Source: an uncultured Planctomycetales bacterium
Lineage (GTDB): Bacteria > Planctomycetota > PLA2 > JAEUHO01
Length of the DNA stretch: 47,764 nucleotides
Assembly: GCA_964586025.1 (NCBI GenBank)
Contig: CAZPGF010000004.1
Span: forward strand, 1 to 47,764
Direction of reading: 5' to 3'
Position numbers and translations under genes: made by a program. The notes under the pieces are model-generated. The model had not been told where the DNA came from. It ran no database searches and saw only the letters and a program-made list of their open reading frames with translations. Positions 1 through 47,764 of the stretch are shown here, in pieces. Numbering within the stretch: position 1 is the stretch's first letter; each line of letters starts with the position of its first letter.

Positions 1-2
1 TG

Positions 3-140
3 ATCGAGGGGGAGGGGAGGGTGGGCAGAATCGGCCCGGCGGGCCGGGCGAGCCTCGCGTTGGCGATCGCGGTCGCCGCGTTGGCCCTCCTCCACTGGGT
101 CGCCCTCCTCGTCTCCGCCCGCCGTCGAACGACCACCTGA
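3..140 (+). CDS. C-terminal fragment of a gene entering from the left edge (ends in a hydrophobic helix)
   Basis: Frame from base 3 reads IEGEGRVGRIGPAGRASLALAIAVAALALLHWVALLVSARRRTTT, with TGA at 138-140. Confidence 0.45.
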   Translation: MEGEGRVGRIGPAGRASLALAIAVAALALLHWVALLVSARRRTTT

Positions 141-187
141 CGGGGAATTCCACGCGCTTCGGGCGGCCCACCGCACGATGGCGCGCC

Positions 188-988
188 ATGGATGCGACGA
201 CGCTCCCCGGCGCCGAGACCGCCATCGAGTCCGAAACGGCGCCGCCCGTGGCCGCGCGCGATCGCCTGCGCTTTGCGTTGCTGCTCGGGCTCGTACTGCT
301 GTGGGTCCTTCCGTCGTGGGGGCTCGCGCAGGTGGGCGACGCATTCGTCCGTCAGATCGGCGCGTTGCGCACCGGCGCGGCCGCGGGGATCGGCCTGCTC
401 GTGCTCGTCGGTCTGGCCGCGACGTCGTTCCTGGCCCGCACCGGTCGCGGGCTGCGCGCCGGACTCGCCGCGACTCATGCGATCGCCGCGACCGCGACGA
501 CGGTTCTGCTCGCGACGGAGCATCCGTGGATCCCCGGTGGCGCACGTCGCCTGGACTGGGTGCCGGTGTTCGCACCGCTCGCGGTCCTGGCCGCGCTCGA
601 TGCGTGGCGAGGCGCGGTCGATCCGCGCCACGGCACGCTCCTCGGTTGGGCGCGCGCGTTCGCGGGGCTGTTCGCGGCGGGCGCGTTCTACGTCGCGGAC
701 GCGCCGATCCCCGCCGGCATCGCCGCGTGGCTGGGACTCGGCGGCTTCGCGGCCGTGCGCGTCACCGGTGCGGTCGGCGTGCGGCGCACGATCGAGGCCC
801 TGACGATGGTCGCCGCGTTGATCGTCGGCGCAGCGCCGCAAATCCAGTCGCGCTTCGTCGGCGTGGAGTTGTTGGAGAGCGGGTCCCACGGGTGGCCCGA
901 GGTCGTCTGGGTCGTACTCGCCGCGATCCTCGCGACCACTGGGGTCGACGGCGTGCTGCGCCCCGTCCCCGACGCCGACGCACCGTGA
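188..988 (+). CDS. Hypothetical multi-pass membrane protein (266 aa)
   Basis: Several hydrophobic helices; its stop overlaps the GTG start of the next gene (GTGA at 985-988). Confidence 0.7.
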   Translation: MDATTLPGAETAIESETAPPVAARDRLRFALLLGLVLLWVLPSWGLAQVGDAFVRQIGALRTGAAAGIGLLVLVGLAATSFLARTGRGLRAGLAATHAIAATATTVLLATEHPWIPGGARRLDWVPVFAPLAVLAALDAWRGAVDPRHGTLLGWARAFAGLFAAGAFYVADAPIPAGIAAWLGLGGFAAVRVTGAVGVRRTIEALTMVAALIVGAAPQIQSRFVGVELLESGSHGWPEVVWVVLAAILATTGVDGVLRPVPDADAP

Positions 989-2379
989 GCGTCTTCGCGG
1001 CGCTCACCGATCGCCGCATCCACGCGCTCGCCTGGCCGGCGGCGGTCAGCGCGGCGGTGCCCTACGCGCACCGCCTGATCGACTCCACGTGGATCGCGCG
1101 CACGCACGATCACCGTGCCGTTGCGGCGCTCGGGATCGCGGCGGTCGGGGTGTGGCTGTTCAGCGCGCTCGCCTGGCTCGTCGCGATGGGCCTGACGTCG
1201 CTGGTGGGCCGCTATGTCGGCGCGGGCCGGGCGCCCGCCGCCGCGTACGTCGCGGCCCAGGGCATCCGCTGGGCGGTCGCGATCGGCCTCGTCGGCGGCG
1301 TGCTCGGCGCGTTCGCCGCGCCGTGGATGTTCGAACGCGCCGGCGCGGAGCCGGCGGTCGCGGCGCACGGCGTACCGTACGCACGGATCTACTGGGGCTG
1401 CGGTGCGCTGCTTCTCGCGCAGACCGCGCTCGACGCGATCTACCGCGGCCACGGCGACACTCGCACGCCGATGCGGGCCGCCGTGCTCGCGCTCGCGCTG
1501 AACGTCGTGCTCGATCCGCTGCTGATCGTGGGCGTGGGACCGATCCCCGGCCTCGGTCTCGCGGGCGCCGCGTGGGCGACGGTGATCGCGACCGCGACGC
1601 CGGTCGTGCTCCTCGCGCGCGAGGCCCGTCGGCGCGGCTGGTTGCGGCGCGACCCGGTCGATGCGGATGTCCTGCGCTTCTCGCCGCAGACGCCGATCGG
1701 TCGCCCGGGCCGGTTCGGCTTCGATCTCGCCGTCGCGCGACGCATGGTGCGCGTCGGTCTGCCGAGCGGCATCGCGAGCGCCTGGTTCAACGTCGTCTAC
1801 CTCCTGCTCTACGAGGTCGTCTTCGCCGCGGGCGGTGCCCCCGCGCAGGCCGGGCTGATGATCGGCCACCTGGGCGAGGGGGTCGCGTTCGTCGCCGGTC
1901 TCGGCTGGTCGGCCGCGGCGGCGAGCCTGATGTCGCGCGAACTCGGCGCGGACCGTCCCGACGAGGCCGGACGGCTGTGCTGGCGTGCCGCGTGGACCTG
2001 CGCGGCGTGCACCGCCCTGTGGTCCGTCGTGCTGGTCTTCGTGGACGAGCCCCTGGCGCGATGGTTCGCCGGTTCCGACGCCGATGCGGCGACGATCGCG
2101 CACGGCGCGGCGTATCTCAAGATCGTAGCCCTCTGCCTCGTTCCGCAGGCGATCGAGCTGACCCTCGACGGCGCGTTCGGCGGCGCCGGGCTCACGCTCC
2201 CGCCGACGCTGATCGGCATCGCGCTTTCGACCGCACGCATTCCCCTCGCGTGGTGGGCGCTCCAATCCGGCCACGGCGTCGCCGGCATCTGGATCGTGAT
2301 CGCCTCGACCGCCGCCCTTCGCGGCCTCCTCGTCGGCGCCTGGTTCCGCCGCGGCACCTGGAAGCACCGCGCGGTGTGA
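985..2379 (+). CDS. MATE family efflux transporter (true start GTG 985, inside track ORF 178..2379)
   Basis: Starts VSVFAALTDRRIHALAWPAA; about 12 TM helices; MATE-like segments RGHGDTRTPM, LNVVLDPLLI, GLAGAAWATV. Confidence 0.9.
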   Translation: MSVFAALTDRRIHALAWPAAVSAAVPYAHRLIDSTWIARTHDHRAVAALGIAAVGVWLFSALAWLVAMGLTSLVGRYVGAGRAPAAAYVAAQGIRWAVAIGLVGGVLGAFAAPWMFERAGAEPAVAAHGVPYARIYWGCGALLLAQTALDAIYRGHGDTRTPMRAAVLALALNVVLDPLLIVGVGPIPGLGLAGAAWATVIATATPVVLLAREARRRGWLRRDPVDADVLRFSPQTPIGRPGRFGFDLAVARRMVRVGLPSGIASAWFNVVYLLLYEVVFAAGGAPAQAGLMIGHLGEGVAFVAGLGWSAAAASLMSRELGADRPDEAGRLCWRAAWTCAACTALWSVVLVFVDEPLARWFAGSDADAATIAHGAAYLKIVALCLVPQAIELTLDGAFGGAGLTLPPTLIGIALSTARIPLAWWALQSGHGVAGIWIVIASTAALRGLLVGAWFRRGTWKHRAV

Positions 2380-2446
2380 CGCCCGACTCGTGGGGCATCC
2401 GGACGGTCGGTTGCGCGGATCGAAGGGGTGGCCCGCGGGCCGTCGG

Positions 2447-3886
2447 CTACCGCGCGCCCTTGCCGGAGAACGCGACGCCCACGGTCTCGAAGAGGATCGA
2501 GAGGTCGAACCAGGGGGAACGGCGCGTCACGTAGTAGAGGTCGTACTCCAACTTGCAGCGCGCGTCCTCGGCCCCGGCCGCGTAGGGCGCGCGAACCTGC
2601 GCCCAACCGGTGATCCCGGGACGAACGATCGTCCGCATCTCGAACAGCGGCACGTCGCGCCGCAGCATCTGGAAAAAGTGCGGGCGCTCCGGGCGTGGCC
2701 CGACGAGCGCCATCTGGCCGACCAGCACGTTGAACAACTGCGGCAGTTCGTCGAGGCGCGTGCGACGCAGGATGCGACCCACGCGCGTGATGCGCGGATC
2801 GTCCTCGGCGGCCCAGACCGGACCGGACTTCGACTCGGCGTCGCGGTACATGCTGCGGAACTTGATGACCGAGAACGTCTTCCCGCGCAGGCCCGTGCGC
2901 TTCTGGAGGAAGAAGATCGGGCGCCCGTCCTCGATCAGGATCGCGATGGCGACCGCCAGCCAGACCGGCAACAGCAGCACGACCAGCACGGCGCTCGCGA
3001 CGACGTCCATCACGCGTGACAGCGCGAAACCGAACCAGTGGCGGGGCCGCCCGAGGAGTAGGTTCAGCGGGTTGGCGAGATCCGTGTCGATGCGTCCTTC
3101 GGCCGCGCGCAGCACGGCCGACTCGCTGCTGATCGAGTGACCGAGGGCGACGAACCGCGCGATCGCAGAACCGACCGCGACGTCGCGCACCGGGCACGAG
3201 ACCACGATGCGCCTCTCGAGGCGGACGGGCTTGCCGGCCGGATCCTCGTCGCCGTACCCGGTGCAGACCGGTCGCTTCAGGAGGCGCTCGGCCGCTTCCG
3301 GATCGCAGTCCGGGATCACGAGGCTCGATACGACGAGGCCCGGGATCACCTCGAGGCGTCGAACCGCCTCGCCCGCCCCCCACTCGGTCGAAGCCAACAA
3401 AGTCACGCGCGCCGGACGATGACGGATCCACCAGGACTGCCACAGGCGGACACCGGGATAGGACAGCCACGACATGAACGCGGCGAGACCCCACGTGCCG
3501 GCGTGGAGGAATCGTCCGGGCAGGATCGCGTCGAGCAGCACGACGAGCAGGGCCGACGCAGTCGGCGCGACCGCACCCATCGCAACGCGCCCGCCCGCGC
3601 CCAGCGCGATCATCCGCAGCGCATAGAGCACCGGGATGTGCAGCGCGACGAGGGTCGCCAGCCGCAGGAACGTGAGCACGCTCGGCTCGGGGATCAGGAG
3701 GGCGTGCAGACCGAGCGTCGCGGCGATCGTCAGGAGATAGACGATGACCGGCGGGATCAGCACCGCTTCCGGCTTCGCCGGGGACAGGGGCCGCTGGATG
3801 CGTCGTGCGACGGGGGTCGGCGCGGAACGCGGCGCGGCCGCGGGAGCGCGGGTGGCGACGGCCGAGGAGGGAGGGGGAGGAGTCAT
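2447..3886 (-). CDS. Priming polyprenyl-phosphate glycosylphosphotransferase (WcaJ/WbaP-like sugar transferase)
   Basis: Bacterial sugar transferase domain: KFRSM, DDPRITRVGRILRRTRLDELPQLFNVL, LVGPRPERP, RPGITGWAQV, LEYDLYY. Confidence 0.95.
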   Translation of the reverse strand: MTPPPPSSAVATRAPAAAPRSAPTPVARRIQRPLSPAKPEAVLIPPVIVYLLTIAATLGLHALLIPEPSVLTFLRLATLVALHIPVLYALRMIALGAGGRVAMGAVAPTASALLVVLLDAILPGRFLHAGTWGLAAFMSWLSYPGVRLWQSWWIRHRPARVTLLASTEWGAGEAVRRLEVIPGLVVSSLVIPDCDPEAAERLLKRPVCTGYGDEDPAGKPVRLERRIVVSCPVRDVAVGSAIARFVALGHSISSESAVLRAAEGRIDTDLANPLNLLLGRPRHWFGFALSRVMDVVASAVLVVLLLPVWLAVAIAILIEDGRPIFFLQKRTGLRGKTFSVIKFRSMYRDAESKSGPVWAAEDDPRITRVGRILRRTRLDELPQLFNVLVGQMALVGPRPERPHFFQMLRRDVPLFEMRTIVRPGITGWAQVRAPYAAGAEDARCKLEYDLYYVTRRSPWFDLSILFETVGVAFSGKGAR

Positions 3887-3895
3887 CGGGTGCGA

Positions 3896-4588
3896 TCAGT
3901 CCCGGGACGGCCGGGCGCCGTTCAGAACGACTCCGATCACGCGCTTGGCGACCTGTGCGAGTGCCTTCTGCAGCGCGCGCTTCGGCGTGCGCCCGCTCTG
4001 CGCGACGACGACGAGTTCCTCGACGCAGTCTCGGAGCACGATGCCCTCCGGGTTGTCGAGGATCGACGGGCAGTCGATCACGATCTGCGCGTAGTTCGGG
4101 CGCAGTTCGTGAAGTGTGTGCGCCCACGCGGCGGGGTCGTGCAGCGTGAACCCGTCCTCGCCGTCCGGTGCCGTCATCAGGTCGACGCCCTCGAACGGCG
4201 TCTCGATCAGGCTCGGATGCGGTCCGGGATGGCCGGCGGCGAGCGTGCGCGTCAGCGTGCGGCTGCGGGCGTCGCCGTCCACGAGCAGCACGCGACCGGC
4301 GCGACCGCGCGTGCGACCGAGACACACGGCGAGGTTCACCGCGGCCGTGGTCTTGCCCTCCCCGTCGCGTGCGCTGACGACGCCGATCGTCCGGAACGCG
4401 CGGCGCTGGCTCTGAAGGAGGATGTGCGCCGTGAGACGCATGTAGCCGCGCGCAGACTCCGGACGCGGCTTCTCGACGGACTCGATGCGGCGGCCCTCGT
4501 GCACCGCCAGCAGCGACCCGGGCTTCGACGCGTCCCGCAGGGCGAGTGCGGACGAACCGGCGGACGAGGACGCGGTCGGGTTCGCCAC
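3896..4588 (-). CDS. Stand-alone BY-kinase-like ATPase, CpsD/CapB family (start GTG 4588 or ATG 4603)
   Basis: Walker A SARDGEGKTT, A' VLLVDGDAR, B IVIDCP, end VIGVVLN; follows the chain-length gene. Confidence 0.85.
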   Translation of the reverse strand: MANPTASSSAGSSALALRDASKPGSLLAVHEGRRIESVEKPRPESARGYMRLTAHILLQSQRRAFRTIGVVSARDGEGKTTAAVNLAVCLGRTRGRAGRVLLVDGDARSRTLTRTLAAGHPGPHPSLIETPFEGVDLMTAPDGEDGFTLHDPAAWAHTLHELRPNYAQIVIDCPSILDNPEGIVLRDCVEELVVVAQSGRTPKRALQKALAQVAKRVIGVVLNGARPSRD

Positions 4589-4590
4589 GA

Positions 4591-6225
4591 TCAGACCCCC
4601 CATCCGAGCAGACGCGCGAGCCACGACGGCGCGTCCATCAGCCCGTAGTGCGCCGCCAGCGCCATGCCGGCGACGCCGAGGCATCCGGCGACCCAGCCGC
4701 CGAACACGACGTCGCGTGCGACACTTCGCATCGGGACGAGCGGCCCCTCCTCGAGGCGCGGCACCTCGACCACGAACGCGCCGGGCAGGACCCCCGCGAT
4801 GTCGCGGGCGTCCACGACCGTCGAGTCGTCGTAGCGGCGCCGCAGCAGCATCAGGCCATAGCCGACGAGCAGCCCCGCCGCGGAGGCCATGACGAGGAAC
4901 TTGCGTCGCGCCGGACCGGTCGGCGACGCCGGCGCCACGGCCGGTTCGACGAGTTGGTACGGCGTCACGAGCGACGGGGGCGCGGACTCGGTGAACCGGC
5001 GCTGCGACTCGAGCTCGATCTCGGCGTTGCGCGCGTTCTTCAACGTCTCGTAGGCGAGGTCGCGCTGTGCCAGGAGGGGCTTGACCTCCTCCTGGAGCAG
5101 CGGCGCGGCGCGCAGCTTCTGGTAGAGATCCCGCTCCTTCGCCTCGGCCGTCGCGAGTTCGTCGCCGATCGCCGCGGCGCGCGACTTCAGCACGACGACG
5201 CGATCCCGGCGCTGCCGCAGGATCTGGTCGCGGTCCGTGCGGACGCGCGCGAGCCAGGCGTCGTCTTCGGCCCGGCGAACGCGCTCGAGTTCCGCGGCGG
5301 TGTCGCGGACGCGTGCCTCCCAGGAGGTCATCTCGTTGCGCGCGCGAATCACACTGCCGTGCATCTCGGTGCGCGTCGCGCGCTTCTCGGTGTAGGCGGC
5401 GCGCGCGCCGGTCAGCGCCTCCTGCTCTCCGCGCAGGCGGTCGGCGAGCAGCTGCTCCTGGGTCGAAGCGGGTCGCGACTTGACGTCCTCGAGGCCCGCC
5501 TCGCCGCGGGTGAGTTCCTCTTCGACGCCCTGCACCTCCGTGAGGACCGCGGAGCGCTCGCGCAGGAGTTCGTCCACGCGACTGCGCACACCATCGAGCT
5601 CGCGCTCGAGACGCGTCATCTCGAGTTCGAGCGTGCCCTTGCCGCTGTGCTTCGCGTGGAACGCCTCGATCTCCGCGCGGAAACCGGCGTACGTCCGTTC
5701 GGCCTCCTCGCGGTGCTTGACGGAGAAGTCGTGCTTCTTCTCGGCCTCGTCGACGTAGGGCTGCTTCTCGTTGTCGAGGAAGCGCTCGATGAGCGCGTTC
5801 AACGCTCGCTCGGCGACGACGCCGTCGGTGTGGGTGGTGCGGACGCTGAACGCGTTGTCACCCAGTCGGTTCCACTCGATACGCTCGGCGTGGCGCTGGA
5901 TCGTCTCGGGATCGTCGAGCGGGGCGGCCGGATCGAACACCTCGACGAACGCACGGACGTTGTCCGACGCGAGCAGGCGGTCCCTCGTCTTGTTGACGAG
6001 CTCGAACGCGTTCTCGTCGCGTGCGCTCGGGCCGACGATGCGCGTCGCGCCGGCGGTCATCTTCTCGTTGATCTGGATCACCGCACCGACGTCGTAGGTG
6101 TTCGGCAGACGGAGCGCGTAGATCGTCGCCGGTAGCAGCAACGTGGCGACCGGGACCGCGTAGGTCCACTTCCACTTGCCGACGACGGCGGCGAGCGCTC
6201 GGAGGGAGGCGCCGAACCACGTCAT
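4591..6225 (-). CDS. Polysaccharide co-polymerase / chain-length determinant (GumC/Wzc N-terminal type)
   Basis: N-terminal TM, long coiled-coil region, YQLVEPAVAPASPTGPARR then a TM; ATG 6225 overlaps the upstream stop (ATGA). Confidence 0.85.
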   Translation of the reverse strand: MTWFGASLRALAAVVGKWKWTYAVPVATLLLPATIYALRLPNTYDVGAVIQINEKMTAGATRIVGPSARDENAFELVNKTRDRLLASDNVRAFVEVFDPAAPLDDPETIQRHAERIEWNRLGDNAFSVRTTHTDGVVAERALNALIERFLDNEKQPYVDEAEKKHDFSVKHREEAERTYAGFRAEIEAFHAKHSGKGTLELEMTRLERELDGVRSRVDELLRERSAVLTEVQGVEEELTRGEAGLEDVKSRPASTQEQLLADRLRGEQEALTGARAAYTEKRATRTEMHGSVIRARNEMTSWEARVRDTAAELERVRRAEDDAWLARVRTDRDQILRQRRDRVVVLKSRAAAIGDELATAEAKERDLYQKLRAAPLLQEEVKPLLAQRDLAYETLKNARNAEIELESQRRFTESAPPSLVTPYQLVEPAVAPASPTGPARRKFLVMASAAGLLVGYGLMLLRRRYDDSTVVDARDIAGVLPGAFVVEVPRLEEGPLVPMRSVARDVVFGGWVAGCLGVAGMALAAHYGLMDAPSWLARLLGWGV

Positions 6226-7631
6226 GCGAGGACTCGCGGGGGCCGGGAGACCCCTTCGGCGGCCCAGGGGGCTCCGCTCAATCGCCAGAGCTCGCCCCGC
6301 ACCTCCGTGGCCGGGACGACGCTGCGCGCATCGACGATCAACGCCGCCTCGCGCGCGACCAGGTGCCAGTCGAACGTCCTGTGGTGGGTCGTGACGACGA
6401 CGCAGTCCGCCTCGTGAAGCGTGGTCGCGTCGAACGGGACCGCCTCGCGACGTCGTCCGGCGATCTCCATGTGCGCCACGTGCGGATCGGCGTACCGCAC
6501 GTCGGCGCCCTGCGCTTCGAGGTGCCGGATCACGTCGAGCGCGGGGGACTCGCGGGTGTCCGAGATGTCGGGCTTGTACGCGACGCCGAGCACCAGGATG
6601 CGTGCGCCGTTCACGGACTTGCGGTGCGCGTTGAGCGCGGCCGCCACGCGCTGCGCGACGTAGCCGGGCATCGCGCTGTTGACGTCCTGCGCCAGCTCGA
6701 TGAAGCGTGCCCGGTAGTCCAGGTGGCGCAACTTCCACGACAGGTAGATGGGATCGAGCGGAATGCAGTGGCCGCCGATGCCGGGGCCGGGGTCGAAGCG
6801 AAGGAACCCGAACGGCTTGGTCGCGGCGGCGCGGACGATCTCGTCCACGTCGAGACCGAGCACGTCGCACATCATCGCCACCTCGTTGACGAGACCGATG
6901 TTCACGCTGCGGAACGTGTTCTCGAGCAGCTTGACCATCTCGGCCGCGGAGGCCGACGACACCGGCACCACGCGCTCGATCGCGAGCGCGTAGAACGCGG
7001 CGGCGAGTTCGGTGGAGATCGCGTCCACACCGCCGACGACCTTCGGCGTGTTGCGGATCCCGTAGCGCGCGTTGGCCGGATCCACGCGCTCGGGGCTGAA
7101 CGCGAGCCAGATGTCGGTTCCGACGGACAGGCCGGCCTTCTCGAGCCGCGGCTGGACGTACTCGCTCGTCATGCCGGGGTAGGTCGTGCTCTCGAGAATG
7201 ACCAGTTGGCCGGCGCGAACGACGCGCTCGACGCTGGCCGTGGCCGCATCGACGTAGGACAGGTCCGGATCGCGGCTCTTCGAGAGCGGCGTCGGGACGC
7301 AGATGCTGATCACGTCGCACGAGGCGAGTTCGGACATGTCCGTCGTTGCGCGGAGGCGTCCCGCGCCCACGACCGCCGCGAGCGCGTCGCTCGACACGTC
7401 GTCGATCGTGCTACGGCCGGCGTTCACCGCGGCGACCTTCGCCTCGTCCACCTCGAAGCCCACGACATCGACGCCGTCTTCGGCGAAGGCCACCGCGAGC
7501 GGCAGGCCCACGTAGCCGAGGCCGATCACGCCGAAGTGGATCGCCCGCGCGTCGATGCGCGCGGCGAGGGCGTCGGCCGCCGGAGAGGCGGCGGCGCGGC
7601 GATCCGTCGTTGTGTTCACCTGGCCCCCCAT
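6222..7631 (-). CDS. Nucleotide-sugar dehydrogenase (UDP-GlcNAc/ManNAc 6-dehydrogenase, WbpA/WecC-like)
   Basis: GLGYVGLP, ICVPTP, ILESTTYPG, FSPERVDP, AEMVKLLENTFR, GPGIGGHCIPLDP, GVAYKPDISDTRESP; start ATG 7631 (or GTG 7619). Confidence 0.95.
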   Translation of the reverse strand: MGGQVNTTTDRRAAASPAADALAARIDARAIHFGVIGLGYVGLPLAVAFAEDGVDVVGFEVDEAKVAAVNAGRSTIDDVSSDALAAVVGAGRLRATTDMSELASCDVISICVPTPLSKSRDPDLSYVDAATASVERVVRAGQLVILESTTYPGMTSEYVQPRLEKAGLSVGTDIWLAFSPERVDPANARYGIRNTPKVVGGVDAISTELAAAFYALAIERVVPVSSASAAEMVKLLENTFRSVNIGLVNEVAMMCDVLGLDVDEIVRAAATKPFGFLRFDPGPGIGGHCIPLDPIYLSWKLRHLDYRARFIELAQDVNSAMPGYVAQRVAAALNAHRKSVNGARILVLGVAYKPDISDTRESPALDVIRHLEAQGADVRYADPHVAHMEIAGRRREAVPFDATTLHEADCVVVTTHHRTFDWHLVAREAALIVDARSVVPATEVRGELWRLSGAPWAAEGVSRPPRVLA

Positions 7632-7648
7632 GACTGCCCCCCGGCCCG

Positions 7649-8584
7649 TCAGGCTGTGGATTCCGCGAGCGACTCGACGATGCGCGCGATTCCGGTCCGC
7701 AGCTCGGTGGACGGCGTCCAACCCAGCCTGATCCGTGCCTCCGAGATGTCCGCGAGCGAGTCGCGGACGTCACCGACACGAGCCGGAACATGGCGGCTCG
7801 ACGGCTCCACCCCGAGCTCGTCGGCCACGATCGAAAGCAACTCCCGGATCGAAACGCGCCGCCCACCGCCGAGATTCATCGGGCCCTCGGTCGCGCCCGG
7901 CGCCGTGGCCGCGCGGATCAACGCGTCGACCACGTCCTCGACGTAGGTGAAGTCCCTCGTCTGCTCGCCGTCTCCGTTCACGGTCGCCGGTTGACCGCGC
8001 CGGAGGGCGTCGACGAACAGCGGGACCACCGCAGCGTAGGCGGAACGCGGACTCTGTCGCGGTCCGTACACGTTGAAGTAGCGCAGGCTGACCGTCTCCA
8101 GCCCGTAGGTCGCCTGGAAGGCCGTCAGATAGGCCTCGCCGGCCGCCTTCGACGCCGCGTAGGGGCTGCGGGGCGAGAGGGGCATCGCCTCCCGCTTCGG
8201 CAGGGCAGGCGTGTCGCCGTAGACGGAGGAGGAGGACGCGAAGACGACCCGCCGGCAGCCGGCGTCGCGGGCGGCGACGAGCAGGCGGAGCGTCCCAAGG
8301 ACGTTGACCTCGGTCACCTCCTCCGGGCGCTCGACGCTGCGGGCGACGGCCGCGAGCGCGGCCTGGTGGTAGACGACCTCGCACCCGGCGACCGCGCGCG
8401 CGATCGCCGTGGGATCCCGCAGGTCGCCCTCGACCAGGTCGATCGACGAGCGCGCGGCGGCGAGGTTCTCGCGCAGGCCGGTGCTGAAGTCGTCCAGGAC
8501 GGACACGTCGTGACCGTCGGCGAGCAGCCGATCGACGAGCGTGGAACCGATGAATCCGGCTCCGCCGGTCACGCAGACGCGCAT
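7649..8584 (-). CDS. NAD-dependent nucleotide-sugar epimerase/dehydratase (SDR; WbpP-like 4-epimerase)
   Basis: MRVCVTGGAGFIGS, ASSSSVYG, YAASK, LRYFNVYGPRQ, GDGEQTRDFTYV. Confidence 0.95.
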   Translation of the reverse strand: MRVCVTGGAGFIGSTLVDRLLADGHDVSVLDDFSTGLRENLAAARSSIDLVEGDLRDPTAIARAVAGCEVVYHQAALAAVARSVERPEEVTEVNVLGTLRLLVAARDAGCRRVVFASSSSVYGDTPALPKREAMPLSPRSPYAASKAAGEAYLTAFQATYGLETVSLRYFNVYGPRQSPRSAYAAVVPLFVDALRRGQPATVNGDGEQTRDFTYVEDVVDALIRAATAPGATEGPMNLGGGRRVSIRELLSIVADELGVEPSSRHVPARVGDVRDSLADISEARIRLGWTPSTELRTGIARIVESLAESTA

Positions 8585-8667
8585 GGGGTCCTGGTCCTCT
8601 CGGGGGTGGCGGAAGCCGGGCGATCGGCGTGCCGAACCCATCAAATTTGCATGGGCGAGGGCCCGCA

Positions 8668-8683
8668 TGCAAGGCAGGTGCCA
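8668..8683 (-). promoter_or_regulatory. Sigma-54 (-24/-12) promoter for the leftward EPS operon
   Basis: Minus strand reads TGGCACCTGCCTTGCA, matching TGGCAC-N5-TTGCW; about 85 bp upstream of the epimerase ATG at 8584. Confidence 0.8.
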
Positions 8684-8951
8684 TCCGCTCCGTCCGCCGA
8701 GAAGGCGTCGTGGACCGGACCGCCGTTCGCGCGGCCGGGCGGATGGCGGTAGGGCCGGGCGGGCCATCGGTCGCAACCCGAAGCCCGCACGGCGCCTCCA
8801 CGCCCTCCGATCCGGGCCGTCGTGCCCGTCCTATCGGACGACTGACGTGCCGTGATAAAGGCTGGATGTCCGTCGCACCGAAGGTCGATGTGGCAGTGGC
8901 AGGACACCGCGGCCCCCTGCTGTCGATCGGAAAGGACATGAACCCCGGGCC

Positions 8952-10538
8952 GTGAGCGACCTCCCGCCCCCCCCTCCGCCCCCCCGACCGGCCGCCGCAG
9001 CCGGCGGGTCCGGCACGCCGCCGTCGCCGCGTGGGGTGCTCGCCCGCAACGCGACGTGGAACGCCGCGTCGTACGTCCTCCACGCGCTCGTCCTGCTCGT
9101 CCTGAGCCCGTTCGTGGTCGAGCGACTCGGCCACGACCTGTTCGGCGTCTGGGTCATCATCAACACGCTGACCGGCTACCTGAACGTCGCCGACTTCGGG
9201 ATCCGACCGGCCATCGTCCACTTCGTCGCGCGGCACCACGCTCGCGACGAGATCGACGAGATCGAACGGCACGTCCACGGTGCGTTCGTCACGCTGGCGA
9301 TCGGCGGCGTGCTCGTGCTCCTCGCGACGCTCGTCGTCGCGCCGCGCCTGGGACCGTGGTTCGGCGTGGCGCCCGGACAGAGCGACGCCGCTGGCACGGC
9401 GCTGTGGATCACCGGGCTCTGCCTCGCCCTGAACCTTCCCCTCAATGCGTTCACGGCCGTGCTGATCGGCCGACAGCGATTCGACCTGACCTGCCGCATC
9501 GATCTCCTCTCGCTCGTCGCGAGCACCGCCGGCATCGTCCTCGTGCTCGCGCTCGACGGCGGGATCGTCGCGCTCGCCCTCGTGATCGGTCTGGTCGAGT
9601 TCGGCGAGATGCTGTGGAAGACGCGCCTCGCGTTCCGTGAGCAGCCGGGGCTGACGTTCTGGCCCCGACGCGCGTCGCGCCGAGCGGTGCGCGGGCTGCT
9701 CCAGTACGGCGGCTTCAACCTGATCGTGACCGCGTCCCTGCTGTTGTCCGACAAGACCGACGCGATCGTCGTCGGCGGCGCTCTCGGCGCGGCGTTCGTC
9801 ACCCTGTTCGACCGGGCCGCGAAGTTGCCGGTCCACGCCCGAACGCTCGTGTTCCAGGTCGGTCGCGTGCTGATGCCCGAACTCGGTGCGCGCGACGCGG
9901 TCGGTGATCGGGCCGGCGTGGTGCGGTTGCTGCAGGGATCCTCGCGCCGGATGCTGCTCGCGGCGACGCCCCTCCTGGCGTGGCTCGTGATCCTGGGCGG
10001 AGCATTCCTCGAGACCTGGATGCACGGCGATCGCTCGTTCCGCCTCGAGGCCGGTCCGAGCCTCGTCGTGCTCACCTTCGCGGCCCTGTTCCCGATCAGC
10101 AGCTACCCGCTCGTGATGGCGCACCAGGGCACCGGCCGCATGAAGGCGCTCGCGCTGCTCTCACTCGGCGAGGGACTCGCGAACCTCGGGCTGAGCCTCT
10201 GGTGGGTCGCCGGCCACGGGCTGGTCGGCGTCGCGTTCGGAACGCTGGTCCCCGCGGCCCTCGTGCACGGCGTCGTGCTGCCGTGGTGGAACGGACGTCG
10301 CCTCGGCTTCTCGCTCGCGACGTGGTGGGCGCAGACGCTCGCCCTGCCTCTGGTCGCGGGCGCCGTGTCGGTCGGCGTGCTGTCGCTCGCGTTCGATCAC
10401 TCCGCGAGCCACGGCTGGCTCGCCCTCGTGGGCGGTGGCGCGCTCTCGGTGGCCGTCGTCGCGGCGATCGCTTTCGCCGCGCCGCCCGGCGTCGGGCTGC
10501 GACGCGCCCGCGCGGTGGCGCAGGGGGCCGCGCCGTGA
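8952..10538 (+). CDS. Wzx-type oligosaccharide flippase
   Basis: ARNATWNAASY, LGHDLFGVW, ADFGIRPAIVHFVA; many TM helices; first gene of the rightward EPS operon. Confidence 0.85.
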   Translation: MSDLPPPPPPPRPAAAAGGSGTPPSPRGVLARNATWNAASYVLHALVLLVLSPFVVERLGHDLFGVWVIINTLTGYLNVADFGIRPAIVHFVARHHARDEIDEIERHVHGAFVTLAIGGVLVLLATLVVAPRLGPWFGVAPGQSDAAGTALWITGLCLALNLPLNAFTAVLIGRQRFDLTCRIDLLSLVASTAGIVLVLALDGGIVALALVIGLVEFGEMLWKTRLAFREQPGLTFWPRRASRRAVRGLLQYGGFNLIVTASLLLSDKTDAIVVGGALGAAFVTLFDRAAKLPVHARTLVFQVGRVLMPELGARDAVGDRAGVVRLLQGSSRRMLLAATPLLAWLVILGGAFLETWMHGDRSFRLEAGPSLVVLTFAALFPISSYPLVMAHQGTGRMKALALLSLGEGLANLGLSLWWVAGHGLVGVAFGTLVPAALVHGVVLPWWNGRRLGFSLATWWAQTLALPLVAGAVSVGVLSLAFDHSASHGWLALVGGGALSVAVVAAIAFAAPPGVGLRRARAVAQGAAP

Positions 10539-11905
10539 ACGTCTCCGCGTCCGAGCGCACCGCGCGCGCGGCTCTCGAGCGCGCCGATCGCCCCTGGGAG
10601 CCGCGTCTCCGCAGCGGCTTCTTCGCGTTCGCGAGGACGCACTTCGGCGGCCTCTCGCTTCACTTCTGGGTGCTGATGATCTACCTGTTCCTCGCGACGA
10701 GTTACGTCGACGAGTACCTGACCTCGCTCGAGGCGGTGCGCCCGCGCTCGTTCCTGGGCCTGTTCGCGCTGCTCGTCGCGATCGGGCGCTCGATCCAGGA
10801 GGGCCTGGCGAAACGCAAGCCGCTTGCGATCGAGCGGCCGCAGACGTTCTGGCTGGCGGCGTTCGTCGTGTCGTGCACGCTGTCGGCGTTCTTCGCGTTC
10901 GAGCCGGCGCTCGCGCAGCAGGCGCACATCGACCACGGGACGATGATGCTCTCCTACTTCCTCCTGGTCAGCATCGTCAGGACGCGGCGGGAGCTGCTGC
11001 TGACGCTCCTCGTGATGTGCGCGGGCGTCGGGACGTTCCTGGTGCTGTCGTTCATCGAGTGGCGGGCGGGACGCATGGACTACGCGCAGGGCGTCGTCCG
11101 CATGATGGGCGTTGGCTGGTCGAACGCGGACCCGAACAGTTTCGGCGCGACGATCGTGTTCACGCTGCCGCTCGTTCTCTGGGCCGGCGTGACGACGCGC
11201 TCGTGGTTCATTCGGCTCTGCTCCCTCGCCTACGCCGTGCTCGCGGTCTACTCGGTCTTCATGTCGTCCAGCCGCAGCGCCCTCGTGCTGACGGTGCTGA
11301 CGGGGTTGTTCACGCTGACGATCCTGCGCCGAGGTTGGCCCCGCTGGATCGGCGCGGCGCTCGTGGTCGTCGCGGGTGTGACGATGGCCGCTACGCTCAG
11401 CGAGTCCCAGAAGAAGCGCATCGCCAGCATCCTCGAAGGCGATACGTACACGCGCGAGTCGTCCACCGCGGACCGCATCGAGGGGTATCGGGTGGCGTTC
11501 CGGATCCTCGCCGACAACCCGGTCCTGGGCGTCGGCCCGGGCAACTGGAGCGCATACCGCGTGCGGCGGGTGGACGGACGGACGCTGCTCCCCCACAGCC
11601 TGACGGGGCAGATCGTCGCGACGCGCGGCATCCTGGGCACCGTGACCTTCCTCGGCTTCCTCTTCACGTCGATCACCTTTGCCGTGCGGCAGATGGCGCG
11701 GCGGCGCAACCCGCGAACCGCCTGGGATCGCGCGGTCGGGACGCTCTGCTGGACCTGCCTGTTCACGCTCGGACTGATGCTCGTGTCCGGACTCGCCGCG
11801 CACAACCTGGAGCGCGCCAACTGGTATTGGATCCCCGCGGTCATGGTGATCGCGGTCGCCGCGCGCAACGAGGACTGGGACATCCTCCGGGAGACGTCGA
11901 TATGA
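10535..11905 (+). CDS. O-antigen ligase / Wzy polymerase family membrane protein
   Basis: GTG 10535 overlaps the flippase stop; NADPNSFG, SSSRSAL, ADNPVLGVGPGNW, PHS; multi-TM. Confidence 0.85.
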   Translation: MNVSASERTARAALERADRPWEPRLRSGFFAFARTHFGGLSLHFWVLMIYLFLATSYVDEYLTSLEAVRPRSFLGLFALLVAIGRSIQEGLAKRKPLAIERPQTFWLAAFVVSCTLSAFFAFEPALAQQAHIDHGTMMLSYFLLVSIVRTRRELLLTLLVMCAGVGTFLVLSFIEWRAGRMDYAQGVVRMMGVGWSNADPNSFGATIVFTLPLVLWAGVTTRSWFIRLCSLAYAVLAVYSVFMSSSRSALVLTVLTGLFTLTILRRGWPRWIGAALVVVAGVTMAATLSESQKKRIASILEGDTYTRESSTADRIEGYRVAFRILADNPVLGVGPGNWSAYRVRRVDGRTLLPHSLTGQIVATRGILGTVTFLGFLFTSITFAVRQMARRRNPRTAWDRAVGTLCWTCLFTLGLMLVSGLAAHNLERANWYWIPAVMVIAVAARNEDWDILRETSI

Positions 11906-12825
11906 ACGGTTCACCGCGCCATGCGTTGACGGTGGACGTCGAGGACTGGTACCAGGTCAGCGCGTTCGAGCACGTCGTTTCCCGCGATCGGTGGGACCAG
12001 TACGAGAGCCGCGTCGTCCCGAACACGGAGCGGTTGCTCGACCTCTTCGCCCGACGCGGCGTCCGCGCGACGTTCTTCACGCTCGGCTGGGTCGCCGAGC
12101 GCCATCCGACGTTGATCGCACGCCTCGTCGAGGCCGGTCACGAGGTCGCGAGCCACGGCAGCGTTCACCGGCTCGTGCACGGACTCACGCCGGAGACCTT
12201 CCGAGAGGACCTCGCCCGGGCGCGTCGCGCGCTGGAAGCCGCCGCGCCGATCCGAATCCGCTCGTTCCGCGCGCCGTCGTTCTCGCTGACGCGCGAATCC
12301 ACGTGGGCGTACGACGTACTCCGCGACGAGGGCTACACCGTGTCGAGCAGTGTGTTCCCCGTCCGTCACGATCGGTACGGCATCCCGGACTTCCCGCGCG
12401 GACCGGTCCGCGTCGAGGACGAGAAGGGGGCGTGGATCTGGGAGTTGCCGATGACGACGTGGCGCGTCGCCGGGCGCAACGTGCCGGCGAGCGGCGGTGG
12501 GTGGCTGCGCCTCCTGCCCCTCGGCGTGATGCGCGCCGGTCTCCGCCAGGCCGAGGCCGACGGACGCCCGGGCATGCTCTACCTCCATCCTTGGGAGGTA
12601 GACCCGGACCAACCGCGGCTGCGCGAGGCCTCGCGACGGGCGCGCTTCCGGCACACGGTCAACCTCGCGCGGACCGCCGGGCGCATCGACCGCCTGCTCG
12701 ACGAATTCTCGTTCGGTGCCGTGGCGGACGTCGTGGCCGGCCTCGAGGCCGGTCGGTTCGCGGGCCCCGTGGAACGCCGTGTGCTCACCGGGCGAGCCGC
12801 CGCCGCGCCGACGGCTTCTCGATGA
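11902..12825 (+). CDS. Polysaccharide deacetylase, XrtA/PEP-CTERM-system type
   Basis: HALTVDVEDWYQVSAFE, RATFFTLGWVAE, HEVASHG, FRAPSFS, YLHPWEVDPDQPR; ATGA overlap at 11902. Confidence 0.9.
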   Translation: MNGSPRHALTVDVEDWYQVSAFEHVVSRDRWDQYESRVVPNTERLLDLFARRGVRATFFTLGWVAERHPTLIARLVEAGHEVASHGSVHRLVHGLTPETFREDLARARRALEAAAPIRIRSFRAPSFSLTRESTWAYDVLRDEGYTVSSSVFPVRHDRYGIPDFPRGPVRVEDEKGAWIWELPMTTWRVAGRNVPASGGGWLRLLPLGVMRAGLRQAEADGRPGMLYLHPWEVDPDQPRLREASRRARFRHTVNLARTAGRIDRLLDEFSFGAVADVVAGLEAGRFAGPVERRVLTGRAAAAPTASR

Positions 12826-15254
12826 TCGTCCCGGACCGGGCCGGCGCGACGGTACGGGGTAGGCTCGCCCTCGTGAACACACATCGCCCCTCTGTGCGCC
12901 GAGAGCGTGCCGTCCCGCGTCGCGCAGGCGTCCTTTCGGTGTTCCTTGCGCTCGTCGCGTGCGGCGGTGGACGCGGACCGACCTCCCCCGAGGAACTTCC
13001 GATCCCGCCGCAGTACGTCGCGCCGCCCCTGATCGCGGAGGAGGACGGCGTCGCGCCGACCGCGCTCGAGGGGTTGTTCGCCTGGCCGGGCGATGCCGCC
13101 GGCACGGTGCGCCTGACGTTCACCGTGCCCGCGAACGCCGGTCTCGTTCGCGGATACGACGTGCGGACATCGCCGGCCCACCTCACGCCGGATCCCGCAT
13201 CGCCGCACTTCGCCGGTAACGCGCCCGCCGTACCGACCCGCTTCGGGCACGTCCGTCCCGGCGAACCGGTGACGATCGAGGCGTTCGGTCTCGAGTCCGG
13301 TCGGACGATGCAGTTCGCCGTTCGCGTCGAGTTCGCAACCGGCTTCGGACCCTTCAGCCACGGCGTGGGACTTCGCGTTCCCGGCGCGGTGCGCGGTCCG
13401 GAGGGTACGGCCACCGTGCTGACCGCGCCCGGCGCGATCACGCAACCGGGGCACTATCGACTCGGCAACGACATCACGGCGGCCGACACCGCGTTCACGA
13501 TCGAGGCCTCCGGCGTCGAACTCGACCTCAACGGCCGCACGATCACCTACGGGACGGCGGGCAACGAGGGCAAGCCGGGCATCGTCTCGCATTGGCAGAA
13601 CGAACCGGGCCTGACGTGGATCCACGGCGGGACGATCCGCCAGGGTGCGCCCGGCGCGCGATCGGCCGCGATCGAGTTCCGAGGCGGACACGATCTGCGG
13701 TTCTCGTCGCTGACGCTCGACGTCGTCGGCCCGGACTCGAGCGCCCTCGTCGTCTTCGAGCAGCCGGCCGGCGACGTTCGCGTGGACCACTGCACGATTG
13801 CGACGCGGACCGAGACGGTCGTCGATCGCCACTTTCCGGGCGTCGCCGCGATCTGGATGGGCGGCATCGTCCACGGCTGCGAGATCGACCAGAATCGGAT
13901 CACCCACACGCCGCAGTGGGGCATCTACGTCCAGGGCAACACGACCGATCGCCCGTTCCGGATCCACCACAACGAGGTCCTCGGCACGCGCTCCTGCGTC
14001 GCCAACGCCTACATGATCGGCGTCTACAAGCCGGACGCCGACGTCTACGAGAACGAACTCGTCGGCGAGAGCCGCGGCGTCCACGTGGACGGCCAGGACG
14101 CGGCGGGACTTCGCTGCCTGCTCCACGACAACCGGATTCGCGCGCAGGACCGCCCGAACGACGAGTTCCCCCAGCATTGGACGCACGGCATCCGCCTGGA
14201 GACGGCGACCGACGTGCGCGCCTACCACAACGACGTCCTCGCCGAGGCCGACGCCGACCACGCCGACGCGTACGCGCTCTCGATTTCGATGGACGCCGCG
14301 CAACGCGTGCAGGTCTACGGCAATCGCTTCCGCGCCCGGTCGACGCATGCGCCCTTCGCAGCCAAGGCCTACGTCTGGGCGGGCGGCGCCACCAATCCGC
14401 CCGCCGACATCGACGTGCACCACAACGTCTTCGCCGCGACGGACGTCCTGATCCAGCGCGAGTGGGACGGCAGCCACGGCGGGCCGACCCGCGACAACCT
14501 CTGGCTCCGCGATCTCGCCCAGGGCCCGGATCGTCCCCTGCTCTTCGAGCGCATCGACGTCAGCGACCTCGTGCCGAGCACGGGGCACAGCCTGCTCGAC
14601 CCGATCACGGTCGAGTCGATGGACGCGATCACGGAATGGGCGAATCCCGCGACGTGGCGCAGCGAGCGTCGGTTCACCCTGCGCATCGTCGCGCGCGACG
14701 TCGTCGGACAGCCGGCCGGCGGCGCGACGGTCGCCGTGCGCGATCGCGAGGACCAGGAGGTCGCGACCGGCACGACCGACGCGAGTGGCCGCCTCGACCT
14801 GCCGCTCGTCTCACGCGTCGCCTCGAACGGCCCGTCGTTCGACTCGCGCGGTCCGTTCACGGTTTCGGTCCAGCACGCGCTCGGGTCGTACCAGGGAACC
14901 CATGCCGTGACGTCGCGCACGGCCCTGATCGTCGCGCTCGACGCCACGTCCTCGGCGACGATGGACACCTCGCCGCCGGCGGCGCCGACGACGCTGTGGG
15001 CCCATGCGCTGTCGGCGTCGCGCGTCCGCGTGCGCTGGGAGGGCGAGGCGGACGACTCCGGCCTGGTGTCCTACCTCCTCGAGGTGGACGGCGAACCGCG
15101 CGCGCTCACGCGGGTGCCCGAAGCGATCCTCGGCGGTCTCGATCCGGCGACGCCGATCTCGATCGGCGTGCGTCGGATCGACGCCGGCGGCAACACGAGC
15201 GACGCGGGTGGGCCGTTCGTCGTCACGACCTGGGCGGAGGATCGCGGTCGCTGA
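12822..15254 (+). CDS. Large predicted lipoprotein with right-handed beta-helix (pectin-lyase-like) core and Ig/FN3-like ends
   Basis: Lipobox LALVAC (Cys codon 12960); TITQPGHYRLGNDI, VELDLNGRTI, repeated (I/V)xxNxI strands; C-terminal PAAPTTL...VRVRW...YLLEVDG; start may be GTG 12873 or 12894. Confidence 0.75.
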   Translation: MIVPDRAGATVRGRLALVNTHRPSVRRERAVPRRAGVLSVFLALVACGGGRGPTSPEELPIPPQYVAPPLIAEEDGVAPTALEGLFAWPGDAAGTVRLTFTVPANAGLVRGYDVRTSPAHLTPDPASPHFAGNAPAVPTRFGHVRPGEPVTIEAFGLESGRTMQFAVRVEFATGFGPFSHGVGLRVPGAVRGPEGTATVLTAPGAITQPGHYRLGNDITAADTAFTIEASGVELDLNGRTITYGTAGNEGKPGIVSHWQNEPGLTWIHGGTIRQGAPGARSAAIEFRGGHDLRFSSLTLDVVGPDSSALVVFEQPAGDVRVDHCTIATRTETVVDRHFPGVAAIWMGGIVHGCEIDQNRITHTPQWGIYVQGNTTDRPFRIHHNEVLGTRSCVANAYMIGVYKPDADVYENELVGESRGVHVDGQDAAGLRCLLHDNRIRAQDRPNDEFPQHWTHGIRLETATDVRAYHNDVLAEADADHADAYALSISMDAAQRVQVYGNRFRARSTHAPFAAKAYVWAGGATNPPADIDVHHNVFAATDVLIQREWDGSHGGPTRDNLWLRDLAQGPDRPLLFERIDVSDLVPSTGHSLLDPITVESMDAITEWANPATWRSERRFTLRIVARDVVGQPAGGATVAVRDREDQEVATGTTDASGRLDLPLVSRVASNGPSFDSRGPFTVSVQHALGSYQGTHAVTSRTALIVALDATSSATMDTSPPAAPTTLWAHALSASRVRVRWEGEADDSGLVSYLLEVDGEPRALTRVPEAILGGLDPATPISIGVRRIDAGGNTSDAGGPFVVTTWAEDRGR

Positions 15255-16414
15255 TGCCGCCCGAACCCGCGCCGGTGCGCGTCGTCCACGTGCGGAACAG
15301 CGACCGGGTCAGCGGTCCCGAACGCCTGCTCATCGACCAGGCGCGGCACGCGAGCCCGGCCATCGAGGTCCACGTCGCGGTCTTCGCGCCGCCGGGACGG
15401 CCGTCGGCGTTCCTCGACATGGCCGAACGCGAGGGCGTGCGCGTCCTTCGCATCGAACAGCGCTCCTCGTACGACCCGCGCCTCGTCGGACGCCTGCACG
15501 AGCGGCTCACCGCCGTCGGCGCGGACCTCGTCGTCACGCACGACTACAAGGCGAACTTCGTCGGGCGCCGCGCGGCCCGCCTCGGGGCGATTCCGTGGAT
15601 CGCGGTGGCGCACGGCTACACGGCCGAGGACCTGAAGGTGCGAGTGTTCGAGGCGCTCGATCGCCGCGCGTTGCGTCGTGCCGATGCCGTGGTCGTCGTC
15701 TCGGAGGCGCTGCGCGAGCGACTTCGACGCGGCGGCGTCCCGGAGGACCGCCTCCACGGCGTCGACAACGGGATCGACGTCGCGCGCGTGATCGAGGCGG
15801 CGGAGGCGAGTCGAGACCGAGCGCGTGCCGCGCTCGGCGCGAGCGAGGGGGACGCTCTCGTCGTCGCACTCGGACGCACCAGCCCCGAGAAGGGTCAGGA
15901 CCTGTTGCTGGAGGCCTTTGCGCGACTCGCCGAATCGCGTCCGGCCCTGCGTCTCGCTCTCGTCGGCGACGGCCCCCTGCTCGAAGGACTGGCCCGGCGC
16001 GCGGATGCGGCGGGCCTCCGCGAACGGGTCGCGCTGCCCGGGTGGCGCGACGACGGCCCCGCGTGCCTGGCCGTCGCGGACGTGGTCGTGATGCCGAGTC
16101 GATCCGAGGGGCTGCCGATCGCGTTGCTCGAGGCGCTGGCCGTCGGAACGCCGGTCGTCGTCACCGATGTCGGCGCGATGGCGGACGTCGTCGAGGGCGG
16201 AAGCGCCGGACTGGTCGTGCCGCCGAACGACGTCGCCGCGCTCGCCGACGCGATCGCCGCGACCCTCGACTTCCCTGGTGCCGCACGTGCGCGCGCCGCG
16301 CTCGGTCGTCGCCGCGTCGAGACCCGCTACGGCACGCGCGCCCAGGCGGCGCGCCTCGAGGCCCTCTACCTCTCGGTCGTCGCACGATCCCGCCGCCGGT
16401 ATCCGTTCAGGTGA
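15254..16414 (+). CDS. Glycosyltransferase family 4 (GT-B)
   Basis: TGATG overlap; SGPER, VVTHDYK, VDNGID, LGRTSPEKGQD, VMPSRSEGLPIALLEALAVGTPVVVTDVG. Confidence 0.92.
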   Translation: MPPEPAPVRVVHVRNSDRVSGPERLLIDQARHASPAIEVHVAVFAPPGRPSAFLDMAEREGVRVLRIEQRSSYDPRLVGRLHERLTAVGADLVVTHDYKANFVGRRAARLGAIPWIAVAHGYTAEDLKVRVFEALDRRALRRADAVVVVSEALRERLRRGGVPEDRLHGVDNGIDVARVIEAAEASRDRARAALGASEGDALVVALGRTSPEKGQDLLLEAFARLAESRPALRLALVGDGPLLEGLARRADAAGLRERVALPGWRDDGPACLAVADVVVMPSRSEGLPIALLEALAVGTPVVVTDVGAMADVVEGGSAGLVVPPNDVAALADAIAATLDFPGAARARAALGRRRVETRYGTRAQAARLEALYLSVVARSRRRYPFR

Positions 16415-16577
16415 GCGGCAGCGCGAACCGGGCGCCGCGCCGGGGGCCCCTCGGGCGTCGGTTCTGGGCGGACGCGCCGGCACCCCGGTCGCCCCTTGTC
16501 GTAGGGGCCGCGTCACGGGTACGGTGCGCGTGCGTCGGGCGCAGCCCCGCCGCGACCCTTCCGAGAGGTGGATTTCG

Positions 16578-16973
16578 ATGATTCGTCTCGTCGCCCTGTT
16601 CGCGGCCATGAGCGTCGCCGTCAGCCTGGCCGCATGCTCCGGCGGCCCGAGCCTCCCCGATCCGCTCGGGCTGTTCTCCGGTGGCTCGTCCGATCCGGTG
16701 GCGCCCCGCGACTCGTCGCCGTACATCCCGCCGGAAGCCCCGGAGTACACCCCGGGCGGCTCCTCGCCGTCGTACACGCCGCCGAGCGGCTACGACTCGG
16801 GCTACGGCTACACCGATCCCGGCTACACGGATCCGGGTTCGTACCCGTCGCCGACGTACCCCGACCCCGGCTACCCGTCGCCGAGCTATCCCGATTCGAG
16901 CGGCGGCTATCCCGCTCCCGCTCCGGACAGCGGCGGTGCCGCGTGCGGTGCCGGCGGCCGCGCCTGCTCGTAG
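16578..16973 (+). CDS. Small predicted lipoprotein (131 aa) with Tyr/Pro/Ser/Gly repeats and a C-terminal Cys pair
   Basis: ATG 16578 after GAGGTGG; signal MIRLVALFAAMSVAVSLAAC; YTDPG/YPSPT/YPDPG/YPSPS repeats; ends ACGAGGRACS. Confidence 0.75.
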   Translation: MIRLVALFAAMSVAVSLAACSGGPSLPDPLGLFSGGSSDPVAPRDSSPYIPPEAPEYTPGGSSPSYTPPSGYDSGYGYTDPGYTDPGSYPSPTYPDPGYPSPSYPDSSGGYPAPAPDSGGAACGAGGRACS

Positions 16974-17096
16974 ACCGGCTTCGCACGAGTCACGCGCCGC
17001 TCCTGTGGACCGGCGCGTGACGGAAGCCGACGAGCGTTCCGCAAGGTGCGTCGAGGCGCCGAGAGGGGTTCGCTCCCCGGGATCGGAGGTTCCGTC

Positions 17097-18173
17097 GTGA
17101 GCACGTCGATCGTCTCTCCGCCCCCGCGCCGACCCCTCTTCGTGGCGATCGGCGTCTTCGCGGCCTTCGTCGTCGGCGCCGTGCTCCTCTACGGCGTGTA
17201 CGGCAAGGCGCTGAACCCGGATGCGTGGGTGCGTCACGTCGAAGACCAGGGCATCGTGGTGCCCCTCCTGCGACTGGACCTGACCTTCGGTCTTCCGTCC
17301 GACGTCTTCGCCGTCCTCGCGATCTTCGTCGAAGGACTCGTCGGCCTGCTGCTCGTCTTCAGCGTCCGCCGCCTCTGGGTGCTGATCCCGGCGCTCCTGC
17401 TCTCGTTGCTGTTCATCGGGATCTCCGCTCGCGAATGGCATCACGCGGACGAGAAGGCGACGCCCCACGCGACGTGCGGCTGCTTCGGGACGGTCACGAC
17501 GCGGACGCCGAAGGAAGCGTTCTTCCAGGATCTCGCCCTCCTGCTCGTCCCGTCGCTCTTGGCGTTCCTCGGTCGGCCGCGCACGGGTCCGTGGATTCCG
17601 CGACGGCGCACGACCGCAGCCGTCGTCGGCGCCGCGCTCGCCGCGGGGTTCTCGCTGGTCTCCCCGGACATCGAGGCCCTGGACGATCTCGGAACGCAGT
17701 TGAAACCGGGACGTCGTGTGGACTCCCTGTGTGTCGGAGGCGAGTCGCGGATCTGCCTCGGTGGCAAACCGCCTGCGGGAGACGACCCGGCGGTGCCCCA
17801 ACTCGGCGAGGGCCGCCACATCGTCGTTCTGACCCAACTCGACGAGCCCGACTTCCTCGCGGCGATCCCGACGCTGAACGAGTACGCCGACACCTGGTCC
17901 GAGCGCTTCCTCGCCGCGGAGGACGCGGGAGCCGACGCGCCGAGCGAGCCGGAACTCTGGATCGTCACATCCGCCGTCGGCGACGAGGGGTTGGCCTGGT
18001 CCGCGGGCGACGAGGAGTCGGGCCGGCCACCGGCGACGTTCACGATTCGCGGGATCCCCGATCCACTCCTGACGTTGATGTTCCGCCGCCTGCCGCGCTC
18101 GTTCCTCGTCGAGGGCGGCATCGTCAAGGAGACGTGGCGGGGACTGCCTCCGCTGCCCGCGTTCAAGCGCTGA
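17097..18173 (+). CDS. MauE/DoxX-family membrane protein fused to a soluble thioredoxin-like domain
   Basis: Four or five TMs with the MauE-type CGCFG motif; C-terminal domain ending FRRLPRSFLVEGGIVKETW; start GTG 17097. Confidence 0.75.
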   Translation: MSTSIVSPPPRRPLFVAIGVFAAFVVGAVLLYGVYGKALNPDAWVRHVEDQGIVVPLLRLDLTFGLPSDVFAVLAIFVEGLVGLLLVFSVRRLWVLIPALLLSLLFIGISAREWHHADEKATPHATCGCFGTVTTRTPKEAFFQDLALLLVPSLLAFLGRPRTGPWIPRRRTTAAVVGAALAAGFSLVSPDIEALDDLGTQLKPGRRVDSLCVGGESRICLGGKPPAGDDPAVPQLGEGRHIVVLTQLDEPDFLAAIPTLNEYADTWSERFLAAEDAGADAPSEPELWIVTSAVGDEGLAWSAGDEESGRPPATFTIRGIPDPLLTLMFRRLPRSFLVEGGIVKETWRGLPPLPAFKR

Positions 18174-18284
18174 GCGGACCGCTTGGGAAACTCCGGCCCC
18201 CCGCGAGGCGCGGCCCCCCGCAGGGGGTAAGGTTGGGAGCGGACGATCCGACTGCCGGCGGTCCGTCTGAAGGAGGTCCCGCCC

Positions 18285-19214
18285 GTGAAGCCCGCCCAAC
18301 CTCGCGGCCTGCACGCCGTCTTCGCCCTGCTTCCCGCGCTCACGCTCGCGCTCGCCCTCACCGGCGTCGGCACCCGCTCGCATGCGGACGCGACGCCGAC
18401 CGTGCACCCGGAATACAACCAGTACGAAATGTCGAGCAGCAAGCTCTGGCTCGACGACCGGCTCGTCGAGCATGCGCGCGTCTTCGATCGCTACTTCCAG
18501 GCGGGCCGCGACAGGCGTCACCACTCGTACCTCGTCACGGACGTTCCGGGTGCCGGCGCGTTGATCGTCAAGCGCCACGGACTTCGCATCCACCGTGTCC
18601 GCGCGGAAGACATCGTCGTCCGCGACGACATGACGCGCGACCTGAAGGCCGACGCGGTCCTGACCGAACTCGGCCGTGTGCGGATCGACCCGTCGACCCA
18701 GTTCCTCCTCTTCGAGTTGCCCAAAGCCGACGGCGCGGAGGGCGTCGTCCGTGGAGTCATGAAGGACCCCCCGGTGCTCCTCGGCTGGGTCGATCGCCAG
18801 AAGGTGATCGAGAGCAACAGCCGCTTCAACAAGGAGATCATGGAGTACACGCCGGATCAGGCAGCCCTGACCCGGCTCGCCGCGATCGGCGGCACGTGGC
18901 GGCTCGACTTCTACTTCAGCACGCGATGCCCCCGATGCGAACGCTACCTTCCCCGCGTCATCGCGACGACCCACACCTACCTCGCCCCCCTGCGCAGCCG
19001 GGATCCCAAGGTCACCGACATCCAGCTGCGGTTCTACGGCGTGCCGTACGGTCCGGGGTTCTCGAGTGATCCCGAGGTGCGGACGCACCGCATCAGCAGT
19101 CTTCCGGCCGGCATCCTGTACTTGGAGGGAAGGCCGGTTCGTCGCATCCAGGGCGGCGAGTGGGACAACCCCGCCGCCGTCCTCATCGAGGCGATGGAAT
19201 CCGCGACGCGCTAG
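18285..19214 (+). CDS. Exported thioredoxin-like protein
   Basis: Signal-like N-terminus after GGAGG; C-terminal FYFSTRCPRCERYLP (CxxC) and SSLPAGILY. Confidence 0.75.
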   Translation: MKPAQPRGLHAVFALLPALTLALALTGVGTRSHADATPTVHPEYNQYEMSSSKLWLDDRLVEHARVFDRYFQAGRDRRHHSYLVTDVPGAGALIVKRHGLRIHRVRAEDIVVRDDMTRDLKADAVLTELGRVRIDPSTQFLLFELPKADGAEGVVRGVMKDPPVLLGWVDRQKVIESNSRFNKEIMEYTPDQAALTRLAAIGGTWRLDFYFSTRCPRCERYLPRVIATTHTYLAPLRSRDPKVTDIQLRFYGVPYGPGFSSDPEVRTHRISSLPAGILYLEGRPVRRIQGGEWDNPAAVLIEAMESATR

Positions 19215-19857
19215 ATCCAGGAGGGGCGTCCGCCGGCCAGGGCTCTCCGCCCGTGAGGACCGTCGCGAGACGCGCCCCCCACCCGCCCCATCCGCGATAG
19301 CCGAGTTGCAGGTGATCAGGCGCGCGGTCGGGCGGCACGTGGTCGGCGGGCGGCGCGTTCCGGCCGAACCGGGTGAGGTCGAGATTCGACGCGCCGGGAA
19401 CGGCGATGCCGCGATAGAGCCCCGACCAACCCGGGCATCCGCGATAGCAGCCGTTGCGCTGGTACGCGCACCATGCCGTGAGCCGCGGCTCGTCGGCGGG
19501 CAACACGAGCCGCCGCCGCAACGTGTCGACCGGATCGAGCAGGGCGAGGCGCACGCGCAGGCGATCGGGGGCTTGTACGATCGTTCCGGCGAGCAGGGCA
19601 TTGGCCACGTGGCCCGCCGTCAGCGCGCCCCACGAGTAGCCGGCCAATCGGATCTCGATCGGCACCTGCTCCCCGAGGCACGCGGTGGCCCGGCGCAGGA
19701 ACCGCTTCGCTCCGCGGATGGCGCGACTCGGCAGGACGAGATCCGCGTGGGGCGAGACCTCGTCGTTCCAGCTGCAGCGCCGGTGGACCTGCCAGAAGCC
19801 GAGGAAGGCGAGTCGCAGCACGACCGGCTCGATCGGGACGGAGTTCGGCGCACGCAT
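19183..19857 (-). CDS. Putative alpha/beta-hydrolase-fold protein
   Basis: LAGYSWGA (GxSxG), LLDPVD, late DH; overlaps the 3' end of the thioredoxin gene by 32 bp. Confidence 0.55.
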   Translation of the reverse strand: MRAPNSVPIEPVVLRLAFLGFWQVHRRCSWNDEVSPHADLVLPSRAIRGAKRFLRRATACLGEQVPIEIRLAGYSWGALTAGHVANALLAGTIVQAPDRLRVRLALLDPVDTLRRRLVLPADEPRLTAWCAYQRNGCYRGCPGWSGLYRGIAVPGASNLDLTRFGRNAPPADHVPPDRAPDHLQLGYRGWGGWGARLATVLTGGEPWPADAPPGSSASRIPSPR

Positions 19858-19934
19858 CGCGTTCAGGTACCGCGCGCCACGCGAGGTGGCGACGTTGGGT
19901 CGCGGCGCGGGGCGGTCGGTGTAGCCTCGCCCTC

Positions 19935-21473
19935 ATGCACGACCCGCTGTTCGAACGACTGGGGCTCTACGACGATCCGAGGGTGACGTCGCCCGGCGCG
20001 GGCGACCTCGACAGCATCGATCCGGCCACCGGCGGAGCGCTCGCCGGCATCCGCTTCGACCGCCGCGACGGGTACGAGGCCGCCGTGCGTCGCGCCGAGG
20101 CCGCGTTTCGCGCATGGCGCGCGCTGCCGGCGCCGCGGCGCGGCGAGGTGGTGCGCCTGCTCGGCGACGCGATTCGCGCGCACGTCGACGACCTCGGCGC
20201 GCTCATCACCAAGGAGATGGGCAAGATCATCGCGGAGGGGCGAGGCGAGGTCGTCGAGTGCATCGACATCGCCGACTTGGCCGTCGGCCTCTCGAGGCAG
20301 TTGTACGGCCACACCATGCCGAGCGAACGCCCCGACCACCGCATGTTCGAACAGTGGCATCCGCTCGGCGTCGTCGGCATCATCACGGCGTTCAACTTCC
20401 CGATGGCCGTGTGGGCGTGGAACGCGACGATCGCGGCCGTCTGCGGCGACACGATGATCTGGAAGCCGAGCCTGTCGTCGCCGCTCTCCGCGGTCGCGTT
20501 GAACGGCCTGTTCCGCCGCACGATGAGGGAGCAGCGAATCTTCCGCCCTGCCGACGTCGATCCCGCCGACGTGTTCGGTCTGGTGATCGGGCCCGATGAC
20601 GAGGTCGGCGAAGCCATGATCGCCGATCGCCGACTGCCGCTGATCAGCGCGACCGGCTCGACGCGGATGGGCCGTCACGTCGGGCAGGTCGTCGCCGCAC
20701 GCCTCGGGCGCACGTTGCTGGAACTCGGCGGAAACAACGCGTTGATCGTGATGCCCGACGCGGATCTCGATCTCGTCACACGCGCGGTGCTGTTCGGCGC
20801 CATCGGCACGGCCGGTCAGCGCTGCACGACGACGCGTCGCCTCCTCGTGCACCGCGAGGTCGCCGACGAGGTCACGCGCCGCCTGGTCCGCGCGTACGCC
20901 GACGTGCGGATCGGCGATCCGCTCGATCCCGAGGTGCTGATGGGGCCGGTCATCGATCGGCGGGCGATCGACGCCCTGCGGCACGCGATCCGCGAGGCCG
21001 TCGCGGCGGGCGGCAAGGTCCTCGCGGGCGGCATCGAGGCCATCGATTGATTCGCCAACCGACCGGGCCACTTCGTCCCGCCGACCCTCGTGCTGATGCC
21101 CGACGGGCCGACGGCGGCGATCGTCCGCGAGGAGACGTTTGCGCCCCTGCTCTACGTCCAGGTCGTCGGCTCGCTCGACGAGGCCATCGCGCGCAACAAC
21201 GAGGTCGATCAAGGGCTTTCGAGCGCGATCTTCACGAACGGCGTGCGGGCGGCGGAGCGCTTCCTCTCGGCGGCGGGATCCGACTGCGGCATCGCGAACG
21301 TGAACATCGGGACGTCCGGGGCCGAGATCGGCGGTGCGTTCGGGGGGGAGAAGGACACCGGCGGCGGGCGCGAGGCGGGCTCGGACGCCTGGAAGGCGTA
21401 CATGCGGCGCCAGACGTGCACCGTGAACGGCGGTGCCGACCTGCCGCTCGCTCAGGGCATCACCTTCGGATAG
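19935..21473 (+). pseudogene. Aldehyde dehydrogenase (ALDH7 / aminoadipate-semialdehyde dehydrogenase-like) with an in-frame TGA at 21048-21050
   Basis: ITAFNFP, ISATGS, ELGGNNA, GTAGQRCTT; the same frame continues after the stop with [41 protein letters not shown]. Confidence 0.85.
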
Positions 21474-21628
21474 AGCCGCCGCGCCCGGGCTCGACCGGAC
21501 CCGGGCTCGTTCGGGGATCGGCCCGGGGCCACCGAACCGCCCCGCGGGGTGCCGAGTTCGCGTCTCGGATCGTCGGCTTGTCCCGACCCGCAACACCGGC
21601 CCTCGTTGCCCTCCCGCGGCGATGCCGA

Positions 21629-22660
21629 CTACAAGCCGCCGTGATCGGAGGCCGTACGCCAGACCAGATGGAGGTGGTCTCCCGAGTCGCGATGCTCCGC
21701 GGCGAAGCGCGGCCCGGCGATCTCGACGTGATGGGCGGAGGTCGCGCGCGGGTCGCCGCGGACCCGAATGCGCACGCCGTGGAGATCGGACGGCGTGCGC
21801 GGCCGATCGGGATCCCCTTCCAGCGCGTCGAAGGGATACGTTGCGATCCACTTGAGCAACAATGCCTGCTGGGTGGCCGAGAGGGTCTCCGCGGCGAGTC
21901 CGCCCGGGGGCGGCGCGATGCGCGCACGGCCGGGCTGCATGGCGATGTCGCCGGGAACCCGGGAGCCCCCGTAGACGGCGGCGCGTTGGGTCGCGTCGAG
22001 GGCGCCGTGGAACGCGCGCCACGCGGCCAACGTGACGCGAGCGACATGCCCTCCGTCGGCGGACGCATTCGCGGGATCGCCTCCGAGGAACGCCGGCGAC
22101 GCACCGACGAGTCGTCCTCCTGCATACGTGAGGTGGATCGAGAGATGGTGGCCATCGAGCCGCCACGACCACGGCTCGCTGGCCGAGGGTTCACCGAAGA
22201 CCGCGAGGTGGTAACGGCCCGGGTCACGCCAGGTCGAATCCCGGCGCCGCGCGCCGGGCGAGAGCGCGGCCTGCAGCAGGCGTTCGCGCAGGAGGACCGC
22301 TCCGATCCGTCGCAGTCCTTCGGGCCCGAGGCCGCTGCGCCAGAGCACGTCGGCGGCGGCGCGCTGTTCCGCCGTCATGTCACCGACCGCGAGCCCGCTG
22401 CGCGCCCCCGGGCGATACTCCCACTCGAAGCGCAGCGGCGATCCGAACGGGTGGGATGCGACGCGCCGCCGCGCCGGATCGAGCGCGTCGAGGAAGCCGC
22501 GTGCGGCGAGCACCGGATCGGGGACGAACGTCGGTTTGCCGTCCGCGCGCGCGTACGGCGGGAGCACTCCGGACAAGACGACCGCCGCGAGACCGAGGGC
22601 GAGGAGGGTGCGCACCGACCCGAGCGTATCCGCCGAGGGAGTCACTGACCCGACCGGCAT
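21629..22660 (-). CDS. DUF3500-like exported protein
   Basis: Signal peptide; FEWEYRP, GLAVGDMTAEQR, YHLAVFGEPS, WSWRLDGHHLSIH; start ATG 22660 or GTG 22615. Confidence 0.8.
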   Translation of the reverse strand: MPVGSVTPSADTLGSVRTLLALGLAAVVLSGVLPPYARADGKPTFVPDPVLAARGFLDALDPARRRVASHPFGSPLRFEWEYRPGARSGLAVGDMTAEQRAAADVLWRSGLGPEGLRRIGAVLLRERLLQAALSPGARRRDSTWRDPGRYHLAVFGEPSASEPWSWRLDGHHLSIHLTYAGGRLVGASPAFLGGDPANASADGGHVARVTLAAWRAFHGALDATQRAAVYGGSRVPGDIAMQPGRARIAPPPGGLAAETLSATQQALLLKWIATYPFDALEGDPDRPRTPSDLHGVRIRVRGDPRATSAHHVEIAGPRFAAEHRDSGDHLHLVWRTASDHGGL

Positions 22661-22792
22661 GTCTCGTCGCCGATGGGGCGAGCGGCCGCCGCGTCGGGAT
22701 CGTGCGGACCTCGCCACCTCGCCCGCCGCGGCGACCTTCGGCACCCGGACGCGCCTCCGCGGCGATTGGGCCGCACGGGTAGTCTCTCCGCC

Positions 22793-23383
22793 ATGCCCTC
22801 GACCGCCCTCGCTGTCGCGCCGCCCGTCGTCGTCGGGGGCGTCGTCGCGATCCTTCTCCTCCTCGGTTTCGTCCTCCTCTTCAATCGCCTCGTGACGTTG
22901 CGCAACCGGGTGAAGGAGAGCTTCGGTGGCATGGACGTGCAGTTGAAACGGCGTCACGATCTCGTGCCGAACCTGGTCGAGGCGGTCAAGGGCTACGCTC
23001 GCCACGAGCGGACGACCCTCGAAGAGGTCGTCGCCGCACGGGCCGAGGCGAGTGCCGCCACCAGGATCCCCGATCGCGAGACGCGGGAAGCGGCGCTCGG
23101 CGGCGCGGTCCGCAAACTGATGCTGCTCGCCGAGGCGTACCCCGACCTGAAGGCCGACCGCTCGTTCCGGTCGTTGCACGACGACCTCGTCAAGATCGAA
23201 AACGACCTGCAGTACGCGCGGCGGTACTACAACGGCACCGTTCGCGACTACAACACGGCGCAGCAGCGCTTCCCGGCCCTCCTCGTGGCGAGGTGGCTCG
23301 GGCACACCGAAGCGCAGCCCTTCCAACTCGACGCCGAGTCGGAGCGCGCCGCGCCGAGCGTTTCGCTCGGAGACGCCCCATGA
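22793..23383 (+). CDS. lemA: LemA family protein
   Basis: N-terminal TM; QLKRRHDLVPNLVEAVKGYARHE, AEAYPDLKAD, ARRYYNGTVRDYN. Confidence 0.95.
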   Translation: MPSTALAVAPPVVVGGVVAILLLLGFVLLFNRLVTLRNRVKESFGGMDVQLKRRHDLVPNLVEAVKGYARHERTTLEEVVAARAEASAATRIPDRETREAALGGAVRKLMLLAEAYPDLKADRSFRSLHDDLVKIENDLQYARRYYNGTVRDYNTAQQRFPALLVARWLGHTEAQPFQLDAESERAAPSVSLGDAP

Positions 23384-25137
23384 CGCGAACGGCGCGTCTC
23401 GCCGGGTCGCTCCTCCTCCTGGCCGTCGCGGGCGTGGCCTTCGCGCGCGCCGCGGAGGCGCGCCGCTACGGCGTCGAGCGTTTCGCCGCCGAGATCGTCG
23501 TCGGCGAGGACGGCACCCTGCACGTCACCGAGCGAATCACGTTTCGCTTCGAGGGGCGCTTCGGCGGGGTCTACAGGATCATTCCGTACGGCGTGGAGCC
23601 GTCGTGGTGGTTGCACGGCCTGATCGACGTGAGGCCGGTCTCGATCGAGGACGCGAGCGGCGCGCCTCTCGACTTCGATGCGGATCGCGCACGCGGGAAG
23701 ATCCGCTTTCGGATCCCCCTTCCGGGGGCGCAGGACACGACGAAGACGATCGTCCTGCGCTACGCGGTCCGTCATGCCATCCGCAGCCACCGTTCGAAGG
23801 ACGCCGAGTTCGCGGTCTACGACGAGGTGTACTGGAACGTCACGGGCAATGCGTGGGAGGTACCGATCGCGCTGGCCGAGGTGCGCGTTCGCCTGCCCGC
23901 GTCGATCGCCGCGTCCGAGCTCCGCGTCGGCGCGTACACCGGCCTCTACGGAGGTCGTTCGGTGGACTACACGGAACAGGTCGACGAGGACGGCTCGATC
24001 GTGTTTCGTACGACGCGCCGGCTGCTGCCGAACGAAGGGCTCACGATCAGCGTCGCGTTTCCGCCCGGCCACGTGCGCTATCCGGGGTTCCTGGCCCGCA
24101 CGTCGGCGCTGGTCCGCGCGAACTGGGTCGTGCTCCTCCCGCTGATCGCCGCCCTCCTCTGGTTCCTGCGCTGGTGGTTCCGGGGTCGCGACCCGCTGAA
24201 CCGTTCGATCGTTGCGGAGTTCGCGCCGCCGGGCGGCCTCCCGCCGACCGAGGCGGGCGCCTTGATGGACGACACGGTGGACCCCCGCGACCTGTCGGCG
24301 GCGTTCATCGACTTCGCGGTGCGCGGCATCCTCACGATCGAGGGAGCCGAGGAACGCACGTCGATGCGCTTCCACCTGAATCGCGAGGCCAAGGACGCAG
24401 CGACGCTGCAGGCCTGGGAGCGCGAGTTGCTCGACGGCCTGTTCGGCACGAACGACTCGGTGGACATGGAGGAGGTCGAGACGGACCTGCCGAACCGCGT
24501 CCTCGACGTTCGTTCGAAGTTGTTGAGTCGCCTGGTCGAGCGCGGGCTCTACCCGCGCCGTCCGGACCATGTCGCCAGCGGCTGGATCGGATTCGCCATC
24601 GCCGTACTCGTCGGCCTCGGCGTGCTCGGCGCCGCCCTCGATGCGCCGCCGATCCACTACGCGGCGATCGTCCTGGCAGCGTTCGTGATGATCCCGTTGA
24701 GCAACCTCATGCCCCGTCGCACGAGGACCGGACTCGACATGCTGGCGCGGCTGCGTGGACTCGAGGACTACCTGGCGACGGCCGAACGGGAACGCATGAA
24801 GCACATGCCGCTCGACGTGCTCGAGCGGCTGCTCCCCTTTGCGGTCGCCTTCGGCGTCCACGAGCGGTGGGCCGAACGGTTGGACGATCTCTTTCACTAC
24901 GCTCCGTCGTGGTACCGGGGCACCGGCGACCCGCACGGTTGGCGCAACGCCCTCCTCTGGACGGACCGAACGGTCCGTGTCGGCAGCACCCCGCCGTCCC
25001 GCGTCTCGTCGAGCCGGGCCGGCCCCGGAGGGTGGGGAAGCCGATGGGGTAGCGGGACCTGGAGCGGGGGCTCGGGCTACGGAGGCGGGGGGTTCAGCGG
25101 CGGCGGGTTCGGCGGCGGCGGCGGCGGCGCCTGGTAG
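23380..25137 (+). CDS. DUF2207 membrane protein with Gly-rich C-terminus
   Basis: ATGA overlap with lemA; HVTERITF, VYWNVTGNAW, LLPFAVAFGV, terminal GGGFSGGGFGGGGGGAW. Confidence 0.9.
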   Translation: MTRTARLAGSLLLLAVAGVAFARAAEARRYGVERFAAEIVVGEDGTLHVTERITFRFEGRFGGVYRIIPYGVEPSWWLHGLIDVRPVSIEDASGAPLDFDADRARGKIRFRIPLPGAQDTTKTIVLRYAVRHAIRSHRSKDAEFAVYDEVYWNVTGNAWEVPIALAEVRVRLPASIAASELRVGAYTGLYGGRSVDYTEQVDEDGSIVFRTTRRLLPNEGLTISVAFPPGHVRYPGFLARTSALVRANWVVLLPLIAALLWFLRWWFRGRDPLNRSIVAEFAPPGGLPPTEAGALMDDTVDPRDLSAAFIDFAVRGILTIEGAEERTSMRFHLNREAKDAATLQAWERELLDGLFGTNDSVDMEEVETDLPNRVLDVRSKLLSRLVERGLYPRRPDHVASGWIGFAIAVLVGLGVLGAALDAPPIHYAAIVLAAFVMIPLSNLMPRRTRTGLDMLARLRGLEDYLATAERERMKHMPLDVLERLLPFAVAFGVHERWAERLDDLFHYAPSWYRGTGDPHGWRNALLWTDRTVRVGSTPPSRVSSSRAGPGGWGSRWGSGTWSGGSGYGGGGFSGGGFGGGGGGAW

Positions 25138-25253
25138 GGAGTCCCGACGGCGGCGCCGGACGGGACGACTCCCACCCCCGTTTGCGAGCCGTGCAGGGCC
25201 GCTTCGGGCGGATCGGGATAGGCTCGGCGGTGGCCTGTGCTCCGGAGGACCCC

Positions 25254-26780
25254 ATGCGCATCCGCCTCGCTCTTCTCGCCCTGCTCGCTCTCGGCCTGAT
25301 GCCGCTCGGCGCGCGGACCGCCGCACCGGCGCCCGTGGACGCCCAGGTCGGCCAGACGCGAACCACGTGGAACAAGCAGGGGACGTCGCTGCGCCAGACG
25401 CCGGCATCGCTTGGCGCGGTCGTCGCGACGTTGCCGGCCGGCACCGCGGTGCGGGTGGTCGAAGTGCGGCTGCCGTGGCTGAACGTCCAAGCCCCACAGG
25501 GCGCTGGCTGGGTGCTCGCCCTCGACACGATCGAGCCCTCGGCCCTCGGCGCGAACACCCCGCCTCCCGCGGGCGGCGGCAGCGGCGGCGTCAGCAGCCG
25601 CGACGTCAGCGCGGTCGGGCGGCAGTTCGACGCCTCGATCGAACGCGGCTACCGGCAGCGGTACAGCAACCTCGAAGTCGGCTACGCCCACGTCGACGAA
25701 CTCGAGCGGGCCACGGCGCAACTCGACCCGATGGACGCCGTCGCCTTCATCATCGAGGGTCGCCTCGGGAGGCGAGGTCGGGACTTCGATCGCCCGGCCC
25801 GCCTGCCGCCGTCGCCGCTCCCGAAGGCCCGCGCGGCGTCGCGTAGCCGGCCGAGCAATCCCCTCGGCGGTCCGCTCGGCGGGTTCTTGAAGGACAAGAT
25901 CAAGGACAAGTTGGACGTGGACGGCGACATCCTCGACGTCGCCGTGACCGGCCTCTCGGAACTCGGCGCATACCACGACGAAATCAGCAAACGGTTCAAC
26001 CCGGACCAGGAGTACTACCTCGGTCGGGCGGTCGCGGCAACCGCGATCGCGAAGTACGGGATCGATCCCGACCCGCGGCGTCGCGAGTACGTGCGCCTCA
26101 TCGGAGAGGTGATCGTGCGCGTGTCGGAGCGGGTTCCGGCGAATCGCGGCGGATACCACTTCGAGGTCTTGAACAGCGACGAGGTGAACGCCGTCAGCGG
26201 TCCCGGAGGATTCGTTCTGATCACCCGCGGGGCCGTCGAGGCCTGTGCGTCCGAGGACGAGCTTGCAGGAATCCTGGCGCATGAGCTCGCGCACGTCACC
26301 AAGAAGCACGGCGAGGCGACGCTGCGAAACAGCAAGTCGTTCCAGACCGGCCTGCAGGCGCTCGGACGGACCGCGACGGCGGCGCTCGGACTGGACGACG
26401 ACCGCGTCCTCGGACCGCTGCTCGACCTGTTCGACAAGGCCGTCGGTGAGTCCGCGCGCATCTCCATGGAAGCGAGCTACGGCAAGGATCTGGAACTCGA
26501 GGCCGACGCCGAAGGCACGCACCTCCTCGCGGACGTCTTCTACGACCCCCACGCCCTGCGGTCGTTGCTCGCACGCAACATGGGAACCCACGGCGGCCGC
26601 GGCAGCCATACCCACGATGCCCCCGCAGTTCGCGCGGGCCGCCTCGGCGGGATCCTCGGACGGTTTGCGAGCGTGCAGATTCCGCCCTTCGCGCGAGCGA
26701 GCCGGGACGAGCGCTTTGCCCGGTGGATGGGGCGCGCGGCGCCGACCCCCGCGCCGTCGCCGGTTCCCGTCCCGCGCTGA
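25254..26780 (+). CDS. Exported SH3b-like domain fused to an M48 metallopeptidase
   Basis: Signal peptide; LRQTPAS...WLNV...GWV; NAVSGPGG, ELAGILAHELAH (HExxH), ELEAD. Confidence 0.85.
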   Translation: MRIRLALLALLALGLMPLGARTAAPAPVDAQVGQTRTTWNKQGTSLRQTPASLGAVVATLPAGTAVRVVEVRLPWLNVQAPQGAGWVLALDTIEPSALGANTPPPAGGGSGGVSSRDVSAVGRQFDASIERGYRQRYSNLEVGYAHVDELERATAQLDPMDAVAFIIEGRLGRRGRDFDRPARLPPSPLPKARAASRSRPSNPLGGPLGGFLKDKIKDKLDVDGDILDVAVTGLSELGAYHDEISKRFNPDQEYYLGRAVAATAIAKYGIDPDPRRREYVRLIGEVIVRVSERVPANRGGYHFEVLNSDEVNAVSGPGGFVLITRGAVEACASEDELAGILAHELAHVTKKHGEATLRNSKSFQTGLQALGRTATAALGLDDDRVLGPLLDLFDKAVGESARISMEASYGKDLELEADAEGTHLLADVFYDPHALRSLLARNMGTHGGRGSHTHDAPAVRAGRLGGILGRFASVQIPPFARASRDERFARWMGRAAPTPAPSPVPVPR

Positions 26781-26783
26781 CGC

Positions 26784-29024
26784 GTGGCCGAACGCGGCAT
26801 CCCGCTCGACGTTCCCGAACGCGGTGCACGGCTTCGATCGGGCCTCCTGATCGGCGCGCTCGGTGCGCTCGCCGCCCTCGCGTTGTCGCTCGCGCCGAGC
26901 GGCCGTGCGATCGAACGGGCGATCCTCGACATCCACCTCCGGCACGGCGACGTGACCGGCGCCGACGACATCGTCGTGATGCAGGTGGACAACCTCGATG
27001 TGGAGGCACTCGATCGCCGCGGGATCCCGTGGCCGTGGCCACTCGACGTCAACGCCGCGCTCGTCTCGACGCTGCGGAAGGCGGGGGCGCAAGCGCTCGT
27101 CGTGGACATCCTCCATCTCGACCGCGGCGCCGGCATGGCGGACCGCGCCGAAGGTTCCTTCGATCATCTCGAGGCCGAGGCGCGCGCCGACTTGGAACAA
27201 CGCCTGGCGCTCGAGCAAATGAGCGCGGAGCCCTACCGCGACGCGCTGCGGGAGTTCGGGCCGCGCGCCGTGGTCGCGTTCGAACTCGCCTCCGGTGGAG
27301 AGTACGACGTGTCCGCTCGGCGGGAGATCGCCGCCGCGCGGTTGCCGAACCTCGACGGATCGTTGCCCGGCACCCCCTACGGGCGCCCGCATGCCCGCTG
27401 GCCCGTCGTCCGCGTTGCCGAGGGCGCGGGCGCCCTCGGCTTCTCCAACGTCGATCCCGACGAGGACGGCATCGTGCGCCGGTCGGCGGGCCTCGGGCTC
27501 TGGGGAGAGCGGGTCGTTCCCTCGCTCGCGCTTGCCGCATGCGCCGCCGCGGAGGGGGTGCCGCCGCGCCGCGAGGGCGATGGCGTGGCGCTCGGCAGGC
27601 GCCTCGTGCGACTCGATCGGGATGGCGCGTTTCACGTGCCGATCGTTCGGCCGAACGATCGCTCGCCTTTCCGGTCCGTCGCGGTTCGTGATGCGATCGG
27701 CTGGGCCGAGCAGGCGATGGCGAGTCCGTCGGGAGAACCGCCTCGCGCCGCGCGCGAGGCCGTCGGCGGGCGAGTGGTCGTGGTGGGCGTGAACCTCGCG
27801 GGCCTCCGCGACGTCGTGACGACCGCTGCGGGATTGATCGACGGGCCGGAGTTCGTCGCGCACACGCTGAAGGCATGGCGGACCGACACCGGCCGCGTCC
27901 GCGTGCCGCCCCTTGCGAACCTCCTGTTCGCACTCGGCTGTTCCCTGGGACTCGGCGTCCTGCTCGGGCTGTTTCCGTCGTGGCGGATCGGCGTTCTCGC
28001 CACGCTCTTCGCGATCGCGGCGAGCCAGGCGGTCGTCGCACTCGGCCACGCACGGGGTCACGTGATCGCCGCGGCGCTACCCGCGACGGCGCTGATCCTG
28101 ACCGGCCTCGGTCACGGGGGCCTCGCCTTCGTTCGACGGTCTCGCGCGAACCGCTGGCTCCAGAACAGTTTCGGCCGCTACCTCGCACCGACCGTGATCG
28201 ACGCGCTGCGACGCGATCCGTCGCTGATTCGCCTCGGCGGGCGACGGCGCCGGTTGACCCTGCTGTTCAGCGATCTGGCCGGATTCACGTCGATGGCACG
28301 ACGACTCGAACCGGATCAGGTCGTCGATCTCCTGAACCGCTACCTCTCGATGCATGCGGGTGCGGTGCTCGCGGAGGGCGGGGTCGTGGACAAGTTCATC
28401 GGCGACGCGGTGATGGCGTTCTGGGGCGACCCGATCGAGCAGCCCGACCAAGCCGAGCGCGCCTGCCGTACCGCGCTGCGCGTGCTTCACGGCATGCCGG
28501 CCGTCGAGGTGGCGGCGCGAGCGCTGGGGCTCTCGGGGTTTCGTGTGCGGATCGGGATCCACACCGGCGAAGCCGTCGTCGGGAACATGGGCAGCGACGA
28601 CCGCCAGGACTACACGTGCATGGGCGACACGGTGAACCTCGCGAGCCGCCTGGAAGGCGCGAACAAAGCGTTCGGAACGACGTGCCTGCTCGGCGAGGCG
28701 ACCTACCGGGAGGCTCGCGACGCGATCGAGGCGAGGCACGTGGCCGACGTCGTCGTCGTCGGGCACGACGTGCCGCTGCCGGTCTACGAACTGGTCGGCC
28801 CGAAGGGCGACGTGGGTGCGCGGGATCGCGTCGAGCGATTCGACGAGGCGATGCGACTCCTGCGCGAGGATCGCCGTCCCGAGGCACGCGCGGCCCTCCA
28901 CGCCCTGCGCGAGGTCGCTCCGGAGGACGGAGCCGCCGCCTGGCTGCTCGGAATCGTCGATGACCTCGACGCGGGCCGCCGTGCGGCGCCGTGGGACGCC
29001 GTCGTCGTCCTCGACGCGAAGTAG
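26784..29024 (+). CDS. CHASE2-domain class III adenylate cyclase
   Basis: WPWP, DPDEDGIVRR, three TMs; LFSDLAGFT, VDKFIGDAVMAFWG, RIGIHTG, DYTCMGDTVNLASRLEG. Confidence 0.93.
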   Translation: MAERGIPLDVPERGARLRSGLLIGALGALAALALSLAPSGRAIERAILDIHLRHGDVTGADDIVVMQVDNLDVEALDRRGIPWPWPLDVNAALVSTLRKAGAQALVVDILHLDRGAGMADRAEGSFDHLEAEARADLEQRLALEQMSAEPYRDALREFGPRAVVAFELASGGEYDVSARREIAAARLPNLDGSLPGTPYGRPHARWPVVRVAEGAGALGFSNVDPDEDGIVRRSAGLGLWGERVVPSLALAACAAAEGVPPRREGDGVALGRRLVRLDRDGAFHVPIVRPNDRSPFRSVAVRDAIGWAEQAMASPSGEPPRAAREAVGGRVVVVGVNLAGLRDVVTTAAGLIDGPEFVAHTLKAWRTDTGRVRVPPLANLLFALGCSLGLGVLLGLFPSWRIGVLATLFAIAASQAVVALGHARGHVIAAALPATALILTGLGHGGLAFVRRSRANRWLQNSFGRYLAPTVIDALRRDPSLIRLGGRRRRLTLLFSDLAGFTSMARRLEPDQVVDLLNRYLSMHAGAVLAEGGVVDKFIGDAVMAFWGDPIEQPDQAERACRTALRVLHGMPAVEVAARALGLSGFRVRIGIHTGEAVVGNMGSDDRQDYTCMGDTVNLASRLEGANKAFGTTCLLGEATYREARDAIEARHVADVVVVGHDVPLPVYELVGPKGDVGARDRVERFDEAMRLLREDRRPEARAALHALREVAPEDGAAAWLLGIVDDLDAGRRAAPWDAVVVLDAK

Positions 29025-29052
29025 CCGCCGTCGAAAACCTCGCCTTGGGGCG

Positions 29053-30537
29053 TCAGCGCGGTCCGTGGCCGCCGCGCCGTACGGCGTCACGAAGGGCGGC
29101 GAGCGCCGCGTCGAGCAGCGGATCCTTGCCGTCGGCGGTGGGGCGTCGATCGATGCGCACGTCGGGCGGCACGCCGACGCGCTCGATCGGGCTTCCCGCG
29201 GGGAGACGCGTCCGCCAGCTCGAGCAGAGCAGCGTGACGCCGTTCGGCAACGGCGTGGGCTGCGGGTTGCCGCTGCTGCCTCGCGTGTTGCGACCGAAGA
29301 GACGCGCGTGCGGCAGCGTCCGCAGCATCATCGCGAGTCCCTCGCCGCTGCTCACGCAGCCGGGACCGAGCAGGACGACTATCGGCTTGTCGTAACGATG
29401 CTCGGCGGGCGGCCCGATCCGCCGCGGCTCGACTTCGACGAACTCCGTCGGGACATCCCCGCGACGCACCTCCGTCCGGGCGTACACCCGCTCCGCATCG
29501 GCCCACCACCGCGCCATGCGGGCCGCGACGCGCTCGTCCCCGCCGGAGCAGGTTCGGAGATCGACGAGCAGGCCGGGCGCATCGACGGCACGACGCGCGG
29601 CGTCCTCCAACCTCGCGGCGAGGCGTTCATCGGCCGGCAGGCTGTCGACGAGGATCACGGCGAGTCCGTCCGGGGTGCGGCCGTCGATCAGGACGCGCGG
29701 CTCGATGTCGATCGTATCGAGCGCGGCGCGCAGGGCCGGCAGCGAGAATCCGACATCGATCGGCGATGTCCACGTCGGAACGCGCGTCCCGTCGGGCCGT
29801 ACCAGCACCACGTGCTCGTCTTCGAGCGCGGCGAGCAACGGGACCGCGACATCGACGAAAGCCGCCGGGTCGGCGATTCGCTCCGGGGCGAGTTGGGCCA
29901 ACGCGACGCGCGCATCCCAACGCACCTCCGGCCTGGCGACGTCCGGGTGGACTCGGGCGACGGTGCGAGCGAGCACGTCGAGGCTGTCCGAGGGAACGAG
30001 TCGTCGCAGTCCGACGCGTCGCACCTCGAGGCGACCGACCGTCGAGAGGAAGACGCGCAGTTCCACGTGCGTCGTCGCGGGTGGACATGCGATCACGAGT
30101 CGCCTCGTCTCCAGGCGATCCGTGTGGACGTCGGCGAGCGACATCGCGAGGACGCGCCCGTTCGCCGCGCACGCGACCAGCGCGACGTAGCGGCTCGAGA
30201 AGTCCTCGCGCCCGTCTCGGACGAACGCCAACCGCACGTCGAACGACGCTTCGAGGTACGCACCGGGTGCGGCGGCGACTCGCTGCGCCAGCAGGGGCCA
30301 TCGTCGCGTCGCCTCGTCGCCCTCCAACGCGAAGCCCCCTCCGTCGAGGGGCTCCACCACGGCGGTCGGACCGTCCGGATCGCGCACGGCCCCGACCGTG
30401 CTGGTCCAACCCTCGGGGATGTCCCCCTGCCAGCGCACGAGGTCGGGATTGATGACGAGCGGCGCGGACTCGTCGGCGACGAGCGGCGAAGCGAAGACGA
30501 CGAGGAGCGCGAGGGCGGCACGACGACCGATCGGCAT
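29053..30537 (-). CDS. Exported S41-family peptidase with an N-terminal beta-sandwich domain
   Basis: Signal peptide MPIGRRAALALL; LLVDLRTCSGG, GPGCVSSGEG, LFGRNTRGSSG, GVPPDV. Confidence 0.85.
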   Translation of the reverse strand: MPIGRRAALALLVVFASPLVADESAPLVINPDLVRWQGDIPEGWTSTVGAVRDPDGPTAVVEPLDGGGFALEGDEATRRWPLLAQRVAAAPGAYLEASFDVRLAFVRDGREDFSSRYVALVACAANGRVLAMSLADVHTDRLETRRLVIACPPATTHVELRVFLSTVGRLEVRRVGLRRLVPSDSLDVLARTVARVHPDVARPEVRWDARVALAQLAPERIADPAAFVDVAVPLLAALEDEHVVLVRPDGTRVPTWTSPIDVGFSLPALRAALDTIDIEPRVLIDGRTPDGLAVILVDSLPADERLAARLEDAARRAVDAPGLLVDLRTCSGGDERVAARMARWWADAERVYARTEVRRGDVPTEFVEVEPRRIGPPAEHRYDKPIVVLLGPGCVSSGEGLAMMLRTLPHARLFGRNTRGSSGNPQPTPLPNGVTLLCSSWRTRLPAGSPIERVGVPPDVRIDRRPTADGKDPLLDAALAALRDAVRRGGHGPR

Positions 30538-30737
30538 GCGTCCGTGATACCTCGCGAGGGATCGGGGCGGTACGTCGCCGTGGAGCGCCGACATCCGGCG
30601 AGCGCCGAGGCGACGGCCCCGCTGGAAACGCACCCCCTCGGGGCGGCCACGAAGGCGGTCGCGAGCGACCGGCACGCCGCCTGCGAGGCCGTGAGGTGAA
30701 ACACGCCCCGTCACGGGACGTGTGGAAAGGAGCCCTC

Positions 30738-31589
30738 ATGCGATCCCCCCTCCCCCTCCTCGCCGTGACGGTGTGTCTCGGCATTCTCGGCACGGTTGCC
30801 GTCGCCGGAGAGAAGAGCGATGACACCGCCGTCGCCACCACGTCCGCCAGCATTCGGATGGAAGGACCGATCCGGGTCGTCTCGGTCGACGAGGCCGAAC
30901 TCCGCGTGCCCCTCGGCGGTGACGTGGTGTGCCTCTTCGTCCGCCAGGCCGATTCAGCGCACCCGTCGCGCATCGACACCGTGTACAGCGGCCCGAACCT
31001 CGCATCGATCGTCGCTGCGAACGCGTCTCTCGAGAGCAGCGACGCGATCTCCGCGTTGACCGGCGCGCTCGACACCCTGCCGAAGGCGGCGGCCCCGAGC
31101 AACACGGAAGCACCCTGGCGCGTCGCGTTCGTGGACGGTCCCGTCCGCTACGAGACTTGGCGCGGCGCGACGAGCGCGCTGCTCCACGTGACCCGTGACG
31201 GCACGACGACGGCGTACCGCGGACGCGATCTCGCCGAGATCCTCGCCAACCACGCGGAGTTGAAGGAACTCGACGAGGTGCATCGCCTCCGCTCGCGCGT
31301 CGACGCACTCGGCACGCTGCGCTTGCGCACGCAGCCGTGGGCGAACCGCATCGAGCGGCCGGCCTGGCTCGACATGACGCTTCGACCGGACGGGACGGAC
31401 GTCGTCGTGCGCGAGAAGCAGACCGACGGATCCTGGACGAAGCACATGTGGTCCGGCAAGGACTACCAGGCGATCGCCCAGACCGAGGCCGACTTCCGGG
31501 CCCGCGCTCCGCTCTGGTTCGACGTCGACTTCGGTTCGAGCGTCGCGGATCTCCCGATGCGTCCGACGACCTCGGAACGCAGGGACTGA
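30738..31589 (+). CDS. Hypothetical secreted protein with three internal repeats
   Basis: ATG after AAGGAG; signal peptide; repeats VYSGPNLASI / AYRGRDLAEI / MWSGKDYQAI. Confidence 0.7.
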   Translation: MRSPLPLLAVTVCLGILGTVAVAGEKSDDTAVATTSASIRMEGPIRVVSVDEAELRVPLGGDVVCLFVRQADSAHPSRIDTVYSGPNLASIVAANASLESSDAISALTGALDTLPKAAAPSNTEAPWRVAFVDGPVRYETWRGATSALLHVTRDGTTTAYRGRDLAEILANHAELKELDEVHRLRSRVDALGTLRLRTQPWANRIERPAWLDMTLRPDGTDVVVREKQTDGSWTKHMWSGKDYQAIAQTEADFRARAPLWFDVDFGSSVADLPMRPTTSERRD

Positions 31590-31630
31590 TCCAGCGTCCG
31601 GCGTCCGCTGCGGAGCGGACGCGCCCTGCC

Positions 31631-31663
31631 GCGGGCGCCCTCGTGTTGCACGAGGGCGCCCGC
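31631..31663 (+). terminator. Perfect 15-bp stem-loop, terminator-like
   Basis: GCGGGCGCCCTCGTG-TTG-CACGAGGGCGCCCGC, then TCTCGTTTCC, about 40 bp after the stop at 31589. Confidence 0.6.
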
Positions 31664-31869
31664 TCTCGTTTCCGACCAAAGGCATGCGAGCGACACGGCA
31701 ACCGTCCAGGTCAGGCACCCGCGCGCAAGTCAGGGGGCGATCTGAAGCGCCGATGCCATGCCTGACTTTCGCGTTCACCGCCGGTCCGGGTTCGCAGGCG
31801 GGGAGCGGAAGACCGCCGTGGAGGGCGATGTGGGGTGGACCACTCGAGCCCGACACGGCGATCTGAGCG

Positions 31870-31919
31870 CCCCCGATCCGCGAAGCCGCATGTCCGCACG
31901 GTCAAGGATTCCCTGAACG
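31870..31919 (+). repeat. Degenerate copy of 45425-45474 (IS66-end-like segment)
   Basis: Ungapped alignment, 40/50 identical; first 19 bp identical (CCCCCGATCCGCGAAGCCG); both end CCCTGAACG. Confidence 0.8.
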
Positions 31920-31974
31920 AAGGTGACCGACGGCCCGTGGGCGCCCCGCACGTCGCGGGGTACGCTCCGCCCCC

Positions 31975-33045
31975 ATGAGTTTCGCGAACATTGGCCTGCT
32001 GATCGTGGGGTTCGCGACGATCACGGCCGGAGCCGAGGTCATCGTCCGCAGCGCCGTCGCCACCGCCCGTCGCCTTCGGGTGTCGGCGGTGATCGTCGGG
32101 CTGACGGTCGTCGCGTACGGAACGAGCGCCCCCGAGGTGGCCGTCTCGGTCAATGCCGCGGTGCGCGGCACCTCCCATCAGGCCGTCGGGCTGATCGCCG
32201 GCTCGAACACGTTCAACATCCTGTTCATCCTGGGTTTGGTGGCGGTGGTTTCGCCGGTCGCGATCCACCGGCGCATCCTGCGCTTCGACCTCCCGATCAT
32301 GGTCGCCGTCTCGATCGCGCTCCTGCTGTTGTCGCGGGACGGCGTCATCTCGCGCATCGACGGACTGCTGATGCTCGCGGCGCTCGCCGCGTACACGACG
32401 TTCCAGATCCGCTCGGCCCGCGCCGTCCAGGTCGAGGCCGAGCCGCCCGGCCCGCCCCGCTCGCATGCCTCGGGCCTGCGTCTCGTTCTCGGCGGCGTCG
32501 TCGGACTTGCGCTGCTGGTCCTCGGCTCGGAGTGCCTCGTCCGCGCCGCCGTGGACATCGCCCGCGACCTGGGCGTCAGCGAGATCGTCATCGTGATCAC
32601 GCTGCTCAGCGGCGGCACGGGCCTGCCCGAGGTCGCCACGTCCGTCGTCGCGGCGCGTCGGGGGCAGGCGGACATCTCCCTCGGCAACGTCGTCGGTACG
32701 AACATCTTCAACATCCTCGGCATCCTCGGGGCTGTCGCATTGATCCGCCAGGACGGGATCGCCATCGAGGCGAGTACGTCCGACCTCCACCTTCCGGTGA
32801 TGCTCGCGGCGGCCATCGGGTGCCTCCTCTTCGCGGCGACGAAGAAGCGCTTCGGACGCGTGGAGGGCGCCCTGATGTTCGCCGGCTACGTGGTGTACAT
32901 CGTCATGCTCGTGCTGATCGCGATCGGCCACGAGGCGGTGCCGCTGGCCCGCAACGTGCTGTTCCTCATCGGCTTTCCGCTGCTGTTCGTCTACGCCCTG
33001 CTCGCGGTCGTACATCGTCGGCGGGTGGCGCGAGGGGAGCCCTGA
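31975..33045 (+). CDS. Calcium/sodium antiporter (CaCA family, YrbG-like)
   Basis: Two alpha-repeats: GTSAPEVAVS...GSNTFN and GTGLPEVATS...GTNIFN. Confidence 0.93.
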   Translation: MSFANIGLLIVGFATITAGAEVIVRSAVATARRLRVSAVIVGLTVVAYGTSAPEVAVSVNAAVRGTSHQAVGLIAGSNTFNILFILGLVAVVSPVAIHRRILRFDLPIMVAVSIALLLLSRDGVISRIDGLLMLAALAAYTTFQIRSARAVQVEAEPPGPPRSHASGLRLVLGGVVGLALLVLGSECLVRAAVDIARDLGVSEIVIVITLLSGGTGLPEVATSVVAARRGQADISLGNVVGTNIFNILGILGAVALIRQDGIAIEASTSDLHLPVMLAAAIGCLLFAATKKRFGRVEGALMFAGYVVYIVMLVLIAIGHEAVPLARNVLFLIGFPLLFVYALLAVVHRRRVARGEP

Positions 33046-33140
33046 GCGCCTCCCGATGGGCGACGCCCTGCGCTCGCAAAGTCCATGGCGCACGAAGCAT
33101 GCGCGGGATCCGTGGCTCCGAGACGGGTCCTCGCGGGCGA

Positions 33141-36100
33141 TCAGGTCTTCGACGCGATCCCGAACCACCTCGCCAACGTGCGCTTCGAGCCCATCACGAG
33201 CCGGAAGAGCACCGGGATCAGGAGCAGGGTGACGATCGTCGAGACGACGAGGCCGCCGACGAGCACGCTGCCGAGACCTCGATACAACTCGCTGCCCGCG
33301 CCCGGGCGGAACACGAGCGGCACGAGCCCGAGCACGGTCGTCAGCGTCGTCATGAAGATCGGCCGGAATCGGGTGGCGACGCTCTTGCGAACGGCCTCCG
33401 CGTAGTCGTCCTTGTCCTCGCGGATGTGGTTCAGCGCCTGATGGACGATCAGGATCGCGTTGTTCACGACGGTGCCGACCAGGATCACGAATCCGATCAT
33501 CGTCAGCACGTCGAGAGGCTGGATCGTTCCCGCGGGCAAGAGGAACCGGTTCAGGGCCCAGAGCCCGGCGATGCCGCCGACCGCGCCGAGGGGAACGCTG
33601 AAGATGATGATGAGGGGGTGGAACCACGACTCGAACAGCGCCGCCATCAGCAGGTAGGTGATGATGACCGCGATCAGCAGATTGAAGGACATCGCCTTCC
33701 AGGTCGCCTCGAGCTTGTCGGCGGTCCCGGCCAGGCGGATCTGGTAGCCGCCTCCCTTGACCCCACCCTGCTCGAACGGCGTCTCCTGGAGCGGTCGGAC
33801 GATCGTCTCCGTGACGAACGTGATCGCATCCTCCAGCGCCATCGTGTCGGGAGGACGGAGGTTGATCGTGATCGCCCGCTCGCGTTCCCGCCGGTGGATC
33901 TGTTCCGGGCCGCTGCCGTACTCGATGTCGGCCACCGACCGCAACGGCACGAGGTCGCCGGAAGGCGTGGCGATCGACAGCTCGCCGAGATCCTCGAACC
34001 GCGACGCGAACCGATCCTTGCCGATCAGCGTGAGGTCGATCTTCTCCCCGGCCAGGAAGAAGTCCCCGGCGTAGGCGCCGTCCACGAGCGCGTTCACGGT
34101 GTAGCCGAGTTCCTCCGTCGCCAGGCCGACCGAGGCGGCCCGACTCCAGCGGGGCTTGACGTGGACCTCCGGGTTGGACAGGTCGAGGCTCGGCACGGGT
34201 CGGGCCTGCACACCCGGGATCCCCCCCATCGTCTGTCCCAGCACGCGCCCACCGACCGCGACGAGGTGACGCAGATCGGGCCCGGTGATCTCGATGTCGA
34301 TGGAGCGGCCCGCCGTCAACCCGGACTCGAACAGGCTGACCTGGGTCGCCATGAGGAACACGCCGGGCAGGGTCGAACCGATCCGCTGCATCAACGGCGT
34401 CAGCTCGGCGGCGCGCAGCGGGTCCACCGCGCGCATGCCCATGAACATCTGCCGTCCCGCCGCGACGAGGAAGAACTGGTTGATCGGGGGCGTGTCGAGA
34501 GCCTTCGCCTCGGCGCTGTTCGGGTCGATCTCCCAGTACGGTGCGACCTGCTTCTCGATCTGGGCGCCGAGGGCGAGCACCTCGTCCAGGTTGTAGCCCG
34601 GCGGCGGGACCAGGATGCCGAAGACGAGATTCCGGTTGCCGTTCGGGAGGTACTCCAGCTTCGGCATGAGCGCGATCGTGCCGAACCAGACGCCGGCGAG
34701 GATGAGCGCGACCACGGCGACTTGCCGCAGAACGCCCCGCTCGAGCCAGCGATGGAGCCCGACCGTCATGCCGACGATGCCGCGCGCCAGCGGGTCGAAG
34801 ATTCCCAACACCGAGGCCAGGACTCCGCGCGTCCCGGGGCCTTCACCGGGTTTGCGCTGGGCGAGGATTCGCGCGGTCAGCATCGGGATGAGCGTGACCG
34901 ACACGACCAGCGACAGACCGACCGAGAAACTGATCGCCAGTGCGATGTCGCGGAACAACTGCCCCGCCTGTTCCTGGATGAACAGGATCGGCACGAACAC
35001 CGCGAGCGTCGTCAGCGTCGAGGAGACGACCGCGCCCCACACCTCCTGCGTCCCCTTGACCGAGGCCTCGAACGGGCTCTCCCCCTCCTGCCAGCGACGG
35101 AAGATGTTCTCGAACACCACGACGGCGTTGTCGACGAGCATGCCGACGGCGAAGGCGAGACCGGCGAGACTCACGACGTTCAGCGAACGCCCCATCAGCG
35201 AGAGCAGGAGGAACGTCCCGATCATGCTCGTCGGGATCGCCACCGCGATCACGAGCGTGCTTCGCAGGGTGCGCAGGAAGAGCAGCAGGATGAGGATCGC
35301 CAGGCCCGCGGCGGTGACGATGTTCTCGTTGAGGAGACCCACCGCGGAGTGGATGTACTCCGTCTCGTCGTAGACCTGGTCGAGCTGCAGCCCGCGGGCC
35401 TTCAGCACGCCGGCGTTCAGGTCGTCGCGCGCCCGGTACAACCCGTCCATCACGTCGAGCACGTTCGCACCGCGCTCGCGGACGACGTTGACCGCGATCA
35501 CCGTGGTGCCCATGTTGCGCACGGTGCCGTCCGACTTCTTGAAGCCATGCTCGACGTCCGCGACGTCGGAGACGAGCACCTGCCCGGAAGGGCCGTCCTC
35601 CTTCACGATCGCGCCCGCGACGTCCCCGGCGCTCTGGAATCGACCCAGCGTCCGCACGACGTAACGACGCTTGCCCTCCCAGTAGTCGCCCGCCGACATG
35701 TCCACGTTGCGCGCGGCGAGCGCGCGGCGCACGTCGAGCACGGTCACGCCGCGTCCGGCGAGTCGTTGCGGGTCGAGGATGACCTGCATCTCGTCTTCGC
35801 GACCGCCGTAGACGTTCGAGTTGGAGACGCCCTTGACGCGCTCGAAGCGTGCCTCGATGACGTCTTCGACGAATCGACGTTCGAGGGTCAGATCGACCGG
35901 CGGAGGAAGCAGCGCGCGAACCGATTCTTCCTTCGCCGCCAGTTCTTCGAGCCGCCGCTGGAGCATCGCCGAGTTCGTCGCGGTGCGCAACGGCTCCAGC
36001 GCCGCCTTCAGGTCGGGGTGGGTCGCCTGGAAGGCGTCGAGTTCCGCCTTGCCGGGAAGACGCGGCCGCAACACGAACCACGCGATCGCCTGGTCGCTCG

Positions 36101-36494
36101 AGCTGGAGGTCGCCAACACCGGGTTGTCGGCGTCCTCGGGGTACTCGCGGACCTGCTGGAGGCGAGTGTTCACGCGCAGCAGCGCGGCGGCCATGTCCTC
36201 GCCGGCCGCGAACTCGAGGGAGATCTTGCCGACCGAGTCGCTGCACTCGGCGGACATCTTCAGCACGCCCTCGACGCCCTTGAGCTGTTCTTCCTGCTCC
36301 TGGACGATCTCGCGCTCGATCTCCTGGGGACTGGCGCCCGGCCAGCGTGTCTCGATCGTGATGATCGGCGTCTGCACCTCGGGCACGAGCTGCATCGGCA
36401 TCCGGTCGAGCGCGATCGCGCCGAACAGCGCGATGAGGAGCGCCCCGACCAGGACCTTGACGGGGTTGCGAACGACGGCTTGGACGAAGTTCAT
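33141..36494 (-). CDS. RND efflux permease (AcrB/AcrD/AcrF superfamily)
   Basis: WPGASPQEIE, AIPTS, SLNVVSLAGLAFAVGMLVDNA, GTVVNNAILIV, RFRPIFMTT. Confidence 0.95.
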   Translation of the reverse strand: MNFVQAVVRNPVKVLVGALLIALFGAIALDRMPMQLVPEVQTPIITIETRWPGASPQEIEREIVQEQEEQLKGVEGVLKMSAECSDSVGKISLEFAAGEDMAAALLRVNTRLQQVREYPEDADNPVLATSSSSDQAIAWFVLRPRLPGKAELDAFQATHPDLKAALEPLRTATNSAMLQRRLEELAAKEESVRALLPPPVDLTLERRFVEDVIEARFERVKGVSNSNVYGGREDEMQVILDPQRLAGRGVTVLDVRRALAARNVDMSAGDYWEGKRRYVVRTLGRFQSAGDVAGAIVKEDGPSGQVLVSDVADVEHGFKKSDGTVRNMGTTVIAVNVVRERGANVLDVMDGLYRARDDLNAGVLKARGLQLDQVYDETEYIHSAVGLLNENIVTAAGLAILILLLFLRTLRSTLVIAVAIPTSMIGTFLLLSLMGRSLNVVSLAGLAFAVGMLVDNAVVVFENIFRRWQEGESPFEASVKGTQEVWGAVVSSTLTTLAVFVPILFIQEQAGQLFRDIALAISFSVGLSLVVSVTLIPMLTARILAQRKPGEGPGTRGVLASVLGIFDPLARGIVGMTVGLHRWLERGVLRQVAVVALILAGVWFGTIALMPKLEYLPNGNRNLVFGILVPPPGYNLDEVLALGAQIEKQVAPYWEIDPNSAEAKALDTPPINQFFLVAAGRQMFMGMRAVDPLRAAELTPLMQRIGSTLPGVFLMATQVSLFESGLTAGRSIDIEITGPDLRHLVAVGGRVLGQTMGGIPGVQARPVPSLDLSNPEVHVKPRWSRAASVGLATEELGYTVNALVDGAYAGDFFLAGEKIDLTLIGKDRFASRFEDLGELSIATPSGDLVPLRSVADIEYGSGPEQIHRRERERAITINLRPPDTMALEDAITFVTETIVRPLQETPFEQGGVKGGGYQIRLAGTADKLEATWKAMSFNLLIAVIITYLLMAALFESWFHPLIIIFSVPLGAVGGIAGLWALNRFLLPAGTIQPLDVLTMIGFVILVGTVVNNAILIVHQALNHIREDKDDYAEAVRKSVATRFRPIFMTTLTTVLGLVPLVFRPGAGSELYRGLGSVLVGGLVVSTIVTLLLIPVLFRLVMGSKRTLARWFGIASKT

Positions 36495-37741
36495 CGCATC
36501 GGTTCTGGACGCACCGGCGTGCCGGGGAAGACACGCTCGTTGCCACGCACGATCACGCTGTCTCCGGCGGCGAGGGGTCCCTGGACCTCGACGTCCTCGC
36601 CCGCGGTCACGCCGAGGCGCACGACGACGGGCCGGACGGTCGACGTCGTCGCGTCGACGAGGTAGATCAGCGGGTCCCGTCCCCCGAGCACGATGGCGTC
36701 CTTCGGGACGACGAGCGCCGTTCGCTCCGGTCCGACCGCGAAGTGCACGCGCGCGAACATGCCTGGGCGCAACAACCGTCCCCGTTCGTCGTCGCGTCCG
36801 GGAAGTCGCACCCGAACGGGCAGCGTGCGGGACTTCGCGTCGACGACCGGCATCAGCCGGTGGACGACGCCGGCGACGAACCGGCCGGGCAGCGCGTCCA
36901 CCTCGACGCCGACTTCGAGACCCACCCGAAGGCTCGCAACGTCGTCCTCGAGCACGGGCACGTCGACATCTAGGTGGGTGAGATCGACGAGGTCGGCGAC
37001 GGCGGAGCCGGGAGCGACCCAGGTGCCGGGTTCGACGAGCCGCTCGACGACGACGCCGGCGAACGGCGCACGGATCTCATGACGCGCCTTCTCGTCGTCG
37101 AGGCGCGCCACGACCGCTTCCTGCGCCCGTACGCGGGCGCGCGCCTGCGCCTTCCTCTCCTCGCGAGGGCCGGCGCGGAGCAGCGCGAGCGTGGCGGACA
37201 GTCGCTCGATGCGCGCGCGCGTCGTCGCGACCAGCCGATGCGCGTCGCGCACCGCCTCTTCGGTCTCACGGCTCTGCTGGCGCAGCCGTTCGGCGACCTC
37301 GAGCTTCCACGTGTAGGTCTCGAGGTCGGCGCGGGACGACGCGAGGTCGGCCTCGACTTCCGCGATCTCCTCGGGACGGGTGCCGGCATCCAGTTCGGCG
37401 AGTTCTTCACGACGGAGTTCGAGGTCGGCCGCGGCCTCGGCGATGCGCGGTTCGAGGCTGTCCGTCCGCAGCCGCGCCAGCACCTGACGCTCCTCGACGG
37501 CGACGCCCTCGTCGATGCCGACCCACTCCACGTACCCGGCGACCTCGACGCCGACGCGTCCGCGACGATCGGCGCGGATCGTGCCGACGTAGGAGCGGTC
37601 GGTGCCGACGGCCCGTTCGCGGACCGGAACGACCACGACGACCGGTCCCTGCGGCGGGTCGGCGGCCGCCAGCGGTCGCGCCGGCCAGAGCGCGAGCCCG
37701 AGCAACGGAACGGCCGCCGCAATGAGGGGCAGGCGAGGCAT
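36491..37741 (-). CDS. RND periplasmic adaptor (membrane fusion protein)
   Basis: Lipoyl-like halves flanking a coiled coil; IRAPFAGVV, LRPGMFARV, VPKDAIV; TGA overlaps the permease ATG. Confidence 0.92.
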   Translation of the reverse strand: MPRLPLIAAAVPLLGLALWPARPLAAADPPQGPVVVVVPVRERAVGTDRSYVGTIRADRRGRVGVEVAGYVEWVGIDEGVAVEERQVLARLRTDSLEPRIAEAAADLELRREELAELDAGTRPEEIAEVEADLASSRADLETYTWKLEVAERLRQQSRETEEAVRDAHRLVATTRARIERLSATLALLRAGPREERKAQARARVRAQEAVVARLDDEKARHEIRAPFAGVVVERLVEPGTWVAPGSAVADLVDLTHLDVDVPVLEDDVASLRVGLEVGVEVDALPGRFVAGVVHRLMPVVDAKSRTLPVRVRLPGRDDERGRLLRPGMFARVHFAVGPERTALVVPKDAIVLGGRDPLIYLVDATTSTVRPVVVRLGVTAGEDVEVQGPLAAGDSVIVRGNERVFPGTPVRPEPMR

Positions 37742-37772
37742 GGAACCTCCGTGGGAAGAGCGGCCCCGTACC

Positions 37773-38894
37773 CTACCGAGGCCTCTCCGGACTGCCTTCC
37801 GAGGACGCCCCGTCGGGCATGGGCCTGACCGTCCGGCCCGAGCGCGCGACTTCGTCGAGCGCGATCAGTTCGGGATGCACGCCGCCGATCCAGCGCAGGA
37901 GGTCCTTGGCCCGATCCCCGTCCCATGCGGCGCCTGCCATCCACCACGTCACCGCCGGCACTCCGTCCCGGTGGGCCTCGACGCCCCAGAGGGGTTCGAA
38001 CCCCGGACCGAGCGAAAACCGCGCGTCGGCGAGCCGTTGCGTGCGATCCCCGGCCGTCGTCCACCCGTCGGCGAAGCGGGTGAGGCGGGTTCCGACGTCG
38101 ATCAGGCGAGATCGCTCCGCGCTCCGCCCGGAGTCGGCCCAATGCTCCACGTCCAGCCTCGCGCGACGGCCGCCGTGAGCGCCCCGCGTGGCGGCAAAGG
38201 GCAGGGGACGCAGGAGGTCCGCGACGATCTCGCGATCGACTTCGACGAGCGAGCGCCAGACCAAGAGGCTCCCTGGCAACGGCATCACGCGGGCACGCCG
38301 CGGCGTCTCGCCTCGGGCCTCGACGACGGCGGCCTGCGCCCTCTCCGCGCCGTCCTTCTGGACGAGGGCCAGCGCGACGTAGAGGACGAGGAACGCGCCG
38401 ACCCACCGTGTCGGGCCGCTCCCGCGCCGCCACGCGGCGATCGTTCCGATCAGCAGCACGAGGGTGAAGAGGGGATCGACGATCGGGAAGAGGTCCAGGG
38501 TCCAGTCCGTCATCGAGAACGGCCAGAGGATCTTCGTCCCGTACGAGGTGCAGAGGTCCAGCGGAGCGTGGGTCAGGGCGCCGATGATCGACGCGGCGAT
38601 CACAAGTCCCCCGTGCGCTCGCCAGCGAGGGACCAGCAGCAGGAGCAGCCCCGCGACGAGCAGGCCAAGGAAAGGGGCGAGCACGATCGCGTGGGTGAAG
38701 TGGCGATGGAGTTCCCACGGCATCGCCGGATCGGCGAGGGGCTGGAGGACGACATCGGCGTCCGGAACGAGGCCGCCGACGAGTCCGGCGACCGAGCAGG
38801 CGTGGCGGCGTCCGGGGTGGGACGCCGATCGCGGTCCGGCGAGCGCGGCCTGGGCGGCGACCGCGCCGAGAAGGCCCTGGGTGAGGGGATCCAC
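37773..38894 (-). CDS. Membrane-bound metal-dependent hydrolase (YdjM-like)
   Basis: GTG 38894: VDPLTQGLLG; PDAD, HRHFTHA, THAPLDLCTSYGT. Confidence 0.85.
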   Translation of the reverse strand: MDPLTQGLLGAVAAQAALAGPRSASHPGRRHACSVAGLVGGLVPDADVVLQPLADPAMPWELHRHFTHAIVLAPFLGLLVAGLLLLLVPRWRAHGGLVIAASIIGALTHAPLDLCTSYGTKILWPFSMTDWTLDLFPIVDPLFTLVLLIGTIAAWRRGSGPTRWVGAFLVLYVALALVQKDGAERAQAAVVEARGETPRRARVMPLPGSLLVWRSLVEVDREIVADLLRPLPFAATRGAHGGRRARLDVEHWADSGRSAERSRLIDVGTRLTRFADGWTTAGDRTQRLADARFSLGPGFEPLWGVEAHRDGVPAVTWWMAGAAWDGDRAKDLLRWIGGVHPELIALDEVARSGRTVRPMPDGASSEGSPERPR

Positions 38895-38908
38895 CGGGAG
38901 GTCTGGTT

Positions 38909-39739
38909 CTACTGATCGAACGTTTCGGCGAGGAAGCGGTCGGCGGCGTCCCACGCGCGACGGGCGGCGACGGCGCTGTACGCCGCGCCCTTCGAGGGAT
39001 CGTCGCCCGCGGCCGGCTCGGTGAAGGAGTGGACGGCGTTCGCGAGGACCAGGATCTGGTGATCGACGCGCGCCGCCTTCAATTCCTTCCACAGCGCCAA
39101 CACATCCGCCTCGGGGACGAACGGGTCGTCGCCGCCGTGGCAGACGAGCACGCGCGCCTTCACCCGTCCCGACTCCGCCGGATGCTGGGTCTTCAGGCTG
39201 CCGTGGAAACTGACGACCCCCTGCACGTCGGCGCCGTCGCGCGCGAGTTCGAGCGCGGTCGCGCCGCCGAAGCAGAAGCCGATCGCGGCCAGGCGCCCCG
39301 GATCGACCTCGGGCAACCGGCGGAGCTCCTCCAGTCCGGCGCGGGCGCGAGCGCGCATCAGCGCCGGATCGGCGTAGAGGCCGCCAGCGAGGCGCGACGC
39401 TTCGGCGCTGTCCTTCGCGTAGACACCCTTGCCGTACATGTCCAACGCGAGGGCGACGTAGCCGAGGCGCGCCATCCGTTCGGCCACCTTCCGGTCGAAC
39501 TCGCCGCGCCCGCGCCATGCGTGGCAGATCAGCACGCCGGGAACCCGCTGGTCCTCCGCACGTCCGGGCGGGCGCTGCAGCCACCCCTCGAGTTCCACCT
39601 CGCCGTGGCGGTAGGCGAGGGGCTGCCCGTGACGATCCTCGGCGACGGAGCGATCCTCCTCGGCATCAGTCGCGGACCCGAGACAAAGGCTGGCGCCGAG
39701 CAGCCCGGCGCCAACGAACGCGATCCAGGAAGCGTGCAT
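38909..39739 (-). CDS. Dienelactone hydrolase family protein (exported)
   Basis: GFCFGG nucleophile motif, VSFHG, HGGDDPFV, AVHSFT; ATG 39739 after GGAGGTCCCTCCC. Confidence 0.92.
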   Translation of the reverse strand: MHASWIAFVGAGLLGASLCLGSATDAEEDRSVAEDRHGQPLAYRHGEVELEGWLQRPPGRAEDQRVPGVLICHAWRGRGEFDRKVAERMARLGYVALALDMYGKGVYAKDSAEASRLAGGLYADPALMRARARAGLEELRRLPEVDPGRLAAIGFCFGGATALELARDGADVQGVVSFHGSLKTQHPAESGRVKARVLVCHGGDDPFVPEADVLALWKELKAARVDHQILVLANAVHSFTEPAAGDDPSKGAAYSAVAARRAWDAADRFLAETFDQ

Positions 39740-39882
39740 GGGAGGGACCTCCGGGGAATGAGGTCCGCTCACGGTACGCCGCGACGCGCGTGCGGCGAGG
39801 TGCGCACAGGGACCCCGATCGTGCCATTCCGTCGAGGGGGTCGCTGACCCTGCGAACGAGCGGCTACGCAGATCGGGGACGC

Positions 39883-40248
39883 TCAGCGTCGGTCGTCGGT
39901 CGCGCGTCGCGTCACGGCGAGCAGGGCCTCCCGCAACTCCTCCGGGGCCTCGGACACCCGGGCGCTGCGCGCCCGCTGCCGCTCCCGCTGCTCCTCGGAC
40001 CATGTCGCTGGATCGATCCGCGACGCGACGGACACGTCGTCGTCGCGCCGGATGAGCCCACCGAACAGCCCGGGGTCGTCGCGGGCCAGCGCCGCGAGGT
40101 GCTCTTCCACGCGACGGGTGAAGTCCGGCGCGGGACGCGGATCCAGATTCTGGAGCATCCGGACGAAGGTGAGCACAAGGAGGCCCAGCAGGAGCGCCGC
40201 GAGCCACGTGAGCCGGCTGCGCGAGGAGGATCGGGACGCCGCTTCCAT
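39883..40248 (-). CDS. Small hypothetical single-TM protein
   Basis: One hydrophobic helix; 24 bp downstream of the EEP gene on the same strand. Confidence 0.55.
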   Translation of the reverse strand: MEAASRSSSRSRLTWLAALLLGLLVLTFVRMLQNLDPRPAPDFTRRVEEHLAALARDDPGLFGGLIRRDDDVSVASRIDPATWSEEQRERQRARSARVSEAPEELREALLAVTRRATDDRR

Positions 40249-40272
40249 CGTCGCGACGACTCTACCGGGCGA

Positions 40273-41040
40273 TCACGCCGGCGCCCACCCGACGTGCGCC
40301 AACAGCGGCAGGTGGTCACTGAGCACGGACCACGGAGCCCCGCGCAACACGGCGGCATCGAGCGCGTGGATCCCGCGCCCGTAGAGGCGGTCGAGCGGCA
40401 ACATCGGCCGCTCCACCGGAAACGTGCTGCGCTGGCGCCAGGCCCGCGTCCCCAGCAGGTTCCTCGCGTCGAGGCGGCGAACGACGTGCGCGTCGAGGCG
40501 CGACGTCCAGTCGTTGAAGTCTCCACCGAGCAGCCAGGGCTCCCCTTCGGGCACGTGTTCGGCGACGAACTCGGCGATTCCCCTCACCTGCCGGCGGCGT
40601 TGCATCGCGTTCAGACCGAGGTGGGTGTTCACCACGTGGAGCGACGGGCGCCCGGGCAGGTCCAAATGGACGTGGAGCAGGCCGCGGCGTTCGTAGGAGT
40701 TGGTCGAGATATCGCGATGGCGCACCCGGGCCGGGGCGACCCGCGCCAAAATGGCGTTGCCGTGGTGTCCGCGCGCGTACCGGCTGTTCGGCACGTAGGC
40801 CGCCTGCATCCCCAGCAACGTGGCCAGTTCGACGCTTTGCGCGAGACCCTCCGCGGCGTGGAAGACCTCCTGGAGGAGCAGCACGTCCGCGCCGGTGGAC
40901 GCGAGGGCCTCCGCAAGCCGTTCCATGGGCACGGGAACGTTTTTGCGGTCCCGGCCCTTGTGCATGTTCCACGTCAGGACGCGCAGCGTCTCGACCGAAG
41001 GGGCGGTATCGGGGGGGGCGGGACGGGAGGTGGTCGGCAT
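40273..41040 (-). CDS. Endonuclease/exonuclease/phosphatase family protein (YbhP-like)
   Basis: LTWNMHKG, LLQEV, GNAIL, NTHLGL, GDFNDW, LDRLY, SDHLPL. Confidence 0.93.
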   Translation of the reverse strand: MPTTSRPAPPDTAPSVETLRVLTWNMHKGRDRKNVPVPMERLAEALASTGADVLLLQEVFHAAEGLAQSVELATLLGMQAAYVPNSRYARGHHGNAILARVAPARVRHRDISTNSYERRGLLHVHLDLPGRPSLHVVNTHLGLNAMQRRRQVRGIAEFVAEHVPEGEPWLLGGDFNDWTSRLDAHVVRRLDARNLLGTRAWRQRSTFPVERPMLPLDRLYGRGIHALDAAVLRGAPWSVLSDHLPLLAHVGWAPA

Positions 41041-41120
41041 GGGGCGGCGCGCCAGGATACTCGTCGGCGGGCGGACCCGGTTCCGTCCCGTCGGCTCCGT
41101 CCGAGCGAATCCCGGACCCG

Positions 41121-42506
41121 TCAGACGAGCGGAGCCAGAATTCCGGAGACGTCCTCGGCGAACTGCCGCAGCGGGTGCCCGGGCTTCGGCGTGTGGGGCC
41201 GGCAGTCGGCGATCAGCGCCTCGGCGAAGGCCTCGATCGCCTCGACCTCCCGGCGGCCGCAGAGCATCAGGCTGATCTCGTGGTTCAGGTACAGGCTGCG
41301 CCGGTCGAAGTTCGCGCTGCCGACGATGGCCATCTCGTCGTCGAACAGGAACAGCTTGGCGTGGACCATCGGTCCCGGAACCAGGTAGACCCGCGCGCCG
41401 GCCTGAACCAGGGTGCGCAGCGCATGGCCACGCGCGAGGTCGGCCAGCAGGTGGTCACTGCTCTCCGGCAGGATGATGCGGACGTCGGCTCCCTGACGAA
41501 CCGTGACGAGCAACGACTGGAGCAGGGTCTCGTCCGGCACGAAGTACGGTGTGACGATCCAGACCCGACGCTTCGCGCCGATCACCGAGAGCAGAAGGAT
41601 GTCGCGCAGCGGGTCGTCGGGCGTGTCGGGCCCGTTCGCGACGAGCCGGGCCGGGCCGAGACCCGTCGCCGCGGGCGGCGGACCCGGGTCGAGATCCTCG
41701 TTGGCGGCGAACTGCCAATCGCGGCGGAACACCTCCGAGATGTCCCCGACGACCGGCCCCTCGACGCGGACCAGCGTGTCGATCCAGCGATCCGCGAGAC
41801 CCGACTCGGGCCCGAGATAGGTCGCTCCGATGTTCATCCCGCCGACGAACGCGATGCGATGATCGACGATGACCGACTTCCGATGATTGCGGAGGTTTGC
41901 GGACCACGGCCTCGCGAGCGGCTGAACGGGCAGGAACACCTCCACCCGGCCGCCGGCCTTTCGGATCGGCGCGACGAACCGGCCCTTCGTCCGCCAGCAC
42001 CCGAGGCCGTCCAGGAGAAGGCGCACCTCGACGCCTTCGCCGGCCTTCTTCGCCAGCGCCCGGACGACCGCGCGCCCGATGTCGTCGGCCTGCAGGATGA
42101 AGGTGCACACCCAGATCGATTCCTTCGCTCCCTCGATCGCACCCATCAGTTCGGTCCACGCCTCGGTGCTGTCGGCGGCGAGTTGAATCGAGTTCCCCTC
42201 GCGGACCGGAGGCTGACCGGCGGCGCGCAACGTCGCGTCCGTTCCGTAGCGGTCCGTGATCGTCCTCGACGTCGGGCGTTGGGGGACATAGAGCGGTTGC
42301 TTGCGAACCATCACGCGTCGCATCTTCCGCGTGCCGAACAGCAGATAGAACGGGACGCCGACGTACGGCAGGAACACGATCACCAGAAGCCACGCCACGG
42401 TCACCGACGGGGACTCCCTCTGACCGAGAACGCGGGTGATCAAGAGGACGCCGAGCGCGAGGCCGAGGATCGTGGCCAGATGCTGCGTGACGAACGACCA
42501 GGGCAT
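41121..42506 (-). CDS. cls: Cardiolipin synthase (phospholipase D family)
   Basis: N-terminal PLDc_N-like TMs (AWLLVIVFLPYVG); two HKD motifs, NHRKSVIVD and VHAKLFLFD; ATG 42506. Confidence 0.92.
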   Translation of the reverse strand: MPWSFVTQHLATILGLALGVLLITRVLGQRESPSVTVAWLLVIVFLPYVGVPFYLLFGTRKMRRVMVRKQPLYVPQRPTSRTITDRYGTDATLRAAGQPPVREGNSIQLAADSTEAWTELMGAIEGAKESIWVCTFILQADDIGRAVVRALAKKAGEGVEVRLLLDGLGCWRTKGRFVAPIRKAGGRVEVFLPVQPLARPWSANLRNHRKSVIVDHRIAFVGGMNIGATYLGPESGLADRWIDTLVRVEGPVVGDISEVFRRDWQFAANEDLDPGPPPAATGLGPARLVANGPDTPDDPLRDILLLSVIGAKRRVWIVTPYFVPDETLLQSLLVTVRQGADVRIILPESSDHLLADLARGHALRTLVQAGARVYLVPGPMVHAKLFLFDDEMAIVGSANFDRRSLYLNHEISLMLCGRREVEAIEAFAEALIADCRPHTPKPGHPLRQFAEDVSGILAPLV

Positions 42507-42575
42507 GAAGCACCCCCGAGAGGATCGCGTCGCTCGATCGCGGCGCACCGGACGCATGGGGTACCATGCGGCCAC

Positions 42576-43775
42576 GTGCGCGCGGACCGCAAGCCCATTC
42601 ACGGCGGCCGATTCGTGTCCCGTTTCGTCGACGAAACGAACGGCGCCACGCTGCCGCTCGATCGAGCCGCGATCGAGGACCTGGTCGAGATCGCGTTCTC
42701 GGCCAGCCTGGAACCGGACGAGGGGCGCACCCCGACGCCGCTCCTCTACGTCCCCGACCCGCGTGCCGTCCACGACCGGTCGGGCATCCTGGCGATCCGT
42801 TTCGACGAACCGCTCGTGCTCACGGCGGAGCGGGTCCGTCGGCTCGCCCGAGTCGTTCCGCAGCGCCCCCACGCGCTGTTCGTCGCGCCGCACGACGGGC
42901 GGTTGGTCTGCATCGGGACCGGCGTCGTCGAGCGCCTGCGCCTCCAGGCGTTCCGCCCGGCGGTCGGCCTCTACCTGGCGGTGCAGGGGCCGGGACGCCT
43001 GACGCTGTCCGGCCCGTCGTTGCCGATCGTCGAGTGGCGCGGCGACGACGTGCGCCGCGTCCACGACGTCAGTCACGCGTCGTTGTTCCGCGAGGTCTGC
43101 CAGACCGCGCTGGAGCTCCGCATGCGCGACCTCGGTCTGGACTCGAGCCTGCTCGAACACGCGATGCTCGATGACGAGTACCGCGCGGTGCTCGGCGTCG
43201 CGCTCGGCGCAGTGATCGCGGGCATTCGCGACGCGGGGCGCGGCGGGTGCGTCGTCGTCCTGCCGCGCGACCAGAGCGACGTTCCGCCGCTCGTTCGCCT
43301 CGGCTACGCCACGCACGGGCCCGATGTCGCACGCCGTCTCACGCGGCGCCTCGCCGACGTCGATCGAGGCGAGGTCCCCGAACCCGCCGTCCTCCGCAAA
43401 GATCTCCACGACGCGCTCGCCCTCGCCCGGATGGGCTCCGTCGACGGATGCCTGGTGTTCGACGCCCGCCTGAACTGCCGCGGCTTCGGCGCGAAGATCC
43501 ACGGCGTGCAACTGCCCGCGTGCCGCGCGGTGGACGCCCCGCTCGACGCGGCGCCGGATCTCGTGGAGCGCGCTTCGCCGTGGGATCTCGCCGCGCGCGG
43601 GACCCGGCATCAGTCGGCCGCGACGCTGTGCCTCCGGCTTCCGGGGACGGTTGCGATCGTGATCTCGCAGGACGGGGAGATCTCGGCGATGGGCAGCCCG
43701 GACGGGCGATTGGTCCACGTCGCCAATCCGCTGGGGACATACGTGGGGTGGAGCGGTACGATCGACTCGGCGTGA
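42576..43775 (+). CDS. Divergent DisA_N/DAC (diadenylate cyclase-like) protein with an N-terminal putative sensor region
   Basis: IAFSASLEPDEGR near the N-terminus; SVDGCLVFD...GFGAKI; GTRHQSAA; AIVISQDG; start GTG 42576 or 42615. Confidence 0.75.
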   Translation: MRADRKPIHGGRFVSRFVDETNGATLPLDRAAIEDLVEIAFSASLEPDEGRTPTPLLYVPDPRAVHDRSGILAIRFDEPLVLTAERVRRLARVVPQRPHALFVAPHDGRLVCIGTGVVERLRLQAFRPAVGLYLAVQGPGRLTLSGPSLPIVEWRGDDVRRVHDVSHASLFREVCQTALELRMRDLGLDSSLLEHAMLDDEYRAVLGVALGAVIAGIRDAGRGGCVVVLPRDQSDVPPLVRLGYATHGPDVARRLTRRLADVDRGEVPEPAVLRKDLHDALALARMGSVDGCLVFDARLNCRGFGAKIHGVQLPACRAVDAPLDAAPDLVERASPWDLAARGTRHQSAATLCLRLPGTVAIVISQDGEISAMGSPDGRLVHVANPLGTYVGWSGTIDSA

Positions 43776-43812
43776 GCTCCCGGCGGAAGCCCGGGCTTGT
43801 CGCGGGAGGGCC

Positions 43813-44388
43813 ATGGCTCGCATCGTCGTCACGAGCGGAAGCGCGCGACGCGCCTCCTTCAACACGCGCCTCGCGCGCCTCGCGGACGCGCTCGCTCGGG
43901 AGGCCGGCGCCGAGTCGCGGCTCGTCGATCCCACGACGCTGCGGGTTCCGCTCTACGACGGCGATCTCGAGGCGTCCGACGGGATCCCGGAAGGTGCCCG
44001 CACGTTCAAGGGCGCCCTCGTCGGCTGCGACGGATTCGTGCTGGCCTGCCCGGAGTACAACTCGTCCATCACCCCGCTGCTCAAGAACGCGATCGATTGG
44101 GCATCGCGAGCGGAGGGGGACGAGTCTCCGCTCGTCGCCTTCCGGGGTCGCGCGGCGCTGCTGCTCTCGACGGCGCCCGGGGCGCTCGGCGGACTGCGCG
44201 GACTCTCGACCGTCCGCGCGATCCTCGCGAACCTCGGCGTCCACGTGTTCCCGGATCAACTCGCGATACCCGGAGCGGCGAGGGCCTTCGACGAGGAGGG
44301 GGGTCTCGTGGACGCGACGATGCGCGAGCGGTTGCACGGGCTCGTGACGCGCTTCGTCGATTTCACGTCGCGGCTCGTCGCCCGCTGA
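43813..44388 (+). CDS. NADPH-dependent FMN reductase
   Basis: SGSARRASFN, PLYDGDLE, PEYNSSITPLLKNAIDWASR, GGLRGL. Confidence 0.95.
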   Translation: MARIVVTSGSARRASFNTRLARLADALAREAGAESRLVDPTTLRVPLYDGDLEASDGIPEGARTFKGALVGCDGFVLACPEYNSSITPLLKNAIDWASRAEGDESPLVAFRGRAALLLSTAPGALGGLRGLSTVRAILANLGVHVFPDQLAIPGAARAFDEEGGLVDATMRERLHGLVTRFVDFTSRLVAR

Positions 44389-44436
44389 ATCCGATCGCAC
44401 CGCAACCGAGGTTCGACGTTCCCCAAGGAGTCTCCG

Positions 44437-44985
44437 ATGCCCACGCTGCTCTTGCTTCTCGTCACGATGGTCCTGCTCGCCGCTCTCGGTCTGGGCGTCC
44501 AGGGTGCCGGCGCCGGCGACGCACCGCGCCCTCTTCAGGTCGGCGACGCCGCGCCGACCTGGCGCCTCAACGACGATTCGGGCCGCGCCATCGCGCTGGC
44601 CGACTCGCGCGACACGCACTGGGTGGTGCTCGCGTTCTATCCGAAGGCCAGCACGTCGGGTTGCACCGCCGAGATGTGCTCCCTGCGCGACAACCTCGCG
44701 GACCTGGGGGGGCTCGACGCGCGCGTCTACGGCATCAGCATCGACGACGTCGTGTCGCAACGCGCGTTCCGGGAGGCGCAGAAGCTCACGTTCCCGCTGC
44801 TGAGCGATCCGGACGGCAGCGTCGCCCGCAAGTACGAGGTCCTTCCGGCCGATGCGAGGTTCACGCAGCGCGTGACGTTCGTCATCGATCCGCAGGGCGT
44901 CCTCCGTCACATCGATCGCGCCGTCGGCGTCAGCACGCACGGTCGTGACGTCGCGGAGCGTCTCCGTTCGCTTCGCGCGAAGTGA
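44437..44985 (+). CDS. Peroxiredoxin, BCP/PrxQ type, with a signal-like N-terminus
   Basis: FYPKASTSGCTAEMC (PxxxTxxC plus resolving Cys), FPLLSDPDG, RVTFVID. Confidence 0.9.
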   Translation: MPTLLLLLVTMVLLAALGLGVQGAGAGDAPRPLQVGDAAPTWRLNDDSGRAIALADSRDTHWVVLAFYPKASTSGCTAEMCSLRDNLADLGGLDARVYGISIDDVVSQRAFREAQKLTFPLLSDPDGSVARKYEVLPADARFTQRVTFVIDPQGVLRHIDRAVGVSTHGRDVAERLRSLRAK

Positions 44986-45000
44986 CGGTCGGGGCCGCCC

Positions 45001-45471
45001 ATGACCCGTCGCACATGGACCGGACGACATCTCGACGTGACCTTCGACGCCGAGGTCTGCATCCACGCGGCCGAGTGCCTGCGGCGCCTGCCGCAGGTCT
45101 TCGACACACGCCGCAGGCCGTGGATCCTGCCGGACGCCGCCTTGCCCGACGCCGTGCGCGAAGCCGTGGCCCACTGCCCGAGCGGCGCCTTGGCGATCGT
45201 CGAGAAGTCCGCGCAGGCGGCGGCGGAAGGCCCGCCGCCCGCGGACGCCCCGGCGACGACGCCGGTCGTCGTCGAGATTCCCGGTCACGGCCCCCTGCGC
45301 GTGCGCGGTGGGCCGGTGCGCGTCGTCGCGGCGGACGGCACGGTGCTGCGCGAGAGCGACCGATTCTCCCTCTGCGGCTGCGGTCGCTCCGCGACCATCC
45401 CCTTCTGCGACGGCACCCACAAGACCCCCGATCCGCGAAGCCGTTCGTTCCCAGGGTCAGAGACCCCCTGA
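45001..45471 (+). CDS. Divergent 4Fe-4S (YjdI-like) domain fused to a CDGSH Fe-S domain
   Basis: CIHAAEC...CPSGAL; LCGCGRSATIPFCDGTH; stop TGA at 45469-45471 lies inside an IS-end motif. Confidence 0.88.
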   Translation: MTRRTWTGRHLDVTFDAEVCIHAAECLRRLPQVFDTRRRPWILPDAALPDAVREAVAHCPSGALAIVEKSAQAAAEGPPPADAPATTPVVVEIPGHGPLRVRGGPVRVVAADGTVLRESDRFSLCGCGRSATIPFCDGTHKTPDPRSRSFPGSETP

Positions 45472-45479
45472 ACGGATAC
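45463..45479 (-). repeat. IS66-type end, right end of a leftward unit
   Basis: Reverse complement GTATCCGTTCAGGGGGT, 16/17 identical to 47710-47726. Confidence 0.75.
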
Positions 45480-45537
45480 GGGAGTTGGTAACCGTTCAGC
45501 CCTAATTCTGGCGGAACTATCAACCGACTGACGGGGT

Positions 45538-47040
45538 ATGGCCAAGCAACGGCTCTCCCTAAAAGAGCGGTTCGAGCAGATCGAGGCGCGTCTGCGCACC
45601 ACCGAGCGGAAACTCGAAGCCTCCGAGCGTCGCAGGTGCCACCTCGAAGCGAACCGCGCTAATCTCACCCGCGAGAACAAGCGCCTGATGCAACACGTCG
45701 AGATCCTCCAGGAGAAGGTGCGTGAACTCACGGCGCGGTTGAACCAGGATTCGTCGAACTCCTCGAAGCCGCCGTCCTCCGACGTGCCCTGGAGGCAACG
45801 CCGCAAGCAGAAGCCCACGGGTCGAAGGTCCGGCGGCCAGCCAGGTCGAGAGGGCAAGACCCGCAAGCCACTACCTCCCGAAGAGGTGGATCGCACGATC
45901 CCGGTCATGCCGGAGCGGTGCGCGGCGTGTCGCTCGACGCTTCGGCCCGAGGACGTGGCCGGGGAACCGTTTCGTCATCAGGTCATCGAGATTTCTCCCG
46001 TCGTTGCCGAGGTCGTGGAGTACGTCCTGCACGCGCTCAAGTGTAGCCGCTGCGGCACGATCACGACGGCCGACCTGCCCGACGGCGTGCCCACGGGCTG
46101 CGTCGGCCCCCGGCTCCAGGCGATCCTCGCCCTCTTCACCGGACGCTGCCACCTGTCGCGCCGCTAGGCCGGTGACCTGGCGGTGGCGCTCTTCGGCGAG
46201 AAGGCGGAGGTGTCGCTCGGTACGATCGCCAACCTGGAGCAGCGCACGAGCGAGGCCCTCAAGCCCGCCTACGACGAGGCGCTGTACGCCATCCAGAACG
46301 CCGAGATCGTCCACTGCGACGAGACCGGATGGCGTGAGAACAACAGGAAGGCGTGGCTCTGGGGCGCGGTCACGCCGATGCTCAAAGTGTTCCGCATCGA
46401 CCCACGGCGCAACCGGGAGGCGTTCCGCAAACTGCTCTTCACCTTCGTGGGCTACCTCATCACGGACAGGTTTTCCGTGTACCGCATTCACGATCTGAAG
46501 AAACGTCAACCCTGCTGGGCGCACCTGCTCCGGAACTTTCTGGGACTGGAGGAACGAGGAGGCAGGGCTCGAGGTCTCGGGGTCACGGGGCAGAGGATCG
46601 TGAAGGCCGTGTTCCGCGAATGGTATCGCTTCCGAGAAGGCGAGATCACGCGGCGGGTCCTTCGGCGCAGGTTGAAACCGGTCCGCAAGCGGCTCGAACG
46701 GCTGCTGCGTCTTCACGTCAGCAACCCCGTTCCCGCCGCCCGCAAGATCGCGAAGGACCTGCTGGAGTACGGCGAGGCGCTGTGGACGTTCGCCCGGGTC
46801 GAGGGCGTCGAGCCCACGAACAACGCAGCTGAGCGTGCGGTGCGGAAGGGCGTGCTCTGGCGCAAGGGATCGTTCGGCTCGCAGAGCGCTGCGGGCTCCC
46901 GCTTCGCCGAGCGGATGCTCGCGGTCAGCGAGAGCCTGCGAGCGCAGGGGCGGTCGATCCTGGAGTTCCTTGTTGCCGCGATTCACTCGAAGGCATCCGG
47001 CCACTACCCGCCGTCGCTGTTGCCTGCCGACTCTGCTTGA
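45538..47040 (+). pseudogene. tnpC: IS66 transposase TnpC with an in-frame TAG at 46165-46167
   Basis: Coiled coil, DSSNSSKPPSSD, Zn ribbon CAAC/CSRC, HCDETGW, ITDR, CWAHLLR, EPTNNAAERAVR; both track ORFs share one frame. Confidence 0.9.
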
Positions 47041-47055
47041 GAGCGAGAGCCCCAT

Positions 47056-47340
47056 CTAACAGCGCTGGCGGTTCCACGCCTCTCCAACCGTCGCTCGCGT
47101 AGCGCACCACCCCAGCGGCAGATCCGCTAGAGATCCGATCGACGAGTCCAGTTCGAGAATCGTCTGGAGTCCGACGACACGCGCATCAAGCTCTTGCCCA
47201 GGGGCGCCGTTCCGGCTGTGGAACTGCCAAGCGCCGTCGTCGGCATCGTGTGATACGTAGACAATCGGCAATCCGCGATCGACGATGTCTGCGCTCGTCA
47301 GCACGGCGACGTTCGGGGGATCGACGAAGGGCCAGTTCAC
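47056..47340 (-). CDS. Candidate immunity protein (Imm33/DUF2185-like)
   Basis: YVSHDADDGAWQF...LADLPLGWCA; GTG start overlaps the toxin stop (GTGA) with GGAG upstream. Confidence 0.65.
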   Translation of the reverse strand: MNWPFVDPPNVAVLTSADIVDRGLPIVYVSHDADDGAWQFHSRNGAPGQELDARVVGLQTILELDSSIGSLADLPLGWCATRATVGEAWNRQRC

Positions 47341-47699
47341 TTCGGCTCTCCAGATGGAGGAGTGGTAGGAGTAGAGTCCGGCGGAAGTTCGGGCATCTTA
47401 TCACCCTTGGCGAGGTTCCCAGCACGGGAACGCACTTCGGCGTTACTGAAGCTGTTCTCGCCGCCCTTGGACTTCGGAACGACGTGGTCAACGTGCGCCT
47501 CATTGTCAGGCGGCCGCCCACCCTTCTCATGCCTCTGCGGCCGGACGAGCGCCTCCCCAGTCCTGTCGTCGCGGATCACGCCGCCGTTGCGCGCTTCGTT
47601 CTCCGCGAGGATTCTCCGCTTCTGAGCTTGCGTGAAGTCCTTCTTCGGTCCGACGGACGGATGATCTTCGAGATGCGAGTACGGCCCCTCTGAACGCTT
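47337..47699 (-). pseudogene. Orphan polymorphic-toxin C-terminal HNH nuclease (Rhs-type tip), 5'-truncated
   Basis: Manual translation KRSEGPYSHLEDHPSVGPKKDFTQAQKRRILAENEARNGGVIRDD...HVDHVVPKSKGGENSFSNAEVRSRAGNLAKGDK; the frame closes upstream at TGA 47718-47720 with no ATG. Confidence 0.75.
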
Positions 47700-47709
47700 A
47701 CCAGGCGTT

Positions 47710-47726
47710 GTAACCGTTCAGGGGGT
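47710..47726 (+). repeat. IS66-type left end of a further unit running off the window
   Basis: GTAACCGTTCAGGGGGT, starting 8 bp after the right end at 47701. Confidence 0.75.
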
Positions 47727-47764
47727 AAAGGCCGCGCCGAGGCATGCCGACCTATCGTCATGTG

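Follow-up and report, generated by a model that had tools for sequence, protein, structure and literature searches.

What arranges transposon ends head to tail with a gap of exactly 8 bp between them? The question is raised by two junctions near the right-hand end of the window, by which we mean the whole stretch of DNA analysed (47,764 nucleotides, an entire contig). The first junction, at 45468-45499, reads CTGAACGGATAC-gggagttg-GTAACCGTTCAG, and the second, at 47690-47721, reads CTGAACGCTTAC-caggcgtt-GTAACCGTTCAG. When this 12-N8-12 pattern was searched for with up to 3 mismatches, these were the only two sites found in the window, and none was found in 100 dinucleotide-preserving shuffles. 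With up to 2 mismatches allowed, the junction 12-mer was found at 9 places in the window against 1.47 expected. The two junctions given in a preliminary description of this DNA are thus confirmed, exact in layout and absent from the shuffles; the interpretation offered there is, overall, partly supported. Recomputation also agreed with that description on the pairing of the ends: the outer ends, ACCCCCTGAACGGATAC and GTAACCGTTCAGGGGGT, are complementary at 16/17 positions, and those of the inner unit (unit B) at 11/12, with divergence beyond. The spacers gggagttg and caggcgtt are indeed unequal, with mismatches at 6 of the 8 positions. The features of the region are as follows.

45463-45479, minus strand: solo IS-end relic ACCCCCTGAACGGATAC, 17 bp (end search), with no transposase to its left
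45480-45487, no strand: 8-bp spacer gggagttg of junction 1
45488-47701, plus strand: unit B, an IS66-family transposon with cargo, 2,214 bp (end and Pfam analysis)
45488-45499, plus strand: left inverted repeat of B, GTAACCGTTCAG, homologous to the left end GTAACCGCTCACccctaattcc of the related unit L048
45538-47040, plus strand: IS66-family transposase pseudogene, 500 codons with one in-frame TAG (Pfam, ORF list)
47056-47340, minus strand: 94-aa immunity-like ORF, whose GTG start overlaps the TGA stop of the toxin (GTGA)
47337-47717, minus strand: start-less HNH toxin C-terminal domain, matching HNH families (Pfam)
47690-47701, plus strand: right inverted repeat of B, CTGAACGCTTAC (end search)
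47702-47709, no strand: 8-bp spacer caggcgtt of junction 2; cgtctgtc is its equivalent in the MAG copy
47710-47764, plus strand: start of unit C, left repeat GTAACCGTTCAGGGGGT and leader, 55 bp present before the contig end cuts it

Because the window spans the whole contig, junction 2 lies close to a contig end (43-74 bp from it). Extension past 47764 was attempted by exact-protein look-ups of the CDGSH and transposase ORFs, which gave no match, by a look-up of the FMN reductase, which returned a 1,085-bp contig only, and by two 12-N8-12 scans of genome contigs, which matched other genomes only. An independent MAG contig of 579 kb (L047) carries a counterpart of unit B with 92.7% nucleotide identity, followed in the contig interior by a junction of the same type. 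This argues against an assembly chimera, an origin that the preliminary description had allowed for.

Unit B consists, in order, of a left repeat, a transposase, an immunity gene and a toxin domain, both encoded on the other strand, and a right repeat. Its inverted repeats begin with GTAA(G/C)CG, GTAACCGTTCAG agreeing with the reverse complement of the other end, GTAAGCGTTCAG, at 11/12 positions. The segment 45538-46164 matches zf-IS66 (PF13005, 28.3 bits against a cut-off of 27.3) and DUF6444 (PF20042) and the segment 46183-47037 matches DDE_Tnp_IS66 (PF03050, E=9.4e-36); together with an N-terminal coiled coil, the two IS66 domains are those by which the family is recognized. The earlier proposal of IS66-type ends is therefore borne out both by the GTAA starts and by the DUF6444, zf-IS66 and DDE_Tnp_IS66 domains between them. 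The transposase starts only 50 bp after the left repeat, and the unit gave no TnpB_IS66 match in a Pfam search, which places it in the single-ORF subgroup rather than with the canonical three-ORF IS66 elements (tnpA/tnpB/tnpC). Close relatives of the transposase are named ISGob4 or ISCysp4 by NCBI. The two ORFs of the pseudogene are in a common reading frame, and the nonsense TAG at 46165-46167 (GAG>TAG), where L047 has GAG and L048 has Glu, deprives B of the intact transposase ORF expected of an autonomous IS. No direct 8-bp target duplication surrounds B, its flanks being gggagttg and caggcgtt. On our best reading, unit B is an old, decayed member of an array: its transposase bears a nonsense mutation, and its cargo is an HNH toxin and a 94-aa immunity gene.

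The toxin frame is open across the right repeat, which encodes K-R-S, and across the spacer. Its first possible start is a GTG at codon 41, within the domain. A protein search with the HNH domain gave 1,277 representative proteins at E<=0.001; among the best 150 of these 1,277, the match ends at the C-terminus in the large majority, and alignments of the homologues begin at query residues 3-5. The domain forms the extreme C-terminus of large and varied proteins of up to 2,313 aa, as is typical of polymorphic toxins, and sequence in the homologues of 2,088 and 2,313 aa was judged by eye, rather than by domain scan, to be Rhs/YD repeats. The 94-aa ORF has no Pfam family. A homolog with 61% identity (E=3e-40) lies directly after an HNH-toxin homolog at a locus that bears no IS ends (L097), and the position of the ORF, directly downstream of the toxin, is that of a cognate immunity gene; it is here called a putative immunity gene. 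No pre-toxin peptide motif (VENN, PxxxxDPxGL) was seen, the right repeat, read as K/T-R-S, being the only shared pre-toxin sequence.

On the minus strand, the relic to the left of B reads GTATCCGTTCAGGGGGT and resembles the head of a unit, that is, a right repeat followed by Gly-linker codons. Read in the toxin frame it gives IRSGGL*, to be compared with the K/T-R-S-G-G heads of units in relatives; by this resemblance it may be what remains of the head of an older unit, since deleted. A Fer4_19/CDGSH gene at 45001-45471 ends within the relic, its TGA stop occupying 45469-45471. On the other side, the start of unit C aligns with the left ends of two units in the MAG array that carry transposases, U2 and U4, and a minus-strand TGA at 47718-47720, inside the left repeat of C and in phase, caps the toxin frame of B. 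In our best reading, the relic is downstream, and unit C upstream, relative to the reading direction of B's toxin. A giant unit of 29 kb bounded by GTATCCGTTCAG at 16399 (plus strand) and 45479 (minus strand) was considered and rejected, the interval having no GC break, matching 8-mers or transposase. This pair of sequences is an unexplained coincidence.

The relatives of unit B, found mostly in Planctomycetota MAGs, show how general this design is. In 23 of 24 cargo units no stop interrupts the toxin frame across the right repeat, and the phase there is the same, xGT-A[A/C]G-CGT-TCA, read as K/T-R-S. The open run through the repeat is 92-177 codons in these 23 units (median about 134), as against a median of 27 codons in plain relatives of 1.5 kb, and a capping TGA stands 6 codons upstream at every 8-bp junction. 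The first unit of L090, in which a TNT domain is out of phase, counts against our best reading. The cargo differs from unit to unit, as the preliminary description had supposed without recognising it as toxin C-terminal domains with immunity genes, and Pfam assigns the toxins to several families: HNH, WHH, Endonuclea_NS_2, TNT, NTase and DUF6883. Endonuclea_NS_2 is accompanied by a YezG-like immunity gene, DUF6883 is paired with DUF4926, and Imm26 follows a toxin ORF that Pfam does not assign; the ORFs downstream in the WHH/Colicin-DNase, TNT and NTP_transf_2 units had no significant Pfam immunity match. Cargo toxins with internal starts may be expressed independently; one such is the 117-aa NTase of L094, for which gene callers use an internal start. 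Perfect 8-bp target duplications, named in the preliminary description as an IS66 trait, were found around B-like units of 2.2-2.4 kb in L048 (ttcggacg), L056 (gaaccgac), L093/L094 (gaccgccg) and L096 (gaattgcg). We do not claim a conserved mimic of the ends at the insertion sites of solo cargo units, where the flanks match at 3-8 of 12 positions by eye. In plain Solirubrobacterales relatives, a CTGCAAA motif occupies the register of such a mimic.

Further end-8 bp-end junctions, and further cargo-bearing units, occur in relatives; the preliminary description had named their absence as a refutation of its reading. Tabulation of the end-to-end spacing in the genome collection, with 0-30 bp allowed, gave a peak at exactly 8 bp (25 of 45 matches); in these, as in both window junctions, a right end abuts a left end across a spacer of the length of the target duplication. 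In arrays of relatives, different units stand head to tail, often with a single 8-mer at every junction and outer flank (taccactg x3, catccctt x2, ctgcgcgc x2, tcggagtc x2, catctgcc x3), and plain IS arrays repeat ACTTTCGT (x3) and GGGTTTTC (x3). The same 8-mer at all junctions and at the outer flank is the pattern expected if newcomers insert into the 8 bp that adjoin a resident end. Transposases are truncated or dead in units lying further from the large gene, giving a gradient of decay. Junction orientation in plain relatives was counted against this reading, since 18 junctions join same-strand units and 7 join opposite ones, a bias and not exclusivity. The idea that units are added beside existing ends is accordingly favoured by the 8-bp geometry and the shared 8-mers of relatives, and the window departs from it in having spacers that differ; simple repeated insertion alone cannot explain the window array. 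For these unequal spacers we propose recombination between copies or movement of a block of several units. The comparison with an integron held for the cassettes with different cargo and failed for the mechanism, each unit having its own transposase, repeats and duplication; neither an attC-like site nor a shared integrase gene was seen.

At three loci an upstream ORF continues in frame into the toxin of the first unit. In L050/L087 the resulting fusion is an ORF of 1,320 codons, annotated by NCBI as a protein of 1,266 aa; in L095, an Illumina assembly, 1,074 upstream codons are joined in what is called as a 929-aa gene; and in L091 there are 282 upstream codons and then, beyond one stop, a contiguous same-frame ORF of 1,411 aa. 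A Pro-rich or transmembrane linker precedes each fusion (L087, L091, L095). Against this it must be counted that fusion to a long ORF is seen in only 3 of the roughly 10 terminal or solo units; with chance at about 1 in 6, this number does not by itself reach significance. None of the three upstream proteins has a Pfam match or a recognisable secretion domain, their bodies show no mutual BLASTP similarity, and related-locus and protein searches with the fused upstream protein returned only the query itself. That they form one toxin family was rejected on these results, by which they are also not proven secreted toxins. Any large upstream gene belonging to the window array would be beyond the contig end, a further point counted against our best reading.

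That reading, to which we give a probability of about 0.62, is that the region forms the downstream end of an array in which single-ORF IS66-family transposons, each with a polymorphic-toxin cassette, stand in tandem, insert beside one another's ends and swap toxin tips. A unit would land in the 8 bp beside a resident unit's right repeat or, alternatively, within the 3' part of a gene for a large secreted toxin and in frame with it; in either case the 8 bp would be duplicated. The upstream gene would then read, with phase kept, into the toxin domain of the newcomer, and the displaced toxin would be capped by the TGA in the newcomer's left repeat. The displaced unit would become a silent orphan that still supplies immunity, and repeated rounds would build an end-8 bp-end array in which older tips are pushed downstream. 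The anatomy of the units, the kind of cargo, the target duplications, the preference for 8-bp spacing and the in-frame fusions of relatives are directly observed. Both the targeting of insertion to resident ends and the tip-swapping function are what we infer from the arrangement of these sequences; the relatives suggest stacking of transposons that swaps the killing domains of large toxin genes. The stronger proposition, that this IS66 lineage is a dedicated vehicle for such exchange, with the right repeat as in-frame linker, the left repeat as stop signal, the 8-bp targeting as keeper of phase and the older tips archived with their immunity genes, is tentative, and we would put it slightly below an even chance.

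The arrays might instead be ordinary pile-ups of IS elements with a selfish passenger, either an addiction module or a free immunity gene, the fusions being accidental and the frame a relic of capture. Terminal or solo units are mostly without a long-ORF fusion, some toxins have usable internal starts, and toxin-antitoxin pairs are documented in Tn3-family transposons (PMC7157771). Cargo-free plain relatives form the same arrays, so toxins are not needed for array building. Such a passenger accords poorly with the window toxin, whose first start is 40 residues into a domain conserved from residue 4 and which, with its start inside the conserved HNH domain, cannot be made alone. Nor does it account for the phase that 23 of 24 units keep although their toxin folds are unrelated, for cargo that consists of secreted-toxin tips (C-termini of large proteins) rather than classical type II toxins, or for three long in-frame fusions that each follow a Pro-rich or transmembrane linker; we consider it unlikely.

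Homologous recombination, gene conversion or unequal crossing-over of dispersed IS copies, with no end-targeted transposition, would explain the unequal spacers of the window, of the MAG array (cgtctgtc/catccctt) and of L007, which has three different 8-mers with inverted flanks, and some recombination is needed to account for these. L006, a dimer of two 1,642-bp units with identical ends, also fits. As the sole cause it is improbable: recombination cannot make an exact 8-bp gap between different units, and cannot put one 8-mer around units with 72-95% divergent transposases and unrelated cargo; the sharp spacing peak, moreover, falls at the length of the target duplication. The least credible account, to which we attach very little weight, is that the junctions are either palindromes native to the site, of the terminator- or REP-like hairpin kind, or chimeras of IS copies made in assembly. 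Each junction is a 12-8-12 palindrome and junction 2 is within 75 bp of a contig end, as this would have it, but the arms are identical to the ends of transposase-bearing, target-duplicated units at dozens of loci, on which ground a native hairpin, REP or terminator target was rejected. The array architecture is, moreover, found in the interior of contigs, both Illumina ones and long-read ones of 0.3-2.7 Mb, and the passage from B to a next unit recurs in the independent MAG at 92.7% identity.

Returning to the array of tip-swapping transposons, its units most resemble the single-ORF (ISBst12-like) IS66 elements, with which they share DDE_Tnp_IS66, zf-IS66, the N-terminal coiled coil, GTAA(G/C)CG repeats and 8-bp duplications. 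They differ in their toxin/immunity cargo (about 0.65-0.85 kb, lying after the transposase stop and before the right repeat), in an ORF open through that repeat, in 8-bp-spaced arrays and, in the window, in a transposase pseudogene. IS30, IS21 and IS911 form tandem (IS)2 dimers and insert preferentially next to resident ends. The abutted ends and the spacer of target-duplication length are alike in these; here the family is another, the partners are often different elements, and the arrays are stable and reach at least 4 units in length. Engineered transposons of the TnphoA type have a frame open through the transposon end and yield hybrid proteins after landing in frame; the units described here would be a natural case, with toxin and immunity gene as payload and phase apparently kept by a re-used 8-bp site.

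Arrays of orphan toxin-CT/immunity pairs are found in CDI and Rhs systems (PMC3150448), and displacement of effectors in T6SS (PMC5361080). In these too, start-less tips and their immunity genes lie behind a full-length toxin gene and newer tips displace older, but the tips swap by homologous recombination at a pre-toxin motif (VENN, DPxGL), whereas here there is one transposon per tip and the 'motif' is an inverted repeat read as K/T-R-S. Diversification of polymorphic toxin loci has been ascribed to homologous recombination of orphan tips, with mobile elements noted merely as neighbours (Poole 2011, PMC3150448; Pandoomain preprint); here the tip, the immunity gene and the moving enzyme make up one transposable unit with an end open to translation. 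The arrangement was not found in the incompletely covered literature on IS66 tandem or abutted ends, on ISBst12, on IS66 in connection with polymorphic toxins or on IS-borne in-frame toxin cassettes, which is weak evidence. If the stronger proposition of a dedicated vehicle is true, polymorphic-toxin diversification would here be driven by transposase and not by recombination, in a natural counterpart of engineered fusion transposons. In-frame swapping would provide a mechanism for rapid change of toxin repertoire and horizontal spread of toxin/immunity pairs, would mean that IS66-type transposases can target resident ends with 8-bp precision, and would offer a natural template for programmable C-terminal protein-fusion transposons. 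If swapping is false, this is still a clear case of IS66 elements with toxin/immunity passengers in fixed-spacing stacks. IS26 translocatable units and integrons are likewise linear cargo arrays built by a recombinase and grown beside an existing copy or site. IS26 units, however, have a single IS copy in common and produce no target duplication, and in integrons one tyrosine integrase acts on attI and attC sites, whereas each unit here comes with a pair of inverted repeats, a DDE transposase of its own and an 8-bp duplication.

The preliminary description had placed two junctions (IS end, 8-bp spacer, IS end) around one IS66-type unit, unit B, and both were recovered exactly at those positions. 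The features concerned are the following:

45468-45499, junction 1, CTGAACGGATAC-gggagttg-GTAACCGTTCAG
45488-47701, unit B, 2,214 bp
45538-47040, plus strand, IS66-family transposase, 500 codons, with Pfam DUF6444, zf-IS66 and DDE_Tnp_IS66
47690-47721, junction 2, CTGAACGCTTAC-caggcgtt-GTAACCGTTCAG
stop at 47337, minus strand, ORF with an HNH nuclease domain (Pfam HNH_4, HNH_5, HNH)
minus strand, 94-aa ORF whose GTG start overlaps the stop of the HNH toxin

When up to three mismatches were allowed, the 12-N8-12 pattern was found at these two sites only in the window and at none in 100 shuffles. The other observations made earlier also held: the two spacers differ, and the outer ends pair better (complementarity of the 17-mers, 16/17) than do the ends of unit B itself (11/12, divergent beyond). 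The right junction lies just inside the contig end because the window is the entire 47,764-bp contig. The assignment of the ends to IS66 was borne out: by its transposase, its ends and the length of the duplication, the element belongs to the single-ORF branch of this family. The window copy has neither a matching target duplication nor an intact transposase; the gene is a pseudogene, since a single in-frame TAG (46165-46167) stands where close relatives have GAG (Glu). The GC content is 66% in the transposase and 63% in the cargo of unit B, as against 71% for the contig.

The genes to the left of 45479 are of ordinary kinds (Fer4_19/CDGSH, a peroxiredoxin-like ORF, an FMN reductase), and the left outer "end" is an isolated 17-mer. 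Read in the toxin frame it gives I-R-S-G-G-L-stop, similar to the K/T-R-S-G-G heads of units elsewhere, and it is probably what remains of an earlier unit that was deleted. An exact copy of the 12-mer of this end, GTATCCGTTCAG (the reverse complement of 45468-45479), occurs in inverted orientation 29 kb away (16399-16410, plus strand), at the stop of an ORF. No GC break, matching 8-mers or nearby transposase were found around it, and it may be a chance occurrence or another solo end.

In unit B, 661 bp separate the transposase stop from the right terminal repeat, versus about 50 bp in relatives that carry no toxin, and this segment holds the two minus-strand ORFs. The HNH frame is open from inside the left repeat of the next unit, via the spacer and the right repeat of B, to its stop; its earliest possible start is a GTG at codon 41, and the domain is conserved in homologs from residue 4 on, as GPYSHLEDHPSVGPGKDFT. 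In an exhaustive HMMER search, the large majority of the best 150 of 1,277 matches had the domain at the very C-terminus of proteins of 119 to 2,313 aa; judged by eye rather than by domain scan, some of the longer proteins contain Rhs/YD repeats. Among the matches listed, alignments start at query residues 3-5, directly following the K-R-S that the right repeat encodes. A homolog of the 94-aa ORF (61% identical, E=3e-40) lies directly 3' of an HNH homolog in a locus without IS ends (L097). From the C-terminal position of the domain and this pairing, the cargo is therefore predicted to be the C-terminal domain (tip) of a polymorphic toxin with a putative immunity gene, and it has the features of such a pair; the usual pre-toxin recombination motif is absent from it. 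On L097, a 4-kb contig, the pair sits in a conventional orphan-type array that also holds an Imm30 gene and other start-less fragments, which suggests that the IS captured a pre-existing cassette.

The transposases closest to that of unit B come from Planctomycetota MAGs (72-95% amino-acid identity). One MAG contig (L047 and L049 joined) carries a copy of B with 92.7% identity over a stretch that starts at window position 45653, within the transposase gene, and extends across cargo and right repeat into the following unit; its spacer is a different one, cgtctgtc. This array has at least four units, one of them with a nested IS21: two large IstB-/IstA-like ORFs, read by eye without a domain search, lie at about 8473-11011, within a unit 5.3 kb long.

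As had been predicted, related genomes hold cargo-bearing units whose cargo differs from unit to unit. In these loci and others reached via the protein database, 23 of 24 units have one layout, with a minus-strand ORF open for 92-177 codons and passing through the right repeat in the same phase; the exception, the first unit of L090, has a one-base shift in a nanopore assembly. Plain elements, which serve as the control for this open frame, have no toxin, and the frame that crosses their right repeat is short (median 27 codons). The toxin domains vary. Those with Pfam-supported partners are Endonuclea_NS_2 with a YezG-like immunity gene, DUF6883 with DUF4926, and a Pfam-unassigned toxin ORF with Imm26; the ORFs downstream of the WHH/Colicin-DNase, TNT and NTP_transf_2 toxins gave no significant Pfam immunity match, and several other toxin ORFs had no Pfam match. 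Perfect 8-bp duplications surround whole units, cargo included, in four cases (L048, L056, L093/L094 and L096), and 8-mers are re-used within arrays (taccactg and catctgcc three times; catccctt, ctgcgcgc and tcggagtc twice). At every 8-bp junction the left repeat of the neighbor supplies a TGA in the phase of the toxin, six codons upstream of the right repeat. A sub-lineage in L089 (12081-12112) has ends GTAACCGCACAG, with TGT in place of the in-phase TGA, and a called DUF6883 gene there (11710-12225) reads across the junction from the neighboring unit. Directly beside a cargo-bearing unit in L088, and on the strand opposite to it, 11499-12310 holds another toxin cassette at the same hotspot, with a deaminase toxin (SCP1201-like) and an Imm1 gene.

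The search for further end-8 bp-end junctions was also successful. The 12-N8-12 scan found seven loci, all in Solirubrobacterales MAGs, with IS66-like units of 1.5-1.64 kb. In L001 and L006 one 8-mer occurs alike at the left flank, junction and right flank; in L003 it is shared by left flank and junction, the right flank being cut short by the locus end. With any end-to-end gap of 0-30 bp allowed, there were 45 loci in several phyla, of which 25 had a gap of 8 bp, five of 7 bp and three of 9 bp, the rest being scattered. Junctions with transposase genes on both sides were same-strand in 18 cases and opposite in seven. The end-8 bp-end junction is a general property of this IS group.

Several arrays of plain relatives (L001-L046 and L059-L086, mostly Solirubrobacterales) lie just downstream of putative tRNA 3' ends, judged by eye rather than by tRNA scan. 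Of 117 non-junction flanks, 23 have CTGCAAA, followed by a T-rich 8-mer, at precisely the 12-nt register that a neighboring IS end would occupy; this may be an IS-end mimic that serves as a natural target. MITE-like mini-units of 109-160 bp with the same ends as the units also lie 8 bp from IS ends, with 8-mers re-used (L060 197-356, reverse-complemented relative to the stored locus; L062 312-420; L078 65-207; all on the strand carrying the junction pattern).

The structure of the arrays suggests that an IS66-type transposase, inserting with an 8-bp stagger, would strongly favor positions at which one of its cuts falls exactly at the edge of a resident end, and the 8-bp spacing and re-used 8-mer would follow from this preference. 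Targeting of inverted repeats is known for IS30 and offers a parallel. Insertion in the 8 bp immediately upstream of a resident unit would keep the reading frame, because all units share phase across the right repeat; the toxin of the newcomer would thus be in frame with whatever had read into the old one, and its left repeat would end translation ahead of the old toxin. The outcome would be that the first tip is expressed and is followed by a series of silent orphan tips, all accompanied by their immunity genes: the expected layout is the classic polymorphic-toxin one, made by transposition instead.

At three loci an upstream ORF continues in phase into a solo unit or the first unit of an array. 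The L050/L087 fusion is an ORF of 1,320 codons with coding-type GC3 and a proline-rich linker up to the junction, annotated at NCBI as one protein of 1,266 aa. L095, an Illumina assembly, has 1,074 open codons upstream (called gene, 929 aa). The shorter L091 fusion has 282 codons upstream and, beyond one stop, a contiguous same-frame ORF of 1,411 aa, on a contig with 3x coverage. The L095 fusion depends on 16 bp (11656-11671), where tcggcttg stands twice in tandem immediately past the fused unit's right repeat; a unit that was excised could have left this footprint. In L087 the transposase is partly or wholly lost in units farther from the large gene, and in both the window and the MAG array the most distal unit is the decayed one.

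The cargo might instead be a selfish passenger, of the addiction or immunity type, on an IS that forms stacks. Some toxins are perhaps expressed from internal starts; fused terminal or solo units number only three of about ten, a count that alone is not significantly greater than 1 in 6; and the fused upstream proteins of the three loci showed no recognizable domains and no mutual similarity. Spacers are unequal in the window, in some of the MAG array and in L007; to account for this, one has to assume that copies recombined or that blocks of several units moved. As these points do not fit tip replacement by insertion, the selfish-passenger explanation keeps appreciable weight. We give a substantial chance to a dedicated tip-swapping system.

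In the literature on polymorphic-toxin loci, mobile elements, IS66 included, are noted only as neighbors, and our search brought up no account of toxin tips that are carried by an IS and read through an inverted repeat. Of the integron-like array proposed in the preliminary description, the stacking of units with different cargo was seen in relatives, and the likeness to integrons, as to (IS)2 junctions and IS26 arrays, is one of analogy only.

Follow-up and report, generated by a model that had tools for sequence, protein, structure and literature searches.

IS66 elements of Planctomycetota that carry toxin tips read through their right terminal repeat may exchange these tips by transposition

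Introduction

In the current view, polymorphic toxin loci such as Rhs and CDI acquire new C-terminal tips through homologous recombination with orphan cassettes. In the window, that is, the whole 47.8-kb stretch of DNA (47,764 nucleotides) from an uncultured Planctomycetales bacterium that was analysed here, an HNH toxin tip and a putative immunity gene lie within an IS66-family insertion sequence whose right end is also read as toxin codons. An initial annotation explained this arrangement by a capture event at a cryptic end-like 12-mer within an rhs gene, and considered the product to be a mobile immunity cassette. How did a tip without a start codon come to be read from the end of a transposon, and what might such an element do with it?

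Results

The element spans positions 45488–47701 and consists of a 12-bp left terminal repeat (IRL), the transposase gene tnpC, an immunity gene and a toxin tip on the minus strand, and the right terminal repeat (IRR). The IRL, GTAACCGTTCAG (45488–45499, plus strand), is the 12-mer with which related elements begin, and the IRR, CTGAACGCTTAC (47690–47701, minus strand; reverse complement GTAAGCGTTCAG), is its reverse complement at 11 of 12 positions. Both borders are junctions in which an IRR-like 12-mer, 8 bp and an IRL-like 12-mer follow one another (45468–45499 and 47690–47721). On the left stands a solo IRR-like 12-mer, CTGAACGGATAC (45468–45479), which differs from the reverse-complemented IRL at one position and overlaps with the stop codon of a Fer4_19/CDGSH gene (45001–45471). 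It is probably a relic left by an earlier member of the array; when it is read in the toxin frame, a stop follows after seven codons. The spacer GGGAGTTG (45480–45487) separates this relic from the IRL. On the right, the spacer CAGGCGTT (47702–47709) is followed by another IS66-family element of the array, of which the window contains the IRL and 43 further bp (47710–47764, plus strand) before it ends; the match to the related locus L007 reaches 47754. The window copy lacks a target-site duplication, because GGGAGTTG and CAGGCGTT differ. When two mismatches were allowed, the 12-mer was found nine times in the window against 1.47 expected, and none of 100 shuffled sequences reached nine; apart from the four copies at IS ends, a single further copy had one mismatch. 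As the initial annotation had stated, no IS end follows the tnpC stop codon (47038–47040), and the scan of the window found no IR-like 12-mer near 47050–47100.

The paired 12-mers were also considered as a REP-like hairpin repeat targeted by the IS; this was rejected because the window has just that one 1-mismatch copy away from the IS ends and because the 12-mer forms the IS end in every relative. A hairpin loop as the site of insertion would call for equal 8-bp loops and was rejected, as these were unequal; a tandem dimer of one IS was discarded because the adjoining elements differ in both tnpC (76–88% identity) and cargo.

The transposase gene (45538–47040, plus strand) matched DDE_Tnp_IS66 (PF03050, E = 9.4e-36), zf-IS66 (PF13005, E = 2.4e-6) and DUF6444 in Pfam, with both halves in one frame, and is the sole transposition gene of the element. 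Only 38 bp lie between the IRL and the start of tnpC, which leaves no room for the tnpA and tnpB genes of the three-gene IS66 type; the element therefore belongs to the tnpC-only group. Its terminal repeats start with GTAA(G/C)CG, as in that group, and the same 12-mer terminates most of the approximately 80 relatives whose ends were found. GTAAGCGTTCAG is the normal terminal repeat across the tnpC-only group, including relatives at 38–47% identity, which carry no cargo because their IRR, where found, sits −3 to +74 bp from the tnpC stop. An in-frame TAG (46165–46167, plus strand) interrupts tnpC of the window copy and replaces the Glu codon (GAG or GAA) of 11 aligned relatives. A programmed stop was rejected, as the TAG is not conserved. 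Duplications of 8 bp and GTAA ends are typical of the IS66 family in the ISfinder descriptions, and the sister elements L008, L010, L011, L016 and L020 do have 8-bp target-site duplications, so the window copy has probably been rearranged.

The toxin tip (47337–47717, minus strand) was delimited by its reading frame, by Pfam and by a profile search. The frame is open for 126 codons from 47717 down to 47340 and matched HNH_4, HNH and HNH_5 (E-values from 4.5e-5 to 1.2e-4), the first two above the Pfam cut-offs (HNH_4, 23.8 bits against a cut-off of 22). Reading frames and Pfam thus agreed with the earlier description of a minus-strand HNH C-terminus and a GTGA-coupled 94-aa gene ahead of the right end. 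The tip also lacks a start codon, as had been claimed: the first in-frame start, a GTG at 47579, falls inside the conserved domain, and upstream the frame is shut by a TGA (47718–47720) because the reverse complement of the next element's IRL supplies it. The end sequence is read in the toxin frame as previously noted, GGT AAG CGT TCA GAG or G-K-R-S-E, and the conserved domain begins directly behind these IRR codons with G-PYSHLEDHPSV. A beta-beta-alpha-Me nuclease core, DH...N...N...N..K, is present (VDHVVPKSKGGENSFSNAEVRSRAGNLAKGDK); D77, H78 and N88 are the same throughout the alignment, and N92, N101 and K104 almost throughout. From this motif, the tip may be called Tox-DHNNK-like. A sequence search of the PDB with the tip gave weak matches to Cas9 HNH domains, confined to the HNH core.

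The profile search with the HNH domain found 2038 representative proteins. Among the matches listed, which were proteins of up to 2313 aa, the domain was at or near the C-terminus in all 150, and RHS repeats were present in four of the six longest proteins tested, one of which also had TcdB/SpvB domains. By sequence criteria, the tip is a genuine C-terminal domain of a polymorphic toxin. Among the listed relatives with a located domain start, those outside an IS had varied linkers in front of the domain, and in none of them was it preceded by G-[KT]-R-S. One relative, L006, is an Rhs-type orphan with ..PINNTDPLGL in front of the domain; the corresponding Rhs-type core segment (PxxxxDPxGL) is absent before the window tip, which is preceded by the IRR codons alone. 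Nor is this the layout of a type II toxin–antitoxin module, as there is no start codon before the domain and the families are those of secreted polymorphic toxins.

The 94-aa partner gene (47056–47340, minus strand) was identified from ORF calls and homologues. Its start codon, a GTG, and the TGA that ends the toxin frame lie together in a 4-bp overlap (GTGA, 47337–47340), and GGAGAG is located 5 nt upstream of the GTG. The gene adjoins the HNH tip in every one of L001–L004, L006 and L007. The window protein itself had no Pfam match at E ≤ 0.1 and no sequence match in the PDB, and its exact sequence was not on record in an exact-sequence look-up; homologues at 49–67% identity had a precomputed match to PF09951 or the UniRef name DUF2185. 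The gene thus appears to be Imm33/DUF2185-like and is a putative immunity gene. DUF2185 is Imm33, an immunity family paired with Tox-HNH and Tox-DHNNK, and HNH with Imm33 is a listed toxin–immunity combination (PMC3482391). The immunity gene of the window copy may be expressed.

Two close copies of the unit, L004 from an ENA metagenome and L007 from a Planctomycetota MAG, are 98.6–98.7% identical to the window from the end of tnpC through the immunity gene, the HNH tip and the IRR. Identity collapses at the outer edge of the IRR, and the 8-bp flank is only 37.5% identical (right-hand spacer GGGGACTT in L004, CGTCTGTC in L007 and CAGGCGTT in the window). The unit moves together with its cargo, because L004 and L007 share the cargo, differ in the 8-bp flank and diverge exactly at the IRR. 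This bears out the earlier claim that the HNH tip and the immunity gene are inside the IS and that its right end lies in the toxin frame. The initial annotation had said that a normal right end shortly after tnpC in all copies of the IS would speak against it; in no copy of the toxin-carrying lineage was such an end found. Across the lineage, a cassette of approximately 650–980 bp lies on the opposite strand between tnpC and the IRR, and the IRR doubles as the first codons of the tip, G/S-[K/T]-R-S.

The HNH tip is one of 14 mutually unrelated tips (by BLASTP) that occupy the same place, strand and frame in related Planctomycetota elements. All 14 are read inward through the IRR, with the frame open for at least 100 codons from it. 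Their Pfam families comprise HNH_4, Endonuclea_NS_2 (E = 3e-24), WHH/Colicin-DNase (E = 7.5e-17), TNT (E = 5e-22), Colicin_D (E = 1.6e-18), NTP_transf_2 (NTase) and DUF6883; a YezG-like gene accompanies the Endonuclea_NS_2 tip and a DUF4926 gene the DUF6883 tip. Decayed copies with a nonsense mutation, a truncation or an internal deletion of tnpC are common. The upstream genes in L001 and L004–L006 gave no informative Pfam matches. Similar structures were found in two MAGs and in JGI contigs; two MAGs, together with short contigs from metagenomes, supply almost all of the evidence.

Perfect 8-bp duplications enclose the IRL, tnpC, the cargo and the IRR in L008, L010, L011, L016 and L020. An IRR-like 12-mer directly borders the insertion site of L008, L010, L011 and L020, and at L016 just a degenerate IRR relic is visible. 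At the loci examined, the spacing between IRR and IRL was exactly 8 bp in 14 of 14 junctions. Neighbouring elements of an array differ from each other: their tnpC genes are 76–95% identical and their cargo is unrelated. Within the arrays, the reverse complement of the neighbouring IRL places a TGA in the toxin frame (P*TVT). Judged from these junctions, the elements insert 8 bp beyond a resident IRR and build head-to-tail arrays, and it may be the transposase itself that recognizes the resident repeats as targets.

At two loci the tip is joined in frame to a large ORF. In L010/L099, an NTase tip continues (..DDSG-SKRS..) from the 1266-aa ORF P0011, with the junction sequence ..DDSGSKRSAYGR.., and the duplication TACCACTG occurs three times. 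Behind P0011 follow a TNT tip with an 85-aa gene and then another tip, which is accompanied by an Imm26 gene. L020 has a Colicin_D tip that continues the frame of an ORF at least 868 aa long; IRR relics stand in frame at the junction, and beyond a relic IRR there is an older tip, followed by a small ORF. At both loci the newest element is the fused one and the older tip–immunity pairs stand behind it. Of approximately six array heads, only two continue a long ORF; many insertions thus produce no fusion, since the heads in L008, L011, L012 and L016 meet a stop codon 5–39 codons upstream. In-frame IRR relics were found in the putative delivery genes of L020 and L012.

We assume that the large ORFs encode secreted delivery proteins. 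High-GC DNA yields long spurious ORFs; P0011 is a called NCBI gene. Neither large ORF had a delivery domain in Pfam, and BLASTP between the two found only a short Cys motif in common (E = 0.003). When the 1065-aa delivery part of the L010 ORF was the query of a homology search, nothing except the query itself came back; low-complexity words had probably swamped other candidates.

Discussion

We consider it probable, on balance, that a lineage of tnpC-only IS66 elements swaps polymorphic-toxin tips by transposition with an in-frame cassette, and that the window copy is a displaced, dead member of it. A newcomer would enter next to a resident copy in head-to-tail orientation, exactly 8 bp beyond that copy's IRR. 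If the resident copy lies at the 3′ terminus of a gene for a large secreted toxin, the tip of the newcomer would be fused in frame, since the 8 bp, now duplicated, and the IRR read as they did before. The old tip and its immunity gene would be displaced downstream, and the TGA from the newcomer's IRL would silence the displaced tip. The arrays would then be a record of successive tip swaps by transposition instead of homologous recombination, with orphans that retain their immunity genes. Such an element would be a natural translational-fusion transposon whose IRR is a coding linker and which homes to the 8 bp beside the right end of a copy that already resides at the 3′ terminus of a gene for a large secreted toxin, so that each transposition swaps the tip in frame and shelves the old tip and immunity gene as an orphan; we give this more specific reading about an even chance. 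The fusion and replacement of tips would be its selected function. The window copy is, as far as its sequence can tell, a dead and displaced array member, because a codon of tnpC has changed from GAG to TAG, the tip is closed by the next IRL and the 8-bp flanks do not match. Activity is not evident from this copy, because it has a broken transposase and no target-site duplication. We read the unmatched flanks as later recombination between copies. At most, the Imm33-type immunity gene would be the only part of the window copy still useful to the cell.

The initial annotation's mobile immunity cassette describes part of this, since the immunity gene does ride in the IS. It is incomplete, because a start-less tip fused to the terminal repeat and two in-frame fusions to large ORFs indicate tip delivery besides immunity. 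The proposed origin fares less well. In its fuller form, a cargo-less IS66 element downstream of an rhs toxin–immunity pair would on one occasion have taken an IRR-like 12-mer that happened to lie within the rhs gene for its own end, by one-ended or alternative-end transposition, and would now spread the module chiefly as a mobile immunity cassette. The position of the cargo between tnpC and the IRR, the existence of cargo-less relatives, the RHS proteins that elsewhere bear the same HNH domain, the Rhs-type orphan L006 with its ..PINNTDPLGL, and the intact immunity gene beside a tip without a start codon would all fit. However, a single accidental capture is not supported by the 12-mer, which is the canonical repeat of the family, not a chance match, and precedes 14 unrelated tips that share junction and frame. 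The non-IS relatives with a located domain start have varied linkers and no G-[KT]-R-S, and capture leaves the constant 8-bp IRR/IRL junctions and the in-frame fusions unexplained. We regard this origin as unlikely. The in-frame IRR relics of L020 and L012 could serve as surrogate ends, and because delivery genes hold such relics, capture through a relic end may have been a route by which tips entered the cassette.

It is somewhat more doubtful that the cargo is a selfish hitch-hiker that delivers no tip, with the IS retained through the immunity gene or an addiction effect, the arrays arising only from the targeting of ends and both fusions being incidental. Most array heads are not joined to long ORFs, many copies are decayed, and the immunity genes are intact, each with its own start codon, as this would predict. 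A start-less toxin would then be useless baggage, yet 14 of 14 tips are open for at least 100 codons in one frame. Moreover, the start of the cargo coincides exactly with the boundary of the toxin domain, both fusions (to the ORFs of at least 868 and of 1266 aa) are correct in orientation and frame with displaced tips behind them, and the toxin families are typical of secreted polymorphic toxins, not of type II modules. Transposase genes are frequent near polymorphic-toxin loci (bioRxiv 10.1101/2025.10.01.679605), and the toxin–immunity pairs might thus be ordinary chromosomal orphan cassettes between which IS copies merely inserted. This is very improbable, as the 8-bp duplications enclose the cargo, identity breaks at the IRR and not behind tnpC, and no copy of the lineage has a terminal repeat just past tnpC. 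A chimeric contig joined at a repeat would account for a window that terminates inside a repeated IS and for the two unmatched 8-bp flanks, but it is scarcely credible when three independent assemblies (the window, L004 and L007) share the internal structure and analogous structures occur in two MAGs and in JGI contigs.

Tip exchange by transposition, as we favour it, can be set against several known systems. The lineage resembles the ISBst12-like, tnpC-only IS66 elements in its DDE_Tnp_IS66 and zf-IS66 domains, GTAA(G/C)CG ends and 8-bp duplications. Ordinary members of that group end approximately 75 bp or less from the tnpC stop; in contrast, the toxin-carrying lineage has an opposite-strand tip and immunity cassette and a coding IRR, and it inserts beside resident IRRs to give head-to-tail arrays. 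In IS30 and IS21, resident ends are preferred targets and abutted (IS)2 junctions are formed with a spacer of the duplication length. The IRR–IRL junctions described here are likewise abutted, with a spacer equal to the duplication, but the junction in IS30 and IS21 joins identical copies and is a reactive intermediate, whereas the IS66 arrays join different elements through stable junctions. TnphoA, Tn5-lacZ and Mud II lac carry a start-less reporter or effector at one transposon end, with a frame through the terminal repeat. As in our reading, insertion in the right orientation and frame gives a hybrid protein; these are, however, laboratory constructs with random insertion, while the IS66 lineage is natural and has an apparent frame-preserving homing rule.

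Downstream of rhs and cdiA genes, orphan Rhs-CT/CdiA-CT modules with immunity genes are known (Poole et al. 2011, PMC3150448; Zhang et al. 2012, PMC3482391). The IS66 cassettes are similar in that start-less C-terminal toxins, each with an immunity gene, line up after a large toxin gene and constitute a store of tips and immunity. The known orphans keep a stretch of conserved core (e.g. PxxxxDPxGL, as in L006) and are thought to be swapped by homologous recombination; in the IS66 cassettes, the junction is a 12-bp transposon end with an 8-bp duplication and each module has its own transposase gene. Among Vibrio cholerae T6SS effector–immunity pairs, sequential displacement leaves arrays of orphan immunity genes and has been attributed to recombination (PMC5361080). 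There too a new effector module supplants the old one and the old immunity gene stays downstream, but no transposon end lies within the effector frame. Full-text searches of the literature turned up no account of an IS66 element that carries toxin cargo in frame, only general remarks on transposases near toxin loci (bioRxiv 10.1101/2025.10.01.679605).

An IS66-type transposase may thus target resident ends. We know of no description of resident ends as targets for this type of transposase, whose family is poorly understood. The insertion rule of 8 bp beyond a resident end would preserve the toxin frame each time. If the proposed explanation is true, it would mean that polymorphic toxins can also diversify by transposition, as an alternative to the recombination model, and it would offer a mechanism for both the horizontal spread and the in-frame installation of toxin tips. 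It would also explain arrays of orphan tips interleaved with transposase remnants, and the lineage would be a natural counterpart to the laboratory fusion transposons.

Anatomy of the element and its toxin–immunity pair

The IS66-family element at 45488–47701 (2214 bp) is bounded by an 11/12 inverted repeat, with the left end (IRL) GTAACCGTTCAG at 45488–45499 and the right end (IRR) CTGAACGCTTAC at 47690–47701. Its plus-strand tnpC gene (45538–47040) matched the Pfam families DUF6444, zf-IS66 and DDE_Tnp_IS66 (9.4e-36). Neither tnpA nor tnpB was present in the element, which is therefore a tnpC-only member of the IS66 family. No end-like sequence was found 3′ of the tnpC stop. On the minus strand lie a gene for a 94-aa immunity protein (47056–47340), whose GTG start overlaps the TGA of the upstream toxin frame, and the toxin frame itself (47717–47340), which is open for 126 codons and matched HNH_4, HNH and HNH_5. 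The earliest in-frame start is a GTG at 47579, within the conserved domain, and a TGA at 47718–47720 closes the frame on the upstream side. IRR is read in the toxin frame as GGT AAG CGT TCA GAG (G-K-R-S-E), and the start of the conserved toxin domain, G-PYSHLEDHPSV, directly abuts these residues. Everything that the initial annotation had stated about the sequence was correct.

Comparison with homologues indicated that the toxin–immunity pair is genuine. The start-less C-terminal toxin domain, or tip, holds the motif DH..N..N..N..K, which characterises HNH toxins of the Tox-DHNNK group (PMC3482391). A profile search with the tip matched 2038 representative proteins; the domain was at or near the C-terminus in all 150 matches listed, and protein lengths ranged from 119 to 2313 aa. 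RHS repeats were found in four of the six longest proteins tested, one of which also had TcdB/SpvB domains. In the comparison locus L006, the residues in frame ahead of a relative of the tip are ..PINNTDPLGL, with which an Rhs core ends; this relative belongs to an orphan array and adjoins an Imm30 gene. The 94-aa protein had 337 homologues, several with PF09951 (DUF2185) or bearing that name, and DUF2185 is Imm33, an immunity family listed for Tox-HNH and Tox-DHNNK (PMC3482391). The tip and immunity genes were neighbours in all loci holding them.

The cargo belongs to the transposon

The cargo, meaning the tip with its immunity gene, is part of the transposon. The tnpC end, immunity gene, tip and IRR of the window recurred in two independent assemblies, an ENA metagenome (L004) and a Planctomycetota MAG (CAVYXV01; L007). 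When window 45653–47701 was compared with L007 3471–5519, the identity rose from 83% in the 5′ part of tnpC to 95% in its 3′ part and 98.6% in both the immunity gene and the tip, then fell to 37.5% over the 8 bp immediately beyond IRR. Against L004, the differences past IRR were confined to those 8 bp. The three copies are thus flanked by three unlike 8-mers (CAGGCGTT, GGGGACTT and CGTCTGTC), and therefore the transposing unit stops exactly at IRR. Sister elements in L008, L010, L011, L016 and L020 had perfect 8-bp duplications around IRL, tnpC, cargo and IRR.

In a scan for relatives that took a single genome from each species, two Planctomycetota MAGs yielded many related copies (TnpC identity 72–95%). 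In every related copy with a visible right end, the gap between tnpC and IRR was about 650–850 bp and carried a start-less ORF and, behind it, a small gene, both on the strand opposite to tnpC; in L020, from the metagenome scan, the gap was about 950 bp. The 14 tips had no BLASTP similarity to one another, and Pfam placed seven of them in families: HNH_4 (window), Endonuclea_NS_2 (YezG-like partner), WHH/Colicin-DNase (frameshifted SUKH-like partner, the SUKH call being by motif only), NTP_transf_2, DUF6883 (DUF4926 partner), TNT and Colicin_D. All 14 tips read IRR in one common frame, giving G/S/R-[K/T]-R-S. Of the three frames through GTAAGCGTTCAG, one is interrupted by TAA, and we estimate the probability that 14 unrelated tips would by chance share the same frame among those left at roughly 1e-4. 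These comparisons indicate that the cargo layout is a design of the lineage and not an accident.

The initial annotation had proposed that the IS captured the module through a cryptic end-like 12-mer in an rhs gene. In distant relatives from metagenomes (38–47% identity) with an identifiable IRR, this end was located between −3 and +74 bp relative to the tnpC stop, with no cargo, and these relatives share the terminal 12-mer with the window lineage. This makes the 12-mer the ancestral end of IS66 type rather than a cryptic rhs site that the IS had borrowed. G-[KT]-R-S was absent before the domain in non-IS relatives of the HNH tip with a locatable domain start, where the linkers varied. A 51%-identity relative (L022, 1214–1637) had 413 bp between tnpC and IRR with a 115-aa ORF on the strand of tnpC, a different type of passenger.

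Insertion sites and arrays

Head-to-tail arrays of such elements were found in the comparison loci, where the junction between elements was IRR, exactly 8 bp and IRL in 14 of 14 cases, a few of these being one site seen in overlapping loci. Where duplications were intact, one 8-mer recurred across the junctions: L008 has two copies of TTCGGACG, L011 two of CTGCGCGC and L010 three of TACCACTG, while the 8-mer is CATCCCTT in L009 and TTCCGCCC in L020. Such recurrence would arise if each newcomer cut 8 bp directly outside the resident IRR, and we infer that resident ends may serve the transposase as targets. IS30 is known to use resident ends as targets. Within an array, the neighbouring IRL, in reverse complement C-TGA-ACG-GTT-AC, puts a stop in the displaced element's toxin frame (P*TVT).

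The mosaic identity between the window and L007 suggests that IS copies recombined or that cassettes were exchanged. Together with the internal tnpC deletions that recur among other members of arrays, it indicates that copies recombine and decay. Large deletions of this kind, with IRL, cargo and IRR kept, were seen at 769–1007 in L004 (reverse complement) and at 2848–3723 and 3732–5654 in L010; these members look like MITE-like toxin cassettes. Tandem in-frame IRR relics in L020 (3055–3112, GKSS-GNRS-..GSTSS) and L012 (4784–4822, GNRSGGKTRGKRS) resemble scars left by several rounds of insertion and loss at a single site. An unusual junction was seen in L019 (483–506), where two GTAACCGTTCAG 12-mers abut directly beside an AHH-like tip (by motif only).

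The window copy is a fossil

The window copy itself is a fossil. An in-frame TAG interrupts tnpC at 46165–46167, where a Glu codon, GAG or GAA, stands in all 11 of the related copies aligned. This ruled out a programmed stop; the TAG is therefore a nonsense mutation and the transposase a pseudogene. The left and right 8-bp flanks are unequal. The left flank has just a solo IRR-like 12-mer, CTGAACGGATAC (45468–45479), overlapping the stop of a Fer4_19/zf-CDGSH gene (45001–45471), and relic transposon DNA may supply the last codons of that gene. On the right, the IRL of the next element (47710–47764) closes the tip upstream and matches the one beside the MAG copy (L007 5528–5572). The window stops 43 bp into the left end of that next IS66-family element, and the contig probably broke at the repeat it forms. 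The copy retains an intact immunity gene, which shares 99% identity with its L004 counterpart and has GGAGAG 5 nt upstream of the GTG. The remaining function of this copy is most likely protection against HNH toxins of this type. Elsewhere in the window, a lone GTATCCGTTCAG (16399–16410, one mismatch to IRL) is located at the extreme 3′ end of a plus-strand ORF, directly before its TGA, and could be an end relic or a chance match.

In-frame fusions and proposed tip swapping

In L010 and L099 (Planctomycetota Bin_16R), the NTase tip of the newest element is in frame with a 1266-aa ORF, and the fusion runs across IRR and the duplicated 8 bp (..ADGADD-SG-SKRS-AYG..). The NCBI annotation has this ORF as a single hypothetical protein, here P0011 (L099 6415–10215). 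On its 3′ side come the tip's partner gene of 120 aa, a truncated tnpC, a TNT tip paired with an 85-aa gene, and another tip beside an Imm26 gene. In L020, an ORF of at least 868 aa (2751–5354) that runs off the contig carries a Colicin_D tip in frame, and three in-frame IRR relics (GKSS-GNRS-..-GSTSS) lie at the junction. An older tip of 92 codons sits behind a relic IRR and precedes a small ORF that is presumably the corresponding immunity gene. Four other array heads had no fusion.

IS66 elements, HNH–Imm33 pairs and orphan toxin arrays are already known. Full-text literature searches found no published description of an IS terminal repeat serving as the first codons of a start-less toxin domain, of a lineage of such elements with interchangeable tips, of insertion at a constant distance of 8 bp from resident ends, or of in-frame fusion of such elements to large genes; the nearest published statements place transposases, including IS66, near some toxin loci and go no further. 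The nearest functional analogue is TnphoA, a laboratory fusion transposon.

With IRR and the duplicated 8 bp unchanged from round to round, every further insertion at the same site preserves the frame. Transposition would then swap the toxic tip of a large toxin gene and leave the earlier tip and its immunity gene behind as an orphan, a scenario to which we give roughly an even chance. The unfused heads of four other arrays weaken this scenario, as do the two large ORFs: P0011 and the large ORF of L020 share only a Cys motif, C.C.P..C..C.SC.WK, and neither had a Pfam domain or a recognisable delivery domain. Both have an N-terminus apparently rich in charged residues and Gly/Pro-rich linkers ahead of the tip, and they may represent an undescribed toxin-delivery protein of the Planctomycetota.
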